The position numbers and the translations under genes are program-made. Positions 1 through 64,000 of a stretch of 64,000 nt of DNA are shown here, piece by piece; positions within the stretch are counted from its first letter, which is position 1; each line of letters opens with the position of its first letter. The stretch lies in contig JAIOPO010000001.1 of NCBI GenBank assembly GCA_021413905.1, positions 137,159 through 201,158 of the forward strand, written 5' to 3'. The notes beneath the pieces were generated by a model, which worked only from the letters and a program-made list of their open reading frames with translations, was not told where the DNA came from and did no database searches. The stretch comes from Candidatus Nomurabacteria bacterium (GTDB taxonomy: Bacteria; Patescibacteriota; Minisyncoccia; Phycocordibacterales; UBA9973).

Positions 1-220
1 AATTTTAAATGCTTCAAAATTAAAAATTACAGCAAAAAAATTGGAAGAAATTTATCATACTAGATATTCAGGTTATCCAGGTGGACTTAGAGTTTTAAAA
101 GGCACAGAAACAGCAGAGAAAAAAGGATTGAAAGAATTGATAAAACTCGCAACATATCAAATGCTCCCAGACAATAAAATTAGAAGGGAAATGATGAAAA
201 GCTTAAAGATTGAAGATTAA
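1..220 (+). CDS. rplM: 50S ribosomal protein L13, C-terminal fragment (start lies upstream of window)
   Basis: Frame 2 reads ...YSGYPGGLRVLKGTETAEKKGL...MLPDNKIRREMMKSLKIED with stop at 218-220. Typical L13 C-terminus, directly upstream of rpsI as in the conserved rplM-rpsI operon. Confidence 0.8.
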   Translation, partial: ILNASKLKITAKKLEEIYHTRYSGYPGGLRVLKGTETAEKKGLKELIKLATYQMLPDNKIRREMMKSLKIED

Positions 221-225
221 ATTAT

Positions 226-639
226 ATGGCAACAGAGAAAAAAACAACAGAAAAATATATTGAAGCAATAGGCAGAAGAAAAACTTCTACTGCTCGTGTT
301 CGTATCACAGAATCCAGTAAAGCTACTTTTCTAGTTAACGATAGAGATGCGAAAGAATATTTTCAAACTGAAGATCAAAGACGTCTTGTTCAAGATCCTA
401 TAGTAAAAGGAAAACCTGGTTCTAAATGGAGTGTTGAAGTTCATGTTTCAGGCGGAGGAATACATTCTCAAGCTGAAGCTGTGCGTCATGGACTTTCTCG
501 CGCTTTGACAGAATCAGAACCAGAACTTCGTGGTAAATTAAAAACACTTGGTTTCTTGAAAAGAGATCCTCGTGCAAAAGAACGTCGTAAATTCGGACTT
601 AAGAAAGCTCGTAAAGCTCCACAATGGAGTAAACGTTAA
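226..639 (+). CDS. rpsI: 30S ribosomal protein S9
   Basis: 137 aa. Contains GGGIHSQAEAVRHGLSRAL and ends KKARKAPQWSKR, the S9 signature tail. Confidence 0.95.
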   Translation: MATEKKTTEKYIEAIGRRKTSTARVRITESSKATFLVNDRDAKEYFQTEDQRRLVQDPIVKGKPGSKWSVEVHVSGGGIHSQAEAVRHGLSRALTESEPELRGKLKTLGFLKRDPRAKERRKFGLKKARKAPQWSKR

Positions 640-648
640 AATAAAAAA

Positions 649-676
649 ATCTCCCTTTCCTGGGAGATTTTTTTAT
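649..676 (+). terminator. Rho-independent terminator after rpsI
   Basis: Hairpin atctccc-tttcct-gggagat (7-bp stem) followed by T7 run. Confidence 0.6.
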
Positions 677-684
677 GCTAAAAT
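676..684 (+). promoter_or_regulatory. Extended -10 element (TGcTAAAAT) positioned for leaderless grpE transcript
   Basis: tgctaaaat at 676-684. The -10 hexamer ends 7 nt before the grpE ATG (691). No SD sequence present. Confidence 0.35.
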
Positions 685-690
685 CAATTT

Positions 691-1278
691 ATGGATGATG
701 AAGAAATAAAAAAAGTAGATAATTCTGAGCTAAAAGAAGACGATACAGAAGTCGTGGATTTTGAATTCAATGAAGATGGGGAAGAGGATTTAAAGAAAAC
801 TTTAAAGAAAATTCGCGCGGATTTAAAACAAGCTAAAAAAGAGAAAGAAGAATATTTGACCGGTTGGCAAAAAGAGCGAGCAGATTTTGTGAATTATAAG
901 AAACAAGAAGAAGAAAGAAAAGCTATGTTTTCTGAATCAATGCGTGAGAGGATTTTAACAAGTTTTCTTTCTGTTATGGATAATTTCAGTATGGCATTTT
1001 CCAATAAGGAGGCTTGGGAAAAAGTGGATGAAAATTGGCGCAAAGGTGTGGAATATATTTATGGTCAAATGTCTGGAGTTTTCGAAGAATATGGTGTAAA
1101 AAGTTTTGGTGAAATTGGAGAAGCTTTTGATCCGAGTCTGCATGAATCGATTGAAATGGTAGATACAGATAATAAAGAAAATAATCACAAAATTTCCGCA
1201 GTAATTCAAAAAGGTTACAAACTTGGTTCTCGTGTCATTCGCCCAGCGCGAGTGAATGTCTTTGAATATAAAGAATAA
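691..1278 (+). CDS. grpE: Nucleotide exchange factor GrpE
   Basis: 195 aa. Acidic N-terminus, coiled-coil region (ADFVNYKKQ), C-terminal GEAFDPSLHE...GYKLGSRVIRPARV characteristic of GrpE. Confidence 0.9.
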   Translation: MDDEEIKKVDNSELKEDDTEVVDFEFNEDGEEDLKKTLKKIRADLKQAKKEKEEYLTGWQKERADFVNYKKQEEERKAMFSESMRERILTSFLSVMDNFSMAFSNKEAWEKVDENWRKGVEYIYGQMSGVFEEYGVKSFGEIGEAFDPSLHESIEMVDTDNKENNHKISAVIQKGYKLGSRVIRPARVNVFEYKE

Positions 1279-1286
1279 TTAAATAA

Positions 1287-2984
1287 ATGTCCCACGAAAT
1301 ACAAAAAGTCACATGTCAGAATCACAACATCAGTAAACACTGCCAAGGGGAATTTACGATAGAACCCGATGATTTTGTGTTTTACAAAAAGATAAAAGTG
1401 CCTCCACCGACATTTTGTCCGGAGTGTAGAACCCAAAGAGCTATGGTTTGGAGAAATGAAACAACTTTGTATTCAGGTAATAAATGCAATCTTTGCAATA
1501 AAAGTGTTTTAACTATGTATAATCCAAAATCTGATTTTATTATTTATTGTAATTCATGTTATAGGGGAGACAAATGGGAACCAAGAGATTATGCAATGGA
1601 TTATGATTTTTCAAAATCATTCTTTGAACAATTTGAAGATTTGATGCGCAAAGTTCCTAAGAATGCATTATATAATACGAGTGGAGCTGGATTGATAGTT
1701 GATAGTCCTTATAACAATTGTGTTGGAGGGCTTAAGAATTGCTACATGTGTTTTAATTCAGCTAATTTAGAAGATTGCATGTATTCAAGAGGGGTTACAC
1801 GTTCGAAAGAAGTTTTGGATTCTTATTTTTGTAAAAAAATAGAAAATTGTTATGAGGCAATAAATACATATAATAGTGTGAATTCTTTTTGGATACAAAA
1901 TTCAAATGATATCTTAGATTCAATTTTTTTATATGATTGTGCAAATGTTTCAAATTGTTTAGGTTGTGTTAATTTGAGAAATAAAAGTTTTTGCATATTA
2001 AATGAACAATATTCCAAAGAAGAATATTTTAGTTTTTTAAATAAAATAAAAGGTTCATATTCAAATCTAGAAAATTTTAGAAATCAATTTATTTCATTGA
2101 CAAAAAGTTTACCAAAAAGAGCTAATCAAAATATTAAAACAATGGATTGCGTAGGGGATTATTTAACAGAATGTAAAAATGTTAAACATGGATTTGAAGT
2201 TATGAACTCTGAAGATTGCAAAAGGATATATTTTGGTAGGGATATAAAAGACAGTAGAGGTACTATTGGGTATGGTATAAAATCAGAGCTACTTTTAGAA
2301 TGTGTTTCCACTGGTTATACTTCTAGGGCTATCGGATGCTGGGCTTGTGAATTATCTCAAGATTTAGAATATTGTGTATCGTGTTTTCCTAGTAATAAGA
2401 ATTTAATAGGATGCGATTCTATGAGAAATTCTCAATATTGTATTTTAAATAAACAATATTCAAAAGAAGAATACGAAAAAATAAAAATACATATAAATGA
2501 AGAACTTACAGTATTAGGAGTCTATGGATTAATGTTACCTTCTGAAATTTCTCCTTTTTCTTATAATGAAACATTGGCACAAGATAACTATAATTTATCA
2601 GAAGAAGAAGTTTTAAAAGAAGGTTTTGTGTGGGAAAAAGACATACAAATGACCTCGGGAAAAGAAACCGCGGACATAAATTCTTTAGTAGATAATATCA
2701 ATGAAACTTCAGAAGATATATGTAAAGAAATTTTAGCCTGTATTGATTGTAATAGAAACTATAAAATAACTGAGCAAGAATTTTATTTCTACAAAAACAA
2801 AATTATCCCTGTTCCAAGAAAATGTTTTTATTGTAGACATCAATCAAGAATAGTGAAAAGAGGAAGTTTGAGATTTGATAAAGAAATATGTAATAAATGT
2901 AATATTGATATATATACAAATTTAAATCCCAAAGACGGAGATATAGTTTACTGTGAAAAATGTTATCAGCAAAAAGTTTATTAA
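1287..2984 (+). CDS. Cysteine-rich repeat protein with N- and C-terminal tetra-Cys zinc-ribbon-like modules, function unknown
   Basis: 565 aa, about 50 Cys. N-terminal F.FYKKIKVPPPTFCPECRTQR...C..C...YC.SCY resembles the C-terminal FYFYKNKIIPVPRKCFYCRHQSR...CNKC...YCEKCY. Internal repeats include RNKSFCILNEQYSKEEY and RNSQYCILNKQYSKEEY. Confidence 0.7.
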   Translation: MSHEIQKVTCQNHNISKHCQGEFTIEPDDFVFYKKIKVPPPTFCPECRTQRAMVWRNETTLYSGNKCNLCNKSVLTMYNPKSDFIIYCNSCYRGDKWEPRDYAMDYDFSKSFFEQFEDLMRKVPKNALYNTSGAGLIVDSPYNNCVGGLKNCYMCFNSANLEDCMYSRGVTRSKEVLDSYFCKKIENCYEAINTYNSVNSFWIQNSNDILDSIFLYDCANVSNCLGCVNLRNKSFCILNEQYSKEEYFSFLNKIKGSYSNLENFRNQFISLTKSLPKRANQNIKTMDCVGDYLTECKNVKHGFEVMNSEDCKRIYFGRDIKDSRGTIGYGIKSELLLECVSTGYTSRAIGCWACELSQDLEYCVSCFPSNKNLIGCDSMRNSQYCILNKQYSKEEYEKIKIHINEELTVLGVYGLMLPSEISPFSYNETLAQDNYNLSEEEVLKEGFVWEKDIQMTSGKETADINSLVDNINETSEDICKEILACIDCNRNYKITEQEFYFYKNKIIPVPRKCFYCRHQSRIVKRGSLRFDKEICNKCNIDIYTNLNPKDGDIVYCEKCYQQKVY

Positions 2985-2986
2985 AT

Positions 2987-3520
2987 TTATTTCTTAAAAG
3001 TTTCAAATAAAAACTTTTTTGTTTCTTCGTCTATGTATTCTGTTTTTATTATCATCATCTCTGTGGTGAGTCCTAAATCTTTTTTTATATTTTCAAAAAG
3101 GTATTCATACGGGAAAGGGGAGATCCAAGCAGAATTTTTCAAGCAGACGAAGCCCGCTTTTTTTAATAAATAGCGCAAGCTCTCTCGCTCGTTTTTTCTA
3201 TTCTCCGGCAAGTCGAGTAAAATAATCCTCCAAAATCCGTCCCAAGAAGTGTTTGCCAAAGTCGTCTCATTTTCCAGCCTTAAACTATGCATTTTCTTTT
3301 TTCCTTCTTTCGTCAGTCTCGCATAATCATTCTGCCCGGATGAGATGTGTTCTACTAGCCCTGCGTCTCGTAGGCCTTTTAAAGACCTTGTAATAGCATA
3401 CTTGTCTAGGGCGGAGGAGTTTCCTTCGCTATCTGCTTTATTGTGCAATTCTGGCAATGAAACGGCATTTTTACCCCCTAAAATCCTTATTATTTTCTTG
3501 GAAAAGTCTTTGTTTTTCAT
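2987..3520 (-). CDS. Putative PaaX-family-like transcriptional regulator (winged-helix N-terminus plus PaaX_C-like domain)
   Basis: 177 aa. N-terminal wHTH-like segment (LKGLRDAGLVEH). C-terminal WDGFWRIILLDLPENRKNERESLRYLLKKAGFVCLKNSAWISPFP matches the W.G.W...D.PE..R..LR..L...GF pattern of the PaaX C-terminal domain. Confidence 0.55.
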   Translation of the reverse strand: MKNKDFSKKIIRILGGKNAVSLPELHNKADSEGNSSALDKYAITRSLKGLRDAGLVEHISSGQNDYARLTKEGKKKMHSLRLENETTLANTSWDGFWRIILLDLPENRKNERESLRYLLKKAGFVCLKNSAWISPFPYEYLFENIKKDLGLTTEMMIIKTEYIDEETKKFLFETFKK

Positions 3521-3645
3521 AAATTTGTCCTGTCCCGTTAGAGATAGGGAATCTTTAGATTACCGTAAAAGCTCTAATGGGATTGACATACTTATATCCT
3601 ATCATATATACTGTTTTTAACAAGTATTCTGCGGTCGCGAAATAC

Positions 3646-3674
3646 TTGCAAAATAATTAGGGCTTCTATATAAT
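3646..3674 (+). promoter_or_regulatory. Sigma70-like promoter TTGCAA-N17-TATAAT driving LMW-PTP-like gene and probably dnaK
   Basis: ttgcaa at 3646-3651, 17-nt spacer, tataat at 3669-3674. ATG at 3683 implies a 1-2 nt leader. A second TTGACA-N16/17-TATATA is at 3583-3611. Confidence 0.4.
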
Positions 3675-3682
3675 AGGTTTAT

Positions 3683-4096
3683 ATGAGAAAAATTATTTTC
3701 ATTTGTAAAAGAAATAGATTTAGAAGCCAGATTGCTAAGGCTTTAACTAATAAATTACTTAGCGATAATTGGGTAGCTGAATCTTATGGATTTTTAGTTA
3801 GACCAGAAGATGAAAAAAATCCTTTTTCTAATAATCCAAAAGTAGGTGAAACAATTAAGGGTTTGAAGGAAATAGATATTGATATCTCTGATGGTTTGTC
3901 GAAACAACTTAGTTCAGAAAATTTAGAAGATGTAAATAGAATTGTTGTTTTGACTGAAGAAGAAGATATTCCAGATTGGTTTAAAAAATATGATTATGAA
4001 CATTGGAATGAAATAAAAAATTTCCCTGGAAGTCCAACTTTAGAAAAAACAAGGAGAACAATCGAGTTAGTTAAAAAAAGATTAGAAACATTATAA
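3683..4096 (+). CDS. Low-molecular-weight phosphotyrosine-phosphatase/ArsC-fold protein with divergent P-loop
   Basis: 137 aa. N-terminal IIFICKRNRFRSQIAKAL fits the LMW-PTP C-x5-R-S P-loop but with CKRNRFRS instead of C(L/T)GN(I/T)CRS. DIPDW loop downstream. Only 21 nt separate it from dnaK. Confidence 0.65.
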   Translation: MRKIIFICKRNRFRSQIAKALTNKLLSDNWVAESYGFLVRPEDEKNPFSNNPKVGETIKGLKEIDIDISDGLSKQLSSENLEDVNRIVVLTEEEDIPDWFKKYDYEHWNEIKNFPGSPTLEKTRRTIELVKKRLETL

Positions 4097-4117
4097 AATT
4101 AATTAAAATAAAAAAAT

Positions 4118-6025
4118 ATGTCAAAAATAATAGGAATAGACTTGGGTACAACAAATAGCGCGGTTGCTATTATCGAAGGAGGACAGCCGAAGATTATAGA
4201 AAATATTGAAGGGGCGAGGACGACGCCGAGTATTGTTTCCGTGGCAAAAAATGGAGACAGATTAGTGGGGCTACTTGCAAAAAGACAAGCGGTGACAAAT
4301 CCGGAAAATACCGTGTACGGTATCAAGCGTTTTATGGGTCACAATTTTGAAGATCCGGAAGTGCAGAAAGATTTAAAAAATGCTTCTTTTAAAATCCAAA
4401 AATCCGCAAACGGCGGAGTGGAAGTAAAAATCGGCGATAAATGGATGCGCCCGGAAGAAATTTCCGCGATGATTTTAACAAAAATCAAAACAGACGTGGA
4501 AGCAAAAATCGGAGAGAAAATAACCGAAGCAGTGATCACAGTGCCTGCATATTTCAACGATGCGCAAAGAAAAGCGACAAAGGATGCAGGAATGATTGCC
4601 GGTCTTGATGTGAAAAGAATTATCAACGAGCCGACAGCGGCAGCTCTTGCATATGGTTTTAATTCAAAGAAAAATGAAAAGATAGTGGTGTATGATTTTG
4701 GAGGCGGAACATTTGATATTTCTGTTTTGGAAGTGGGTGATGATGTTATTGAAGTGAAGTCTACAGATGGAGACAGTCACCTCGGCGGTCGCGACCTTGA
4801 CCACAAGATTATCGCTTGGATTGCGGATGAATTTAAAAAGACTTCAGGTGTGGATGTACGCACTGACGCATTGGCATTGCAACGTCTCGATGAAGCTGCG
4901 GAAAAAGCAAAGATAGAGCTTTCTACAGCTATTGAAACAGAAATAAATATTCCTTTTATCACTTCCACAGCTTCAGGTCCGCAACACTTACTCTTGAAAA
5001 TGTCTCGCGCTCAGCTCGAAGCTATTGCGGATGAATATGTGTCTCGTTCTATTGAGATAACAAAACGCGCGATGACTGCGTCCGGTTTTAAAATGGAAGA
5101 AATAAATGAAATTGTGATGGTCGGAGGTCAGACAAGAATGCCGAAAATTGTGGAAGCGGTGAAAAATCTTTTTGGAAAAACTCCAAACCTTTCTATTAAT
5201 CCTGACGAAGTGGTGGCTCTCGGAGCTGCGGTGCAAGCGGGAGTGTTGCAAGGGGATGTGAGGGATGTTTTGCTTCTTGATGTTATTCCATTATCTTTGG
5301 GTATTGAAACATTGGGCGGAGTGGCTACGAAACTCGTGGAAAGAAATACGACAATTCCATCAAGTAAATCACAAGTATTTTCTACAGCAGCGGATAATCA
5401 GACAAGCGTGGAAATACATATCGTGCAAGGTGAAAGACCGATGGCATCTGATAACAAATCATTAGGAAGATTTATTCTGGATGGTGTACCACCGGCACCT
5501 CGTGGTATTCCGCAAGTGGAAGTTTCTTTTGATGTGGATGCAAATGGAATACTCAATGTGACTGCGAAAGACAAAGCTTCCGGTAAAACTCAATCTATTA
5601 AAATAGAAGCGAGTTCCGGTTTGAAAGATGAAGACATAAAGAAAATGCAAGCTGATGCCGAAGTGCACGCCGAAGAAGATAAAAAGAAAAAAGAAATGGC
5701 GGATGTGCGCAATACTGCGGAGATGACATTGTACACAGCAGAGAAATCTTTAAAAGATAATGAAGCAAAAATTCCAGAAGAGGTGAAAACAGAAGTAAAT
5801 GAAAAAATCACAAATGTGCGCTCTACAAAAGACAGCACAGATATGGAAGCTTTGAAAAAAGCGGTGGAAGAGCTTTCATCTTCAATGTCTAAGATTGGCG
5901 AGGCTATGGCTAATTCTTCGGCAAGCGCAGGACAAGAACAAGCAGAATCTTCAAATGTTGAAGAGCAACCAACAGAAGTAAAAAATGAAGAAGTAAAGCC
6001 TGAAGGCGAAGAGCCAAAAGCTTAA
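4118..6025 (+). CDS. dnaK: Molecular chaperone DnaK (Hsp70)
   Basis: 635 aa. [41 protein letters not shown] and other Hsp70 signatures, with acidic C-terminal tail. Confidence 0.97.
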
Positions 6026-6037
6026 TACTACTAAAAA

Positions 6038-6066
6038 GCCCCGCGCCTTTGGCGCGGGGCTTTTTG
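6038..6066 (+). terminator. Strong GC-rich intrinsic terminator after dnaK
   Basis: gccccgcgcc-ttt-ggcgcggggc perfect 10-bp GC stem followed by ttttt. Separates dnaK from the downstream ATPase gene. Confidence 0.85.
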
Positions 6067-6071
6067 TTTGT

Positions 6072-7880
6072 TTGTATTTTTGGTATAATAAAAAAATGGA
6101 TTCTCACGAATTGCCAAAAAATAAAGATTTGACATATATCGGACTGACGACTTTTCGTGATAAGAAAAATCTTTTTGGTATAAAACGTAAAGACAGAAGA
6201 CAACATGTATATGTATTGGGTAAATCCGGTACCGGTAAATCCGTGCTTCTTTCCAATATGATTGTGCAAAATATCCAAAATGGAGACGGTGTTTGTGTTG
6301 TGGATCCACACGGAGAACTCGTCGAAGGAATATTACAATCCATACCAGAGAATCGCTTGAAAGATGTAGTATATTTTAATCCGGCGGATACGGATTATCA
6401 TATTGGTTTCAATGTATTGGAATTAATAGATCCGAAATACAAACATCTCGTGGCTTCCGGACTCATGGGTATTTTTACTAAAATTTGGGCTAATGCATGG
6501 AGTGCCAGAATGGAATATATTTTAAATAATGCTATTTTGGCATTGCTTGATACTCCGGGTTCCACATTACTCGGTATTCCAAGACTTTTGGTTGATAAAG
6601 ATTATCGTCAAAAGATAATAAATAATTTGAAAGACCCTGTTATCAAAGCTTTTTGGATTCATGAATATGAAGCTTGGCAAGAGAAATTTCGAAATGAAGC
6701 TATTGCACCTATTCAAAACAAAGTCGGACAATTCCTCTCTACATCTATCATTCGTAACGTTGTCGGCCAAGCAAAAAGCACGATAAATATTTTCGACATT
6801 ATGAATGAAAGTAAAATATTTTTGGTGAATGTTTCCAAAGGGCGTATTGGTGAAGATAATTCCGCTTTGCTCGGAGGTATGATAATTACAAAAATACAAC
6901 TCGCCGCGATGGAACGCGTGCGTATACCCGAAGATGACCGTAAAGATTTTTATTTATATGTGGACGAATTCCAAAATTTTGTGACGGATTCTTTCGCAAG
7001 TATTCTTTCTGAAGCTCGTAAATATCGCCTCAATCTGACTGTCGCTCATCAATACACAGCACAACTCGTCACAGACAATGGTTCTGCTGTGCGTGATGCT
7101 GTTTTTGGTAACGTCGGAACAATGATTATTTTTCGTGTCGGTGCAGACGACGCTGGCTTTTTAGAAAAAGAATTTGAACCTGAATTCACACCTCAAGATA
7201 TTGTGAATTTACCAAACTATAAAATATATTTGCGTTTAATGATAGACGGAGTGACTTCCAGACCATTTTCCGCAAAAACATTGCCACCAATAATAAAAAA
7301 TCCAGATCCAAAAATAGAGCAATCTGTAATAGATTCTTCTCGTGCATTGTATTGTTTACCAAAAGATGTGGTAGAAAGAGAAATCAATAATTGGAGTGGT
7401 ATGTCTTTGGGAGACAATGAAAATGGAAATATGGAAAAATTCCCGGCTGTTTGTTCTATTTGTAAAAAAGAAACTTTTGTCCCATTCCAACCACAACCGG
7501 GCAGACCTGTGTATTGTAAAGATTGCATAGCAAAAATGAAATCCGGTGAGTTAAAGCCATTGAGTGGTTCTATGAATCAAATAAAACAAGATGAAAGTAA
7601 ATTTTATCAACCCTTAGTTGATTTAGGTATAGAATTTAGTGATAAAGGTAATGCAAATACTAATAATATCAAACCAAAAAATAATAGTGTTATTTCTTCT
7701 GTAAAAAATATATTCAACAAAAATCAGAATTCAAATACATTGAAACCTCCGATGAATAAGAATATAAATAATTTCAATAAATTTAAAAATCCTGCTCCTG
7801 TCATAAAAAAGCCAGAAATAAAAAAAGAAACCTGTCATAAAAAAGCCAGAAATAAAAAAAGAAAATGTTGCTTTGCGTGA
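6072..7880 (+). CDS. Soluble VirD4/TraD/TrwB-like (T4CP family, FtsK-HerA superfamily) P-loop ATPase, paralog 1; reading frame broken near 3' end
   Basis: Walker A VLGKSGTGKS, then VVDPHGEL (compare TrwB GATGTGKS...DPNGD). Walker B FYLYVDEFQN. LTVAHQYTAQL fits the T4CP QxxxQL motif. No N-terminal TM segment. C-terminal CxxC...CxxC zinc ribbon and K/N/P-rich tail. Confidence 0.8.
   Translation: MYFWYNKKMDSHELPKNKDLTYIGLTTFRDKKNLFGIKRKDRRQHVYVLGKSGTGKSVLLSNMIVQNIQNGDGVCVVDPHGELVEGILQSIPENRLKDVVYFNPADTDYHIGFNVLELIDPKYKHLVASGLMGIFTKIWANAWSARMEYILNNAILALLDTPGSTLLGIPRLLVDKDYRQKIINNLKDPVIKAFWIHEYEAWQEKFRNEAIAPIQNKVGQFLSTSIIRNVVGQAKSTINIFDIMNESKIFLVNVSKGRIGEDNSALLGGMIITKIQLAAMERVRIPEDDRKDFYLYVDEFQNFVTDSFASILSEARKYRLNLTVAHQYTAQLVTDNGSAVRDAVFGNVGTMIIFRVGADDAGFLEKEFEPEFTPQDIVNLPNYKIYLRLMIDGVTSRPFSAKTLPPIIKNPDPKIEQSVIDSSRALYCLPKDVVEREINNWSGMSLGDNENGNMEKFPAVCSICKKETFVPFQPQPGRPVYCKDCIAKMKSGELKPLSGSMNQIKQDESKFYQPLVDLGIEFSDKGNANTNNIKPKNNSVISSVKNIFNKNQNSNTLKPPMNKNINNFNKFKNPAPVIKKPEIKKETCHKKARNKKRKCCFA
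7797..7864 (+). repeat. Perfect 34-bp tandem duplication (2 copies) causing +1 frameshift
   Basis: cctgtcataaaaaagccagaaataaaaaaagaaa at 7797-7830 is repeated exactly at 7831-7864. 34 is not divisible by 3. Removing one copy fuses ORF 6072.. in frame with ORF 7873..8220. Confidence 0.9.
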
Positions 7881-8220
7881 TATTTTAAATAAAACTTTGA
7901 CTGAAAATAAAACTCTTGAAATAAAAAAAGAAGAACCTAAAGTTATAGAAATTCCAAAACCTGTACCACCGGCAATATCTTTAAATGAATTGAAACCTCA
8001 AAATACAACTGTAATAAATTCAAATGACCGTTCAGCCGGAGCAGACAAAATGAATGCTTTGAAAAATTTAATTACAGAGAAAACTGAACAAAAGAAAACA
8101 GAAATGCCTGCACCCACACCTTCTGTATCTGCGACACCAAAACCTGTTATGAATGATGTCGTCCCAAAACCACCTATCAAAGAAGTCCCCGAAGAAGTTT
8201 TAAAAGGATTATTGGAATAA
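7873..8220 (+). pseudogene. Probable C-terminal continuation (about 118 aa, K/P/T-rich low-complexity tail) of ATPase paralog 1, displaced by the 34-bp duplication
   Basis: With one repeat copy deleted the upstream ORF reads ...PEIKKENVALRDILNKTL..., giving an approximately 704-aa protein. Composition continues the lysine/proline-rich tail. Confidence 0.6.
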
Positions 8221-8225
8221 ATTAT

Positions 8226-8435
8226 ATGGATATAAAAATTAAAATTTTAGAAAACAAAATTAGTATAGATGAAGTAAAAAAACTTGCTGATTTTTGGTAT
8301 GGAACGATGATAAAAGGAGCCGTGGACATCGAAAATGGTAGAGTCGCATTAGGTAATCGTTCTAGAAACATAGTAAATCAAGAAGTTACCCAAACAGCAA
8401 CTCAGATTATTCATAAATTTATTGATTTAAAGTAA
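8226..8435 (+). CDS. Small hypothetical protein (69 aa)
   Basis: ORF with a 5-nt gap after the upstream ORF. Sequence LADFWYGTMIKGAVDIENGRVALGNRSRNIVNQ is vaguely reminiscent of small CPR-restricted DUF families. No confident assignment. Confidence 0.4.
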   Translation: MDIKIKILENKISIDEVKKLADFWYGTMIKGAVDIENGRVALGNRSRNIVNQEVTQTATQIIHKFIDLK

Positions 8436-8436
8436 T

Positions 8437-8733
8437 ATGGAAAAAAATGCACTTTTTTATATGGCGAATTTGTATCCGGAAATAGGAAGACTTTTTTCAT
8501 TTTATGATTCCGGAAAGATTGAAGCTGTGCAAAATGCTCAAAAAAGATCTTTGGATATTGTCGATAAAATATTATCTTTTAATGAAGAAATAAAACCAGC
8601 CGGAAGGGAAGAATGGAATGTTATAAGAAATTTTATTTTAGCTTTTGATAAATTGGATAGTGAAGAAAGAAATATTTTAGAAAAATACGCAGAACCTTTT
8701 TCTTATAAATTTATGAATCAATATACATCTTAA
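8437..8733 (+). CDS. Small hypothetical protein (98 aa)
   Basis: ORF beginning 1 nt after the previous stop. Overlaps the convergent rsmE end by 4 nt. No recognisable motifs. Confidence 0.4.
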   Translation: MEKNALFYMANLYPEIGRLFSFYDSGKIEAVQNAQKRSLDIVDKILSFNEEIKPAGREEWNVIRNFILAFDKLDSEERNILEKYAEPFSYKFMNQYTS

Positions 8734-9425
8734 ATCCCTTGTACTGCGCGATAGGTGGCGATGATGCCGGCGGTTTCTCCACGGAGAGTGAGTGAACCGA
8801 GAGATGCCACAGTATAATCATATTCTTTTGCGAGAGTTATTTCTTTTTCAGAGAAACCGCCTTCAGGCCCGACAAAAATAGCTATTTCTTTTGCATTTTT
8901 GTCGGGCCTGTATTCTGTATCAACTAAATGAAAAATAACTTTTTCATTTTTATTTTTACCATGCTCTAGGGCATTTTGAAAATTCATAGTATCTAAAAGT
9001 TCCGGCACGACGCTTCGGCCGGATTGTTCGCTCGCTTCACGAATTATTTTTTCAATGCGTTCTGTATTCAATCCTGTTTTTACTGTGCGTTCGGTTATTG
9101 TCGGTATTATACAGCTCACTCCGCATTCGACGGATTTTTGCACAGCTATTTCAAAATTTTCTTTTTTTAAGATTGCCAAATATAAATACACTTTTCGCTT
9201 CGGTTCTTTTGTTTCTATTCTTTTTTCTATCTTACAAATTATTTCATTGTGTGAAAGGAAAGAAATGACAACTTCTGTTTCAATACCTTTTCCATCGCAA
9301 AGTATGAGTTTGTCGCCCTCTTCTAGTCTCAAAACACCCTTTATTTGCTTGATATTTTCAGGATTTGTGATTTTAACCTCTTTTTTATTTAAATCAAAAT
9401 TTCCAATAAATCTATGTAATCTCAT
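8730..9425 (-). CDS. rsmE: 16S rRNA (uracil1498-N3)-methyltransferase RsmE
   Basis: 231 aa. Starts MRLHRFIG. Has GPEGGFSEKE and SLGSLTLRGETA motifs typical of RsmE. Confidence 0.85.
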   Translation of the reverse strand: MRLHRFIGNFDLNKKEVKITNPENIKQIKGVLRLEEGDKLILCDGKGIETEVVISFLSHNEIICKIEKRIETKEPKRKVYLYLAILKKENFEIAVQKSVECGVSCIIPTITERTVKTGLNTERIEKIIREASEQSGRSVVPELLDTMNFQNALEHGKNKNEKVIFHLVDTEYRPDKNAKEIAIFVGPEGGFSEKEITLAKEYDYTVASLGSLTLRGETAGIIATYRAVQGI

Positions 9426-9462
9426 ATTTTATATGATACACTTAGATAGATAAAAATCCAAA

Positions 9463-10950
9463 TTGAGAAAAGTGTCAATTTGTAGTAAAATTAAAACAAT
9501 GTCATTAAAACCAAATCGAGTTCAAATAATCAAATATGCGCCACCACCACCGGAATTACCCGTATATGGCAAAATAAAACCTGAAGAAGTTTCTTTTATT
9601 GGGCGGACAAATTATGTCGCAGCTCTCGAAGAAAAGAAATTTATTTTTGGAATAAAACGTATCGACAGACGAAGACATTTATATATTGTCGGTAAATCAG
9701 GAGTAGGTAAATCAAAATTACAAGAATTAATGATTCGCCAAGACATAGCTTATGGCTATGGTGTCTGTGTTATAGATCCGCACGGAGAATTGATAGATGA
9801 TATTTTGGAATTTGTTCCGGAGAATCGCATTGAAGATGTTTGTATTATCGACCCGAGCGATGTGGATTTTCCTGTTTCTTTTAATCCTTTGGCAAATATT
9901 GATCCAGGGTTTAAACATCAGCTCACTCAAGGTTTGATTGAAGTTTTGAAAAAGCAATTCGGTTCAAACTGGACACCGCGTCTAGAACACGTATTTCGTT
10001 TTACTGTGCTTGCTTTGCTCGACTATCCATATGCCACAATGCGCGGAATGATTTCAATGTTGACCGACAGAAATTATAGACAAAAAGTAGTCGAATATAT
10101 CGAAGATGATATGGTTAAAAGATTCTGGGCTATAGAATTCGCTGATTGGTCTGAAAAATTCGACACAGATGCCATCATTCCGCTCGTGAATAAACTCGGA
10201 CAATTCCTCTCAGACCCTATGCTTCGCAATATTTTCGGTCAAATAGAAAACAAAGTTGATTTGGAAAAATTAATGAATGAACAAAAAATAATTTTCATTA
10301 ATTTGTCAAAAGGGCGTATCGGAGAAGAAAATGCTTCTTTCTTTGGAGCGATGTTTATCACAAAAATAAAACAAGCCGGTATGGCTCGTGCAAAACTTGC
10401 CAAAGAAGATAGACATGATTTTTATTTATATGTGGATGAGTTTCAGAATTTGGTGACAGACACATTTGAAAACATTTTATCTGAAGCTCGTAAATATGGT
10501 TTGAATCTGACTGTGGCGCACCAATACGTGAGTCAACTTTTGCCGAAAGTGCAACAAGCTGTGATGGGTAATGTAGGCTCTATTATCACATTTCGTGTCG
10601 GTGGTGATGATGCAGTAAAATTAAAACCTGAATATGAACCTATTTTCGGAGTGAAAGATATGATAAATCTGGGAGTGGGAGAATTTTATATCAAAATGAC
10701 GATTGATGGCGAGAGTTATGATCCTTTTTCCGCAGAGACTTTGAAAGTTTTACCACCGACACATCCTTCATATAGAGAGCGCATTGTGGAAGCTTCTCGC
10801 AGGAAATACGCAATGCCAGCCGAAGACGTGAAGCGTGTTTATGAACAAGAAGAATCAATGATTGTCCGTAGCGCAAAAGAAAAGTCAGCAATCGTTAGCG
10901 ATAAGATTGAAGATAAAAAAACTGAAGAAGATATCAGTCCGTTAATATAA
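9463..10950 (+). CDS. Soluble VirD4/TraD/TrwB-like (T4CP family) P-loop ATPase, paralog 2
   Basis: 495 aa. IVGKSGVGKS, VIDPHGEL, FYLYVDEFQN, LTVAHQYVSQL. About 50% identical to paralog 1 over the ATPase core with the same motif order. No TM segment. Confidence 0.8.
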   Translation: MRKVSICSKIKTMSLKPNRVQIIKYAPPPPELPVYGKIKPEEVSFIGRTNYVAALEEKKFIFGIKRIDRRRHLYIVGKSGVGKSKLQELMIRQDIAYGYGVCVIDPHGELIDDILEFVPENRIEDVCIIDPSDVDFPVSFNPLANIDPGFKHQLTQGLIEVLKKQFGSNWTPRLEHVFRFTVLALLDYPYATMRGMISMLTDRNYRQKVVEYIEDDMVKRFWAIEFADWSEKFDTDAIIPLVNKLGQFLSDPMLRNIFGQIENKVDLEKLMNEQKIIFINLSKGRIGEENASFFGAMFITKIKQAGMARAKLAKEDRHDFYLYVDEFQNLVTDTFENILSEARKYGLNLTVAHQYVSQLLPKVQQAVMGNVGSIITFRVGGDDAVKLKPEYEPIFGVKDMINLGVGEFYIKMTIDGESYDPFSAETLKVLPPTHPSYRERIVEASRRKYAMPAEDVKRVYEQEESMIVRSAKEKSAIVSDKIEDKKTEEDISPLI

Positions 10951-10964
10951 AATTTTAAAAAAAT

Positions 10965-10992
10965 TTGACCAAAGTTTTTGCTTGAGTATAAT
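10965..10992 (+). promoter_or_regulatory. Sigma70-like promoter TTGACC-N16-TATAAT for dnaJ (leaderless configuration)
   Basis: ttgacc at 10965-10970 and tataat at 10987-10992. The dnaJ ATG at 10999 is 7 nt after the -10 box. Confidence 0.45.
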
Positions 10993-10998
10993 ACAAAT

Positions 10999-12099
10999 AT
11001 GAGTAAAGATTATTATGAACTATTGGGTATAAATAAAGGCGCGAGTAAAGAGGAGATAAAAAAGGCCTTTCATAAAATGGCGCATAAATATCATCCTGAT
11101 AAAAAAGAAGGAGATGAAAAGAAATTCAAAGAAGTAAATGAAGCGTATCAGACTCTCTCTGACGATAGAAAGCGCGCGCAGTATGACCAATTTGGCGCAG
11201 GTTATCAGAATGCTGGTTTTGGTGGTGGACAGAGCGGATATCAAGGTGGTTTCGGAGGAGGTTTTGAAGGATTTGATTTTTCCGGTTTCCAACAAGGTGG
11301 TGGAATGGATTTTGATTTAAATGATATTTTCTCAGATTTCTTTTCCGGAGGTATGGGCGGAGGTAGAACACAACAAAGACGTGGACGAGATATTTCTACT
11401 GAAATACAAATTTCTTTTGCCGATGCGGTTTTTGGCGTGGACAGAAAAATTTTAATTACAAAGACTTCAAATTGTGATACTTGTCATGCTAGTGGTGCAA
11501 AACCTGGAACCAAAATGGAGACTTGTAAGAAATGCAATGGTCAAGGAAAAATACACGAAGCAAAGAGGACGATATTGGGAACAATTTCCAGCACAAAACT
11601 TTGCGAGCAATGTTTTGGCTCAGGCGAAGTACCGAAAGAAAAATGTGAGAAATGTCATGGTGTGGGTGTTCTAAAAAAACAAGAAGAAATATCTATCGCA
11701 GTGCCTGCGGGCATTCGTGATGGCGAGATGATACGCATGACGGGCATGGGTGAAGCTGTTTCTAAAGGCACTACTGGCGACTTGTATATAAAAATAAATG
11801 TTGCTCCGCATCCTGTGTTCAAACGCGATGGGCATGACCTAGTGATGAATTTAAATTTGAAACTTTCTGATGCATTACTCGGCACTGAATACAAAATAGA
11901 AACTTTGGACGGGGAAGTGAAAGTGCAAATTCCTGAAGGTGTCACCATAAATGAAATCTTGCGAGTGAAAGGCAAAGGCGTACCTGTATCAAAAGGCAAA
12001 CGTGGCGATATCCTTATAAAACTAAATATAAAACTCCCTTCAAAAATCTCCCGCAAATCTCGCGAGTTAATCGAGGAACTCAAAAAAGAGGGGATTTAA
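10999..12099 (+). CDS. dnaJ: Molecular chaperone DnaJ (Hsp40)
   Basis: J-domain DYYELLGI...[17 protein letters not shown]-rich linker, four CxxCxGxG zinc-finger repeats, C-terminal dimerisation region. The start is chosen at MSKDYYE rather than the upstream TTG. Confidence 0.95.
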
Positions 12100-12987
12100 T
12101 TATTTAAATCTTTTCTTAAACTTATTCGCTATCATGGTATAGCAAAGCTGGGCTGCGCCGTATTCGGTCAGTATTGTGTCGTGTTGTGGGGAGACTTCCA
12201 CGATATCTGCGCCGACGAGTTCTTTTTTCTGGATTATTTTTTCCAAAAGATTTACTCCATACCACCATTCAAGTCCGCCTTGTACGGATGTACCAGTGCC
12301 AGGCATATGAGCAGGGTCAAAACCGTCCACATCTATCGTGATATAAACATATTTTGTTTTAATTGATTTCAAGATTGTTTCTATTGTAGGTATTTTGCCT
12401 GCGCCCCATTCAAAAACAGTCACATCATTTTTTTTATTGCTGAAATAATTATATTCATCACGAGAATATGTGCGGATGCCGACTTGCACTAGAGGGAAGC
12501 CAAGCTCGCTGGCGCGACGCATCACGCAAGAATGCGCATAATTTGTCGGGTCATCACTATAATCACTGTCGTCATTTCGCAAATCGCAATGCGCATCTAT
12601 TTGAACTATTGTGATATCTTTTGATTTGTGTTTTTTAGACAAAGCTTGCAATGCACCTAGAGACACAGAATGCTCTCCACCCAAAAGGAAAACAAATTTT
12701 CCAGTTTCACCTAATTCAGCGCATTTATCGATAATTATTCCCAAAGCTTTTTCTGGAGAATGTTTATCCAAATTGCCTAGGTCCGCCTTTGCTGTTTTTA
12801 TAAAATCAGTCGGCTCACATTTTAACTTTCTATCAAAAAATTCTATTTGTTTTGAAAGCTGACCGATGATTGCCTTTGGTCCGTCCGCTGTGCCTTTGTG
12901 CGAAGACGCAGTTTTCTCATAGCTTGCAGAGAGCATTACTACATCCGCTTTTTTAATATCTTTTTCATTTATTATTGAATCACTCAT
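12100..12987 (-). CDS. Arginase/agmatinase-family ureohydrolase
   Basis: 295 aa. GGEHSVSLG, DAHCDL, DVDGFDP and PGTGT metal-binding motifs of the arginase fold. Confidence 0.8.
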   Translation of the reverse strand: MSDSIINEKDIKKADVVMLSASYEKTASSHKGTADGPKAIIGQLSKQIEFFDRKLKCEPTDFIKTAKADLGNLDKHSPEKALGIIIDKCAELGETGKFVFLLGGEHSVSLGALQALSKKHKSKDITIVQIDAHCDLRNDDSDYSDDPTNYAHSCVMRRASELGFPLVQVGIRTYSRDEYNYFSNKKNDVTVFEWGAGKIPTIETILKSIKTKYVYITIDVDGFDPAHMPGTGTSVQGGLEWWYGVNLLEKIIQKKELVGADIVEVSPQHDTILTEYGAAQLCYTMIANKFKKRFK

Positions 12988-12995
12988 TTTGTTAT

Positions 12996-14372
12996 TTAAA
13001 TTTTACTTATCTTATAATTCTCTCCTAAGTCCTTTACTTCATATCCTAAATCATTTATTTGTTTTCGCAAGTCGTCTGATTTTTGGAAATCTTTATTTAT
13101 TCGCGCCATGTTTCTTTCTTCTGCTAATTTTTTTATTTCTTCAGGGATTATTTTTTTTGTTAATTTTTCAAAACCAAGCCCCAATACTCTATCAAAATCC
13201 AATACAGTCGCGCGTTTGTATGCAGGGGAAACATTTTCATCTTTCAATACATCCCACAATAAGGTCAAAGCTTTTGGTGTGTCCAAGTCATCTTCTATAA
13301 AATCTTTAAATTTTTGTTGGTATTCAATGTTTACAGAACCATTGTCATTTCCAAGACCCAAGTATAGATTATAAAGGCGTTTTAGGGCTGTTTCAGCGCC
13401 CTCAAGCACTTCCCAGCTGAAGTTTACCTTTGTGTGATAGTTTGCCATCAATAGCCAAAAACGATAGGTAATGGGTTTTATGTTTTTTTCTTCCAGTGAA
13501 CTCAATTTCAAAAAATTATTTTCTGATTTAGCCATTTTTTCTCCGCCTGTGTCCACGAATTCATGATGAAGCCAAAATTTAACAAAAGGACTTTTGCTGG
13601 TCGCGCATTCGGATTGAGCTATTTCATTTGTATGATGCACAGGGATATGATCTATGCCTCCGGTATGTATGTCGAATTGTTCACCCAGAAATTTTATTCC
13701 CATTGCAGAACATTCAATATGCCAGCCTGGGAAACCTTGACCCCAAGTAGAAGGATAGCCGATTTTCTTGTCCAATTTCCACAATGCAAAGTCAGCCGGA
13801 TTTTTCTTTTCAGAATTTACTCCAATTCTTGATTCTTCATTTGATTTTTGTTGTCCACCTTTTAATGCTCCGTATTCAGGAAATTTTTCTGTATCAAAAT
13901 AGATGCCGTCAGTTGTTTTATATGTGTATCCTTTTTTCTCCAATTTTTCAATAAGCTCCACATCTTCTTTTACATAGTCGCTCGCATAATACAAACCATC
14001 AGGCATATCAATATTTAATTTATTTAAATCTTCTTTAAATTTTTCTGTGTAAAATTCTGCAAGCGTGCGCATATTTTGCAATGTGAGTTCTTTTCCTTCA
14101 CGCAAGAGACCTTTAGTCATTTTATCTTCTCCGGAATCAGCATCGCTGGATAAATGTCCTATGTCTGTAATATTCATTACTTGTTTTACATTTAGCCCTG
14201 AATATTTTAAAGTCTTGCGCAAAATATCGGCAAATACATAAGAACGCAAATTACCTATGTGCGCATAGTTGTATACCGTCGGTCCGCAAGAATACATACG
14301 GACTTCTTTTGGATCAATAGGAGAGAAATCTTCTTTTTCTCGGGTCAGTGTGTTGTAGAATTTTAAAGCCAT
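12996..14372 (-). CDS. cysS: Cysteinyl-tRNA synthetase
   Basis: 458 aa. SCGPTVYNYAHIGN (HIGH region), zinc-binding Cys residues, KMAKS-type second motif. Class I CysRS architecture. Confidence 0.93.
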   Translation of the reverse strand: MALKFYNTLTREKEDFSPIDPKEVRMYSCGPTVYNYAHIGNLRSYVFADILRKTLKYSGLNVKQVMNITDIGHLSSDADSGEDKMTKGLLREGKELTLQNMRTLAEFYTEKFKEDLNKLNIDMPDGLYYASDYVKEDVELIEKLEKKGYTYKTTDGIYFDTEKFPEYGALKGGQQKSNEESRIGVNSEKKNPADFALWKLDKKIGYPSTWGQGFPGWHIECSAMGIKFLGEQFDIHTGGIDHIPVHHTNEIAQSECATSKSPFVKFWLHHEFVDTGGEKMAKSENNFLKLSSLEEKNIKPITYRFWLLMANYHTKVNFSWEVLEGAETALKRLYNLYLGLGNDNGSVNIEYQQKFKDFIEDDLDTPKALTLLWDVLKDENVSPAYKRATVLDFDRVLGLGFEKLTKKIIPEEIKKLAEERNMARINKDFQKSDDLRKQINDLGYEVKDLGENYKISKI

Positions 14373-15274
14373 TTTTTAAGTTTAAAATAAATAAATGCGA
14401 TAATACTGGACAAAAGCATCGCGCCGAGAACAGCGTAGAATTCATAAGTATTTTGAATAAGTGAAAAATCTGTGTTCATCATAAATATACTGGAAATTAA
14501 AGTTGCAGGTGCAATTAAGAAGGTTATTATTGTCAGAGTTTTAATGGTTTCATTTGTTTTTGTTGAGAGTAATGAATCATTGGTTTCTCGCAAATCAGTC
14601 AATAAATCTTTATGATTTTCCAGCATACTCATTATTTTTTGATACTCACTTGCAATGTCTTCTAAATAATAATTAAAATTATTATCAAAAAATTTCTTGC
14701 CGGCTGATTCAAAACTTCTCAATGTTTGATTATGAAAACGCATTGCTTGTTTGAAGTCTAGCAATTTTCTGTTTACTTCTGATATTTTTTTAACTGTTGT
14801 TTTTTCTTTACCTGCAAAAATATCTCTTTCAATAGAGCGCATTTCAGGATGCAGTTTTTCTATTTCACTGGCAACATTTTTATATAATTCTTTTACTATA
14901 TGATAAAACAAATAACCGGCATGGTCTTCGTTATTTTTTTTAGTATTTAGAGAATTCAATTCTAATTTTTTAAAGAAATCATTTAAAGGATTTACCAATT
15001 CATAATGTATTGTAATTAAAAAATTTTTACCAATGACAAAATCTATTTCTTGTTCTGTTTTTAGATGTCTTTTTTCGTGAGCTGTTGGAAAATGAAGTAT
15101 TAAATAAATCAAATTGGAATAAACGTCAACTTTCGAACGAACTGTCTCTGATACGAATTCTTCGGCGACAAATGGAGGTATATTGAATTCTTCCACCAAA
15201 TGAGCCACCTCTTCTTCTGAAGGAGATTGTAAATCTACCCAAGTGATATCATTGTATGTATATTTTGAAATCAT
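14363..15274 (-). CDS. corA: CorA-family magnesium/cobalt transporter
   Basis: Internal Met start MISKYTYNDITWVDL... The ORF-track N-terminal 110 aa is rejected because it overlaps the rplU promoter/start. Two C-terminal TM helices carry an MMN variant of the GMN motif. Confidence 0.8.
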   Translation of the reverse strand: MISKYTYNDITWVDLQSPSEEEVAHLVEEFNIPPFVAEEFVSETVRSKVDVYSNLIYLILHFPTAHEKRHLKTEQEIDFVIGKNFLITIHYELVNPLNDFFKKLELNSLNTKKNNEDHAGYLFYHIVKELYKNVASEIEKLHPEMRSIERDIFAGKEKTTVKKISEVNRKLLDFKQAMRFHNQTLRSFESAGKKFFDNNFNYYLEDIASEYQKIMSMLENHKDLLTDLRETNDSLLSTKTNETIKTLTIITFLIAPATLISSIFMMNTDFSLIQNTYEFYAVLGAMLLSSIIAFIYFKLKKWL

Positions 15275-15358
15275 GCTATTTATTATAGCAAATGCTTGAT
15301 TTGCTTCCAAATTTAATAAAGCTTGCTTTTTAAACGGTTTTGATATAATATAGAACTT

Positions 15359-15676
15359 ATGGAATTTGCAGTAATACAAACAGGCGGAAAACAATACAAA
15401 GTCTCTAAAGGAGGCCTTGTTTCTATTGAGAAAATAAAGGGAGAATTTAAAAAAGGAGACAAGGTTTCCTTTGACAAAGTCCTTCTCGTTGATGATGGAA
15501 AAGATACGACTGTCGGTGCTCCGTATATCTCTGGTGCAAAAGTAGATGGTGAAATCATCGAAATCGGACGTTCTCGCAAAGTTTTGGTTGTTAAATACAA
15601 ACAAAAATCTCGCTACCTACGCCGTAACGGTCACCGTCAACCATTCTTCAAAGTAAAAATAACTTCTATAAAATAA
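15359..15676 (+). CDS. rplU: 50S ribosomal protein L21
   Basis: 105 aa. MEFAVIQTGGKQYKV... is typical of L21. Preceded by extended -10 TGaTATAAT at 15341-15349. Confidence 0.95.
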   Translation: MEFAVIQTGGKQYKVSKGGLVSIEKIKGEFKKGDKVSFDKVLLVDDGKDTTVGAPYISGAKVDGEIIEIGRSRKVLVVKYKQKSRYLRRNGHRQPFFKVKITSIK

Positions 15677-15685
15677 TAAAAAAAT

Positions 15686-15710
15686 CCTTCATATGTGAGG
15701 GGTTTTTTTA
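15686..15710. terminator. Intrinsic terminator between convergent rplU and recR
   Basis: ccttca-tatg-tgaggg hairpin followed by T7. The recR stop codon overlaps the T-run. Confidence 0.5.
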
Positions 15711-16319
15711 TTGTCTATTTTTGAATGCGTTTTTTAATGTGTCGTTGTCAGAGTATTCGAGTTCTGTGCCTGTGGAAAGTCCACGACCGAGGGAAGAGAT
15801 TTTTATATTTAATTTTTCAGCAATATCGCGCAGTTGATTGCGAATATAAAAATCCGTATGGTCGCCTTGTGGGGAAAGTGAAAATGCTAAAATAATTTCT
15901 TTTAAATTTTTTTGATTTGTGATTTTTTCTTTTAATTCATTTAGTCGCACTCGGCTCGGTGTACTTTTTTCAACTATCGGCACAAGCCCACCGAGAATAA
16001 AATATTTGCCATGATAAATGCGACTTTTGTTTATGCTTTCCAGATCGGAATCTTTCTCGATTATCATCATCGTGGAATCATCGATATTCGAATCACGACA
16101 TATTTCACAAATTTTGTTTTGATTTCCTTGATTTATAAAAAATTTAAAACAATCTTTGCATTGTGATATGTCTTTTTTTAAATCTAAAATCATTTTGGAT
16201 AAAATTTCAGAGTAGCTCGGGTGCCTGGACATCAAAAAATACACAAAGCGTCGCGCTTGTCTTTCGCCGATACCAGGGAATTCTTTGAATATTTCAGTTA
16301 GTTTTTCTATTGAATCCAT
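15708..16319 (-). CDS. recR: Recombination protein RecR
   Basis: 203 aa. N-terminal HhH (FPGIGERQARR), C4 zinc finger (CKDC...CEIC), Toprim domain. Confidence 0.9.
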   Translation of the reverse strand: MDSIEKLTEIFKEFPGIGERQARRFVYFLMSRHPSYSEILSKMILDLKKDISQCKDCFKFFINQGNQNKICEICRDSNIDDSTMMIIEKDSDLESINKSRIYHGKYFILGGLVPIVEKSTPSRVRLNELKEKITNQKNLKEIILAFSLSPQGDHTDFYIRNQLRDIAEKLNIKISSLGRGLSTGTELEYSDNDTLKNAFKNRQ

Positions 16320-16330
16320 TTTATTTATTT

Positions 16331-17722
16331 TTAAAATTCATCTAAGGAAGTGCTGACTTTCGATGGAGCGAATTCACTCAAGCTGTTTTTTTCCATATTT
16401 AAGAATGAAGTAGTCTTATCATCAAAGTAAAGATCGACTTTTCCAGTAGGGCCATTTCGGTGTTTTTCAATCAATATTTCAGCGATATTTGTGCGTTCTG
16501 ATTCATCTTTTCCTTTATCTTCACGATGAATAAACATAACAACATCCGCGTCTTGTTCGATAGATCCGGAGTCACGAAGGTCGGAAAGACGAGGTTTGCC
16601 ACCGCGTGATTCCACTGCACGAGAAAGCTGTGAAAGAGCGAGCACAGGCACATCGAGTTCTTTTGCAAGACTTTTTAGGGAGCGAGAAATTTCTGTAACT
16701 TGATTGACCATAGAATCATAATTTTTTGATGTTGTCATGAGTTGCAAGTAGTCCACAACAATCAAGTCCAGACCTTTTTCAGCTTTGAGGCGACGACTCG
16801 CGGCTTTCATTTTTGCTATAGAGTTGCCGGCTTCATCGTCAATAAATATTTTTGCTTTAGAAAGTTTATCCAAAGAATCTCGCAATTGAGAAAATTCTCT
16901 ATCTGATGACAAATTTCCTGTGCGTAAATTCCAAGCATTGACTCTGGATTCTGCAGACAACATTCTGTCTATCAATTGTTGAGTGGACATTTCAAGAGAA
17001 AAAATACCTACAGATTTGTCGTGTACCGTCGCTGCCATACGAGCTATATCAAGAGCCAGTGTAGTCTTACCGACGGATGGACGCGCTGCGAGAATAATCA
17101 AGTCTGATTTTTGAAAACCGGACAACATAACATCCAAATCTCGAAATCCTGTAGGAATACCACGCATCTCACCTTTATTCTCGTGCAATTTTGAAAGTCT
17201 GTCGAATGCTTCCGGCAATGCGTCTTTCATACTCACGAATTTTTTATTTTTTGGAGAAGAAACGACACTGAAAACTTTTTTCTCCGCCATATCCAAGATA
17301 TCTTCCATATGTTCTTCACCTTCATTGAAAGCAAGTTCGGAAACAAAATCTGCCGCATCTATGAGAGAACGCAATATGAATTTCTTTTGAACTATGTCTG
17401 CATAGTGGCGCACATTTGTAGAAGAAGGAACGACATTTACTATTTCCGCCAAATATTGATTGCCTCCGATATTGTCCAATAACTTTTGTTCGCTTAATTT
17501 TGTCGAAAGCGATAGCATGTCTATCGGTTCATTTTTATTATTCAAATCCATCATTGCTTGAAAAATTATCTTGTGTTTTTCAGCATAAAAAGAATCTGCA
17601 TTTATTACATCTTCTATTTCATGAAGCGCGTCTTTACGCAACATAATAGAACCCAAGACAGCTTTTTCTGAATCGAGACTTTGTGGAGGAATTCTTATTT
17701 CATTTTTCTTCATTTTTACCAT
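16331..17722 (-). CDS. dnaB: Replicative DNA helicase DnaB
   Basis: 463 aa. GIPTGFRDLDVMLSGFQKSDLIILAARPSVGKTTLALDIA Walker A plus DnaB N-terminal domain. Confidence 0.95.
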   Translation of the reverse strand: MVKMKKNEIRIPPQSLDSEKAVLGSIMLRKDALHEIEDVINADSFYAEKHKIIFQAMMDLNNKNEPIDMLSLSTKLSEQKLLDNIGGNQYLAEIVNVVPSSTNVRHYADIVQKKFILRSLIDAADFVSELAFNEGEEHMEDILDMAEKKVFSVVSSPKNKKFVSMKDALPEAFDRLSKLHENKGEMRGIPTGFRDLDVMLSGFQKSDLIILAARPSVGKTTLALDIARMAATVHDKSVGIFSLEMSTQQLIDRMLSAESRVNAWNLRTGNLSSDREFSQLRDSLDKLSKAKIFIDDEAGNSIAKMKAASRRLKAEKGLDLIVVDYLQLMTTSKNYDSMVNQVTEISRSLKSLAKELDVPVLALSQLSRAVESRGGKPRLSDLRDSGSIEQDADVVMFIHREDKGKDESERTNIAEILIEKHRNGPTGKVDLYFDDKTTSFLNMEKNSLSEFAPSKVSTSLDEF

Positions 17723-17837
17723 AGAGTTATTCTAACACAGTGAAAAAATAGTCAAAATAAAAAAGTGGGCAAGTCTGTTATTAAAGTGGGGAAAAGATTA
17801 TTCAATTTTTTTAAAAATGTGGTAATATTATAAAGTT

Positions 17838-18860
17838 ATGGAAAATAATGAAAATAACAAAAAAATAAGAGTTTTAACAGGAGACAGACCTACAGGCAAG
17901 CTTCATTTGGGGCATTTTGTGGGTTCTATTCAAAATAGATTGAAATTGCAAGATACAGCTGAAAAAGCTTTTTATATGGTAGCTGACGTACAGGCTTTGA
18001 CTGACAATGCAGAAAATCCTGAGAAAGTAAGAAACAATGTATTAGAAGTAGCATTGGATAATTTAGCTTGCGGTGTGGATCCTTCAAAAACAACTTTTTT
18101 TATTCAATCACAAATTCCTGAAATTGCAGAATTAACTATTTTCTTTTTAAATTTAGTCACGCTTGCAAGACTCAAAAGAAATCCAACTGTAAAATCAGAA
18201 ATGCAACAAAAAGGTTTTGGTGAAGATGTACCTGCCGGGTTTTTGATTTACCCAGTTTCTCAAGCTGCGGATATTCTTTTTGCAAAAGCAAATTTGATTC
18301 CTGTCGGTGAAGATCAAAAGCCGATGATAGAACAAACAAATGAAATAGTAGACAGTTTCAATCGTATTTACGGAGAAACTTTTTCTCATGTGTCGCATTT
18401 AGTCGGAGAAATACCGCGTTTGGTCGGCACAGATGGAAATGCAAAAATGTCTAAATCTTTAAATAACTGCATTAATCTTTCTGATTCTGATGAAATGATA
18501 AATAAAAAAGTAATGGATATGTATACAGATCCAAATCATATACACGTAGAAGATCCAGGAAAAGTAGAAGGCAATGTTGTATTTACTTACCTTGATATTT
18601 TTGATTCAAATAAAGAGGAAGTGGCTGACTTAAAAAAACAATATGAAAAAGGTGGCTTGGGAGATGTTGTAATTAAAAAAAGATTAGCTAAAATTTTATG
18701 TGATTTTATTTCTCCAATTCGTGAAAAAAGAGAACAGCTCGCCAAAGATCCACAAGCAGTTATGAAAATACTCGAAGAAGGAACACAAAAAGCTCGTATT
18801 GAAGCACAGAAAACAATATCTGAAGTTCGTAAAGCTATGAAAATAGATTTTTTTGACTAA
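17838..18860 (+). CDS. trpS: Tryptophanyl-tRNA synthetase
   Basis: 340 aa. LTGDRPTGKLHLGHFVG (HIGH) and KMSKS motifs. Extended -10 TGgTAATAT ends 9 nt upstream of the ATG. Confidence 0.95.
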   Translation: MENNENNKKIRVLTGDRPTGKLHLGHFVGSIQNRLKLQDTAEKAFYMVADVQALTDNAENPEKVRNNVLEVALDNLACGVDPSKTTFFIQSQIPEIAELTIFFLNLVTLARLKRNPTVKSEMQQKGFGEDVPAGFLIYPVSQAADILFAKANLIPVGEDQKPMIEQTNEIVDSFNRIYGETFSHVSHLVGEIPRLVGTDGNAKMSKSLNNCINLSDSDEMINKKVMDMYTDPNHIHVEDPGKVEGNVVFTYLDIFDSNKEEVADLKKQYEKGGLGDVVIKKRLAKILCDFISPIREKREQLAKDPQAVMKILEEGTQKARIEAQKTISEVRKAMKIDFFD

Positions 18861-20679
18861 CTCTATGAAAAATAATAGAAATAAAAAAAGCTTTATTACT
18901 CAAATAATGCATTTATATAAACCATTTCGTAAGTATATTTTTATTGTGGTTTTTGTGAATATACTTGGTCAATTGACCGGAACACTATCACCTTATTTAT
19001 TTGGAAAAAGTATCGACGCAGTGACTCATAAGAATATACACCTCACTTTTTATTTTTTAATGGGTGCTTTTCTGTTGTCTATTTTTCAGCTTATATTTTT
19101 ATCATGGTACAGAGAGAATCTTGAAATAAAAAAACTTGGCATCAATATAGAAAAATTTCTCTCAATATTTTCTGTAAATAGAATGCTGCAATTTTCTATT
19201 GGACAACATATAAATGAACATTCTGGTGTAAAACAATCCATAGTCAATAAAGGACAAAGTTCCTTGAATCAATTAATAGAAGCAACATTATATAATATGC
19301 TTCCTAGTATAATTCAGATATTGGTTACATTGATAATTCTTACTATTTTTGATTGGAGAATTGCTTTAACAGCCGTTATTTTTGTATTTATTTATATTTA
19401 TTTGACTGTTGAGAGAAATAAAAAATATTATCCTAGAATTGATGAAGTTAGAAAAAAACATCAAGCTCAGAGCAAAGTCCAATCTGAATTGTTTAGAAAT
19501 TCAACATTAATTATTTCTGAAGCCCAAGAACATCCTGTTGTTGAGAATTTTAATAATTTTTGGAACCAGGTGATTAATTCTGAAATTAAAACCTGGACTG
19601 ATTATTTGAAAAGTTTTTATCCTCAAAGATTATTTATTATAGTTGGTCAATATTCATGTCTTGGTTTGGGGATTTATTTTATTTTAACTGGTCAGCATTC
19701 TATTGGTATGATAGTTACATTAATATCTTGGATGAATTTTATTTTTGGTAATTTATTGAATATTATGAGTACTCAAAGGAGAATGTTGTTTCAAATTGTA
19801 GAAATCAAAAAATATTTTGATTTGTTGGAAATTGAACCAGATATTGATTCGAATCCAAATGGAAAAACAATAGAAAATTTGCAAGGCAAAATAGAATTTA
19901 AAAACGTTGATTTTGCTTATCCGTATCGCAAATCAAAAGAGCAGGAAGAAAATGAAGAAGTCATAGATAAAGAAAACAAAGAAGATCATACTGTGTCAGG
20001 GATAAATTTAGTTATTCCTGCTGGTGCCAAAGTTGGCTTTGTGGGAATGTCAGGCTCAGGCAAGACGACTATCGTGAATTTAATGAGAAGATATTATGAA
20101 ACAACAAATGGAGAAATTTTAATTGACGATGTTAATCTGAAAGATTTAAATTTGAAATGGTTTCGTTCGCATATCGGCAATGTCGAGCAGAAAATCGATT
20201 TATTCGATAGGAGTATTCGAGACAATATTCTGTTTGGGTTTTCGGAAAATCAAAAAAATATTGATGATGAAAAATTAAATAAAGCAGTGGAAGACGCTTC
20301 TTTAACTGATTTTATTTTGAAACTCAAAGATCATGGACTAGACACTGTGATAGGTGAAAGCGGGGTTAAAGTGTCAGGAGGAGAAAGACAAAGAATAGGT
20401 ATAGCGCGAGCTTTAATTAAAGATCCAAAAATTCTTATTTTCGATGAAGCTACAAGTGCGTTGGATTCATACAATGAAAAATTAATTCATGAAGCTATAA
20501 ATCGCGGAGCGAAAGGCAGAACAACCATAATCATAGCTCATAGATTGTCCACAATTATAGATGCAGACAAAGTTTTTGTCGTAGCGGACGGTAAAATAGT
20601 GGGAGAGGGGAAACATGAAGAATTGTCTAAAACATGTGAAGAATATAAAGAATTATTAAAACATCAAATTGTAAATTAA
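18853..20679 (+). CDS. ABC transporter, fused permease/ATP-binding exporter (MsbA/multidrug-like)
   Basis: 608 aa. Six predicted TM helices, then Walker A GMSGSGKTT, signature LSGGERQRIGIARAL and Walker B ILIFDEATSALD. Overlaps the trpS stop by 8 nt. Confidence 0.85.
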   Translation: MTNSMKNNRNKKSFITQIMHLYKPFRKYIFIVVFVNILGQLTGTLSPYLFGKSIDAVTHKNIHLTFYFLMGAFLLSIFQLIFLSWYRENLEIKKLGINIEKFLSIFSVNRMLQFSIGQHINEHSGVKQSIVNKGQSSLNQLIEATLYNMLPSIIQILVTLIILTIFDWRIALTAVIFVFIYIYLTVERNKKYYPRIDEVRKKHQAQSKVQSELFRNSTLIISEAQEHPVVENFNNFWNQVINSEIKTWTDYLKSFYPQRLFIIVGQYSCLGLGIYFILTGQHSIGMIVTLISWMNFIFGNLLNIMSTQRRMLFQIVEIKKYFDLLEIEPDIDSNPNGKTIENLQGKIEFKNVDFAYPYRKSKEQEENEEVIDKENKEDHTVSGINLVIPAGAKVGFVGMSGSGKTTIVNLMRRYYETTNGEILIDDVNLKDLNLKWFRSHIGNVEQKIDLFDRSIRDNILFGFSENQKNIDDEKLNKAVEDASLTDFILKLKDHGLDTVIGESGVKVSGGERQRIGIARALIKDPKILIFDEATSALDSYNEKLIHEAINRGAKGRTTIIIAHRLSTIIDADKVFVVADGKIVGEGKHEELSKTCEEYKELLKHQIVN

Positions 20680-20737
20680 TATGAAAAAAGAAACAATTTT
20701 GACTAACTAAGGTTTGATTGCTAGTATGTAAAAGTAA

Positions 20738-21766
20738 TTGTTGTTTGACTTAAACCATAAAACCATGGAAGGTAAAAATCCTTATTCGCTTAAACTTTTT
20801 TCTGCTGGTTCAGAAACAAAGCAAGATTTTGCAGAAGAAATCTCTATTTGGTTAAAAACTCCTTTAGAAAAAACGGAAGAAAAATTTTTTTCCAATGGAG
20901 AATTTTTATATCATCAAAAAGGTTCTGTGAGAGATTGCGATGTGTATGTTATTTTTCAACCTCGTTATGGTGATAAATATAAGCTCGCTTATGATATCGC
21001 TGAATCTGAAACAATTGTTTCCGCTTTAAAACAAGGTGAAGCACATAAAATAACCGTAGTTATTCCTTGTTTGCCTTACACAAGACAAGACAGGCCTTCA
21101 AATTATCGAGAACCTGTTTTGGTACAAATGTTACCAGCTAAATTGCAGAAATTAGGTGCCGACAGGATAGTAACTGCTCGTTTGCATAATGCGAGTAGTT
21201 ATAATGCATACCCAGGAAGTATTCCAATTACCAATATCAATGTTGATAATTTATTTATTCAATTTCTCGAAAAAAAAGAATTTGATTTGAATAAATTAAA
21301 ATTGGTTTCACCAGATCTTGGAGCGGCAAATTCTACGAGGAAAATTGCAGATGGTCTCGGTATTCCAGAACAACTTGTCGTTATGGATAAAGTCAGAGAC
21401 ACAAAATCTTCTAATAAATCAGAAGTGATGAATGTTATTGGAGAAGTTGAAGGATTTGATTGTATTATTCCTGACGATATCGCAGATACTTGTGGTACGG
21501 CTTTAAAAAGTGCGAGAGCTTTAAAAGAAAGAGGAGCGAGTCGTGTTTATTTTATGGCCGTGCATGGAGTACTTTCAGGCTCTGCTTTGCAAAATTTACA
21601 GAATGCAAACTTTGATGGTTTATGGTTGGGAGATACTTGTGACATATCTTTGGTTAAAAATTTCCAAAATTTTGAAGTTATTTCTACTTCAAAATTAGTT
21701 TCTAAAGTTATTGACAATCTCCATAACGGAGAGTCTGTTAATGATTTGTATAAAAATGGACATTAG
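20738..21766 (+). CDS. prs: Ribose-phosphate pyrophosphokinase (PRPP synthetase) family protein
   Basis: KLFSAGS...FSNGE, VVIPCLPYTRQDR, DDIADTCGT (PRPP-binding loop variant). An alternative start at Met10 (20765) is possible. Confidence 0.78.
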   Translation: MLFDLNHKTMEGKNPYSLKLFSAGSETKQDFAEEISIWLKTPLEKTEEKFFSNGEFLYHQKGSVRDCDVYVIFQPRYGDKYKLAYDIAESETIVSALKQGEAHKITVVIPCLPYTRQDRPSNYREPVLVQMLPAKLQKLGADRIVTARLHNASSYNAYPGSIPITNINVDNLFIQFLEKKEFDLNKLKLVSPDLGAANSTRKIADGLGIPEQLVVMDKVRDTKSSNKSEVMNVIGEVEGFDCIIPDDIADTCGTALKSARALKERGASRVYFMAVHGVLSGSALQNLQNANFDGLWLGDTCDISLVKNFQNFEVISTSKLVSKVIDNLHNGESVNDLYKNGH

Positions 21767-21773
21767 AGTAAAA

Positions 21774-21798
21774 GGAGAACTTCGGTTCTCCTTTTTTT
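21774..21798 (+). terminator. Intrinsic terminator after prs
   Basis: ggagaac-ttcg-gttctcc perfect 7-bp stem with T7 run. Confidence 0.8.
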
Positions 21799-21826
21799 AT
21801 TTTTTTAAAAATGTTAGAATATTGGA

Positions 21827-23212
21827 ATGAAAAATAGAGTATATATAAAGGATTTAAATCAAAATATAGGGCAGGAAATTATCATCGCTGGATGGGTAAA
21901 TGTCAGAAGAGATCAAGGTAAAATGGTTTTTATGGATATGCGTGATATGACAGGTATCGTGCAATGTGTAGTTTTGCCGAATAGCGAAGCTATAAATATT
22001 GCAAAAGAATTTCGTTCCGAATGGGTTTTAAAAATAAAAGGAAAAGTAAATGCTCGCCCTGAAAAAAATATTAAACAAGGTGTTTTAAACGGCGACATTG
22101 AACTCGAAGTTTTGAGTATTGAAGTATTGAATAAAGCTGAAACTACTCCTTTTTTAATTAGTGAAAGTACCTCAAATGTAAACGAAGATGTAAGAATGAA
22201 ATATAAATATCTTGATCTACGTACAGAAAGAATGCAAAACAACTTAAGAATGAGAGACAAGGTAGTAACTTTTTTCCGTGATTATATGCATGAAAATGAT
22301 TTCTTAGATATTGAAACACCGATAATGACTAAGGGTACACCAGAAGGCAGTCGTGAATATTTGGTTCCTTCTCGTATGGAGCTTGGGAATTTTTATGTAC
22401 TTCCGCAATCACCTCAACAATTTAAACAACTTGCTATGGTTGCTGGTTTTGAAAAATATTTTCAAATAGCAAAATGTATGCGCGATGAAGATACAAGAGG
22501 CGATAGACAACCGGAATTTACTCAACTTGATTATGAAATGTCTTTTATCACACAAGAAGAAATTATTTCTTATACTGAAGATATGTTTATAAAAATGGTA
22601 CAGAAAGTTTATCCAGATAAAAAAATTCAAGAGATTCCTTTTCCAAGAATTACTTATAAAGAATCAATGGAAAAATATGGTAATGATAAGCCTGATTTAC
22701 GAAATGACAAAAATGATTTGAATTTATTAGCATTTTGTTGGGTAGTTGATTTTCCAATGTTTGAAAAAGATTCTGAAGGTGGATTGCAAGCTGTGCATCA
22801 CCCATTTACTTCTCCAAAAGATGAAGATGCACATTTGCTCAACACAGATCCATTGTCTGCTCGAGCGAACGCCTACGATTTAGTATTAAATGGATTCGAG
22901 CTCGGCGGAGGTTCTATTAGAATTCATCAAAGAGAATTACAAAATAAAATTTTTGAATTATTGGGTTTGACTAAAGAGTTAATTGAAGCGCGTTTTGGTC
23001 ATATGTTGACAGCTTTTGAATATGGAGCTCCACCTCATGGTGGTTGTGCGCATGGTATTGATCGTGTTGTGATGATTTTACAAAATGAACCCAATATTCG
23101 TGAAGTGATTGCATTTCCAAAAACAGGTGAGGGTAAAGACTTGATGATGGGAGCACCGTCAGAAGCATCAGAAAAACAGTTAAAGGAATTAGGAATTAAA
23201 TTTTCTAAATAA
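21827..23212 (+). CDS. aspS: Aspartyl-tRNA synthetase, compact (archaeal/eukaryal-like, no GAD insertion)
   Basis: 461 aa. N-terminal OB anticodon-binding domain. Class II motifs [35 protein letters not shown]. The GIDR ending favours AspRS over AsnRS. Confidence 0.85.
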
Positions 23213-23218
23213 ATTTAT

Positions 23219-23830
23219 ATGCTCGAAACAAAAGAAATTATAAATCAATTAGGCTCGTTGTCTTATTTTGGAATATTTATCGTTTCTATTCTTTCAAATG
23301 TAATAATTCCAATACCCGAAGAAGGTGTCCTTTTAGTTTTGGGATTTTTATCAGGAACTCCGGCCGTAAATGGATTTATTATGGTACCTGTAGTTTTTTT
23401 AGGTCTTTTGATTAGTGATATTATTATGTATTCTCTAGCTAGACATGGCTCAAAAATAGTTAATTTTTTATACAAAAAAGTTTTCGCTTCACGTTTGGAA
23501 GATAAAAAAGAATGGATAGAAACAAATATAAATAAAGTTGTATTTTTCTCAAGATTTTTAGTGCAATTGCGTTTCCTCGGACCATTTTTTGCCGGACATA
23601 ATAAAATGCCATTTCGTAAATTTTTAGTTTATGATGCTTTAGCTCTCGCAATCTATGTACCTCTTTATGTTTTTCTGGGTTGGTATTTTCATAATAGAGT
23701 AGAGTTGATAGTTGACGGTATTGGTAAAATTAGAAATATAATTATCCTCGCAGTTGTTTTTATTTTAATAATTACATTTTTAAAATTTAGTTATAATTTT
23801 TTTATAAAGAAAATATTGAATACCAGATAA
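23219..23830 (+). CDS. DedA/TVP38-family membrane protein
   Basis: 203 aa. Multiple TM helices with the DedA core (FLVQLRFLGPFFAGHNKMPFRKFLVYDALALAIY). Confidence 0.75.
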   Translation: MLETKEIINQLGSLSYFGIFIVSILSNVIIPIPEEGVLLVLGFLSGTPAVNGFIMVPVVFLGLLISDIIMYSLARHGSKIVNFLYKKVFASRLEDKKEWIETNINKVVFFSRFLVQLRFLGPFFAGHNKMPFRKFLVYDALALAIYVPLYVFLGWYFHNRVELIVDGIGKIRNIIILAVVFILIITFLKFSYNFFIKKILNTR

Positions 23831-23831
23831 T

Positions 23832-24170
23832 ATGACTTTATTAAATAAAAAATGCATACCGTGTGAAAAGAATAAAGGCATTAAACCTTTTGATAAACAA
23901 AAAGCGGAAGAATATTTATTTGAAATTTATAATTGGGTTTTGGGTAAAAATGCAAAAACTATTTCCAAAGAATTTAAATTTAAGGATTTTATCGGAGCGA
24001 TAAATTTTATAAATAATGTCGCGGATATTGCTGAAATGGAAGGACATCATCCAGATATTCATATAAATTACAATAAGGTGTTGCTTGAATTGACCACACA
24101 TTCTATAGGCGGACTTTCCGAAAATGATTTTATCGTCGCTGCCAAAATCGACGGACAATGTGTTTTTTAA
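23832..24170 (+). CDS. Pterin-4a-carbinolamine dehydratase (PCD/DCoH)
   Basis: 112 aa. EMEGHHPDIHINYNKVLLELTTHSIGGLSENDF matches the [EDKH]-x(3)-H-H-P motif and fold signature. Confidence 0.8.
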   Translation: MTLLNKKCIPCEKNKGIKPFDKQKAEEYLFEIYNWVLGKNAKTISKEFKFKDFIGAINFINNVADIAEMEGHHPDIHINYNKVLLELTTHSIGGLSENDFIVAAKIDGQCVF

Positions 24171-24183
24171 AAAATGAAAAATA

Positions 24184-24224
24184 AAAAGTGTCAATTCCTT
24201 AATTGGAATTGACACTTTGTTTTA
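24184..24224. terminator. Perfect palindromic bidirectional terminator between convergent genes
   Basis: gtgtcaattcc-ttaatt-ggaattgacac (11-bp perfect stem) flanked by an upstream A-run and downstream tttgtttt. Confidence 0.7.
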
Positions 24225-24241
24225 GAATGGTGGTTGCCTGG

Positions 24242-24607
24242 TTATTTTCTCATCGCAATAGCCCACTCTTTACAATCAGCGTGAGTCAATGGATAGGTAA
24301 CTTTAACCCACCATTCTTTGTCAGCGACAAGGGATTTTACTATGTCTGGCCGGCCGTCATTATTTGAGTCAATAATCCATCTTATGCAGGTGGAATTATT
24401 GAGTCGGTGGGACTTTACTTCTACTGAATTATCTCCAGTTAGAACAACATACCCATTTTGTAATGAGTGAGGGGGGAAAAAATAATGACACGCAAAAAAT
24501 ACAGTCAGTGGGCCAATGATTAATATCACTGGAAAAGTAAAGATTTTAATTTTTACTTTTGTCGAAGCCCTGGAAATCACAGGGTTGAAGTTTTTTAAAT
24601 TTGGCAT
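24242..24607 (-). CDS. Hypothetical membrane-anchored protein (121 aa)
   Basis: ORF with one predicted TM helix (FTFPVILIIGPLTVFFACHYFF) and a Trp/Cys-containing C-terminal domain. No homology recognised. Confidence 0.45.
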   Translation of the reverse strand: MPNLKNFNPVISRASTKVKIKIFTFPVILIIGPLTVFFACHYFFPPHSLQNGYVVLTGDNSVEVKSHRLNNSTCIRWIIDSNNDGRPDIVKSLVADKEWWVKVTYPLTHADCKEWAIAMRK

Positions 24608-24801
24608 GGTTTTTAGGGTTTAGAGGAATATTCCATTTTTGTGAAATACTTTTCAAAACCCTAAATACAACCATTTTTTAAAGAACAAAAACTACTATTA
24701 AAGTATAGCACTTTAGTGTAAAAAAGTCAAGTAAATTACAAATAAAGCTTATAAACAAAGAATATATTAGTGACTTTCTTTTCAACTCTTTTTTTGTTAA
24801 A

Positions 24802-27369
24802 GTGGATTATATGAAAAATAAAAAATCTGTCAGATTGGCGGGGCATATACAGCCTTTGCATTATGAAATAACACTTAGACCGGATTTGGAAATGCATGTT
24901 TTTTCCGGTGAAGAAATTATAACCATAAATTCAGATAAAGATGTAAATGAAATAACTTTACATTCTAAAGATTTGGATATTACAAAAGCAGAAATCCTCT
25001 CTAATTCTATATTTGTAAAAAAAATAACTTACGACAAAAAAAGAGAAACCGCTACTTTTATTTTTTCAAAAAAAATTCCAAAAGGAAAAGTAAAATTGAA
25101 AATAGTTTTTTGCGGTATTTTGGCAGACAATATGCGTGGATTTTACAAGAGTAAATATGTGGTGGATGGCAAAGAACATTTTATGGCAACGACACAATTC
25201 GAAGCCACAGACGCACGCAAATGTATTCCATGTTTTGACGAACCGGCACATAAAGCCATATTTAAAGTTCATTTAGTTATTCCAAATGGCAAAACCGCAA
25301 TTTCAAATACTTTGCCTGAGACAATAAAAGAACACGACGCCGGATATAAAATAGTTTCTTTTGCGGATACTCCTAAAATGTCCACTTATCTCTTGGCTTT
25401 TATTGTAGGAGATTTTGAATGGGTGGAACAAAAAACAAAAAAGGGTGTATTGGTGCGAGTTATCACTACTCCGGGCAAAAAACACCAAGCAAGTTTTGCA
25501 TTGGATGTTACAGTGCGTTGTTTGGAATTTTATGAAAAATATTTTGATATACCGTATCCGTTAAATACTTTGGATATGTTGGCTATTCCGGATTTTGCTT
25601 CAGGAGCAATGGAAAATTGGGGAGCGATAACTTTCCGGGAAATATGTTTATTGGTTGATGAAAAACACACTTCTACTGCGACAAAAGAATATGTGGCTAT
25701 CGTGATAGCCCATGAATTAGCGCATCAATGGTTTGGAAATCTTGTTACGATGGAATGGTGGACACATTTGTGGCTCAATGAAGGTTTTGCTTCATATATA
25801 CCGTATCTTGCAATCAATGAACTTTTTCCATCATGGAATATTTGGGACAAATTCGCGACAGATGATTTGATGACAGCATTTAAACTCGATGCTTTAAATA
25901 ATACTCATCCAATAGAAGTAGAAGTGCATAATCCGGATGAAATAGGAGAGATTTTTGACGCTGTTTCATATAGTAAAGGAGCCGTAGTCATAAGAATGCT
26001 CGCGGATTATTTGGGCGAGAAAAATTTTCGTGAAGGTTTAAAATATTATTTAAAAAAGCACAGCTATAAAAACGCTTCGACTATACATCTCTGGGAAGCG
26101 TTTGAAAAAGTTTCAAAAAAGCCCGTAAAAAAAATGATGGCTATTTGGACAGGGAAGTCCGGCTATCCTGTTATTTCAATTAAACAAAAAAACAATAAAT
26201 TTGAAATCTCACAAGAGAGATATTTTTCAAATGAAGGCAGTAAAAAGAAAAATAAAGATAAAACAATCTGGCCTATTCCTCTTTCTGTGGTTTCTGACAA
26301 AGGTGTTGAAAATTTATCTTTAATGAATAAGAAAAAGATAACTTTTGAAAAAGTAAAAGGCAATTGGTTTAAGTTTAATGCAAATGAAAGCGGTTTGTAT
26401 AGAACAAATTATGAGACAAAAATGTTGGCAAATTTGGCAGAAAAAATAAAACAAAAAAAATTGACAGCAGTCGATCGTCTTGGAATTATTCGCGATTTGT
26501 TTGCTTTATCAGAAGCCGGAATAGTGCCGACAAATCAAGCCTTGGAAACATGTTTATTGTATAAAAATGAAAATGAACTTATCGTATGGACAGAAATAAT
26601 ATCCGGGCTTCGTTATTTGATGAATCTTTTGTCTGGAACAAAAAGTGAAAAAAACTTTAAAAAATATGCCAGCGAATTGTTGTCAGAAATCGCAAAGTCT
26701 GTGGGTTTTGAAAAGAAAAAAGATGAGACGCATAATGCTTCACTTTTGCGTCCACTTGTGTTGGGTGCCAGTTCTTATTTCGGCAATACAGATGTTATTA
26801 ATGAAATAATAAAAATATTTAATAATAGAAATATTGCACCCATACACGCGGATATTCGCGGTATTGTGTATGGCACTGTCGTGCGTGAAGGCGGAGAAAA
26901 AGAATATCAAACTGTTTTAGATATGTATAAAAAAGAAAATTTGCATGAAGAAAAAAACAGATTACTCGGAGCATTGTGCGCAACACGCGACAAAAAACTA
27001 TTAAAACAAACCTTGGAATTTATAATGTCAAACAATGTTCGCATGCAAGACCGAAATAGTGCTTTTGTTGGTGTCTTGGTAAATCCATATGGTAAAAGCC
27101 TAGGTTGGAATTTTATAAAAAATAATTGGAAAAAAATAGGTGAAGCATATGGTGACGGCAATCATTTGCTTGCGAGATTGATTTCCGGATTAAATAGAAA
27201 CACTACTCGTGAATCTTATGATGATATTAAAAAATTCTTTAAAACTCACAAAGCTCCGTCCGCTGAACGCACAATCCTGCAAACCCTCGAACATATTGAT
27301 TCTAATATCAGATGGCTCAAACGCGACTCTTCAAAAATCGAGCAGTATCTAAAAAACATTGCAAAATAA
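24802..27369 (+). CDS. pepN: Aminopeptidase N (M1 family zinc metallopeptidase)
   Basis: 855 aa. GAMENWG exopeptidase motif and HELAHQWFGNLVTMEWWTHLWLNEGFA (HEXXH-x18-E). Confidence 0.9.
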   Translation: MDYMKNKKSVRLAGHIQPLHYEITLRPDLEMHVFSGEEIITINSDKDVNEITLHSKDLDITKAEILSNSIFVKKITYDKKRETATFIFSKKIPKGKVKLKIVFCGILADNMRGFYKSKYVVDGKEHFMATTQFEATDARKCIPCFDEPAHKAIFKVHLVIPNGKTAISNTLPETIKEHDAGYKIVSFADTPKMSTYLLAFIVGDFEWVEQKTKKGVLVRVITTPGKKHQASFALDVTVRCLEFYEKYFDIPYPLNTLDMLAIPDFASGAMENWGAITFREICLLVDEKHTSTATKEYVAIVIAHELAHQWFGNLVTMEWWTHLWLNEGFASYIPYLAINELFPSWNIWDKFATDDLMTAFKLDALNNTHPIEVEVHNPDEIGEIFDAVSYSKGAVVIRMLADYLGEKNFREGLKYYLKKHSYKNASTIHLWEAFEKVSKKPVKKMMAIWTGKSGYPVISIKQKNNKFEISQERYFSNEGSKKKNKDKTIWPIPLSVVSDKGVENLSLMNKKKITFEKVKGNWFKFNANESGLYRTNYETKMLANLAEKIKQKKLTAVDRLGIIRDLFALSEAGIVPTNQALETCLLYKNENELIVWTEIISGLRYLMNLLSGTKSEKNFKKYASELLSEIAKSVGFEKKKDETHNASLLRPLVLGASSYFGNTDVINEIIKIFNNRNIAPIHADIRGIVYGTVVREGGEKEYQTVLDMYKKENLHEEKNRLLGALCATRDKKLLKQTLEFIMSNNVRMQDRNSAFVGVLVNPYGKSLGWNFIKNNWKKIGEAYGDGNHLLARLISGLNRNTTRESYDDIKKFFKTHKAPSAERTILQTLEHIDSNIRWLKRDSSKIEQYLKNIAK

Positions 27370-27461
27370 TGGTTCTCTGGATTCTCCGCAAAAATCGCTT
27401 GACAAATGGTATATAAAGATGCTATATTTAATTAAATTAATGTTCATTTAATAATAAAACT

Positions 27462-27671
27462 ATGTGGAAAATTTCCATATTGTCTTTGTTAATTTGTATG
27501 TTACTGATAGTAAGTTATTACTTAGGAGGAATTAAGCCAGAGGCTTATGATATTTTCAAAGTAATACTGTACACGTTTGGAGGTATTTTTTTACTTTCAA
27601 CTGGCTACTTTATTTATGAACTAAACAAAGGCAAAAAAAAAGTCCAAACAAAGTTAGGTGAAGTACAGTAA
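27462..27671 (+). CDS. Small hypothetical membrane protein (69 aa)
   Basis: Two hydrophobic helices. TTGACA-like -35 and TATATT -10 upstream (27399-27427). Confidence 0.35.
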   Translation: MWKISILSLLICMLLIVSYYLGGIKPEAYDIFKVILYTFGGIFLLSTGYFIYELNKGKKKVQTKLGEVQ

Positions 27672-27950
27672 CCTAGCCCCTGGCTAACCCTTAATATGTT
27701 TAGGGATTCAGTTTTAAAATCTATTGAGTATAGATAATTTCGTTTGTATAGCTTCCCCAGCGTCGCTAGAGAAATTATTTTGAAAAATAGAGGAGTTTCT
27801 GAATACTTGTTTATCAAGTAAATCAAAAAACTGGTGTATTAAAAAATATTTTAGGTAAACGATTTTGTTTGCCTACATTATTCAGATCGCAAAATAATTT
27901 GTTATCTGAAAGTGTAAAATTGTTCATTCACAAATTTAAATACCAAGGAA

Positions 27951-28880
27951 ATGATAAAAGAGAAAGTACTCGATTCAATCACTATTCTTGCCAACGGAGA
28001 TGTTCCCGAGGTAATGAAGAAAAGTTTGGCTGAAAGCCAAACAGACCTGACCCCGCTTTGCGATACTACAATCATTCAAGCTGAAAACATCAGCCATGGA
28101 GGATATTTGCAAGAGCACTACGGAATTGATATGGCACTTCAGATTCTTGCAAAAGAACCTAATCGCAAAATCATTCTTTATTCACCATTAACTCTAGAAA
28201 ATCTTCGCAAGAGGAAGGAAAAATTGGAGCTTATTTTGGCGAAACCAAACGCACGATTTCTCGAAATGCCATTCTCAATTAAGACACTGGTATCTGCTTT
28301 TCAAGCAGAAGTAACAGAAATGGATGCAGAAAAAACTGCTATCGCTTTAACTAATCATGTAAAAGGCGCCCTTTCTGGTATCTTCCATAATATACGCAAA
28401 GCAAAGAATCCATTACAACCCGAAGGTCAATGGCAGACTGAAATAGTCGCCAAAGGCTTTGCTACAGCAAAGGAAATATTTCCAATGCTTGCTGATAAGG
28501 ACAATGCTTCCATTCTTTCATTTTTAGAAGAAATTTCTGCTGACCGCGAAGAAATACGGAAGGGCGAAGAACTTACCGGAATATTCTGCGATATGGAAGG
28601 AACACTTTTTGCAAATGGCATTTTAAATAATGCTTTACTTACTTTCCTGCATCAGCAAGAAATTGAGAGCAAAATAATTACCTTATGGACTGATGGAAAC
28701 ATTGCAGAGCTTCAAACCATGCTTGATGCAAATGGGATTACATGGCAACTTAAAGCAAAACGAGATTTTGCCGGAGCAATTGTCGAAATGGCAATTGATG
28801 ATATGGACGAGAATAGCTTTACTGGATTAACAAAAATCTTTGCAAAAAGATTTAGGCCAATACAGGAATTTTCTGCTTGA
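27951..28880 (+). CDS. Hypothetical protein with degenerate HAD-like C-terminal domain; elevated GC (~43%)
   Basis: 309 aa. The C-terminal approximately 100 aa carries CDMEGTLF (DxDGT-like motif I with Asp2 replaced by Glu), ITLWTDG, KAKRD and AIDDMD. N-terminal 200 aa unassigned. Codon usage is GC-richer than its neighbours. Confidence 0.55.
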   Translation: MIKEKVLDSITILANGDVPEVMKKSLAESQTDLTPLCDTTIIQAENISHGGYLQEHYGIDMALQILAKEPNRKIILYSPLTLENLRKRKEKLELILAKPNARFLEMPFSIKTLVSAFQAEVTEMDAEKTAIALTNHVKGALSGIFHNIRKAKNPLQPEGQWQTEIVAKGFATAKEIFPMLADKDNASILSFLEEISADREEIRKGEELTGIFCDMEGTLFANGILNNALLTFLHQQEIESKIITLWTDGNIAELQTMLDANGITWQLKAKRDFAGAIVEMAIDDMDENSFTGLTKIFAKRFRPIQEFSA

Positions 28881-28903
28881 TCAGAAAAAGTTAATTTATC
28901 AAA

Positions 28904-28937
28904 GTCGTCTTTTTAAAAAATGGACGGCTTTTTTTTA
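28904..28937 (+). terminator. Putative intrinsic terminator
   Basis: gtcgtc...gacggc stem (6 bp, one G-U pair, 13-nt loop) followed by T8. Confidence 0.4.
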
Positions 28938-29084
28938 TTGCTTACTTTTCAATATCAGCCATGGCGTATATGTATTTTCCCTCTATAGTAATCTGAAGAG
29001 AGGGCAGGGGTGAGGGAATTTTACTCCTGATAAGGGGGGTGTGTTGTATTTTGTTAAAACACAGAAAAATGCTAAAATAAGAAG

Positions 29085-29840
29085 ATGGAAATTTTGGAAA
29101 ATGAAGTACTGGAAAATGCTTATCTTATAAAAACCACTGGATTTGAAGGTCCTTTTGGTGTTCTTTTGAATTTAATAGAATCCAGAAAACTTTTCATAAA
29201 TGATTTTTCTTTGGCTCAAGTCACAGAAGATTATTTGCAATATGTGAATAATTTGGGAGGGTTAACACCGGCAGAAATTTCAAGTTTCATTATAGTGGCT
29301 TCGACTTTAATTTTAATAAAGTCAAAATCACTTTTACCTAATTTGAATTTGACCAATGAAGAAGAGTGTGAGATTTCAAATTTGGAAGACAGGTTAAAAC
29401 TCTATGAATTGTATTCAAAATTGTCTTTATCTGTAAAAGAAAAATTTTCTAAAAATATTATTTTCGCTCCTTTGGAAAGAAAAAATAATTTATTGGTTTT
29501 CTTACCTGATGATCAAATCACTCGCGAGAGTATGATGACTTTTGCACAAGAAGCCTTAAACAGAATACCTAAAAAGGTTTTACTCCCTGAAGTAGAAGTA
29601 AAAAAAGTCATAAGTATAGAAGAAATGATTGATAAGTTGACGGCTAGAATCCAAGAAGGCTTGCGGATGAATTTCAAGGAGTTTGCCGGCTCGGCGCAAA
29701 CAAAAGAAGAAAGAGTAGTTGTAATTGTAGGATTTCTTGCTATGCTAGAATTAGTGCGAGGAGGTATATTGAATGTGATACAGGATAATAATTTTGAAGA
29801 TATTATAATTGAAAAACAGGTTCTAGTTGCTAGTGACTAG
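29085..29840 (+). CDS. scpA: Segregation and condensation protein A
   Basis: 251 aa. GFEGPFGVLLNLIESRKLFINDFSLAQVTEDYLQYV is the typical ScpA N-terminus. Followed by scpB. Confidence 0.85.
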   Translation: MEILENEVLENAYLIKTTGFEGPFGVLLNLIESRKLFINDFSLAQVTEDYLQYVNNLGGLTPAEISSFIIVASTLILIKSKSLLPNLNLTNEEECEISNLEDRLKLYELYSKLSLSVKEKFSKNIIFAPLERKNNLLVFLPDDQITRESMMTFAQEALNRIPKKVLLPEVEVKKVISIEEMIDKLTARIQEGLRMNFKEFAGSAQTKEERVVVIVGFLAMLELVRGGILNVIQDNNFEDIIIEKQVLVASD

Positions 29841-29858
29841 TTTCTAGAAAATAGATAT

Positions 29859-30416
29859 ATGGATATAGAACAAAAAATAGAAGCATTGTTATTTTGGAAA
29901 GGCGAATCAATTTCTCGAAAAAAACTTTCGGAAGTTTTGGAAGTTGATATTCAAGAAATAAATGATGCTATAGAAAAATTGAAAGAAAATTTTCAAAATA
30001 GAGGAATAGTTGTAATGGAAAAAGAAAATGAAATAATGCTCGGCACTGCTCCTGAATTGTCAGAACTTTTTGAGAAAATACAAAAAGAAGAATTGAATAA
30101 AGAATTATCGAAAGCAAGTCTAGAAACATTGTCCATCGTTTTATACAAAAATGGAGCGAGTCGCGCGGAGATTGATTATATTCGTGGAGTGAATTCCAGT
30201 TTTATTTTACGCAATTTGGCTATTCGCGGACTTGTGGAAAAAGTCATAGATGATACTGACAATAGAAAATATATTTACAAGCCGACTTTCGAACTTTTAT
30301 CTTTTATGGGGGTAAAAAACATACAAGAATTGTCTGATTTTACAAATATCAATGATGTAGTGGAAAAGACCGCTCAAGAATTCGCCAAACAAGAAAATAA
30401 TGAAGAAGCACAATAA
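29859..30416 (+). CDS. scpB: Segregation and condensation protein B
   Basis: 185 aa. Tandem winged-helix pattern (IEALLFWKGESISRKKLSEVL..., ...SRAEIDYIRGVNSSFILRNL). Confidence 0.85.
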   Translation: MDIEQKIEALLFWKGESISRKKLSEVLEVDIQEINDAIEKLKENFQNRGIVVMEKENEIMLGTAPELSELFEKIQKEELNKELSKASLETLSIVLYKNGASRAEIDYIRGVNSSFILRNLAIRGLVEKVIDDTDNRKYIYKPTFELLSFMGVKNIQELSDFTNINDVVEKTAQEFAKQENNEEAQ

Positions 30417-31284
30417 GTATCTTTACTTTTTTGTTTTATTTTTTCTTGCCTTGGAGGCAATTTTGTTTTTTGTAAACAATCTAAAATTGGAAAAAGAATT
30501 TCAAAAACATGAAAGTAATATTTTAAATATTCAAAATAAAATTTCAGAAGAAACAATATATGCAAAAAGTTTTTCGATTTATGATTTAAATATTCAAAGA
30601 GAAATTTATAGTAAAAATTCCAATATGGTTTTACCTTTGGCATCTCTGACAAAGACGATGACTATGCTAATAGTCTTGAATGAAAACAAAAAGGACAATA
30701 TCGTAAATATTTCAAAAAATGCATTATTGCAAGACGGGGATTATGGTTTTTCTGTCGGTGAAAAATTAAAAATAGAAGATTTGGTAAAATTCACATTGAT
30801 TTCTTCTGCAAATGATGGAGCATATGCCTTGTCTGAACTTGTGCAGAACATTACCGAAAAGATGAATATTAAAGCAAAAAAAATAGGTCTGGAAAATACT
30901 TATTTTTTGAATCCTACTGGCCTGGATATCAGTGCTCATAAAGCAGGGGCTTATGGCACAGCTTTGGATATGAATTTATTGGCAATATACGCCGTAAAAG
31001 AATATCCGGAAATATTTGATGCTACAAAATTGACGGAAATAAATTTAAAATCCGAATCGGGTAAAAATCATTTTGAGAAAAATACGAATATTTTAGCGCA
31101 AAAAATTCCAAATTTAATTTTTTCAAAAACAGGCTTTACAAATATAGCAGGTGGCAATTTGTCTGTAATTTTTCAAAATAAAGAAGGGCATAAAATAGCC
31201 ATTACTGTCCTGAATTCAACTTTCGATGGCCGTTTTGTGGATATGGATAAACTTATTAATTTATTATATAATTGGAGTTATTAA
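30400..31284 (+). CDS. D-alanyl-D-alanine carboxypeptidase (S11, PBP5/6-like)
   Basis: 294 aa. N-terminal TM/signal segment. SLTK (SxxK), SAN (SxN) and KTG motifs in canonical order. Confidence 0.8.
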   Translation: MKKHNKYLYFFVLFFLALEAILFFVNNLKLEKEFQKHESNILNIQNKISEETIYAKSFSIYDLNIQREIYSKNSNMVLPLASLTKTMTMLIVLNENKKDNIVNISKNALLQDGDYGFSVGEKLKIEDLVKFTLISSANDGAYALSELVQNITEKMNIKAKKIGLENTYFLNPTGLDISAHKAGAYGTALDMNLLAIYAVKEYPEIFDATKLTEINLKSESGKNHFEKNTNILAQKIPNLIFSKTGFTNIAGGNLSVIFQNKEGHKIAITVLNSTFDGRFVDMDKLINLLYNWSY

Positions 31285-31294
31285 AATTAAAAAA

Positions 31295-31322
31295 AGCTGA
31301 GGGTGACCCAGCTTTTTGTTTT
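31295..31322. terminator. Hairpin terminator between convergent genes
   Basis: agctg-a-ggg-tga-ccc-agct stem (8 bp plus bulge) followed by ttttgtttt. A-run upstream. Confidence 0.5.
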
Positions 31323-31335
31323 AAAGATGCAGGAT

Positions 31336-31839
31336 TTATTTTTTACCCTGCAGGATTTTGTTTTTTATAACCGAAATTAATTGTGGATGTATCCACAGAT
31401 GACTCGGTTTATATTTTCCATTATTTATCATTTCTATTAGTTTAACGGAACTAATATCCGCCACAGATTTTTCTGCGGGAATACAGAGAATTTTTTCTTT
31501 GTTTGTTTGAAATTTTTTTAAAAATTCTCCTTTTTCATCTTCATTATTGAAAGAACAAACAACCCTATCAGCTTTTTCAATGTAATCGATTACTGATTTT
31601 TTGTTCGAGGGTTTTAGGATGTTTTCTTTAGGTATACCGTAAAATTTATACGCTATATCTATTCTTTCTTCTAAAGAAAACAAAGGTTTTGTCTTCTCTT
31701 CTTCGTCGAAGATGCAAACAAACACTGGTCCTTTGTCTTTATGCTTAAAGATATTTTCGGCTTTTTTGATCAACCAAACATCTAATTGTGTCATTGGATC
31801 TATCGAACCAACGACAATAACTCTCGGTATTGTTTTCAT
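31336..31839 (-). CDS. Phosphopantetheine adenylyltransferase (CoaD)-like nucleotidyltransferase with degenerate HxGH motif
   Basis: 167 aa. VVGSIDPMTQLD in place of the PPAT GSFDPxTxGH. Retains FSLEER and a C-terminal ISSVKL (ISSTxxR-like) motif. Confidence 0.55.
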   Translation of the reverse strand: MKTIPRVIVVGSIDPMTQLDVWLIKKAENIFKHKDKGPVFVCIFDEEEKTKPLFSLEERIDIAYKFYGIPKENILKPSNKKSVIDYIEKADRVVCSFNNEDEKGEFLKKFQTNKEKILCIPAEKSVADISSVKLIEMINNGKYKPSHLWIHPQLISVIKNKILQGKK

Positions 31840-31944
31840 AATGTACGTTTTTTTAAATTCAATATCTTATAACATTTTTTAGATAAAAAGTAAATATCTA
31901 AAATAATTACATTTTATTAAATAATTTATGTTATAATACATTTC

Positions 31945-33000
31945 ATGTTGTTAAACATATTAAAAATTTTTGTGCCGACTGCAGTGGCTTTCTTTTTAGG
32001 GATAGCTATTACACCTGTAGCGACTTATTTTTTTTACAAATACAAAATGTGGAAAAAATATTCTCGCAATGAAAGTGTGACAAACGAAGATTTTAAAAAA
32101 ATACACAATGACGAGACAGAAAGACGCACTCCCAGAGTCGGAGGTATTATCATTTGGTTTTCAGTTTTTTTTACAAGTATTATTTTCTTTTTATTTTCAG
32201 TTTTTTCAAATATTCCAATGTTCGAAAAAATAAATTTTTTAAGTCGCAATCAAACTTTCATTCCATTTTTTACATTGTTACTCGGATCATTGATAGGTCT
32301 TTGGGATGATTTGATACAAATATATGGCAATGGAAAAATAGCTAAAGATGACGGATCTTGGCGTAAATGGAAAGCATTTTTAATCGCAAGTCTTTCTTTG
32401 CTTATAGGATGTTGGTTTTTTTATAAATTGGGAATGACGACAATACATATTCCTTTTTCCGGTGAATTGTATTTAGGCATATTGATTATTCCTTTTTTTA
32501 TAATAGTTTCTTTGGCCACTTTTTCCGGCGGAGTGATAGATGGCATAGACGGTCTTTCTGGTGGAGTTTTGGCTTCAATTTTTGCTTCATATTCAGCGAT
32601 AGCTTTTGCAAATAATCAGATAGACTTGTCTGCTTTTTCAGGAGTCATAACCGGGGCAATTTTGGCTTTTCTTTGGTTTAATATTCCACCGGCGAGGTTT
32701 TATATGGGAGAGACAGGTATGATGGGGCTCACGATAGTATTGGCAACCATGGCATTTTTGACTGATTCTGTGTTTATTTTGCCGATAGTTGCTTTACCTT
32801 TGGTTATCACTTCTTTGTCTGTAATTTTACAAACAGCTTCAAAGAAATTTCGAAATGGAAAAAAAGTTTTCAGAATTGCACCGATACATCATCATTTTGA
32901 AGCTCTCGGTTGGCCTTCTTCAAAAGTAACAATGCGTTTTTGGATTTTATCCGTAGTCTTTGCAATTGTCGGAATTATTTTAGCAATTATAAGTAAATAG
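31945..33000 (+). CDS. mraY: Phospho-N-acetylmuramoyl-pentapeptide transferase
   Basis: 351 aa. Ten TM helices, DGIDGLSGG and PIHHHFE motifs. Confidence 0.9.
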   Translation: MLLNILKIFVPTAVAFFLGIAITPVATYFFYKYKMWKKYSRNESVTNEDFKKIHNDETERRTPRVGGIIIWFSVFFTSIIFFLFSVFSNIPMFEKINFLSRNQTFIPFFTLLLGSLIGLWDDLIQIYGNGKIAKDDGSWRKWKAFLIASLSLLIGCWFFYKLGMTTIHIPFSGELYLGILIIPFFIIVSLATFSGGVIDGIDGLSGGVLASIFASYSAIAFANNQIDLSAFSGVITGAILAFLWFNIPPARFYMGETGMMGLTIVLATMAFLTDSVFILPIVALPLVITSLSVILQTASKKFRNGKKVFRIAPIHHHFEALGWPSSKVTMRFWILSVVFAIVGIILAIISK

Positions 33001-33005
33001 TTTTA

Positions 33006-34109
33006 ATGAAAAATAAAAAAGTAGATAAATTTTTTCTAATAATTGTTTTAATTTTAATTTTTGGCGGAGTTGCCATGTTTGTCTCAGCTTCATTGGGTAT
33101 TTTAGCAAAGAATAAAGACACTTTTTATTCTGTTTTGTTTAGTCAGCTGGTGTTAGGTCTCGGTTGTGGTTTGGTAGGAATGTATACAGCATTAAAAATA
33201 AATTATAAAATTTGGAGAAATTACGCTTTTTATATTTTTATAGCTTCTATCATATTGATGACTTTTGTATTTATACCGCATGTAGGTTGGAGTCACGGAG
33301 GAGCTACGAGATGGATAAAAATCGGCCCAGTTTCTTTTCAACCGGCAGAAATTTTAAAATTCAGTTTTATTATTTATTTTTCAGCATTTTTATCATGGTC
33401 TAAAGATAAAATAAAAAGTTTTAAATACGGTATTTTGCCTCTATTGGGAATGTTGGCTGTTATCGCTGTGGTTTTATTGAAACAACCAGATACAAAAAGT
33501 TTTATCTTGATAACGTTTACCGGTATTTGTATGTATTTTATTTCTGGTGGGCCTTGGAAATATATTGCAGGAATAGGAGCTATTTGTGTCGTTGTATTTG
33601 GAACATTAATATTTTTTACTCCGTATTTACAACAAAGAGTGAATACGTTTTTAGACCCGTCACATGATCCAAAAGGTTCTTCATATCAAATACAACAATC
33701 CATGATAGCTCTCGGCTCGGGTGGTATTTTCGGTAGAGGTTATGGACAAAGTATTCAAAAGTTCAGTTATTTACCTGAACCGCAAGGGGACTCTATTTTC
33801 GCTGTTTTAGGTGAAGAATTAGGATTTTTGGGTGCAGTAATAACAATATTTTTATATTGCGCTTTTGCTTTACGTGGAATACGTATTGCAAATAATTCAC
33901 CAGATTCATTCGGTAGACTTTTGGTCTCCGGAATTGTTATACTTATGACAGCGCAATCATTTATGAATATTGCGTCTATTGTAGGAGTTTTTCCTTTGAC
34001 AGGTGTTCCGCTTGTTTTTATGAGTCATGGGGGCACATCACTTATGATATATATGACGGCGATAGGTATCGTTCTGAATATATCTAAGTTTCAAAAATTT
34101 CTTGTTTAA
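33006..34109 (+). CDS. ftsW: SEDS-family peptidoglycan glycosyltransferase FtsW/RodA
   Basis: 367 aa. Multipass membrane protein with FQPAEILK, SDSIFAV and SHGGTS motifs. Confidence 0.88.
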   Translation: MKNKKVDKFFLIIVLILIFGGVAMFVSASLGILAKNKDTFYSVLFSQLVLGLGCGLVGMYTALKINYKIWRNYAFYIFIASIILMTFVFIPHVGWSHGGATRWIKIGPVSFQPAEILKFSFIIYFSAFLSWSKDKIKSFKYGILPLLGMLAVIAVVLLKQPDTKSFILITFTGICMYFISGGPWKYIAGIGAICVVVFGTLIFFTPYLQQRVNTFLDPSHDPKGSSYQIQQSMIALGSGGIFGRGYGQSIQKFSYLPEPQGDSIFAVLGEELGFLGAVITIFLYCAFALRGIRIANNSPDSFGRLLVSGIVILMTAQSFMNIASIVGVFPLTGVPLVFMSHGGTSLMIYMTAIGIVLNISKFQKFLV

Positions 34110-34137
34110 TTAAAAAAATAAAATTATAAAATATATT

Positions 34138-35268
34138 ATGAAAATTGTATTCACGGGCGGGGGAACAGGGGGGCATTTTTATCCAATTATCGCTGTCGCT
34201 CAAAAAGTAAATCAAATAATAGACGAAGAAAAAATAGTCGGAGCGAAATTGTATTATTTTTCAGACAGCCCGTACGACAAGCAGGCTCTTTTTGAGAATG
34301 GACTTATTTTTGAAGAAATAAATGCCGGAAAAATGAGGATCTATTTTTCTTTGAAAAATTTTTCTGATATGTTTAAAGTTTTCTTTGGTGTATTAGGAGC
34401 GATTTTTAAATTATTTTCAGTTTACCCGGATGTTGTTTTTGGAAAAGGGGGTTATGCTTCTTTTCCGACACTTTTTGCTGCATGGTTTTTACATATACCT
34501 GTGGTAATTCATGAATCAGATTCTGCTCCTGGCAGAGTCAATAAATGGGCTGGAAAATTTGCAAAGAAAATAGCAGTTTCTTTTAATGAATCAGCTGAAT
34601 ATTTTCCAAAGGAAAAAGTAGCTTGGACAGGACAACCAATACGTTCTGAAATAGAAAACCTACCTGATAAACAAAAATCTTTGGAATATTTTAAACTTGA
34701 ATCAAGTCTGCCAGTTCTTTTAATATTAGGAGGTTCACAGGGTTCTGAACTTATTAATAATACTATTTTAGACGCATTACCTAGACTTGTAAAAAATTAC
34801 CAGATTATTCATCAAGCTGGTGTGAAAAATTTTAAAATGGTAAAACAAAGATCTGAAGTTGTTCTAGAAAATGAAAAAGAGAAAAGCAGATATATGGTCT
34901 TTGATTTTTTAAATCCTTTACAGATGAAAATGGCTGCTGGCTCAGCATCGCTCGTTATATCACGAGCAGGTTCTGGGCTTTTTGAGATTGCATGCTGGGG
35001 TGTGTCTTCAATTTTAATTCCTATTACACATTCAAACTTAGATCATCAAAGAAAAAATGCATTCAATTATGCAAGAGCAGGGGCATGTAGTGTGATAGAA
35101 GAAATGAATATGACTGCAAATATTTTAAGTTCTGAAATTGAAAGAATAACAAAAGACCCGACACTTCTTGAAAGGATGTCTAAAAATGCAAATAATTTTA
35201 ATAAAAAAGACGCTTCTTTTAAAATAGCAAAAGCTATTATCGATATGGCTTTAAGCCATGAAAAATAA
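34138..35268 (+). CDS. murG: UDP-GlcNAc:lipid I N-acetylglucosaminyltransferase
   Basis: 376 aa. N-terminal FTGGGTGGHFYP glycine-rich loop and GT-B fold motifs. Confidence 0.9.
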   Translation: MKIVFTGGGTGGHFYPIIAVAQKVNQIIDEEKIVGAKLYYFSDSPYDKQALFENGLIFEEINAGKMRIYFSLKNFSDMFKVFFGVLGAIFKLFSVYPDVVFGKGGYASFPTLFAAWFLHIPVVIHESDSAPGRVNKWAGKFAKKIAVSFNESAEYFPKEKVAWTGQPIRSEIENLPDKQKSLEYFKLESSLPVLLILGGSQGSELINNTILDALPRLVKNYQIIHQAGVKNFKMVKQRSEVVLENEKEKSRYMVFDFLNPLQMKMAAGSASLVISRAGSGLFEIACWGVSSILIPITHSNLDHQRKNAFNYARAGACSVIEEMNMTANILSSEIERITKDPTLLERMSKNANNFNKKDASFKIAKAIIDMALSHEK

Positions 35269-35354
35269 GGATACTTTAATTACTTGACAATAAGACAGAT
35301 TTTGTGCTATTATCTAAAAAGAATAAATGTTGTTTAATTTAAAAAACTTTTCAC

Positions 35355-35804
35355 ATGACAAAGTTCGATTCAGGCTTTTTAAAGATAGCCAGTTTGGTTA
35401 TTTTATTATTCCTTACTTATATTCAGTTCTCTTCTTCAAGGGAAAAAGAAGCATCTGAAGAAGAAAAGATATTGATTGAAAAAAAAATTGATTCTTTGCA
35501 GATTAAATACAAAGAATTCAATCAAAGAGAGGAAGAAATAAAATTGGAAATCAAAAATAACAATGATTCCAATACAAAGAATGCCTTAGCTCTCGAAAGA
35601 TTAGCTAGAGCAAATCAACAAAATAGTTATGCTATTTTGAAACTAAATTCTCGAATGGAGACCAACGAAGCTGAAATTCGAGTTTTTGGTGAAATCATTT
35701 CATTGTATGAGAATTATTTTCATGCAATGGATTCAATAAAAAAATCAACCCCCGCGGTTGATAGTTATAAAGTGATTTATTACAGGCAATTACCCCCAGG
35801 GTGA
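35355..35804 (+). CDS. Hypothetical membrane-anchored coiled-coil protein (149 aa)
   Basis: N-terminal TM helix followed by a heptad-rich K/E segment. No motif. Confidence 0.4.
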   Translation: MTKFDSGFLKIASLVILLFLTYIQFSSSREKEASEEEKILIEKKIDSLQIKYKEFNQREEEIKLEIKNNNDSNTKNALALERLARANQQNSYAILKLNSRMETNEAEIRVFGEIISLYENYFHAMDSIKKSTPAVDSYKVIYYRQLPPG

Positions 35805-35845
35805 TTGCCTTTTTTATTTTTCTGTAATTATGTTAATATGAACAT

Positions 35846-37153
35846 ATGGAAGAAAAAATAGTAACAAGATTTGCACCGAGCCCTACAGGTTTTTTACATT
35901 TAGGCTCTTATAGAACTGCAATTTTTTCTTATCTTTATGCAAAGAAAAATAATGGTATCTTTGTATTAAGAATAGAAGACACTGATAAAGAGAGGTCTAA
36001 AAAAGAATACGAAGAAAATATAATTGAGAGCTTGAAATGGCTTGGACTTGATTATGATAAATTTTACAGACAATCAGAAAATGTAGAACGTCATAAATTT
36101 TATTTAGAAAAAATGATAAAAGACGGTAATGCATATATTTCAAAAGAAGAAGCCAAAGATGGTAGTGGTATTATAAAAGAAATCATACGTTTCAAAAATC
36201 CAAACATTGATGTTACTTTTAACGATGATATAAAAGGAGAAGTCACTATGAATACAAAAGATTTGGGTGATTTTGTTCTTGCAAAAAATCTCAATGAACC
36301 TTTGTTCCATTTAGCTGTAGTAATTGATGATTTTGAAGAAGGGGTAACTCATGTTATACGAGGTGAAGATCATGTATCAAACACTCCAAGACAAATTTTA
36401 ATACAAAAAGCCATAGGTGCCCCGACACCGCATTATGCACATTTACCACTTGTATTAGGATCAGATAAATTAAAACTTTCTAAGCGTAGAGGTGCTTTAG
36501 CGATAACAGAATATAAAAAAATGGGATTCTTACCAGAAGCTATTTTGAATGGTGTTGCTTTTATTGGTTGGAATCCGGGAACAGAACAAGAAATATTTTC
36601 TCACGACGAATTAATACAATCTTTTGATTTACATAAAGTACAAAAAAGTCCAGCTGTGTTTAATCAAGAAAAACTTGAATGGTTCAACAAAGAACACTTG
36701 AAAAATATTTCATTAGAAGAAGCCAAGGAAAGAATTTTTATTTATCTACCTGATGAATTAAAAAAAGAGAAACTTATTCCATTAATTATGGAAAGAATTT
36801 CAAAATTCGGTGATGTAAAAGATTTGGTAGACAGGGGAGAGCTAGACTTTTTTTACAAAGCTCCAATATACGATAAAGAAAAGTTAATATTCAAAAATAT
36901 TTCTGCTGAAAAAATTTTACAAAATTTAAAACTTGCACACGAAGTATTAAATGAAATTAATGAATCTGATTTCACTAGAGAAAATATAAAAAATGTTTTA
37001 ATGAAAATAGCTGATACTTTAGAGAGTCGTGGAGAAATTTTACATCCTGTGCGTTATTCTTTATCGGGTTTAGATAAATCTCCTGATCCTTTTGTCATTG
37101 CTGAAATTTTAGGAAAAAATGAAACTTTATCACGACTACAAAAAGCAATTTAA
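35846..37153 (+). CDS. gltX: Glutamyl-tRNA synthetase (probably non-discriminating)
   Basis: 435 aa. RFAPSPTGFLHLGSYRTA (HIGH) and KLSKR motifs. Confidence 0.93.
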   Translation: MEEKIVTRFAPSPTGFLHLGSYRTAIFSYLYAKKNNGIFVLRIEDTDKERSKKEYEENIIESLKWLGLDYDKFYRQSENVERHKFYLEKMIKDGNAYISKEEAKDGSGIIKEIIRFKNPNIDVTFNDDIKGEVTMNTKDLGDFVLAKNLNEPLFHLAVVIDDFEEGVTHVIRGEDHVSNTPRQILIQKAIGAPTPHYAHLPLVLGSDKLKLSKRRGALAITEYKKMGFLPEAILNGVAFIGWNPGTEQEIFSHDELIQSFDLHKVQKSPAVFNQEKLEWFNKEHLKNISLEEAKERIFIYLPDELKKEKLIPLIMERISKFGDVKDLVDRGELDFFYKAPIYDKEKLIFKNISAEKILQNLKLAHEVLNEINESDFTRENIKNVLMKIADTLESRGEILHPVRYSLSGLDKSPDPFVIAEILGKNETLSRLQKAI

Positions 37154-38405
37154 TTTCTGTTTATTTGTTCTTTTGTTGGTTTTTCCAATGCTTTTTATCT
37201 ATGCACAAAGTGTTGAAGATTTAAATTCTAAAATTAATCAGAGAAATATAGATATAGCTAATCTTGAAAAAGAAATAGCGTTATATCAAAATCAATTAGA
37301 TGACCTGGGTAAACAAAAAAACTCTTTAAACAGCACATTGCAAGAGCTGGATTTAAATAAAAAGAAATTATCAGCTGATATATCAATAACTCAAAAAAAA
37401 ATCGATAATACTAACTATAAAATAAAAGAACTAACCTCACAGATTGGTGATAAGGAAAGTATAATCTCAATAGACACAGAATCTATTTTATTGAATTTAC
37501 GAAAGACAAATGAATTAGAAATGAATTCTATTTTAGAAACAATACTTTCAAAAAATGATTTTACTTCAATTTGGAATGATATAGATAATATGCTTTTTGT
37601 TCATAAAAAAATAAAAGAAAATATAGCAGAGCTGAAAACAATCAAAGGTCAATTGGAAGACAATAGAAAAGAAACTTTAAATGCTAAGAATGAACTTTTA
37701 TCTTTAAAAAATAAACTTGCAGATCAGAAAAAAATCATAGAACAAAATACAATAGAAAAAAAGAAAATTTTAGCACAAACAAAAAATAGTGAGTCTAACT
37801 ATCAAACTTTATTGAAAGACAGGGTTGCAAAAAAAGATGCTTTTGAAAAAGATTTACGTGATTATGAATCACAATTAAAATATATTTTAGATCCATCAAA
37901 ATTACCAAATGGTGGTGTATTGTCTTGGCCATTAGACAATGTTTATATTACTCAGCTATTTGGTAAAACAGAAGCAGGGAAGCGTTTATATGCCACAGGA
38001 TCTCATAATGGAGTTGATTTTAGAGCTTCTGTAGGTACTCCAATAAAAGCTATGTCAGATGGTATTGTAGCAGGTTTTGGAGATACGGATATTCAATGTG
38101 CTGGTGTATCTTTTGGAAAATTTATTTTAATAAAATACGATAATGGTTTGGCTAGTACATATGGACATTTATCTTTAATAAAAGTTTCAAATGGTCAAAG
38201 AGTAAATCGTGGTGAAATAGTCGGCTACAGTGGTAATACTGGTTATTCTACTGGCCCACATTTACACGTTTCTATTTATGCAAGAGATGCTGTTGATTTA
38301 AAAACATTGCCTAGTAAATCTTGTCCTGGTAAAGTTTTAACTCAACCAATTTCTGCGTTAAATGCTTATCTAGATCCAATGTATTATTTACCAAAATATA
38401 AATAA
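37119..38405 (+). CDS. M23 family metalloendopeptidase with N-terminal coiled coil (EnvC/murein hydrolase activator-like)
   Basis: 428 aa. Signal/TM segment, long coiled coil, C-terminal HNGVDF...GPHLH LytM motifs. Confidence 0.85.
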   Translation: MKLYHDYKKQFNFCLFVLLLVFPMLFIYAQSVEDLNSKINQRNIDIANLEKEIALYQNQLDDLGKQKNSLNSTLQELDLNKKKLSADISITQKKIDNTNYKIKELTSQIGDKESIISIDTESILLNLRKTNELEMNSILETILSKNDFTSIWNDIDNMLFVHKKIKENIAELKTIKGQLEDNRKETLNAKNELLSLKNKLADQKKIIEQNTIEKKKILAQTKNSESNYQTLLKDRVAKKDAFEKDLRDYESQLKYILDPSKLPNGGVLSWPLDNVYITQLFGKTEAGKRLYATGSHNGVDFRASVGTPIKAMSDGIVAGFGDTDIQCAGVSFGKFILIKYDNGLASTYGHLSLIKVSNGQRVNRGEIVGYSGNTGYSTGPHLHVSIYARDAVDLKTLPSKSCPGKVLTQPISALNAYLDPMYYLPKYK

Positions 38406-38453
38406 TACACATTTTTATTTGCTTTATTATATGTAATTGATAAAATTATATAT

Positions 38454-38597
38454 ATGAATAATTTTAATAACAAACAAGGAGGATTTTTGCAATTAATTGT
38501 TTTTATTGTGGTTATAGTTTTAATCATGTGGTATTTTCATTTAACTGTTCATGGTATTATTGCTTGGTTTGTAACAATGATTCAAAATGTTTGGTAA
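38454..38597 (+). CDS. Possible small membrane protein (47 aa), below ORF-track cutoff
   Basis: ATG at 38454. Translates MNNFNNKQGGFLQLIVFIVVIVLIMWYFHLTVHGIIAWFVTMIQNVW. Its stop overlaps the next ORF start. Confidence 0.25.
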   Translation: MNNFNNKQGGFLQLIVFIVVIVLIMWYFHLTVHGIIAWFVTMIQNVW

Positions 38598-38967
38598 AAA
38601 TAAAAAATTAAAAAGGGGAGCATTAAGTGTTTTAACTTTAATAGGTCTAGGTATTATTTTATTCGTTGCTCTAAGCTATTTTAATGTTAATATCCAGTCT
38701 GTCATAAATGGAGATCAAGGTTCGGATAAAATAAACGCAGTTAAAGACATAGTACAAAGCACCCAAACTCATAAAAATGTAAATTATGTATCTGATCAAG
38801 CTCAAGGTATCTGGGCCGCTTACTTAAAAGTTCCATTTTCAAATTTATATAATAATTATTTTATTCCTTACATATGGAATCCTTTTATAGACAATATGAA
38901 AAGGATTCAAGTTGGGCAACCGACAGACTTTCAAAATTTATCTCCTCGTGCATTTTTTCCAAATTAA
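38587..38967 (+). CDS. Hypothetical membrane protein (126 aa)
   Basis: N-terminal TM helix and aromatic-rich C-terminus. No motif. Confidence 0.4.
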   Translation: MFGKNKKLKRGALSVLTLIGLGIILFVALSYFNVNIQSVINGDQGSDKINAVKDIVQSTQTHKNVNYVSDQAQGIWAAYLKVPFSNLYNNYFIPYIWNPFIDNMKRIQVGQPTDFQNLSPRAFFPN

Positions 38968-39066
38968 ATATTATATATATAATATATTTTAAATATATAA
39001 GCTTACCGCAAAGATATATTGTGCGACATAGTATTATTTTATCCCCTTTAGAAATAAAGGCTTAAA

Positions 39067-39462
39067 TCAACACGAACTAGATAATGTATATCCTGCACTC
39101 TCCGCTTGCAGGCTTGTTTCAAAATAAATTTTATTTTCTTCTTTTAAACTTTTACCTGCAGAACATCCCGCACTGTAGTATTTATGTCCTTTTTTAGATG
39201 CAAAATAATTGCCTGAATTTTGGCTTGTATTTGATGTTGTTTTAGGTGCTATGTATGCCCTATTTTGACTTTCTAAGCCGTTTTCTAGAGTATCAAGGTC
39301 ATTTACTTGTTGATCTGTATATTCGACTTTCAGACCTCCATTTGGAGTATTTTTAGATAATCTACCTAATCCAAATGATGCTAAACCTACTAAAATAACT
39401 ATAATTACAGTTAAAATGTCTTTTCCATTATCACTTTCAATAAAATACTTGATTTTTTCCAT
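39067..39462 (-). CDS. Membrane-anchored protein with C-terminal Ada-like metal-binding domain
   Basis: 131 aa. N-terminal TM helix. C-terminal GNYFASKKGHKYYSAGCSAGKSLKEENKIYFETSLQAESAGYTLSSSC resembles the Ada Zn-binding-type module (Y..SK.S.KYH...C......N...F.S...A...GY). Confidence 0.5.
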   Translation of the reverse strand: MEKIKYFIESDNGKDILTVIIVILVGLASFGLGRLSKNTPNGGLKVEYTDQQVNDLDTLENGLESQNRAYIAPKTTSNTSQNSGNYFASKKGHKYYSAGCSAGKSLKEENKIYFETSLQAESAGYTLSSSC

Positions 39463-39530
39463 ATAATTGTTTATACTAATAAAACATCTAATTTATAGAT
39501 AAATTTTAACATTAAATATAATAAAAATAT

Positions 39531-39803
39531 ATGGCACATAGAAAAGCCGGCGGAACCGCCAAAAACCTGCGAGATTCAAATCCAAAGTACCTAGGTACTA
39601 AGCTTTACGATGGTCAAAAAGCTCAAGCTGGTTCTATTATCATCCGTCAACGTGGCACTGTCATTATGGCTGGTACAAATGTATCAACTGGTAAAGATCA
39701 TACCCTATTCGCTTTAAAGCCAGGAACAGTAAAATTTGGCAAAACAAGAAAAACATCCTTTAATGGAAAAACTTCTGTAAAGAAAACTGTGAGTGTTATA
39801 TAA
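39531..39803 (+). CDS. rpmA: 50S ribosomal protein L27
   Basis: 90 aa. [29 protein letters not shown] is the typical L27 N-terminus. Confidence 0.95.
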
Positions 39804-39820
39804 AAATAAAACTTTAAAAT

Positions 39821-39858
39821 AAAAATCCCTCAAGATATTAAATTGAGGGATTTTTATT
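39821..39858. terminator. Perfect palindromic bidirectional terminator between rpmA and rplI
   Basis: aaatccctcaa-gatattaaa-ttgagggattt (11-bp perfect stem) with flanking A-run and T-run. Confidence 0.65.
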
Positions 39859-40302
39859 TTATACTTTTTGTACTACAAGTTTAAAAGAAGATTTTTTACC
39901 TTTGATTTGAATTGGGATTTCATATTCCCCTACTTCTTTAATAGGTTTTTCTAAGACTATAAATTCTTCATTTATTTCCGCACGATGTTCGGACTTTAGA
40001 GCGTCTATGATATCTTTCTTGTGAATTGAGGAAAACAAACTTCCCTTTTCATTTGCTTTACCTTTGATGTTTATTATTTTATTTTTTATTTCTTCTAGAT
40101 TTTTTAACAATAAATCTTCTTGGATTTTATTTGTCATTACAATTTCCTTTTTTCGTTGTTCTAGATTTGCTACAGCTTTCGGTGTGGCCATTTCTGCTAA
40201 TTTATTTGGGAAAAGAAAATTCGCAGCATAACCGTCGTTTACTTCTTTTACATCATGTCTTTTGCCAACTCTCGGCACATCTTTTAAAAAAATTACTTTC
40301 AT
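39859..40302 (-). CDS. rplI: 50S ribosomal protein L9
   Basis: 147 aa. MKVIFLKDVPRVGKRHDVKEVNDGYAANFLFP is the conserved L9 N-domain. Confidence 0.9.
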   Translation of the reverse strand: MKVIFLKDVPRVGKRHDVKEVNDGYAANFLFPNKLAEMATPKAVANLEQRKKEIVMTNKIQEDLLLKNLEEIKNKIINIKGKANEKGSLFSSIHKKDIIDALKSEHRAEINEEFIVLEKPIKEVGEYEIPIQIKGKKSSFKLVVQKV

Positions 40303-40314
40303 AAAAATTAAGTT

Positions 40315-41538
40315 CTAGGGATTAGGTTCTAGTAATAACTCGACTGCTTTATCCATTTGTGGATCTCGTTTTACATCAGCATCTTTTTGTGTAAAATCAA
40401 CTTTATAATCCGGTGTTAATCCTTTTTTAGAAATTGAAGTTCCGTTTGGTGTAAGCCATTTGGCAATAGTTATTTTCAATAATGTATCCGGAGTAACATT
40501 TATAACTTCTTGTACGGAACCCTTACCATAACTTTGTTCACCGACTAATTTTGCAATTTTATTATCTTGCATTGCACCAGCCAATATTTCAGAAGCAGAA
40601 GCTGATCCACCATCAATCAAAATCACAAATTTTAATTTATCGTTAAATATATCATATCCTTTGCTTCGATGAACTTTTTGTTTTGATTTATCACCAAAAT
40701 CTTCCACGACGACAGTCTTTCCTGATGGTAAAAACCAACTGGACATATCTATTGCGGAGTCTAGATATCCTCCAGGATTACCTCTCAAATCCAATACCAA
40801 TTTATCTGTTTTAGCATCAACAAATTTTTGTATTGCTTCTTGAAAAAGTTGCGCTGAGTTTGCGGAAAAACTATAAAGTTTTATTACAAAAATACCATCT
40901 GATCTTAACTCTGTATCCAATGTAGGTGTATCAATAGTGTCACGAATAATTTTAACTTCACGTGCTTTTTTCTCTCCTTCTCGAAAAATAGTTAAAGAAA
41001 CGATAGTCCCTTTTTCACCTCTTATTAATTTTATGGCTTTTTCAATTGTCAGATCTGAAGTATTTTTAGAATCAATTTTTAATATTTTATCACCTGGTTT
41101 TAATCCAGCATTATACCCGGGAGTATTTTTAAGTGGAGCAATTACGGTTAATATTTTATCTTTGATTCCAACTTCAACACCAATACCACTGAAACTACCC
41201 GCAATGTCGTCTTCAAACATCTTTGCTTCATCTGGTTTAAAAAATACACTGTATGGATCATTTAAAGAACCTACGAGCCCTGAAATAGCCCCGTAGACCT
41301 TTTCTTGATCTGTTAATTTACTCGCATCTGGTGATTTTTCATTTATTTTATTCCAAACTGTCCAAAATGGTGCAAAATCTACCTGAGTAGTTAAATCTGT
41401 AGGAATTTCTTTATTTTTTAATGATATTTGATCAATAGCAGGACGATTGTTGAATCCTATATATATTCCAAAAGCAAAAAAAACCGCTATTAGTAAAATA
41501 GTAACTTGTGTTCGCATTGTTTTTAAATATTCAAACAT
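40315..41538 (-). CDS. C-terminal processing protease (S41, CtpA/Prc-like) with PDZ domain
   Basis: 407 aa. N-terminal TM helix, PDZ region, DLRGNPGGYLDSA and GSASASEILAGA catalytic motifs. Confidence 0.88.
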   Translation of the reverse strand: MFEYLKTMRTQVTILLIAVFFAFGIYIGFNNRPAIDQISLKNKEIPTDLTTQVDFAPFWTVWNKINEKSPDASKLTDQEKVYGAISGLVGSLNDPYSVFFKPDEAKMFEDDIAGSFSGIGVEVGIKDKILTVIAPLKNTPGYNAGLKPGDKILKIDSKNTSDLTIEKAIKLIRGEKGTIVSLTIFREGEKKAREVKIIRDTIDTPTLDTELRSDGIFVIKLYSFSANSAQLFQEAIQKFVDAKTDKLVLDLRGNPGGYLDSAIDMSSWFLPSGKTVVVEDFGDKSKQKVHRSKGYDIFNDKLKFVILIDGGSASASEILAGAMQDNKIAKLVGEQSYGKGSVQEVINVTPDTLLKITIAKWLTPNGTSISKKGLTPDYKVDFTQKDADVKRDPQMDKAVELLLEPNP

Positions 41539-41562
41539 ATTGAAACAATTATAACAGATTTT

Positions 41563-42810
41563 TTATTCTGACAAAAGAGCACTTTCTGTATATGTATTTG
41601 CAGGGTCCCAAAGCATCCATGAGGTTAATCCAGCGTCATATACTGCTTTTATTTGAGCCTGAACCATTTCTTTGGTATATATTGCTCCTAAGTCAAAATC
41701 TTGCAACCACGGGCGAAGTTTTAATGGATCAAGTCCAGCATTTACCAATCTTTCATTTGCTTTTTTCATTGAAAAATTAACTATTTCATAAGGCTTTGTG
41801 GCCGGATTTTTGTAACCATAAGTTCCCGGAGCAAAATGAGAAGGATAAACCATCGGTGCAATATAATCAAAATTAGTAGCAAGTGGAATTAAAAGTTGAC
41901 CGATACCTAAATCATTTGTTTCAGTTGTTGTAAGTCCAAAAATATCTGCAGATATTTTTGGACGAAGAGTTTTTTCATTTTGTAAACCAAAATAATGATT
42001 ATGTAAAAAAGTATAAAAATTACTCATGACATCAGCACGTATTTTTCCTTCTGAAACAGGAAAATATATATCTTTTAAATCACCATCTGCTGGATAACGA
42101 ATATAATCGAAATTTAATTCATCAAAACCATCACTATATGCTTCATCCCCAACACTTGCCACATAGTCCCAGACTTTCTGAGAACCTGCATCCATCCAAT
42201 AAGTACAAGTTTTTTCCGAATTCCTGCGAATAGCTCTTTTGCATTTATCATCTGCCCATAATATGTTCTTATTTGAACTTTTTTTAACAGCATATTCAGG
42301 CCATTTTTTTGCTAAATATGGATCTTGAAAAGTTGCAATACGTCCTATTACATAAATATTATTTTCATGCAACAGAGCGACAAATTCCCTTATATCACGA
42401 ATTCTTTTTTCAGCAGAACCTACTTCTATTAATTTTGGATCATTTACTGAAAAAGAAATACGTCCAGTTGAGTCTTTTACATCTATTACAATTGAATTCA
42501 ATTCTGTCGTTTTTATTATATTTAATATTTTTGTTCTTAATGGTAAGTTGCCCGCCACCCAACCAGAAATGTATATAGCTTTTACGGTAGTAGGAGTATC
42601 TATATGAGTCACAATATTTTGAATTGGTTCAATTTCTTCTGATCCTTTTATTTTTTCACTGTCTACATTTTCTTTATCTAATAATTTATTTATTTTTGAA
42701 TCATATTTCAAATTATAAATTTGAGGTAAAACAAAATAAAATATTAGAAAAAACAAAAGACCTAAAAATAAAATAGTTAATAATTTATTTTTCTGTAAAT
42801 ATTTTTTCAT
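41563..42810 (-). CDS. Membrane-anchored putative TIM-barrel glycoside-hydrolase-like protein (DUF4015-like)
   Basis: 415 aa. N-terminal TM helix. LNSIVIDVKDSTG, FDELNFDYIRYP and MLWDPAN segments resemble the DUF4015/GHL-type hydrolase family. Assigned from memory, not by search. Confidence 0.5.
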   Translation of the reverse strand: MKKYLQKNKLLTILFLGLLFFLIFYFVLPQIYNLKYDSKINKLLDKENVDSEKIKGSEEIEPIQNIVTHIDTPTTVKAIYISGWVAGNLPLRTKILNIIKTTELNSIVIDVKDSTGRISFSVNDPKLIEVGSAEKRIRDIREFVALLHENNIYVIGRIATFQDPYLAKKWPEYAVKKSSNKNILWADDKCKRAIRRNSEKTCTYWMDAGSQKVWDYVASVGDEAYSDGFDELNFDYIRYPADGDLKDIYFPVSEGKIRADVMSNFYTFLHNHYFGLQNEKTLRPKISADIFGLTTTETNDLGIGQLLIPLATNFDYIAPMVYPSHFAPGTYGYKNPATKPYEIVNFSMKKANERLVNAGLDPLKLRPWLQDFDLGAIYTKEMVQAQIKAVYDAGLTSWMLWDPANTYTESALLSE

Positions 42811-43064
42811 TAATTATTATTCTCTGAAAAATTATCGAAAATTTTTATATCATTTTTTTTATTTAAAATTTTATATTCTTTATACATTTGATATGCAAAA
42901 AATATTACAATTAAACCTGTAAATAAAAATAATATATTTTTCCAAAAAATAGGAAACCCTAAATATGGTAAGACGATAGTCCATATTCCAATTGCTAAAA
43001 ATATTCTTGCTTTTTTCATTATTTTATTATAACTTTTTTTATTTAATAAATGCAAATTTGACAT
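42810..43064 (-). CDS. Small hypothetical membrane protein (84 aa)
   Basis: Two hydrophobic helices. Shares start/stop overlap with the downstream gene. Confidence 0.3.
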   Translation of the reverse strand: MSNLHLLNKKSYNKIMKKARIFLAIGIWTIVLPYLGFPIFWKNILFLFTGLIVIFFAYQMYKEYKILNKKNDIKIFDNFSENNN

Positions 43065-43143
43065 TATTGATTGTAATGATTAATGTTATAAATAGACAGT
43101 TGTCGTTCTTTGTTATTTATCATTTCACCTCTTTTTAAAAAAA

Positions 43144-43926
43144 ATGAAAAAGAAAACTCATTTTATTTTGAGAGGTACAGCGTTACTTCTCAAGATTTTG
43201 CCCGATTTTACTTCTCGGTACCTACTGCATTTACTAATTTTTTTCTACTCTCAATATCTTTTTAAAATCAAAAACAAGATAGAGGTTATAGGGAAAGAAA
43301 ATTTAAAATTAGTAAAAGAAAACAAGGGAATTTTATTTGTATCCAATCATGAAACTTTTTTAGATTCTTTTTTGATTGAATGGGCGAAAATTTCTTTGTG
43401 GGATATTTTTTTTAATCAAGATAAAATTTCTTACCATGCTCCTGATTTTAGAAATTTCTACAATTCAGGGCCAGGTCAAAAAATAATGTCTTTGTTGAAA
43501 AATATTCCGATAGACAGACAGTCTAAAGACCCAGAAGTCATCAAAGAAATACTAAATCAGTATTGCAATATTTTGTCCCGCAACAATCTTCATATTTTTT
43601 TTGAAGGTACAAGAACGAGACAAGATAAAGAAAAAAGTCGTATTGATTCAATCGGTGAATGTAAATTAGGTGTAGTTAAAATGATTTTAACAGCTAAACC
43701 TAAATATATTGTACCCATATTTTTGTACGATATTCACCCAATAATGCCGATAGAAGTGGGTCATCATTATGAGAAAATCCGAAGTGGTAATAAAGGTAAA
43801 TTATTTATCGGAAAACCTTTAGATTTTTCTTGTGTTTATGCCAGTGAACTTACTTCAAAAAAAGAAATAAATGCTCTGGTAAAAAAACTGATTCGTGAAT
43901 CAGTAATAAAACTTGCACCACAATGA
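43144..43926 (+). CDS. plsC: 1-acyl-sn-glycerol-3-phosphate acyltransferase-like (PlsC family)
   Basis: 260 aa. VSNHETFLD (HX4D) and FFEGTRTR (FPEGTR) acyltransferase motifs. Confidence 0.78.
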   Translation: MKKKTHFILRGTALLLKILPDFTSRYLLHLLIFFYSQYLFKIKNKIEVIGKENLKLVKENKGILFVSNHETFLDSFLIEWAKISLWDIFFNQDKISYHAPDFRNFYNSGPGQKIMSLLKNIPIDRQSKDPEVIKEILNQYCNILSRNNLHIFFEGTRTRQDKEKSRIDSIGECKLGVVKMILTAKPKYIVPIFLYDIHPIMPIEVGHHYEKIRSGNKGKLFIGKPLDFSCVYASELTSKKEINALVKKLIRESVIKLAPQ

Positions 43927-43958
43927 CGTGTCTCTCAACAAGAGCACGTCATTTTTTA
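43925..43958. terminator. Bidirectional hairpin terminator between plsC and PBP2 gene
   Basis: gacgtg(t)ctc-tcaacaa-gagcacgtc (9 bp with 1-nt bulge) then tttttt. Overlaps both stop codons. Confidence 0.6.
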
Positions 43959-45650
43959 TTTAAAATATTCTGGTGTGTTAACAGACATCCAATCTAAAAG
44001 CTGTCTCATTATATATGCGCCACCAACTCCATTTGTAGAAGGCCCTGCTTCCATCAAAACAACAAAAGCGTACTTAGGTTTATCATAAGGGAAAAAACCC
44101 ATAACCCAAGAATTTACCTTGTCTTTAGCTATACCGAGTTGCGCTGTACCTGTTTTTGAAGCAACTTTTACGTAAGGTACATTTAAAGCGACAGAAGTAC
44201 CAGAAGTTACACCTCTACGCATTCCTTCTTGTACAACATCAAAATAATTTTGATTTAAGTCTATTTTAGTTATTTGTTTTTCTTTTTCTGTATCATTCAT
44301 TAAAATATGTGGGGTAAGCAAAGTACCTCTATTTGCTATTACAGCATCAGCTCTTACCATTTGTAATGGAGTGACCTGAAAACCATATTGACCTATGGCC
44401 GTATGATAAGTATCTCCTATTCTCCATGGATCATTTTTAAATTTTTTTAATTTCCATTCTGGACTAGGAATAGTACCCCCGACTTCATCAGGTAAATCAA
44501 TTCCTGTCTTTTTTCCAATTCCAAAAAGTTCAGAATATTTTTCAATATTTGCAATACCTAAACCTTTTTGCCCTTGAAAACCACCACCTATTTCATAAAA
44601 ATAAACATCAGAAGATACAGCAATAGCTTGACGCATATCTACCCAACCATGAGCTTTCCAGTCTTTAAAAACTGTTTTTTGATCTGGAAAATATGGATTC
44701 GGTATTGATATTGAACCTGTTGATAATATTTGAGTTAAAGGATCGATAATTTTTTCATTCAAAGCTCCTAAAGCAAAAAAAGGTTTAACAATAGAACCAG
44801 GCACATAGAGACCTGAAATATTTTTATCCATAAACAAATTTCTTTTATCTGTAAAATAATTTTTTATTTTTTCTTTATCTTTTCCTTCGGATAAAATTTC
44901 AGAATTATATTCAGGAAAACTTGTAGAAGTTATAATTTCACCATTAGTCACATCCATTATGATACCAGCTCCTCCTTTAAATGAATTACTTTCAGACAAC
45001 TTTTGAATTAAATTAAATAATTCACTTTGAATTCTTGAATCAATACTGGTGACCAGGTCTGTTCCGCGTTTTGGAGCATTTGTTATATTTTCAGAATGTA
45101 TCTCATTGCGAGCATCTTTTTCTACTATTTTTAAACCATTCTCTCCTTTTAATAAATTATTATATTGTTTCTCTATGCCATCTTTACCTATAAATTGACC
45201 TTGCCAATAGTTCCCCGTCTTATCTTTTGCTGGATAACTTATATATCCTAATAAATGTGAAAAACCAGGATTCATATACTCTCTTTTAGAGAAATCTGAT
45301 CCTTCTTCTTTTTTATTCCAAACAATCTCTTTTTTATTTCTGTCATAGATTATTCCCCTGTCAGCAAAAATAATATCTTTATTTAAAGTATTATTTTCAC
45401 TTCTTGTAAAAAATGCTTCCCCTTTTTTTATTTGTAAATAAATCAATCTTGTCGTCAGTATTCCAAATATTACAAAAAAACAAATACCCAAAACATTTAC
45501 AGTTTTCTTTGTTATCGGTCTTTCTATCCGACCTTCAAATTGTTGATTATCAAAATTTTGTAAATTTTGTGAATCTAAAAAAATTTCATCGGGTTCAACG
45601 AAAAAATTTTTATTTCTTATTTTATTTTTTCTAAAAAATCTACGAATCAT
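43956..45650 (-). CDS. Penicillin-binding protein 2 (class B transpeptidase, MrdA/FtsI-like)
   Basis: 564 aa. N-terminal TM helix. SIVK (SxxK), SSD (SxN-like) and KTGTAQ motifs. Confidence 0.88.
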   Translation of the reverse strand: MIRRFFRKNKIRNKNFFVEPDEIFLDSQNLQNFDNQQFEGRIERPITKKTVNVLGICFFVIFGILTTRLIYLQIKKGEAFFTRSENNTLNKDIIFADRGIIYDRNKKEIVWNKKEEGSDFSKREYMNPGFSHLLGYISYPAKDKTGNYWQGQFIGKDGIEKQYNNLLKGENGLKIVEKDARNEIHSENITNAPKRGTDLVTSIDSRIQSELFNLIQKLSESNSFKGGAGIIMDVTNGEIITSTSFPEYNSEILSEGKDKEKIKNYFTDKRNLFMDKNISGLYVPGSIVKPFFALGALNEKIIDPLTQILSTGSISIPNPYFPDQKTVFKDWKAHGWVDMRQAIAVSSDVYFYEIGGGFQGQKGLGIANIEKYSELFGIGKKTGIDLPDEVGGTIPSPEWKLKKFKNDPWRIGDTYHTAIGQYGFQVTPLQMVRADAVIANRGTLLTPHILMNDTEKEKQITKIDLNQNYFDVVQEGMRRGVTSGTSVALNVPYVKVASKTGTAQLGIAKDKVNSWVMGFFPYDKPKYAFVVLMEAGPSTNGVGGAYIMRQLLDWMSVNTPEYFK

Positions 45651-45919
45651 TTTAATTTAGGATAAAATTTTAATTTTCTTTTTAAAATTTCCAATAATAT
45701 AAATACACAAGAAAAAATACATGAAGAGAAAAATATGAAATTAGGAAAAATAGTATCTTTTATTCCAAAAAATAAATCTGAAATAAACATCAATATGATT
45801 ACTTCTACGAATAGATTGAAATAAAACATAAAAAACAAAGCCAAAATACAAGAAAACCAAAAAGGCATGAAAAACACAGAAAAGAATAAAATTAAATTGG
45901 CCAAAACACGTAATACCAT
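45647..45919 (-). CDS. Small polytopic membrane protein (90 aa), possible MreD-like
   Basis: Three hydrophobic helices. The position immediately upstream of PBP2 matches mreD synteny, but the protein is shorter than typical MreD. Confidence 0.3.
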   Translation of the reverse strand: MVLRVLANLILFFSVFFMPFWFSCILALFFMFYFNLFVEVIILMFISDLFFGIKDTIFPNFIFFSSCIFSCVFILLEILKRKLKFYPKLK

Positions 45920-45954
45920 ACTTTTATATTACACTCTTCTGTAAAAAATACAAA

Positions 45955-46794
45955 TTAAAATATTTTACGCCAAACAAAACGCAATATATAAAATATCACG
46001 AGAATAGACAGACCATAAAATGCAAGTTTATTTTTAAATAAAATACTGATTAAAGTATAAAAGAAAACTTGAACTTGCTTAAAAGGTTTTTGTATTTTGT
46101 CTTTGTTTTCTGAATTTTTAGTATTGTCTAATTTTTTAATTTCTTTTTGAATTTCTGTTTTTTTATTCTCAGATAAAATACTTGTATTTTTCCTCAAATT
46201 TTCTAAAACACCGGAAACATTAATGATATTCGTTTTTATCGATTCAGGGGTTTTGTCTTCTATAAAATTAACCGCATTATCTACGGTATCAGAAATTATA
46301 TTTTTAGGTGTATCTTGTATTTGATTTCCATTTTCTGTTTTTAATACTATTTTTTTTGAAACAGAACGTAAACTTTTTTCTGTTTCATTTTCTGTGATAT
46401 AAAAATCTTGATATTTACCTTTTGAAATTAAAAATTTTGCATTTTCTATTCGGGCGAATATCGTATGATCCCCTGCATTTACAATCCAATCTATCGATAA
46501 ATCTTTAACACTTTTTGAAGAAACATAAAAAGTCTTTTTTCCTAAAAGTGTTTCTTTATCATAAAAAGAAACATCTCCGGTCATATCTTTTGTGTCCGGA
46601 TTAAAAATCAAAGTATATATTTTTATTTTATCTCCTTCTTCAAAAGGATCTTTTGAATACCAAATATTTGCTGGAATAAAACCCGCATTAGTATTTTGTG
46701 CATATGCAAAATACACAGAATTAAAGAAACTTATAAAAAATATTATTATAAATAAAAATTTCTTCATATTTTTATGACAACAAAACTCCTCCAT
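45955..46794 (-). CDS. Hypothetical secreted/membrane protein (279 aa)
   Basis: N-terminal signal/TM segment and C-terminal TM helix. No MreC motifs recognised despite its position. Confidence 0.45.
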   Translation of the reverse strand: MEEFCCHKNMKKFLFIIIFFISFFNSVYFAYAQNTNAGFIPANIWYSKDPFEEGDKIKIYTLIFNPDTKDMTGDVSFYDKETLLGKKTFYVSSKSVKDLSIDWIVNAGDHTIFARIENAKFLISKGKYQDFYITENETEKSLRSVSKKIVLKTENGNQIQDTPKNIISDTVDNAVNFIEDKTPESIKTNIINVSGVLENLRKNTSILSENKKTEIQKEIKKLDNTKNSENKDKIQKPFKQVQVFFYTLISILFKNKLAFYGLSILVIFYILRFVWRKIF

Positions 46795-47566
46795 CTACCA
46801 CTATTTGTGCGCCCGTCATATAACTAGACAAATCAGAAGCTAGAAATAAAGCCACTTTACCAATATCATCTATGTCGCCTTTTCTTTTCATGGGAATTTT
46901 TTGAATAAATTTTTCTGAAATTTCTTTCATTTCAGGAGACATTTTTGTTCCATCTCCTGTTCCTGGAGTACTGATACTACCCGGAGCTATCGCATTAACA
47001 GATATGCCATGTGGCGCCAATTCCAAAGCTGTATTTTTTGTAAAACCCCAAAGTCCGTGTTTTGTCGTGTCATAAACAGCTAATCCCACTGCAGAAGGAT
47101 GTAATGCATCTATTGAAGTTATATTTATTATTTTTCCTCCATTACCTTGTTTTATCATTATTTCCGAAATAATTTTTGTAAAAATGAAAGCACTTTTTAA
47201 ATTTACATTTATTATTTTTTCAAATTCTTTAGTATCCATTTTGAGAATTGGTATAAGTGGATATATACCAGCATTGTTTACTAAAATATTTACATTACCA
47301 AATTTCTCAATTCCGAAGTTAATCGCATTTATTACCTGTTCTTCTTCTGAAACATCTGCCTTAAAAAAGGATACATTGAAACCTTTTTCATTCATTTCTG
47401 CTTCTGTATTTTTCCCTATTTCTTCATTTAAATCAATCAACAAAACATTTGCCCCGGCTTCTGCTAAACGATATGCTATACCCTTTCCTATGCCCATTGC
47501 TCCACCTGTAACAAAAGCAGTTTTTCCTTTTAAATCCATAATTTTTTGTATTGAAATATTTTCCAT
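46772..47566 (-). CDS. Short-chain dehydrogenase/reductase (FabG-like)
   Basis: 264 aa. TGGAMGIGKG (TGxxxGxG), NNAG, YDTTKHGLWGFTK (YxxxK). Confidence 0.85.
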   Translation of the reverse strand: MENISIQKIMDLKGKTAFVTGGAMGIGKGIAYRLAEAGANVLLIDLNEEIGKNTEAEMNEKGFNVSFFKADVSEEEQVINAINFGIEKFGNVNILVNNAGIYPLIPILKMDTKEFEKIINVNLKSAFIFTKIISEIMIKQGNGGKIINITSIDALHPSAVGLAVYDTTKHGLWGFTKNTALELAPHGISVNAIAPGSISTPGTGDGTKMSPEMKEISEKFIQKIPMKRKGDIDDIGKVALFLASDLSSYMTGAQIVVDGGVLLS

Positions 47567-47671
47567 ATTTTTATTATAACATACAAGTAATTTATGTTAA
47601 TTTTTTAAACTTGAATTTTTATCAAATTTGTGCGAAAATAAAAAAGTTAATGATTAGTGAAATGTTTATCT

Positions 47672-47742
47672 TGGGGTATCGTCTAATGGTAGGACAGAGG
47701 CCTTTGAAGCCTTTAATCGTGGTTCGAATCCATGTACCCCAG
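47672..47742 (+). tRNA. tRNA-Gln (anticodon UUG)
   Basis: Cloverleaf traced by hand: acceptor tggggta/tacccca, D-arm, anticodon stem gaggc/gcctt with loop ctTTGaa, T-loop ttcgaat. CCA not encoded. Confidence 0.8.
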
Positions 47743-47750
47743 CTCTACAT

Positions 47751-47796
47751 AAAAAAAGACCAATGAATTATCACTGGTCTTTCAGGTTTTTTATGG
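47751..47796. terminator. Bidirectional hairpin between tRNA-Gln and a small minus-strand ORF
   Basis: agaccaatga-atta-tcactggtct (10 bp, one mismatch) with A7 upstream and T-runs downstream. Confidence 0.45.
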
Positions 47797-47947
47797 CTTT
47801 TCTTTCTTTTGATGAAAGAATTTTACCATACGTGAGGAGCTCCTGATACTCCTCGTCTGAATGCTCGTAAGGTAAACTTTCGAGCATTCTCATTACTCTT
47901 ATTGGATCCTGTGGGCGAAACTTAGGAACCTTTTCTTTTTTTGCCAT
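47771..47947 (-). CDS. Possible small protein (58 aa) downstream of dnaX, below ORF-track cutoff
   Basis: Translates MAKKEKVPKFRPQDPIRVMRMLESLPYEHSDEEYQELLTYGKILSSKERKAIKNLKDQ. Ends at the terminator hairpin. No family recognised. Confidence 0.3.
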   Translation of the reverse strand: MAKKEKVPKFRPQDPIRVMRMLESLPYEHSDEEYQELLTYGKILSSKERKAIKNLKDQ

Positions 47948-47988
47948 ACACCTTATTTTTAAATCTAACTAAAGTATAGCATATTTAT

Positions 47989-49041
47989 TTAAAAAGTCAA
48001 GATTTTTATGGAAGCTAATTCCAAAGGTAATTCTGAAATAAATGCTTTATCTATATTTTGATATGCTTCGAGAAGTGCGATGAGCGTCGCAGAATGGAAC
48101 ATTCCGGCCTTGCCTGGAGCATCATTTTTTACCAATTCTTTTAAAAACAACAAATCTTCTTTTGATAAATCCCCTGCCATTTGTTCTTCGAGCTTCGGCG
48201 CGGATTTTAGGATTATAGCCATACGAAATTTTTGAATAATGAGTTTTAAAAATAATTTCATATCAAGATTTTCCTCTGATGCTTTTCTGACTACTAAAAT
48301 ACATTCTTCAAGTTTCTTTTCAGCAATTGCGGAAATAAAACTATTTACCAAAGTCGTCTTTGGTGCGCCGGTGATTTTCTCTACATCTTCTCTGTTTATT
48401 TTTTTATTTTTCTTTTTGTCAGAGAAATTTAAAACTTTTTGCAAATATCCGAGAGCGTCACGGAAAGATCCATCACCCAATATCGCGATGAGTTCTGCAG
48501 ACCCGCCATCGAGCTCAAAACCTTCTTTCTCTGCAACAGACAAAAGCATATTTTTTAAAATTAAATCTGACGGCTTTTTAAAAGTGAAAACTTGGCAACG
48601 AGAGATGATTGTATCCGGCACTTTATTTAATTCTGTAGTTGCCATTATGAAAATGACATGATTCGGCGGTTCTTCCAAAGTTTTTAAAAGTGTATTCCAA
48701 GATTCTTTTGTAAACATATGAACCTCGTCCAAAATGTAAACTTTGTATTTTGAATCAAATGGCAAAGTGCTGACTCCATCACGAAGCTCGCGCACATCGT
48801 CCACGCCTCTGTTTGAAGCGGCGTCTATCTCATAAATGTCATTATTTGAGACTCCTATGCCGTGAGCGAAAATACGCGCAGCAGAAGTCTTACCTGTGCC
48901 TCGTGAGCCGACAAAAAGGTATGAATGCGAAATCTTGCCTGTATCAATGGCATTCTGCAAAACACTCGCAATATGCTCCTGCCCAAGCATTTCCTCAAAA
49001 TTCTGCGGTCTGTATTTGCGATATAATGCTAAATCGATCAT
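47989..49041 (-). CDS. dnaX: DNA polymerase III subunit gamma/tau, compact form
   Basis: 350 aa. YRPQNFEEMLGQEHI, GSRGTGKTSAARIFA (Walker A), DEVHM (Walker B), SRCQ sensor. Lacks the tau C-terminal domains. Confidence 0.88.
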   Translation of the reverse strand: MIDLALYRKYRPQNFEEMLGQEHIASVLQNAIDTGKISHSYLFVGSRGTGKTSAARIFAHGIGVSNNDIYEIDAASNRGVDDVRELRDGVSTLPFDSKYKVYILDEVHMFTKESWNTLLKTLEEPPNHVIFIMATTELNKVPDTIISRCQVFTFKKPSDLILKNMLLSVAEKEGFELDGGSAELIAILGDGSFRDALGYLQKVLNFSDKKKNKKINREDVEKITGAPKTTLVNSFISAIAEKKLEECILVVRKASEENLDMKLFLKLIIQKFRMAIILKSAPKLEEQMAGDLSKEDLLFLKELVKNDAPGKAGMFHSATLIALLEAYQNIDKAFISELPLELASIKILTF

Positions 49042-49053
49042 TTGTGTATTATA

Positions 49054-50040
49054 TCAAATATTTTTCAAAAAATCATTTGTTATTTTTTCTACTTCGTCTG
49101 CATTTTCAGCTTCCATAAGTTTTACTCGTAATTCTTTTGCTCCGTCAAAGCCATTTACATATGCCTTGTAATGCTTTTTCATAATTGCAAAGTTTTTATG
49201 TTTACCGAGCATTTCTTCAAAAAGTTTTGTGTGTTCCACCATAACGTGGAGTTTAGATTCAGTATCTCTTTCCACAAGATCAGACAAATGGTTCCCATAT
49301 GTCTGACTTGCGGAAAACAACCACGGATTCCCAAAAATTGCTCTGCCGAACATCACCCCATCACAGCCATATTTTTTTATCTTTTCTTCCGCGTCTTTTA
49401 GGTCTGTGACATCGCCATTGCCTATAATCAAAGTCTCCGGAGAAATTTTATTTCGGAGTTCTATGATGCGAGGCATTAGTTCCCAATGCGCCGGCACGAG
49501 AGACATTTCTTTTCTTGTGCGTAAATGCACAGTTAACACAGGCAATTTTTCTTTTAAGAGTGTAGCTATCCAAGTATCTATTTCTTCTTTATTGTATCCA
49601 ATACGAGTTTTCACAGACACAGGCAAACCGCCTCCGCCTTCTCTGGCAGCGTGAATCACTTCGATAGACAAAGCTGGATTTTTAATACAAGCTGCACCAG
49701 CGCCTTGCTTCTCGATAGATTTATCCGGACAACCCATATTAATATCCAAACCATCAAAACCAAGCTCAACACAGAGCTTCGCTGCTTCGCGGATATTTTC
49801 TGGTCGTGATCCGAATATCTGCGCCACTATCGGGTGCTCATTTGGAGAGAATTTCAAATCAATCAAAAGTTTCGGGCGTGCTTCCGGATGCGCAAGTCCA
49901 TCTGCAGACACAAATTCAGTCCAAAAAACATCCGGCTTACCGTATTTATTTATTATTTGTCTAAAAGCACAATCCGTCACATCTGCCATAGGCGCTAAAA
50001 CAAAAAATGGTTTATTTAATTTTTGCCAAAAATTATTCAT
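49054..50040 (-). CDS. dus: tRNA-dihydrouridine synthase
   Basis: 328 aa. LAPMADVTDCAFRQI, FDGLDINMGCP and catalytic Cys region typical of Dus TIM barrels. Confidence 0.88.
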   Translation of the reverse strand: MNNFWQKLNKPFFVLAPMADVTDCAFRQIINKYGKPDVFWTEFVSADGLAHPEARPKLLIDLKFSPNEHPIVAQIFGSRPENIREAAKLCVELGFDGLDINMGCPDKSIEKQGAGAACIKNPALSIEVIHAAREGGGGLPVSVKTRIGYNKEEIDTWIATLLKEKLPVLTVHLRTRKEMSLVPAHWELMPRIIELRNKISPETLIIGNGDVTDLKDAEEKIKKYGCDGVMFGRAIFGNPWLFSASQTYGNHLSDLVERDTESKLHVMVEHTKLFEEMLGKHKNFAIMKKHYKAYVNGFDGAKELRVKLMEAENADEVEKITNDFLKNI

Positions 50041-50894
50041 TATTTGAATTTATAATATACTTTATTTCCGTATCTTAAATCAATATAAAGCAAAGAAGAA
50101 TATTTATTTTTAAAATCTCCAGCCAATGGTTCTGTTTCCAAAGCAACTTGTAAATTTTTAAATGTTTTGTCAAAATCAGAATCATAATTCATGATTATTT
50201 TAGGAGATTCCACATTATCTGATTTTTTTTCTAAATAAATTTCTATTTCTTTATTTTCATTTAACAAAAAATAAACAGGTTTTATATTTATTTGTTCCAA
50301 ATTATTTTTAAATATTGAAATATTTTTAAATATATCTTGAATAAAATAAGAACCTATTGGAATATTGTTTTCTTTTGTTAATGGTCCAAAAAATTTAAAA
50401 TAAACATTACCAGAAAAATACGGAGCAATATCCAATATATATCCTTCATCATTCATAAAATAACATTGATTTTTAAAATCGAAATTAAAATCTTTACACC
50501 AAATAAATTTATTTCCTCTTTCTGTAATATCTATAATAATCTTATTAAGTCCTTCACGATAAATTTTATAATCTTTAACTCTTGGTATATTGTTTAAATA
50601 ATTTGAAATTTTATTTTTAGGATATAAAAAAATATTCTTTTTAGAAAAAATTGAAAAGTGATTTTTCAATTTTATATTTATATTATCTTTTATTTCTTGA
50701 ATTTCTAAAATTTTAACACCATTTATTTGAATTTCTTTTATTTTAAAAAAAGGCAAATAAGACAATACGCAAAATATTACAAAAAAAACACCAATACCAG
50801 AAAAATAAAGAATTATTTTCTTTTTAAAAATATCTTTTCTTTTTTTTCTTAATTCTGATAAATGCGGAGAATCTAAAACAACTCTTTTTTGCAT
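50040..50894 (-). CDS. Putative cell-division protein FtsQ/DivIB-like (single TM plus POTRA-like region)
   Basis: 284 aa. Basic N-terminus, one TM helix, then a beta-rich domain starting KIKEIQINGVKILEIQEIKD, consistent with POTRA. Confidence 0.45.
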   Translation of the reverse strand: MQKRVVLDSPHLSELRKKRKDIFKKKIILYFSGIGVFFVIFCVLSYLPFFKIKEIQINGVKILEIQEIKDNINIKLKNHFSIFSKKNIFLYPKNKISNYLNNIPRVKDYKIYREGLNKIIIDITERGNKFIWCKDFNFDFKNQCYFMNDEGYILDIAPYFSGNVYFKFFGPLTKENNIPIGSYFIQDIFKNISIFKNNLEQINIKPVYFLLNENKEIEIYLEKKSDNVESPKIIMNYDSDFDKTFKNLQVALETEPLAGDFKNKYSSLLYIDLRYGNKVYYKFK

Positions 50895-50895
50895 A

Positions 50896-52161
50896 TTATT
50901 TTATGAATTCTTTTCCTCCCATATATTTCTTTAAAACTTCGGGTATTTTGACTGTGCCATCTGCTTGCTGATAGTTTTCAATCATTGAGACCAATATTCT
51001 AGGTGTCGGTATTGCTGTACAATTCAAAGAATGTGCATATTGCATTTTTTCATTTTCATCTCTATAACGAATACCGAAACGTCTGCATTGAAAATCATGA
51101 AAATATGAAGCAGAAGAAATTTCTCTATATTTGTTTTCTTTAGGAACCCATAACTCCACATCATATTTTTTAACTTGACCCAAACCCAAATCTCCTCCAC
51201 AATTTACAACAGTATGATAAGGAATACCGAGTAATTCTATAAATTCTTCTGTATTTCTATTTATTTCTTCATGATATTTCACTGAAGTTTCATGATTAGC
51301 TTCACATAAAACAACTTGCTCAAATTTATAAAATTCATGAACGCGTATGAGACCTTTTACATCTTTACCATGACTTCCAGCTTCACGACGAAAACAAGGA
51401 GAAAAACCTAAATATTTTACAGGAAAAGAATTCTTGTCTAAAATTTCTCCGGCATGCATACCCATTATTGGAACTTCAGCAGTGCCAGCCATATAATCAC
51501 CGTCTTGAGTTTTATACAAATCTTCTTCACCTTGAGGCAAAAATCCTGTACCTAAAAATGAATCTTTACGTACAACAACTGGTGGAATAACAGGAGAAAA
51601 TCCTTTTTCGGAAAAAAAGTCTAAAGCATAATTCCAAATAGCAAAACACAAACGCACACCATCACCAGTCAAAAAATATCCACGAAAACCATGCACTTTT
51701 GTGCCACGATCAAAATCACACATTTTTAACGCAGTCATTATTTCTACATGGTCTTTTGGTTCAAAAGAAAAAATTGGTTTCTCTCCCCAAGATTTTATTT
51801 CTTGATTATTTTGATCATTTAAACCTTCAGGGACTGAAATATCAGGAACATTTGGAACTTGCAACATCAAACCTTGCCACTCTTCTATAATACTTTTTAA
51901 TTTTTCTTCTTTTTGTTTTATTTCTTCTTTGACTCCGCGCATTTCTTCAATGAGCTGGATTTTCAATGCCGGATCTTGATCACGAGATATGTCATTTGAA
52001 ACTCTATTTACTTCACTTCGAAGCTCTTCTACTTCTTTTAATACTTTCAAGCGTTCATCATCAAGAACAATTAATTTTTCAATATCAATGTCCAAAAGCT
52101 TCTTTTTCGCTCCTGCTTGCACAATGTCTTTGTTTTCACGTATAAATTTAATATCTAACAT
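50896..52161 (-). CDS. serS: Seryl-tRNA synthetase
   Basis: Start chosen at MLDIKFIREN. N-terminal coiled coil. Class II motifs FRRE, GLIRVHEF, GGDLGLGQ. Confidence 0.93.
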   Translation of the reverse strand: MLDIKFIRENKDIVQAGAKKKLLDIDIEKLIVLDDERLKVLKEVEELRSEVNRVSNDISRDQDPALKIQLIEEMRGVKEEIKQKEEKLKSIIEEWQGLMLQVPNVPDISVPEGLNDQNNQEIKSWGEKPIFSFEPKDHVEIMTALKMCDFDRGTKVHGFRGYFLTGDGVRLCFAIWNYALDFFSEKGFSPVIPPVVVRKDSFLGTGFLPQGEEDLYKTQDGDYMAGTAEVPIMGMHAGEILDKNSFPVKYLGFSPCFRREAGSHGKDVKGLIRVHEFYKFEQVVLCEANHETSVKYHEEINRNTEEFIELLGIPYHTVVNCGGDLGLGQVKKYDVELWVPKENKYREISSASYFHDFQCRRFGIRYRDENEKMQYAHSLNCTAIPTPRILVSMIENYQQADGTVKIPEVLKKYMGGKEFIK

Positions 52162-52197
52162 ATTGTCATTATATACCAAACTTAATATAATTACAAA

Positions 52198-53061
52198 ATG
52201 CAAATCAATAAATTACCAAAAAATAAATTCCCAAAAGAATTATTTGAAATACCTCAACCTCCTGAGAATCTGTGGATTATTGGTGACTTTCCAGAAGAAG
52301 AACTTATTTATTTATGTATTGTTGGTTCTAGAAAATTCACTTCTTATGGAAAAGAAATTTGTGAAAAAATAATCACAGGACTAAAAGGATATCCGATAGC
52401 TATAGTTTCCGGTTTTGCTATGGGTATAGATACTATCGCTCACAAAAAAGCGATGCAAATGGGATTAAAAACTCTAGTTTTTCCTGGTTCAGGACTTTCT
52501 GATGAAGCCATGTACCCAAAAACAAATGTGCGCTTGATGCGAGAAGTCGTGGAAAGTGGCGGATGTTTAATTTCAGAATTTGAACCCGATTTCAAAGCTA
52601 CTCACTGGAGCTTCCCGATGAGGAATAGACTAATGGCAGGACTTTGCAAAGCAACACTTGTAATAGAAGCGGAAGAAAAATCCGGCACACTTATAACTGC
52701 ACGACTCGCTACAGAATACAATAGAGATTTACTTGCAGTTCCAGGCTCTGTATTTTCTCCAAGTTCAAAAGGAACAAATAAATTAATCAAGCAAGGCGCG
52801 ACACCTGTGACTTGTGCTGAAGATGTTTTGGAAGCTTTGGGTTTCGAACAAGAAAAAGATGAAGACAAACAAATGCGACTTTTTGAAGATTTGTCACCGG
52901 AAGAAAAAAAGGTTATAGATTTATTACGTGAACCTATGTCACGTGATGAATTAATACGAGAATTAAAAATGAAAATTTCAGATGCAAATTCACTACTTTC
53001 AGTAATGGAAATAAAAGAGTTAATAAAAGAAGAATTGGGTGATATTAGGTTAAATATGTAA
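52198..53061 (+). CDS. dprA: DNA processing protein A (Smf)
   Basis: 287 aa. Rossmann-like core CIVGSRKFTSYGKEI...IVSGFAMGIDTIAHKKA...GTLITARLA plus C-terminal wH-like extension. TATAAT ends 7 nt before the ATG. Confidence 0.88.
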   Translation: MQINKLPKNKFPKELFEIPQPPENLWIIGDFPEEELIYLCIVGSRKFTSYGKEICEKIITGLKGYPIAIVSGFAMGIDTIAHKKAMQMGLKTLVFPGSGLSDEAMYPKTNVRLMREVVESGGCLISEFEPDFKATHWSFPMRNRLMAGLCKATLVIEAEEKSGTLITARLATEYNRDLLAVPGSVFSPSSKGTNKLIKQGATPVTCAEDVLEALGFEQEKDEDKQMRLFEDLSPEEKKVIDLLREPMSRDELIRELKMKISDANSLLSVMEIKELIKEELGDIRLNM

Positions 53062-53111
53062 ATAAAAAAAACAAGGCATTACACCTTGTTTAAATATAAA
53101 TAACATATTCT

Positions 53112-53465
53112 TTATTTATCCTCCAAAAGGAGAATATTCATTTTTATCCCCTCGCTTTTAATATATCTCAACATCAAAGAAACAAAAAGATGTTCAGATC
53201 CAGGCGGTATTTTAATATCTTCCATAGACAACATTATCTGATTGCTAGAGAAAAATATTTTACCTTTACATGAAATAATCTGGTTTCTTATCTCAGCAGA
53301 GAAGACAAATAAATTTTGTTTTTCCTTTACCGGAAAAGAAATTGAACTTTGTTTAAAAGCAAAATTTTTTTTAACCCTTTTTAACAAAGTTTCAATTTTT
53401 TTGACCATATTTTGATTACCAAAACCATGAGTCAAAATAATCTCTATTTTTTTAATTTCTTCCAT
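53112..53465 (-). CDS. Hypothetical protein (117 aa)
   Basis: ORF between dprA and topA on the opposite strand. No motif recognised. Confidence 0.4.
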   Translation of the reverse strand: MEEIKKIEIILTHGFGNQNMVKKIETLLKRVKKNFAFKQSSISFPVKEKQNLFVFSAEIRNQIISCKGKIFFSSNQIMLSMEDIKIPPGSEHLFVSLMLRYIKSEGIKMNILLLEDK

Positions 53466-53577
53466 AAACTGACGATTTTAAAAAGTGTACGTCTAAAGTA
53501 AAATTAGCTTTTAAAAAGTACTTTGTCAAATATAAATTTGCCAAAAAGTTATATATCGTGTAATACTGTCTATACAT

Positions 53578-55815
53578 ATGAAACTTTTAATTGTGGAATC
53601 ACCATCAAAAGCAAAGACGATTGAGAAGTATTTGGATAATGCTTCCGCCTCTTCGGCAGACAGGTTTACTGTACGCGCAAGTGTCGGACACATTCGCGAC
53701 CTGCCTAAATCAAATAAAAAAGCGATTGATATAGAAGCTGGTTTCGTTCCTCATTATGAAATTTCCAAAGGAAAAGAACATGTTGTAAATGAACTTCAAA
53801 ACCTAGCAGAAAAAGCAAAAGAAATAATGTTAGCGACTGACCCCGACCGTGAAGGTGAAGCCATAGCATGGCATATAGAAGAAATTTTAAAACATGATAA
53901 AAAAGTAAAGGCCCCGATAAAAAGAGTAACATTTCACGAAATTACAAAAGAAGCCGTCGAAGAAGCAATCAAACATCCACGTGCAATAGATACAGACTTG
54001 CGAAAAGCTCAAGAAGCGCGCAGAGTTTTAGACAGACTTGTAGGTTATGATTTGTCCGGAATTATTTGGAAAAAAGTGCGATACGGGCTTTCTGCCGGAC
54101 GAGTCCAATCCCCTGCGCTTCGCATAATAATGGAACGCGAAAGAGAAATCCGCGCATTTATTCCTGAAAAATATTGGGTATTGGAAGGTATTTTCGATAC
54201 TTTGAAAAAAGACAAAATCACACTGACTTGCAACGAAGAACCACGAGATGAAAAATTCGTAGAGAATATTTTAGAAATTGGTAAAAAAGGAAATTGGATT
54301 GTAGCTGGAATAAAAGAAAGCGAGCAAAAAAGATCTCCTCGTGCACCATTTACAACATCAACATTGCAACAAACAGCTTCGACAAGACTTGGCTTTTCCC
54401 CTTCACGAACAATGCAAGTAGCTCAAAAACTTTACGAAGCTGGACACATAACATATATGCGTACAGATTCTACAAATTTATCTGCCGTAGCTCAAAAACA
54501 AATATTGGATCTTGTAGAAAAAAAATACGGTAAAGAATACACAGAAGCTCATACATACAAAACAAAAAGTAAAAATGCTCAGGAAGCTCACGAAGCTATA
54601 CGCCCAACTCACATAGAATATTTATCAAAAGGCGCGAACGATGAACAAGAAAAATTATATAAACTCATTTGGGAGCGCGCAGTCTCTTCACAAATGACTG
54701 ATGCAAAATTATTAAAAACAAAAATTTCTGCTATTGTAGAAAATCATGAAGAAATTCCTGAATTTTCAGCAAATGGCTCACGTGTTATTTTTCCTGGTTG
54801 GCTAAAAGTAGATGCTGATGCAAGAGGAGAAGATGTGGAATTACCGGAAGTTAAAAAAGGAGAAAAGCTTAATTTGATTGATCTAGTAAGCATTGCAAAA
54901 GAAACACAACCACCAGGCAGATATAGTGAAGCAGGGCTTGTAAAAGAGCTAGAGGCTCGAGGTATTGGCCGACCTTCAACATATGCTTCCATAATGCGTA
55001 CCATTGAAGAACGTGGTTATGTACGCAAAGAAGGCAAAACATTATTCCCCACTGATACAGGTGAAGTTGTTTCTGATTTTCTGGAAAAGAATTTTGCTGA
55101 ATATATATCTGATACCTTTACAGCAGAAATGGAAGACAAGCTCGATGATATTTCGAGAGGTGAAAGAGAATATGAAAAAACTTTAAAAGATTTTTATGGG
55201 CCATTCTTAAAAGAAGTAAAAGAAAAAGATAAATTGGAAAAAGCCACAAATATGGGTGAAGCACCAGATGATATAAAATGTCCAAAATGCGGAGGAAAAA
55301 TGATCATTAAACTCGCTCGTGTTGGTAAATTTTACTCTTGTGCAAATTATCCTGATTGCGAGGGTGCTCTTATGCTAGACGGAACAGAACTGCAAGGTCC
55401 AAAAGAAACAGGAGAAAAATGCCCGACTTGTGGAGATAAAAAAGGTAAATCTGGCGGAGGAAAGTTGGTTATCAGAGAAAGACGTGACGGAACAGGTACT
55501 TTCATTTCTTGTTCAAGATATCCAAAATGTAAATTCGTAAAACAAGACGAAGAAGAAATAAAAAGAAAAATGACTGATGTAACCTGTCCTGTTTGTAAAA
55601 AAAATAAAATGATGGAACGCCGAGGACGATTTGGAATATTTTATTCTTGTTCCAGTTATCCAGAATGTAAAAATGCTATCAAAGCCAAACCAACAGGACG
55701 CATTTGTGACCTTTGCGGGAGCTTAATGATGGAAGGAACAAAAACAATCCCAGAACGTTGTTCAAATAAACTCTGTAAAATGCACAACCCTCATAAATTA
55801 AATAAAATGCAATAA
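53578..55815 (+). CDS. topA: DNA topoisomerase I with C-terminal zinc-ribbon repeats
   Basis: 745 aa. Toprim LLIVESPSKAKTIEKYL, catalytic Tyr region GHITYMRTDS, four C-terminal C4 zinc ribbons. Confidence 0.95.
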   Translation: MKLLIVESPSKAKTIEKYLDNASASSADRFTVRASVGHIRDLPKSNKKAIDIEAGFVPHYEISKGKEHVVNELQNLAEKAKEIMLATDPDREGEAIAWHIEEILKHDKKVKAPIKRVTFHEITKEAVEEAIKHPRAIDTDLRKAQEARRVLDRLVGYDLSGIIWKKVRYGLSAGRVQSPALRIIMEREREIRAFIPEKYWVLEGIFDTLKKDKITLTCNEEPRDEKFVENILEIGKKGNWIVAGIKESEQKRSPRAPFTTSTLQQTASTRLGFSPSRTMQVAQKLYEAGHITYMRTDSTNLSAVAQKQILDLVEKKYGKEYTEAHTYKTKSKNAQEAHEAIRPTHIEYLSKGANDEQEKLYKLIWERAVSSQMTDAKLLKTKISAIVENHEEIPEFSANGSRVIFPGWLKVDADARGEDVELPEVKKGEKLNLIDLVSIAKETQPPGRYSEAGLVKELEARGIGRPSTYASIMRTIEERGYVRKEGKTLFPTDTGEVVSDFLEKNFAEYISDTFTAEMEDKLDDISRGEREYEKTLKDFYGPFLKEVKEKDKLEKATNMGEAPDDIKCPKCGGKMIIKLARVGKFYSCANYPDCEGALMLDGTELQGPKETGEKCPTCGDKKGKSGGGKLVIRERRDGTGTFISCSRYPKCKFVKQDEEEIKRKMTDVTCPVCKKNKMMERRGRFGIFYSCSSYPECKNAIKAKPTGRICDLCGSLMMEGTKTIPERCSNKLCKMHNPHKLNKMQ

Positions 55816-55840
55816 TTAAATAAATTGCTATAATATAACC

Positions 55841-57310
55841 ATGGCAATGGATATAAAAGAAATATTTGATTTAGCTGTTAATTTAACACCAGAAGATCAT
55901 ATATTAATTCAAAAAGCTTACGATTTTGCAAAAAAAGCTCATGAAGGACAACTTCGTAAAAGTGGCGAACCATATTTCGTTCACGTTTTTGAAACTGCAA
56001 AAACAATAGCAAAATTACACATGGACGCAAAAACTATCTCTGCAGGATTAATGCACGATGTATTAGAAGATACAAATATTACAGAAAAAGAAATGGAAAA
56101 AGAATTTGGTAAAGAAATAGTTTTTTTAGTGAATGGAGTTACAAAACTTGGAACATTAAAATACCATGGAAAAGAAAGACATGTAGAAAGTTTAAGGAAA
56201 TTTTTTGTAGCAATGGCAAATGATTTAAGAGTTGTTATTATTAAATTTGCTGATAGATTACATAATTTAAAAACTCTTGAACATGTTCGCGAAGACAAGA
56301 GAAAAAGAATTGCAATAGAATCCATCGAAGTTTATGCACCTCTTGCAAATCGGCTCGGTATGGGAAAATTAAAAGGTGAAATAGAAGATGCTGCCTTTCC
56401 ATATGCATATCCTAAAGAATACGCACAAGTTGAAGAAATAATAAAAGAACAAAAAGAACTTTACGAAAAATATTTAAATGAAGTAAGAGAAGGACTAGAA
56501 AAAGAATTAGAAAAAAATAATATTAAAATAAATAAAATAGATTATAGAGTTAAACATAAATACAGTTTATATAAAAAATTAGAACATTATGATATGGATA
56601 TAGACAAAATCCATGATATCGTAGCATTGCGTGTCGTAGTAGACAATATAGAAGAATGTTACAGAATTTTAGGCATAGTTCATTCTATATGGAAACCATT
56701 GCCTGGTAGAATAAAAGATTATATAGCAGTACCGAAGCCAAACGGCTACCGTTCAATACATACCACCATATTCACTGGGTCTGGTGGTATAGCTGAAATA
56801 CAAATCAGAACAAAAGAAATGCACATAGAAGCTTCTTATGGAATTGCAGCGCACTTTTCTCATAAAGAACATACTAACAATAAAAAAATAGACGAAAAAA
56901 ATAAATTTGATTGGATTCATGAACTGCAAAATCTAAAAGAAGTTGCAAACAAACCAGAAAGTTTTATAGAACATCTTAAGATGGATTTTTTCAACAATCG
57001 CATATTTATATTTACACCAAAAGGTGACGTTGTTGATTTACCAGAAGGATCTAGTCCTATTGATTTTGCTTATGCTATACATACAGACATAGGTGAACAT
57101 GTCTCTAGTGCAAAAGTGAATGAAAAAATAGCTCCAATTTACACGAAATTAAAAAATGGAGATATTGTTGAAATAATAACAAAAAAAGACGCTCATCCAT
57201 CGAGTAAATGGCTAGATAATGTAAAAACAACAATGGCAAAAAAACACATTAATTCATATCTAGAAAAAAATAGTCTCCTTGCACGTCTTAAATCTTATGC
57301 AAAATATTAA
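55841..57310 (+). CDS. rel: Bifunctional (p)ppGpp synthetase/hydrolase, short Rel (HD-Synth-TGS, no ACT/RRM)
   Basis: 489 aa. HD motif MHDVLEDT, synthetase RVVVDN...YRSIHTTI, TGS domain IFIFTPKGDVVDLPEGSSPIDFAYAIHTDIG. Confidence 0.88.
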   Translation: MAMDIKEIFDLAVNLTPEDHILIQKAYDFAKKAHEGQLRKSGEPYFVHVFETAKTIAKLHMDAKTISAGLMHDVLEDTNITEKEMEKEFGKEIVFLVNGVTKLGTLKYHGKERHVESLRKFFVAMANDLRVVIIKFADRLHNLKTLEHVREDKRKRIAIESIEVYAPLANRLGMGKLKGEIEDAAFPYAYPKEYAQVEEIIKEQKELYEKYLNEVREGLEKELEKNNIKINKIDYRVKHKYSLYKKLEHYDMDIDKIHDIVALRVVVDNIEECYRILGIVHSIWKPLPGRIKDYIAVPKPNGYRSIHTTIFTGSGGIAEIQIRTKEMHIEASYGIAAHFSHKEHTNNKKIDEKNKFDWIHELQNLKEVANKPESFIEHLKMDFFNNRIFIFTPKGDVVDLPEGSSPIDFAYAIHTDIGEHVSSAKVNEKIAPIYTKLKNGDIVEIITKKDAHPSSKWLDNVKTTMAKKHINSYLEKNSLLARLKSYAKY

Positions 57311-58293
57311 AGACTAAAATTTGATATATTATATAAATTCAAATCGTCTTCTTTTGTGCTGTCATCTATAGGATTTTGATTTTCATCTACAGTCATAGGA
57401 TCAATTGTGTTATTTACACTGTTTTGTGAAATATGATTTTCCAACATTTCATCAGGCTTTTTTTCTATACCGTTTTTTTGTATTGAATCTAAAATAGAAC
57501 GCAAGTCTTCAGTAGAAAAATAATCTATTTTTATTTGTCCACCAATTTCTTTTCTATCTATATGCACTCTAGTTCCCAATTTATCTTGAAATTCTTCTTC
57601 AAGTTCGACTATTTCCGGATCTGGCATAAATTCTTTCTTGCGAACTCTATCATAAGCTATTTTTCTAGCTAGTTTTTCTGCTTCACGCACTGTGATTTTC
57701 TTGTACAAAATTTCTTTAAACAAAACGATTTGTTCTTCTGGATGATCTGCGAGCATCAATATTGGACGTGTATGTCCTTCTGTTATTTTCCCTTCCGACA
57801 ATGCATTTAGAACTTCTTCTGGTAAAGATAATATACGTAAAGAATTAGACACGTATTCACGACTACGTCCCATTTTTTTTGCTATTTCAGCATGAGTAAA
57901 TTTAAATTCAGTAGCAAGTTTCAAAAATGCTCTAGCACGGTCAACAGCATTCAGATCTTCTCTTTGTAGATTTTCCAATATCGCCAATTCTAATTTCATC
58001 ATATTAGAATCCCCTACGCGGATTATAGCTGGCACTTGAGAAACTCCTGCCAACATTGCTGCTCGTAAACGTCTTTCTCCGGCAATAAGCTCGTATTCAG
58101 TCAAAAGTCCGCCTTCTTCTTTTTCCACTTCCAAACGAGACACAGTAAGCGGTTGAAGTATGCCATATTGACGAATAGAATCAGCTAAATCACGAAGACG
58201 AGCTTCGTCAAACTCTCTGCGAGGTTGATATGGATTCGGTTTTATTTTATCAGTATCAATCCAGAATATTGAATTGGAATATAAATTAGACAT
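57307..58293 (-). CDS. parB: Chromosome partitioning protein ParB/Spo0J with D/N-rich C-terminal tail
   Basis: 328 aa. IKPNPYQPRREFDEARLRDLADSIRQYGILQPLTV (ParB box), HTH GERR...A. No parA adjacent. Confidence 0.88.
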   Translation of the reverse strand: MSNLYSNSIFWIDTDKIKPNPYQPRREFDEARLRDLADSIRQYGILQPLTVSRLEVEKEEGGLLTEYELIAGERRLRAAMLAGVSQVPAIIRVGDSNMMKLELAILENLQREDLNAVDRARAFLKLATEFKFTHAEIAKKMGRSREYVSNSLRILSLPEEVLNALSEGKITEGHTRPILMLADHPEEQIVLFKEILYKKITVREAEKLARKIAYDRVRKKEFMPDPEIVELEEEFQDKLGTRVHIDRKEIGGQIKIDYFSTEDLRSILDSIQKNGIEKKPDEMLENHISQNSVNNTIDPMTVDENQNPIDDSTKEDDLNLYNISNFSL

Positions 58294-58593
58294 AAAACTA
58301 TTTTAACATAAAAATACTTAAAACAAAAAGTGTATATTTTGTGTAAAACCTACCATAGACATAAGAAATAATTCAATATATAATACCAAAGTTATGCAAA
58401 TTTGGGACATAATGAAAGAAAAATATTTCTTCGCTTTAGTATCTGTCATTATTGCAGTTTTGTGGTATTTCGATGTTTTAGGTTTACATTTGTTGTACAA
58501 AATACTATTTATCATATCTATTTTATTTATGATAATAACTTCTTTTTAAATTAAATTGATTTTTATCATAAATTCAAGTAATATATAAAACAT

Positions 58594-58677
58594 GCCGGGA
58601 TGGCGGAATTGGTAGACGCAAACGACTCAAAATCGTTCGAGGGCAACTTCATGAGAGTTCAAGTCTCTCTCCCGGCA
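58594..58677 (+). tRNA. tRNA-Leu (anticodon CAA), class II with long variable arm
   Basis: Acceptor gccggga/tcccggc, anticodon stem aacga/tcgtt with loop ctCAAaa, long variable arm, T-loop ttcaagt. murA ATG starts 4 nt downstream. Confidence 0.8.
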
Positions 58678-58681
58678 CAAA

Positions 58682-60016
58682 ATGAAAAACAAAACTTCAA
58701 AAAAACAATTTAATTCTGTGGATTTTGAAATAAATGGTGGAAAAAAATTATCCGGCACAATACGCACAGGATATTCTAAAAATGGCTCGGTGGGGCTTCT
58801 TTGTGCTTCCCTTTTAAATAAAGGTAAAACGACATTACACAACATTGCTCGCATTGAAGAAGTAAATAGAGTTATAGAAATATTAGAAAGTATCGGAGTT
58901 AAAATCACTTGGACTGGTGAACACACTTTGGAAATAATTCCGCCGAAAAAATTTAATCTCAATAATCTTAATAAAGAATCAGCAATAAAAACACGTTCCA
59001 TACTGATGACCATCGGACCACTTGCACATTTTATTCCTTCTTTTAAAATTCCACATGCACAAGGTTGCCACCTAGGCAAACGCACAATCGCAGGACATAG
59101 TTATGCTTTAGAAGAACTTGGAATAAAAATAAAAACAACACAAACTGATTATGAAATTAGTGTTAAAAAATTAGCACCAGCAGAAATAATAATGTATGAA
59201 GCTGGAGACACAGCCGTCGAAAATGTTTTGACTGCTTGTGCAAAAATCCCAGGTAAAACTACGATAAAATTCTCAAGTTCAAATTATATGGTACAAGAAA
59301 TTTGCTTCTTCTTGGAAAAGTGTGGGGTAAAAATCGAAGGCATAGGTAGTTCAACTTTGATTGTGCATGGAATAAAAGAAATAAATCAAAATATCGAATA
59401 TCATAACAGTGAAGATCCGATAGAATCCATGATGTTTGTTTCTGCAGCTATAACCACAGATTCAAAATTAAAAATCACACATGTACCGATAAATTTCATG
59501 GAACTTGAACTCTACAAAATGGGCAAGATGGGTTTAAAATATGAAACTTCTAAAGTTTATAAAAGTGAAAATGGACATACAAATTTAGCTGATATCACTA
59601 TTTATCCTTCAAAACTTAAAGCTCTCGATGATAAAATACATGCGAATCCTTATCCAGGAATAAATATGGACAATCTTCCCTTTTTCGCAATTTCAGCAAT
59701 GAAAGCAAAAGGACAAACATTGATACATGATTGGAGTTATGAAAATCGTGCCATATATATGACAGAATTAAACAGACTTGGTGCACAAATCACTCTTGCT
59801 GATCCACATCGCGTATATATCGAAGGTGGGCATATTCTTAAACCAGCTCAGGTTGTTTGTCCTCCAGCATTGCGACCTTCTATGGTAATAATGATTGCGA
59901 TGTTAGGCGCTCAAGGAACATCCATTTTAAGAAATGTTTACATGATCAATCGTGGTTACGAAGAAATTGTAAAAAGATTAAACTCTCTTGGTGCTGATAT
60001 TAAAGTAATAAAATAA
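58682..60016 (+). CDS. murA: UDP-N-acetylglucosamine 1-carboxyvinyltransferase
   Basis: 444 aa. EINGGKKLSGTI...NGSVGLLCASLLNKGKTTLHNIARIEEV is the EPT-family N-terminus. Two-domain inside-out alpha/beta fold length. Confidence 0.9.
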   Translation: MKNKTSKKQFNSVDFEINGGKKLSGTIRTGYSKNGSVGLLCASLLNKGKTTLHNIARIEEVNRVIEILESIGVKITWTGEHTLEIIPPKKFNLNNLNKESAIKTRSILMTIGPLAHFIPSFKIPHAQGCHLGKRTIAGHSYALEELGIKIKTTQTDYEISVKKLAPAEIIMYEAGDTAVENVLTACAKIPGKTTIKFSSSNYMVQEICFFLEKCGVKIEGIGSSTLIVHGIKEINQNIEYHNSEDPIESMMFVSAAITTDSKLKITHVPINFMELELYKMGKMGLKYETSKVYKSENGHTNLADITIYPSKLKALDDKIHANPYPGINMDNLPFFAISAMKAKGQTLIHDWSYENRAIYMTELNRLGAQITLADPHRVYIEGGHILKPAQVVCPPALRPSMVIMIAMLGAQGTSILRNVYMINRGYEEIVKRLNSLGADIKVIK

Positions 60017-60017
60017 T

Positions 60018-60884
60018 ATGGATAAAGTATTTGTAATAGTGGGACCGACAGCATCCGGCAAAAGCAATTTCGCTGTAGATATAGCCCTTCAAAATAAAGG
60101 TGAAATCATCTCTGCTGACTCAAGACAAGTTTACAAGGGGCTTGATATTGGTTCTGGAAAAATAACTAAAAAAGAAATGCGTGGCGTTCCGCATCATTTA
60201 CTCGATATTGCAAATCCAAAAAATTCTAAATTTACTGTCGTAGATTATAAAAAACTCGCAGATAAAAAAATAAAAGAAATATTAGATAGAGGTAATCTAC
60301 CGATCATTTGCGGAGGCACAGGATTTTATATTGATGCAGTAGTAAATAGAATAATTCTGCCTGAAGTTCCACCAAATGAAAAACTGCGTAAAATTTTAAA
60401 TAAAAAATCAGAAATAGAACTTCTCAAAATATTAAAGAGTTTAGATAAAAATCGCGCGAAAAATATTGATGCAAAAAACAAAGTGCGTCTCATTCGCGCA
60501 ATAGAAATAGCCAAAGCCTTGGGTAAAGTGCCTAAAATTAAACAAGTACCCCCTGTGTATGAATTTATAAAAATAGGACTTTCAGTACCGAAAGAAATTC
60601 TAACAGAAAAAATACACACTCGCCTATTGGCACGTATTAAAAAAGGAATGTTAAATGAAGCCGAAAAACTTCACAAACAAGGACTTTCTTGGAAAAGAAT
60701 GGAAGAACTCGGCCTTGAATATAAATTTATGGCTCTTTATTTACAAGGCAAAATTACAAAACAAGAAATGATAACGCAACTAGAAACTGCAATTATTCAA
60801 TACTCTAAACGCCAAATAACTTGGTTTAAAAGAGACAAAAATATAAAATGGATAGATTCTAATTCGATTTATCATCTTGAATAA
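60018..60884 (+). CDS. miaA: tRNA dimethylallyltransferase
   Basis: 288 aa. VIVGPTASGKS P-loop, ADSRQVYKGLDIGSGK, HHLLDI. Confidence 0.9.
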   Translation: MDKVFVIVGPTASGKSNFAVDIALQNKGEIISADSRQVYKGLDIGSGKITKKEMRGVPHHLLDIANPKNSKFTVVDYKKLADKKIKEILDRGNLPIICGGTGFYIDAVVNRIILPEVPPNEKLRKILNKKSEIELLKILKSLDKNRAKNIDAKNKVRLIRAIEIAKALGKVPKIKQVPPVYEFIKIGLSVPKEILTEKIHTRLLARIKKGMLNEAEKLHKQGLSWKRMEELGLEYKFMALYLQGKITKQEMITQLETAIIQYSKRQITWFKRDKNIKWIDSNSIYHLE

Positions 60885-61365
60885 ATTTTTTAAAATTCTC
60901 TAAATCTTGCTCAGAACCTAATATGTGAATTTGTCTAGGTCCTATAATAAGCTCTTTTACCCTACCATCATCTAATACAACTGAATCATGTTCGTGAAGT
61001 TTGTCATCTTTATCTATTATTCTTTTCCAGTACATGTTAGGCATGTCGGATATATAACATGGATTCTTGGTCTCTATGACTGCGGTAATTACTTTATTCC
61101 CATAACGAAAAGCATAATTCCTATCTAGTGTTAAATAAACACCAGTATGACTATCAGTTGGTAAAGAGAATTTTATATTATCTCCGCGATAAAAAACATC
61201 ATGTATAGTACTATCAGGGAATATAGTATCTAAATATTCTGAATATTGTTCTTTAGTTCCAATTCTTGAAAGTCCTAAGTTGTCTTCAAACACAAAATCT
61301 ACTCCTTCTTTTATTTTAGGTTTTTCAGTTTCATTTTTCTTATTTTCTTTTGACAATCCTTCCAT
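60859..61365 (-). CDS. Hypothetical protein (168 aa)
   Basis: Basic/acidic N-terminus, then IHDVFYRGD...GVYLTLDRNYAFRYG...ETKNP. No confident family. Occupies the position downstream of tRNA-Trp where secE-nusG usually sit. Confidence 0.45.
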   Translation of the reverse strand: MEGLSKENKKNETEKPKIKEGVDFVFEDNLGLSRIGTKEQYSEYLDTIFPDSTIHDVFYRGDNIKFSLPTDSHTGVYLTLDRNYAFRYGNKVITAVIETKNPCYISDMPNMYWKRIIDKDDKLHEHDSVVLDDGRVKELIIGPRQIHILGSEQDLENFKKFIQDDKSN

Positions 61366-61370
61366 AGCGA

Positions 61371-61444
61371 TGGCGGGCGATGAGGGAATCGAACCCCCAC
61401 CAAAGGTTTTGGAGACCTTCGTTCTACCACTAAACTAATCGCCC
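61371..61444 (-). tRNA. tRNA-Trp (anticodon CCA), 3' CCA encoded
   Basis: Reverse complement reads gggcgat...ctCCAaa anticodon loop...atcgccc-g-cca. Standard 7/4/5/5 stems. Confidence 0.85.
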
Positions 61445-61507
61445 TTAAACCCTCCGACAAAAGTCAGAGGGCATGGAAATGTGAAAATAATAATTAACGC
61501 ATTCCCT

Positions 61508-61545
61508 AAAAAAGAACAAGCAACAATACTTTTTGTTGCTTGTTC
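61508..61545 (-). terminator. Strong intrinsic terminator downstream of rpmG (minus strand)
   Basis: 13-bp perfect stem gaacaagcaacaa/ttgttgcttgttc with 6-nt loop. On the minus strand it is followed by U6. Confidence 0.7.
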
Positions 61546-61582
61546 TATTATAACAGAATTGAAATAAAAATAAAAATAATTA

Positions 61583-61747
61583 CTAGCCCGTCATTTTAGC
61601 TTCTTTGTGTTTAGTTTTCTTTTTACAAGTTTTACAAAACTTTAAGAGCTCAATCTTTTTTGTGACGAGTTTCTTGTTTTTACTACTATAATAGTTTGCG
61701 TTCTTACAAACACTACATTTTAATCTAAAAAGTCTATCTTGTGACAT
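61583..61747 (-). CDS. rpmG: 50S ribosomal protein L33 (zinc-ribbon type), missed by the 60-aa ORF cutoff
   Basis: 54 aa: MSQDRLFRLKCSVCKNANYYSSKNKKLVTKKIELLKFCKTCKKKTKHKEAKMTG. CxxC...CxxC and KHKEAK are classic L33 features. Confidence 0.85.
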   Translation of the reverse strand: MSQDRLFRLKCSVCKNANYYSSKNKKLVTKKIELLKFCKTCKKKTKHKEAKMTG

Positions 61748-61782
61748 ACCTATATATTACTATAAACAGCCTTAAAAAGCAA

Positions 61783-62907
61783 CTAAATCGAGACTCTGGG
61801 CAATAACGCGCTAATATGTGTCGTTATTTCGTAATTAATAGTGCCCATTTTATTAGCTATTTCTTCTGCTGTAATATATTCTTTACCTTGCCTACCTAAA
61901 ATTACAACTTCGTCTTCAACTTTTATTTTTGGTAAATGACTAATATCCACTACGCACATATTCATCATCACTCTGCCTAAAATTTTACATCTTTTATCAT
62001 TTATTAAAAATTCACCTTTATTTGAAAGCCTCCTGTCTAAACCATCACCATATCCTTGTGGAATAATTGCGACTTTTGTTTCTTTTTTTGTTTTATAAGT
62101 CAAACCATATCCTATAGTGTATCCTTTTGGTAAAATTTTAATTTGAGCGACTTTTGTTTTCCAAGTCAATATCGGCTTTAAATTTATTTTAGAATACTCT
62201 TTCAAATGTTCTGCTGGCCATAAACCATAAGCACCGATACCAATACGAACCAAAGGATTATTCACTTTCATTTCATGAACCAAAATTCCAGAAGTCGCTG
62301 AAATATGATTTTGTAAATTATTGAAACCATATTCTTTTGCTAAATTTACAGATATATTAAAAATAGAAATTTGTTTTTTTGCGTGAGATAGATCTTTAGA
62401 ATCTTCAATATTTGCAAAATGAGAATAAATGCCTGTAAGTTTAATATATTTACATTTTTTTATTTCTTCAAACAATTTTGGTAACTCTTGCAACAATACA
62501 CCTTCTCTTCCTAAAAAAGCATCTACAACTAAATGAACTTCTTGAATTCTTTTTAAATTATTAGAAATTTTTTCTATTTTATATAAATAATCCTGTGAAA
62601 AAACAGACAAAGTGCAATTTAATTTAATCGCTTTAGACAAATCACTTTCTTGAACATAACCAAAAACAAAAGTTTTTCTTTTTGATATTTTTCTTAAAAT
62701 TTGTAATTCTTCAATACTGTCAACTTGAAAACAATCTACATAATTATCCAAAATAGCAACAATCTGAGATAGTCCATGACCATAAGCATTACTTTTAACT
62801 ACCACAGAAATCTGTGTTTCTTTTTTTAAAAAATTTTTAAAACTCTTGATATTTTGAATCAAATTTTTCGCTGATATTTCTATATAAGACAAAGGAAAAG
62901 TATCCAT
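61783..62907 (-). CDS. alr: Alanine racemase
   Basis: 374 aa. PLP-lysine motif VVKSNAYGHG near the N-terminus. Two-domain length. Confidence 0.88.
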   Translation of the reverse strand: MDTFPLSYIEISAKNLIQNIKSFKNFLKKETQISVVVKSNAYGHGLSQIVAILDNYVDCFQVDSIEELQILRKISKRKTFVFGYVQESDLSKAIKLNCTLSVFSQDYLYKIEKISNNLKRIQEVHLVVDAFLGREGVLLQELPKLFEEIKKCKYIKLTGIYSHFANIEDSKDLSHAKKQISIFNISVNLAKEYGFNNLQNHISATSGILVHEMKVNNPLVRIGIGAYGLWPAEHLKEYSKINLKPILTWKTKVAQIKILPKGYTIGYGLTYKTKKETKVAIIPQGYGDGLDRRLSNKGEFLINDKRCKILGRVMMNMCVVDISHLPKIKVEDEVVILGRQGKEYITAEEIANKMGTINYEITTHISALLPRVSI

Positions 62908-62926
62908 ACAAACAAGAATACACTAT

Positions 62927-63700
62927 TTATTTCAAAATAGCACTCTGAACGTCTTTCGAAACATTTGTCAGATTTTTGTAACCATTTTTTGTTATTAGTA
63001 TCATATCTTCTATTCTAATTCCGCCGAAATTTTTAAAGTAAAGACCTGGTTCTATTGTCATCACACAACCCACAGGCAAAATATCTTCGCTCTTGGGCTT
63101 GAAATTCGGCCATTCATGGATAACAGTCCCCACTCCGTGCCCGAGTCCGTGAGGGAACCCTTCTGTCTGCTTAGCCATCAGGGTAGGTCTCTTTAGCCCG
63201 AAATTTTTTCCCAAAAAATTTCGGACTGTTTCATCAATAATTTTTGCTCTCTTTTCACCAAGTCCGACTTTATTCATTGCCAATTCCATCGCTTTCAACA
63301 CTCCCAAATATATTTTCTTTTGCTTCGCATTCGGTTCGCCCCAGAAATATGTGCGTGTCATATCCGAACAATAATGATTCACAGTGCAACCAAAATCAAA
63401 CATTATAACAGTAGCTCCACCACGAATAGGTTTTTTTAATTTAGTCTCCCCTGGTTCATGATGAATATTTGCAGTATTTTTGCCAAATGCCACAATCGGC
63501 GGAAATGACAATATCGGTGCTCCATATTTTACAAAAGATTTTTTAATAAAATTCGCAATTTCGATTTCCGTCACGCCATCTTTCAATTCCTTCAAAACAT
63601 CGCCCAAAACCCGCTCGGCAATCCTCTGCGCTTTCACAATATTTTCCAATTCTTTTTTACTCTTCACCGCCCGCACTTCGTGAATTAATTTTGTTTGCAT
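62927..63700 (-). CDS. M24-family metallopeptidase (Xaa-Pro/methionine aminopeptidase-like, catalytic domain only)
   Basis: 257 aa. Pita-bread fold metal ligands: D..D (FDFGCTVNHYCSDMTRT), HGLGHGVG, EPG, EDM. Confidence 0.82.
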   Translation of the reverse strand: MQTKLIHEVRAVKSKKELENIVKAQRIAERVLGDVLKELKDGVTEIEIANFIKKSFVKYGAPILSFPPIVAFGKNTANIHHEPGETKLKKPIRGGATVIMFDFGCTVNHYCSDMTRTYFWGEPNAKQKKIYLGVLKAMELAMNKVGLGEKRAKIIDETVRNFLGKNFGLKRPTLMAKQTEGFPHGLGHGVGTVIHEWPNFKPKSEDILPVGCVMTIEPGLYFKNFGGIRIEDMILITKNGYKNLTNVSKDVQSAILK

Positions 63701-63701
63701 A

Positions 63702-64000
63702 TTAGAAAAGTTTTACCACGTCATGATAAGTCACCACGACCATCAATAAAATTAAAATTCCAAAGCCTATCATATTTGCAGTATTGGCAAATTTTGGATT
63801 GATACGAGAACCTTTTATTTTTTCAATTAAAAGAAATAAAAGTCTGCCCCCATCGAGAGCTGGAAAAGGAATCAAATTTATTATCGCCAAATTCACAGAT
63901 ATGAGCGCGGCGAAAGAAAGCAAATAAGCCCAGCCAAATTTATATGCATCACCAACAACACTCACAAGGCCCACAGGACCAGTAACAGCAGACAGGTTGC
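63702..64000 (-). CDS. rseP: RIP site-2 zinc metalloprotease RseP/Eep, C-terminal part (N-terminus beyond window)
   Basis: C-terminal membrane segment with NLIPFPALDGGRLLF (LDG motif). ORF is open to the window edge. Confidence 0.75.
   Translation of the reverse strand, partial: NLSAVTGPVGLVSVVGDAYKFGWAYLLSFAALISVNLAIINLIPFPALDGGRLLFLLIEKIKGSRINPKFANTANMIGFGILILLMVVVTYHDVVKLF

What the first reader, a model, noticed from the sequence alone, without database searches (positions are those of the whole stretch)
7797..7864. Perfect 34-bp tandem duplication frameshifts the C-terminal tail of T4CP-like paralog 1
The 34-nt unit cctgtcataaaaaagccagaaataaaaaaagaaa occurs twice in direct tandem (7797-7830 and 7831-7864) with no mismatch. 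34 is not a multiple of 3, so the ORF 6072.. terminates 16 nt later (..KKETCHKKARNKKRKCCFA*). Deleting one copy joins it in frame to ORF 7873..8220 (..PEIKKENVALRDILNKTL..), restoring an approximately 704-aa protein with a continuous K/P/T-rich tail. This could be a very recent pseudogenising event, a reversible slippage-type on/off switch in a homopolymer-rich low-complexity region, or an assembly artefact. The ATPase core and zinc ribbon remain intact either way, so the truncated product could still be functional but tail-less.
Basis: seen in the sequence. Interest (0 to 1): 0.6.

Follow-up and report, generated by a model that had tools for sequence, protein, structure and literature searches.

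The report
Frameshifting 34-bp duplication splits ATPase gene
A perfect 34-base tandem duplication cuts a highly conserved ATPase gene of an uncultured Nomurabacteria bacterium into two reading frames; it is either a very recent disabling mutation or an assembly error, and nothing points to a programmed switch.

Summary
CCTGTCATAAAAAAGCCAGAAATAAAAAAAGAAA occurs twice, head to tail, at 7797-7830 and 7831-7864. It is the only exact tandem repeat of 20 bp or more in the window. Removing one copy fuses ORF 6072/6096..7880 with ORF 7873..8220 into one protein (704 aa from TTG 6072, 696 aa from ATG 6096). All 119 nearest homologues and 11 of 11 related genomes encode a single ORF, and all but one homologue carry the terminal motif KEVPEDVLRKILE. 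In this window the motif (KEVPEEVLKGLLE) lies in the +1 frame. The split is therefore derived and unique, not a conserved two-gene arrangement. It is also very young or not real: the copies are identical, the tail frame has no stop, and the repaired protein keeps 299 of 299 columns invariant among 77 homologues, 12 of them downstream of the break. No near-identical strain and no reads were available, so a real mutation (about 0.5) cannot be separated from an in-silico duplication (about 0.35). A programmed switch or slippage rescue is unlikely (under 0.1). The unit is long, there are only two copies, no relative shows the split, and the A-runs are only 6-7 long. The lost tail carries four conserved blocks, so a functional tail-less product is doubtful. 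This is an ordinary finding; its main value is as an annotation caveat.

The parts
7797..7830 (+). Copy 1 of the 34-nt unit. It is read in the ancestral frame as PVIKKPEIKKE.
7831..7864 (+). Copy 2 of the 34-nt unit, identical to copy 1. In the upstream gene's frame it is read out of register; in the tail frame it again reads PVIKKPEIKKE.
6096..7880 (+). Truncated gene as annotated (594 aa, NCBI MCE9585151.1). The mechanical ORF starts at TTG 6072 (602 aa). It encodes a soluble T4CP-like P-loop ATPase plus a zinc ribbon and ends in 16 aberrant residues.
6189..7142 (+). TrwB/VirD4-type ATPase domain (PF10412, residues 40-357 of the 602-aa ORF). Walker A GKSGTGKS is at 6219-6242 and YLYVDEFQ at 6951-6974.
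7434..7541 (+). CxxC-x17-CxxC treble-clef zinc ribbon (PF23477, TIGR04272). The cysteines span 7452-7526.
7830..7880 (+). Out-of-frame read-through TCHKKARNKKRKCCFA followed by the TGA stop, created by the duplication.
7822..8220 (+). Displaced tail frame (+1 relative to the ATPase frame), open for 133 codons. The first canonical start is TTG 7873 (115-aa ORF). Conserved blocks are ENVALRDILNKTLTENK (7861-7911), PPAISLNELK (7966-7995), DRSAGADKMNALKNLI (8026-8073) and KEVPEEVLKGLLE (8179-8217).
7820..7860 (+). Three A-runs: A7 at 7820-7826, A6 at 7839-7844 and A7 at 7854-7860. Loss of one A from any of them, in DNA or in mRNA, would restore a 707-aa full-length product.
9463..10950 (+). Paralogue 2 (495 aa). 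It has the same ATPase fold but no zinc ribbon and no tail, so it cannot supply the lost tail.

Best explanation
This is a genuine, very recent 34-bp tandem duplication in the sequenced population. It arose in the low-complexity, A-rich linker of a gene that is ancestrally one ORF of about 700 aa. Because 34 = 33 + 1, the ribosome leaves the ancestral frame at 7830 and stops at 7878-7880. The product keeps the ATPase core and zinc ribbon but loses the last 119 ancestral residues, which carry four conserved short helical motifs including the C-terminal KEVPEEVLKGLLE. The tail most likely mediates partner binding (inferred), so the allele is probably a null or hypomorph, that is, a nascent pseudogene. 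The two 34-bp copies are perfect direct repeats, so precise loss of one copy by replication slippage could revert it. That would be an incidental property of any tandem duplication, not a designed switch. Shown: the anatomy, the frame restoration, the uniqueness of the split and the absence of decay. Inferred: that the duplication exists in the cells, how it arose, and what it does to function.
For: The repeat is perfect and far beyond chance. One copy less gives a single ORF. The 119 nearest homologues are 650-803 aa single proteins, and all but one (P0092, on a 3.1-kb contig) carry the ..EVPEDVLRKILE end motif. All 11 related GTDB genomes with a full-length match have one ORF. Among 13 loci with this tail type, only the window has the motif in another frame. 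The duplicated segment lies in the least conserved, length-variable linker (109-171 aa between ribbon and first tail block). Orthologues carry in-frame tandem repeats of period 12-15 in their tails, and the 15-mer GAAATAAAAAAAGAA occurs three times locally, so the region is prone to indels. The rest of the window looks well assembled: it is 94% coding, and 47 ORFs of at least 150 aa stay open across 310 A/T runs of 6 or more. In Ca. Southlakia epibionticum the t4cp homologue was reported as not essential, so loss can be tolerated (PMC12102498). The neighbouring DUF5674 gene also carries an indel, an in-frame 47-aa deletion relative to L007, which hints at indel-type erosion in this stretch.
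Against: No reads and no near-identical strain could be found, so the duplication is not independently confirmed. The gene is extremely constrained (299 invariant columns in 77 homologues), which makes a fixed knock-out unlikely a priori. Zero decay (299 of 299 invariant columns kept, 12 of 12 in the displaced tail; tail frame open, chance 2e-4) fits an artefact as well as a recent event. The blunt junction without microhomology is not the classic signature of slipped-strand duplication. Many apparent pseudogenes in public assemblies are technical (PMC11017572).
Confidence: 0.5

Rival explanations
1. Assembly, scaffolding or gap-closing artefact. The organism has one copy and an intact 696-aa gene, and the second copy was created in silico, for example by joining two contig ends without trimming their overlap or by a gap closer in a low-complexity, low-coverage stretch.
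For: The duplication is blunt-ended and perfect. There is no decay on either side of the break (299 of 299 invariant columns kept). The gene is otherwise universally intact in relatives. The site is A-rich and low-complexity. Many purported pseudogenes are assembly errors (PMC11017572). From my own knowledge, untrimmed k-1 overlaps (k = 35) and gap closers produce exactly this kind of tandem duplicate.
Against: It is the only such repeat in 64 kb. The window is otherwise clean. The 34-mer is not repeated elsewhere in the window, so there is no graph ambiguity to mis-resolve. From my own knowledge, 34 or 35 is not a default overlap of the commonly used metagenome assemblers. There are no Ns or other join marks.
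Confidence: 0.35
2. Functional switching or recoding. Either the locus toggles between one and two copies (OFF/ON, as in pneumococcal cap3A), or slippage on the A-runs yields both a tail-less and a full-length isoform from the two-copy allele (as in C. rodentium tssM1).
For: Perfect 34-bp direct repeats can be lost precisely. Loss of one A in any of three A-runs (7820-26, 7839-44, 7854-60) restores a 707-aa product. The tail frame is fully intact. Both mechanisms have precedents (PMC11163986; PMC4256274).
Against: No relative shows the split, a duplication at this site or a long A-run here, so nothing is conserved. There are only two copies of a long unit, and no repeat tract favours re-formation. 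The A-runs are 6-7 nt, whereas tssM1 uses A11 and bacterial RNA polymerase is reported to need more than 7 A (PMC6260861). The shift needed is +1/-2, not the -1 favoured at A AAA AAG heptamers (the -1 preference is from my own knowledge). The break is near the 3' end, not where contingency loci usually act.
Confidence: 0.07
3. A real in-frame 33-nt (11-aa) duplication plus a single-base sequencing error, so that the true protein is intact with a harmless repeat in its linker.
For: In-frame length variation and in-frame tandem repeats are common in this linker among orthologues.
Against: To give the observed perfect 2 x 34 pattern, the extra base must sit exactly in the short AAA run at the copy junction (7828-7830), which follows from the sequence. 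An error in any A6 or A7 run would leave the copies unequal. All 310 other A/T runs of 6 or more lie in ORFs that remain open, so the homopolymer error rate is about 1% per run or less.
Confidence: 0.02
4. A conserved two-gene arrangement in which the tail is a separate small protein.
For: ORF 7873..8220 has a TTG start and is open.
Against: The arrangement is not seen in any of 119 homologues or 12 related loci. The first tail block ENVALRD begins at 7861, upstream of the TTG at 7873. No such protein is in the 15-billion-sequence collection.
Confidence: 0.01

Closest known systems
Frameshift pseudogenes and spurious pseudogenes in bacterial assemblies (Cooley & Wright 2024, PMC11017572)
   Same: One conserved gene appears as two adjacent ORFs in different frames because of a small insertion. 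Whether the cause is biological or technical depends on read support.
   Different: The lesion here is a clean 34-bp tandem duplication, not a homopolymer indel or internal stop, and the surrounding 64 kb shows no other broken gene.
Streptococcus pneumoniae cap3A tandem-duplication phase variation (Waite et al. 2001, as summarised in PMC11163986); Ralstonia phcA duplications (cited in bioRxiv 10.1101/2023.04.27.538605)
   Same: A perfect tandem duplication inside an ORF switches the product off, and precise loss of one copy restores it.
   Different: In those systems many independent duplications and reversions were observed in culture. Here there is a single instance, no population data and no recurrence in relatives, and the break removes only the C-terminal tail.
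Citrobacter rodentium tssM1 transcriptional frameshifting (PMC4256274)
   Same: A secretion-related ATPase or membrane-complex gene is interrupted before a functionally required C-terminal part. A-runs lie just upstream of the stop, and a 1-nt change in the mRNA restores the frame.
   Different: tssM1 has A11, shifts about 20% of the time, and the arrangement is conserved in Yersinia. Here the runs are A6-A7, the arrangement is unique to this genome, and the frameshift is caused by a duplication.
Type IV coupling proteins (VirD4/TraD/TrwB)
   Same: The P-loop ATPase domain matches PF10412, PF02534 and PF12696 above Pfam cut-offs.
   Different: There is no N-terminal transmembrane anchor. The protein scores far below the NCBIfam equivalog cut-offs (54 against 366 bits). 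It carries an extra CxxC-x17-CxxC ribbon and a disordered tail. It lies between dnaK and dnaJ with a second paralogue, not beside virB4 or a relaxase. PMC12102498 reports about two such homologues per Patescibacteria genome, rarely near virB4 and possibly exapted.
Simple-sequence-repeat contingency loci
   Same: A change in repeat copy number alters the reading frame.
   Different: Contingency loci use many copies of 1-9-nt units, usually near the 5' end or in the promoter. Here there are two copies of a 34-nt unit near the 3' end.

Membership tests
Type IV coupling protein (VirD4/TraD/TrwB) | TrwB/VirD4-type P-loop NTPase domain | tested here: met
   PF10412 scores 47.5 bits (cut-off 20.5), PF02534 37 bits (20.1) and PF12696 30.4 bits (22).
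Type IV coupling protein (VirD4/TraD/TrwB) | N-terminal transmembrane anchor | tested here: not met
   The Kyte-Doolittle 19-residue maximum is 1.22 and no window exceeds 1.6. Walker A starts at about residue 42.
Type IV coupling protein (VirD4/TraD/TrwB) | Reaches curated equivalog or subfamily score | tested here: not met
   The best NCBIfam match is TIGR03743 at 54.4 bits against a cut-off of 366.
Type IV coupling protein (VirD4/TraD/TrwB) | Linked to virB4/T4SS genes or a relaxase | tested here: not met
   The gene sits between dnaK and dnaJ in the window and in 11 related loci. No VirB4-sized ATPase appears in the window's ORF list. PMC12102498 reports that only 148 of 5,713 Patescibacteria homologues lie near virB4.
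Reversible tandem-duplication switch (cap3A type) | Perfect intragenic tandem duplication that abolishes the normal product | tested here: met
Reversible tandem-duplication switch (cap3A type) | Both states present in a population, with observed reversion | not testable with these tools
   There are no reads. No same-species DNA was found in the protein collection or in JGI contigs.
Reversible tandem-duplication switch (cap3A type) | Recurrent independent duplications at the locus | tested here: not met
   None of 119 homologues and none of 12 related loci is split.
Programmed frameshift / transcriptional slippage (tssM1, dnaX type) | Long homopolymer (9-11 or more) or a defined slippery site with a stimulator upstream of the stop | tested here: not met
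   The longest A-runs here are 7 nt. tssM1 uses A11, and bacterial RNA polymerase needs more than 7 A. No stimulator was searched for beyond the repeat scan.
Programmed frameshift / transcriptional slippage (tssM1, dnaX type) | Split arrangement conserved in relatives | tested here: not met
Simple-sequence contingency locus | Tract of many short (1-9 nt) units | tested here: not met
   Period 34, 2.0 copies.
Recent frameshift pseudogene | Orthologues intact, and both halves align to one protein in different frames | tested here: met
Recent frameshift pseudogene | Lesion present in the organism's DNA (read support) | not testable with these tools
   There is no access to reads. The source contig (274,049 bp, protein MCE9585151.1) is not in the position index.

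The most novel reading that the evidence does not exclude
The two-copy state is biologically used. Either the population toggles between one and two copies of the 34-mer, attaching or detaching the conserved partner-binding tail, or low-level loss of one A on the A7/A6/A7 runs makes a minor full-length isoform beside a major tail-less one, as in tssM1. That would be the first tail-level regulation described for the soluble T4CP-like ATPase that Patescibacteria keep in their dnaK-dnaJ cluster.
Probability: 0.06. Interest if true: 0.5.

Novelty: new member of a known kind. Interest (0 to 1): 0.15.

Why it matters
The main value is as a caveat. If reads confirm the duplication, this genome is a natural tail-less allele of a gene whose function is unknown. 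That would show that the conserved C-terminal motif is dispensable at least transiently. The comparison also defines the tail itself: a variable linker plus four conserved blocks ending in KEVPEDVLRKILE. This gives a handle for finding the protein's partner.

Tried and rejected
- **Source contig:** exact look-ups of the truncated protein (both starts, and P0001) and of DnaK in the gene-position index found nothing.
- **Tail as a separate protein:** exact look-up of the tail ORF as its own protein (two possible starts) found nothing.
- **Same-species DNA:** two scans of JGI metagenome contigs gave 0 hits. One used an exact 30-mer across the right junction. The other used a wobble-degenerate pattern for NNFNKFKNPAPVIKKPEIKKE that would match both alleles.
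- **GTDB species representatives:** they do not include this genome. The closest relative (L025, 85% aa identity) is a 2-kb fragment cut at residue 334. No one-copy allele exists to compare with.
- **Structure:** an AlphaFold model of the intact orthologue P0008 with a 77-sequence alignment was poor (mean pLDDT 53.9, pTM 0.43). It was used only to note that the tail is mostly disordered with short helices at the conserved blocks. No fold search was run on it.
- **Formation mechanism:** inverted repeats and microhomology gave nothing convincing. The junction octamer AAACCTGT recurs at 7957, which is probably chance.
- **Promoter and terminator scan of 7500-8500:** nothing above the shuffled expectation.
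- **tRNA and Rfam scans:** nothing near the site.
- **Invalid number:** the 'after masking' figure is an artefact of my mask and should be ignored.
- **Alternative genetic code:** rejected. Reading TGA 7878 as sense only reaches a TAA four codons later (sequence).
- **Target-site duplication or att site:** rejected from my own knowledge. 34 bp in direct tandem with nothing between the copies does not fit.

Full report
**1. Observation.**
The sequence at 7797-7864 is two identical, adjacent copies of CCTGTCATAAAAAAGCCAGAAATAAAAAAAGAAA. Tandem Repeats Finder reports period 34, 2.0 copies, 100% matches and score 136. The next best array in the 64-kb window scores 64. A direct scan found no other exact tandem run of at least max(period, 20) nt. 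In 100 shuffles that keep composition in 200-nt blocks, the longest exact run at offsets 12-100 averaged 12.4 ± 1.0 (maximum 15), against 34 observed. The match at period 34 is exactly 34 long, so the duplication is blunt, with no microhomology at its ends. The upstream ORF leaves its ancestral frame at 7830, reads TCHKKARNKKRKCCFA and stops at TGA 7878-7880, 16 nt after copy 2.

**2. What the gene is.**
- ORF 6072..7880 contains a TrwB/VirD4-type P-loop ATPase domain (PF10412 47.5 bits, PF02534 37 bits, PF12696 30.4 bits, all above cut-off).
- It also contains a CxxC-x17-CxxC treble-clef zinc ribbon (PF23477, TIGR04272).
- It is NCBI protein MCE9585151.1, 594 aa from ATG 6096, from 'Candidatus Nomurabacteria bacterium' on a 274,049-bp contig. 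DnaK just upstream is MCE9585150.1. ATG 6096 is the start that aligns with the homologue consensus MExxEIPxNKDLTYIGL.
- It is not a canonical coupling protein. It has no hydrophobic segment (Kyte-Doolittle maximum 1.22) and Walker A begins near residue 42. NCBIfam equivalog scores are far below threshold.
- Its gene order is rpsI-grpE-[565-aa Cys-rich protein]-PaaX-like-LMW phosphatase-dnaK-[this gene]-...-[paralogue 2, 9463..10950]-dnaJ. The same order is found in 11 related Paceibacteria/Nomurabacteria loci.
- A recent survey found about two VirD4 homologues per Patescibacteria genome, only 148 of 5,713 near virB4. It noted that the homologue was not essential in Ca. Southlakia epibionticum and may be exapted (PMC12102498).

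**3. The ancestral state is one ORF.**
Removing one copy gives a single open frame of 704 codons from TTG 6072, or 696 from ATG 6096. I searched 5.8 billion protein clusters with the repaired protein. The only truncated hit was the window's own protein. The other 119 listed hits (66-76% identical) are 650-803 aa and cover 92-100% of the query. All but one (P0092, on a 3.1-kb contig) carry the motif ..(K/R)E(V/I)PEDVL(R/K)K(I/L)LE at or within a few residues of the C-terminus. All 11 GTDB species representatives with a full-length match have one continuous ORF ending in that motif. Among 13 loci with this tail type, only the window has the motif in a different frame. More distant Patescibacteria have other tails.

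**4. What is lost.**
An alignment of 119 tails shows the following order after the zinc ribbon:
- a conserved segment;
- a poorly conserved linker of variable length (109-171 aa between ribbon and first tail block);
- four conserved blocks: ENxALREILNKTLxENK, PISLxELK, DRSASxEDMNKLKNLI and the terminal KEVPEDVLRKILE, with 80-99% majority-residue frequency in the last.

The duplicated peptide PVIKKPEIKKE lies at the end of the variable linker, immediately before the first block. The frameshift disconnects all four blocks. The window's versions are at 7861-7911, 7966-7995, 8026-8073 and 8179-8217. An AlphaFold model of the intact orthologue P0008 was poor overall (pLDDT 53.9). It shows the tail as disordered, with short helices at the conserved blocks. 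That is consistent with partner-binding motifs, but this is an inference. Paralogue 2 has neither ribbon nor tail. 'Tail-less but functional' is therefore doubtful.

**5. Age.**
The copies are identical. The displaced tail frame is open for 133 codons from 7822. The other two frames have more than ten stops each, and the chance of a 115-codon open frame at this composition is about 2e-4. The repaired protein keeps all 299 columns that are invariant among 77 homologues, including all 12 that lie after the break. Neither half shows relaxed constraint. The event is very recent, or not real, or the tail is still expressed.

**6. Real or artefact.**
I could not obtain reads or a near-identical strain.
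- The source contig is not in the gene-position index.
- It is not a GTDB representative.
- Two scans of JGI contigs, one of them tolerant of synonymous changes and matching both alleles, gave nothing.
- No protein more than 76% identical over the full length exists in the collection.

Evidence for a real mutation:
- The window is otherwise clean. It is 94% coding with no other split gene evident, and 310 A/T runs of 6 or more lie within 47 ORFs that remain open.
- The linker is prone to indels. Orthologues show in-frame tandem repeats of period 12-15, and a 15-mer is present three times locally.
- The homologue is dispensable in one cultured relative.
- The neighbouring DUF5674 gene has an in-frame 47-aa deletion.

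Evidence for an artefact:
- The junction is blunt and there is no decay.
- The gene is extremely constrained.
- Spurious pseudogenes are documented to be frequent in assemblies (PMC11017572).

I put the real mutation at about 0.5 and the artefact at about 0.35. A variant artefact, a true in-frame 33-nt duplication plus a 1-nt error, would require the error to sit exactly in the short AAA run at the junction, so it is very unlikely.

**7. Switch or recoding.**
Perfect 34-bp direct repeats can be lost precisely, as in the pneumococcal cap3A duplication switch (PMC11163986). Loss of one A from any of the runs at 7820-26, 7839-44 or 7854-60 would restore a 707-aa product, which recalls tssM1 (PMC4256274). 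Several points argue against this:
- Nothing is conserved. No relative has a split, a duplication or a long A-run here.
- There are only two copies of a long unit.
- The runs are A6-A7, against A11 in tssM1. Bacterial RNA polymerase is reported to need more than seven A (PMC6260861).
- The shift required is +1/-2.

I give this less than 0.1.

**8. Verdict.**
The finding is an ordinary frameshift lesion in a public draft genome, either a nascent pseudogene or an assembly error. It matters mainly as an annotation caveat. The gene family itself is more interesting than the duplication: a soluble T4CP-like ATPase pair embedded in the dnaK-dnaJ cluster, with a conserved tail.

Noticed in passing
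window 6096-8220 and 9463-10950; L001-L011: Two soluble T4CP-like ATPase paralogues sit between dnaK and dnaJ. One has a zinc ribbon and a conserved tail; the other has neither. This order (grpE ... dnaK - T4CP-like 1 - variable genes - T4CP-like 2 - dnaJ) recurs in 11 related Paceibacteria/Nomurabacteria loci. The core is extremely conserved (299 invariant columns in 77 homologues). No virB4 is nearby. The function is unknown.
   Followed up: partly
window 8226-8435 (+); L007:15840-16190: The 69-aa DUF5674-like ORF lacks 47 internal residues present in the full-length 116-aa DUF5674 protein of L007 (VALG|...|NRSR). This is a clean in-frame deletion of about 141 bp that removes the core of the domain. 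The Pfam score is 23.5 bits, below the cut-off of 27.
   Followed up: partly
window 1287-2984 (+); L001, L004-L007, L010: A 565-aa cysteine-rich protein with no Pfam match has 1-4 tandem paralogues flanking or lying between the two T4CP-like genes in related loci. The window has one copy.
   Followed up: no
window 7815-7829, 7849-7863, 7917-7931: The 15-mer GAAATAAAAAAAGAA (EIKKE) occurs three times. Two occurrences are in the duplicated unit and one is 68 nt downstream in the tail, so the ancestral sequence already held a short direct repeat.
   Followed up: yes
L012-L080: More distant Patescibacteria orthologues keep the ATPase and zinc ribbon but end in other tail types, for example ..KPGETIKF(D) or ..VDLxELRxxLKEAL... 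The KEVPEDVLRKILE tail is specific to one clade.
   Followed up: partly
window 47672-47743, 58594-58678, 61371-61444: Three tRNA genes (Gln-TTG, Leu-CAA, Trp-CCA) are the only Rfam or ARAGORN hits in the window. A GC-skew turn near 38-40 kb suggests a replication origin or terminus.
   Followed up: no
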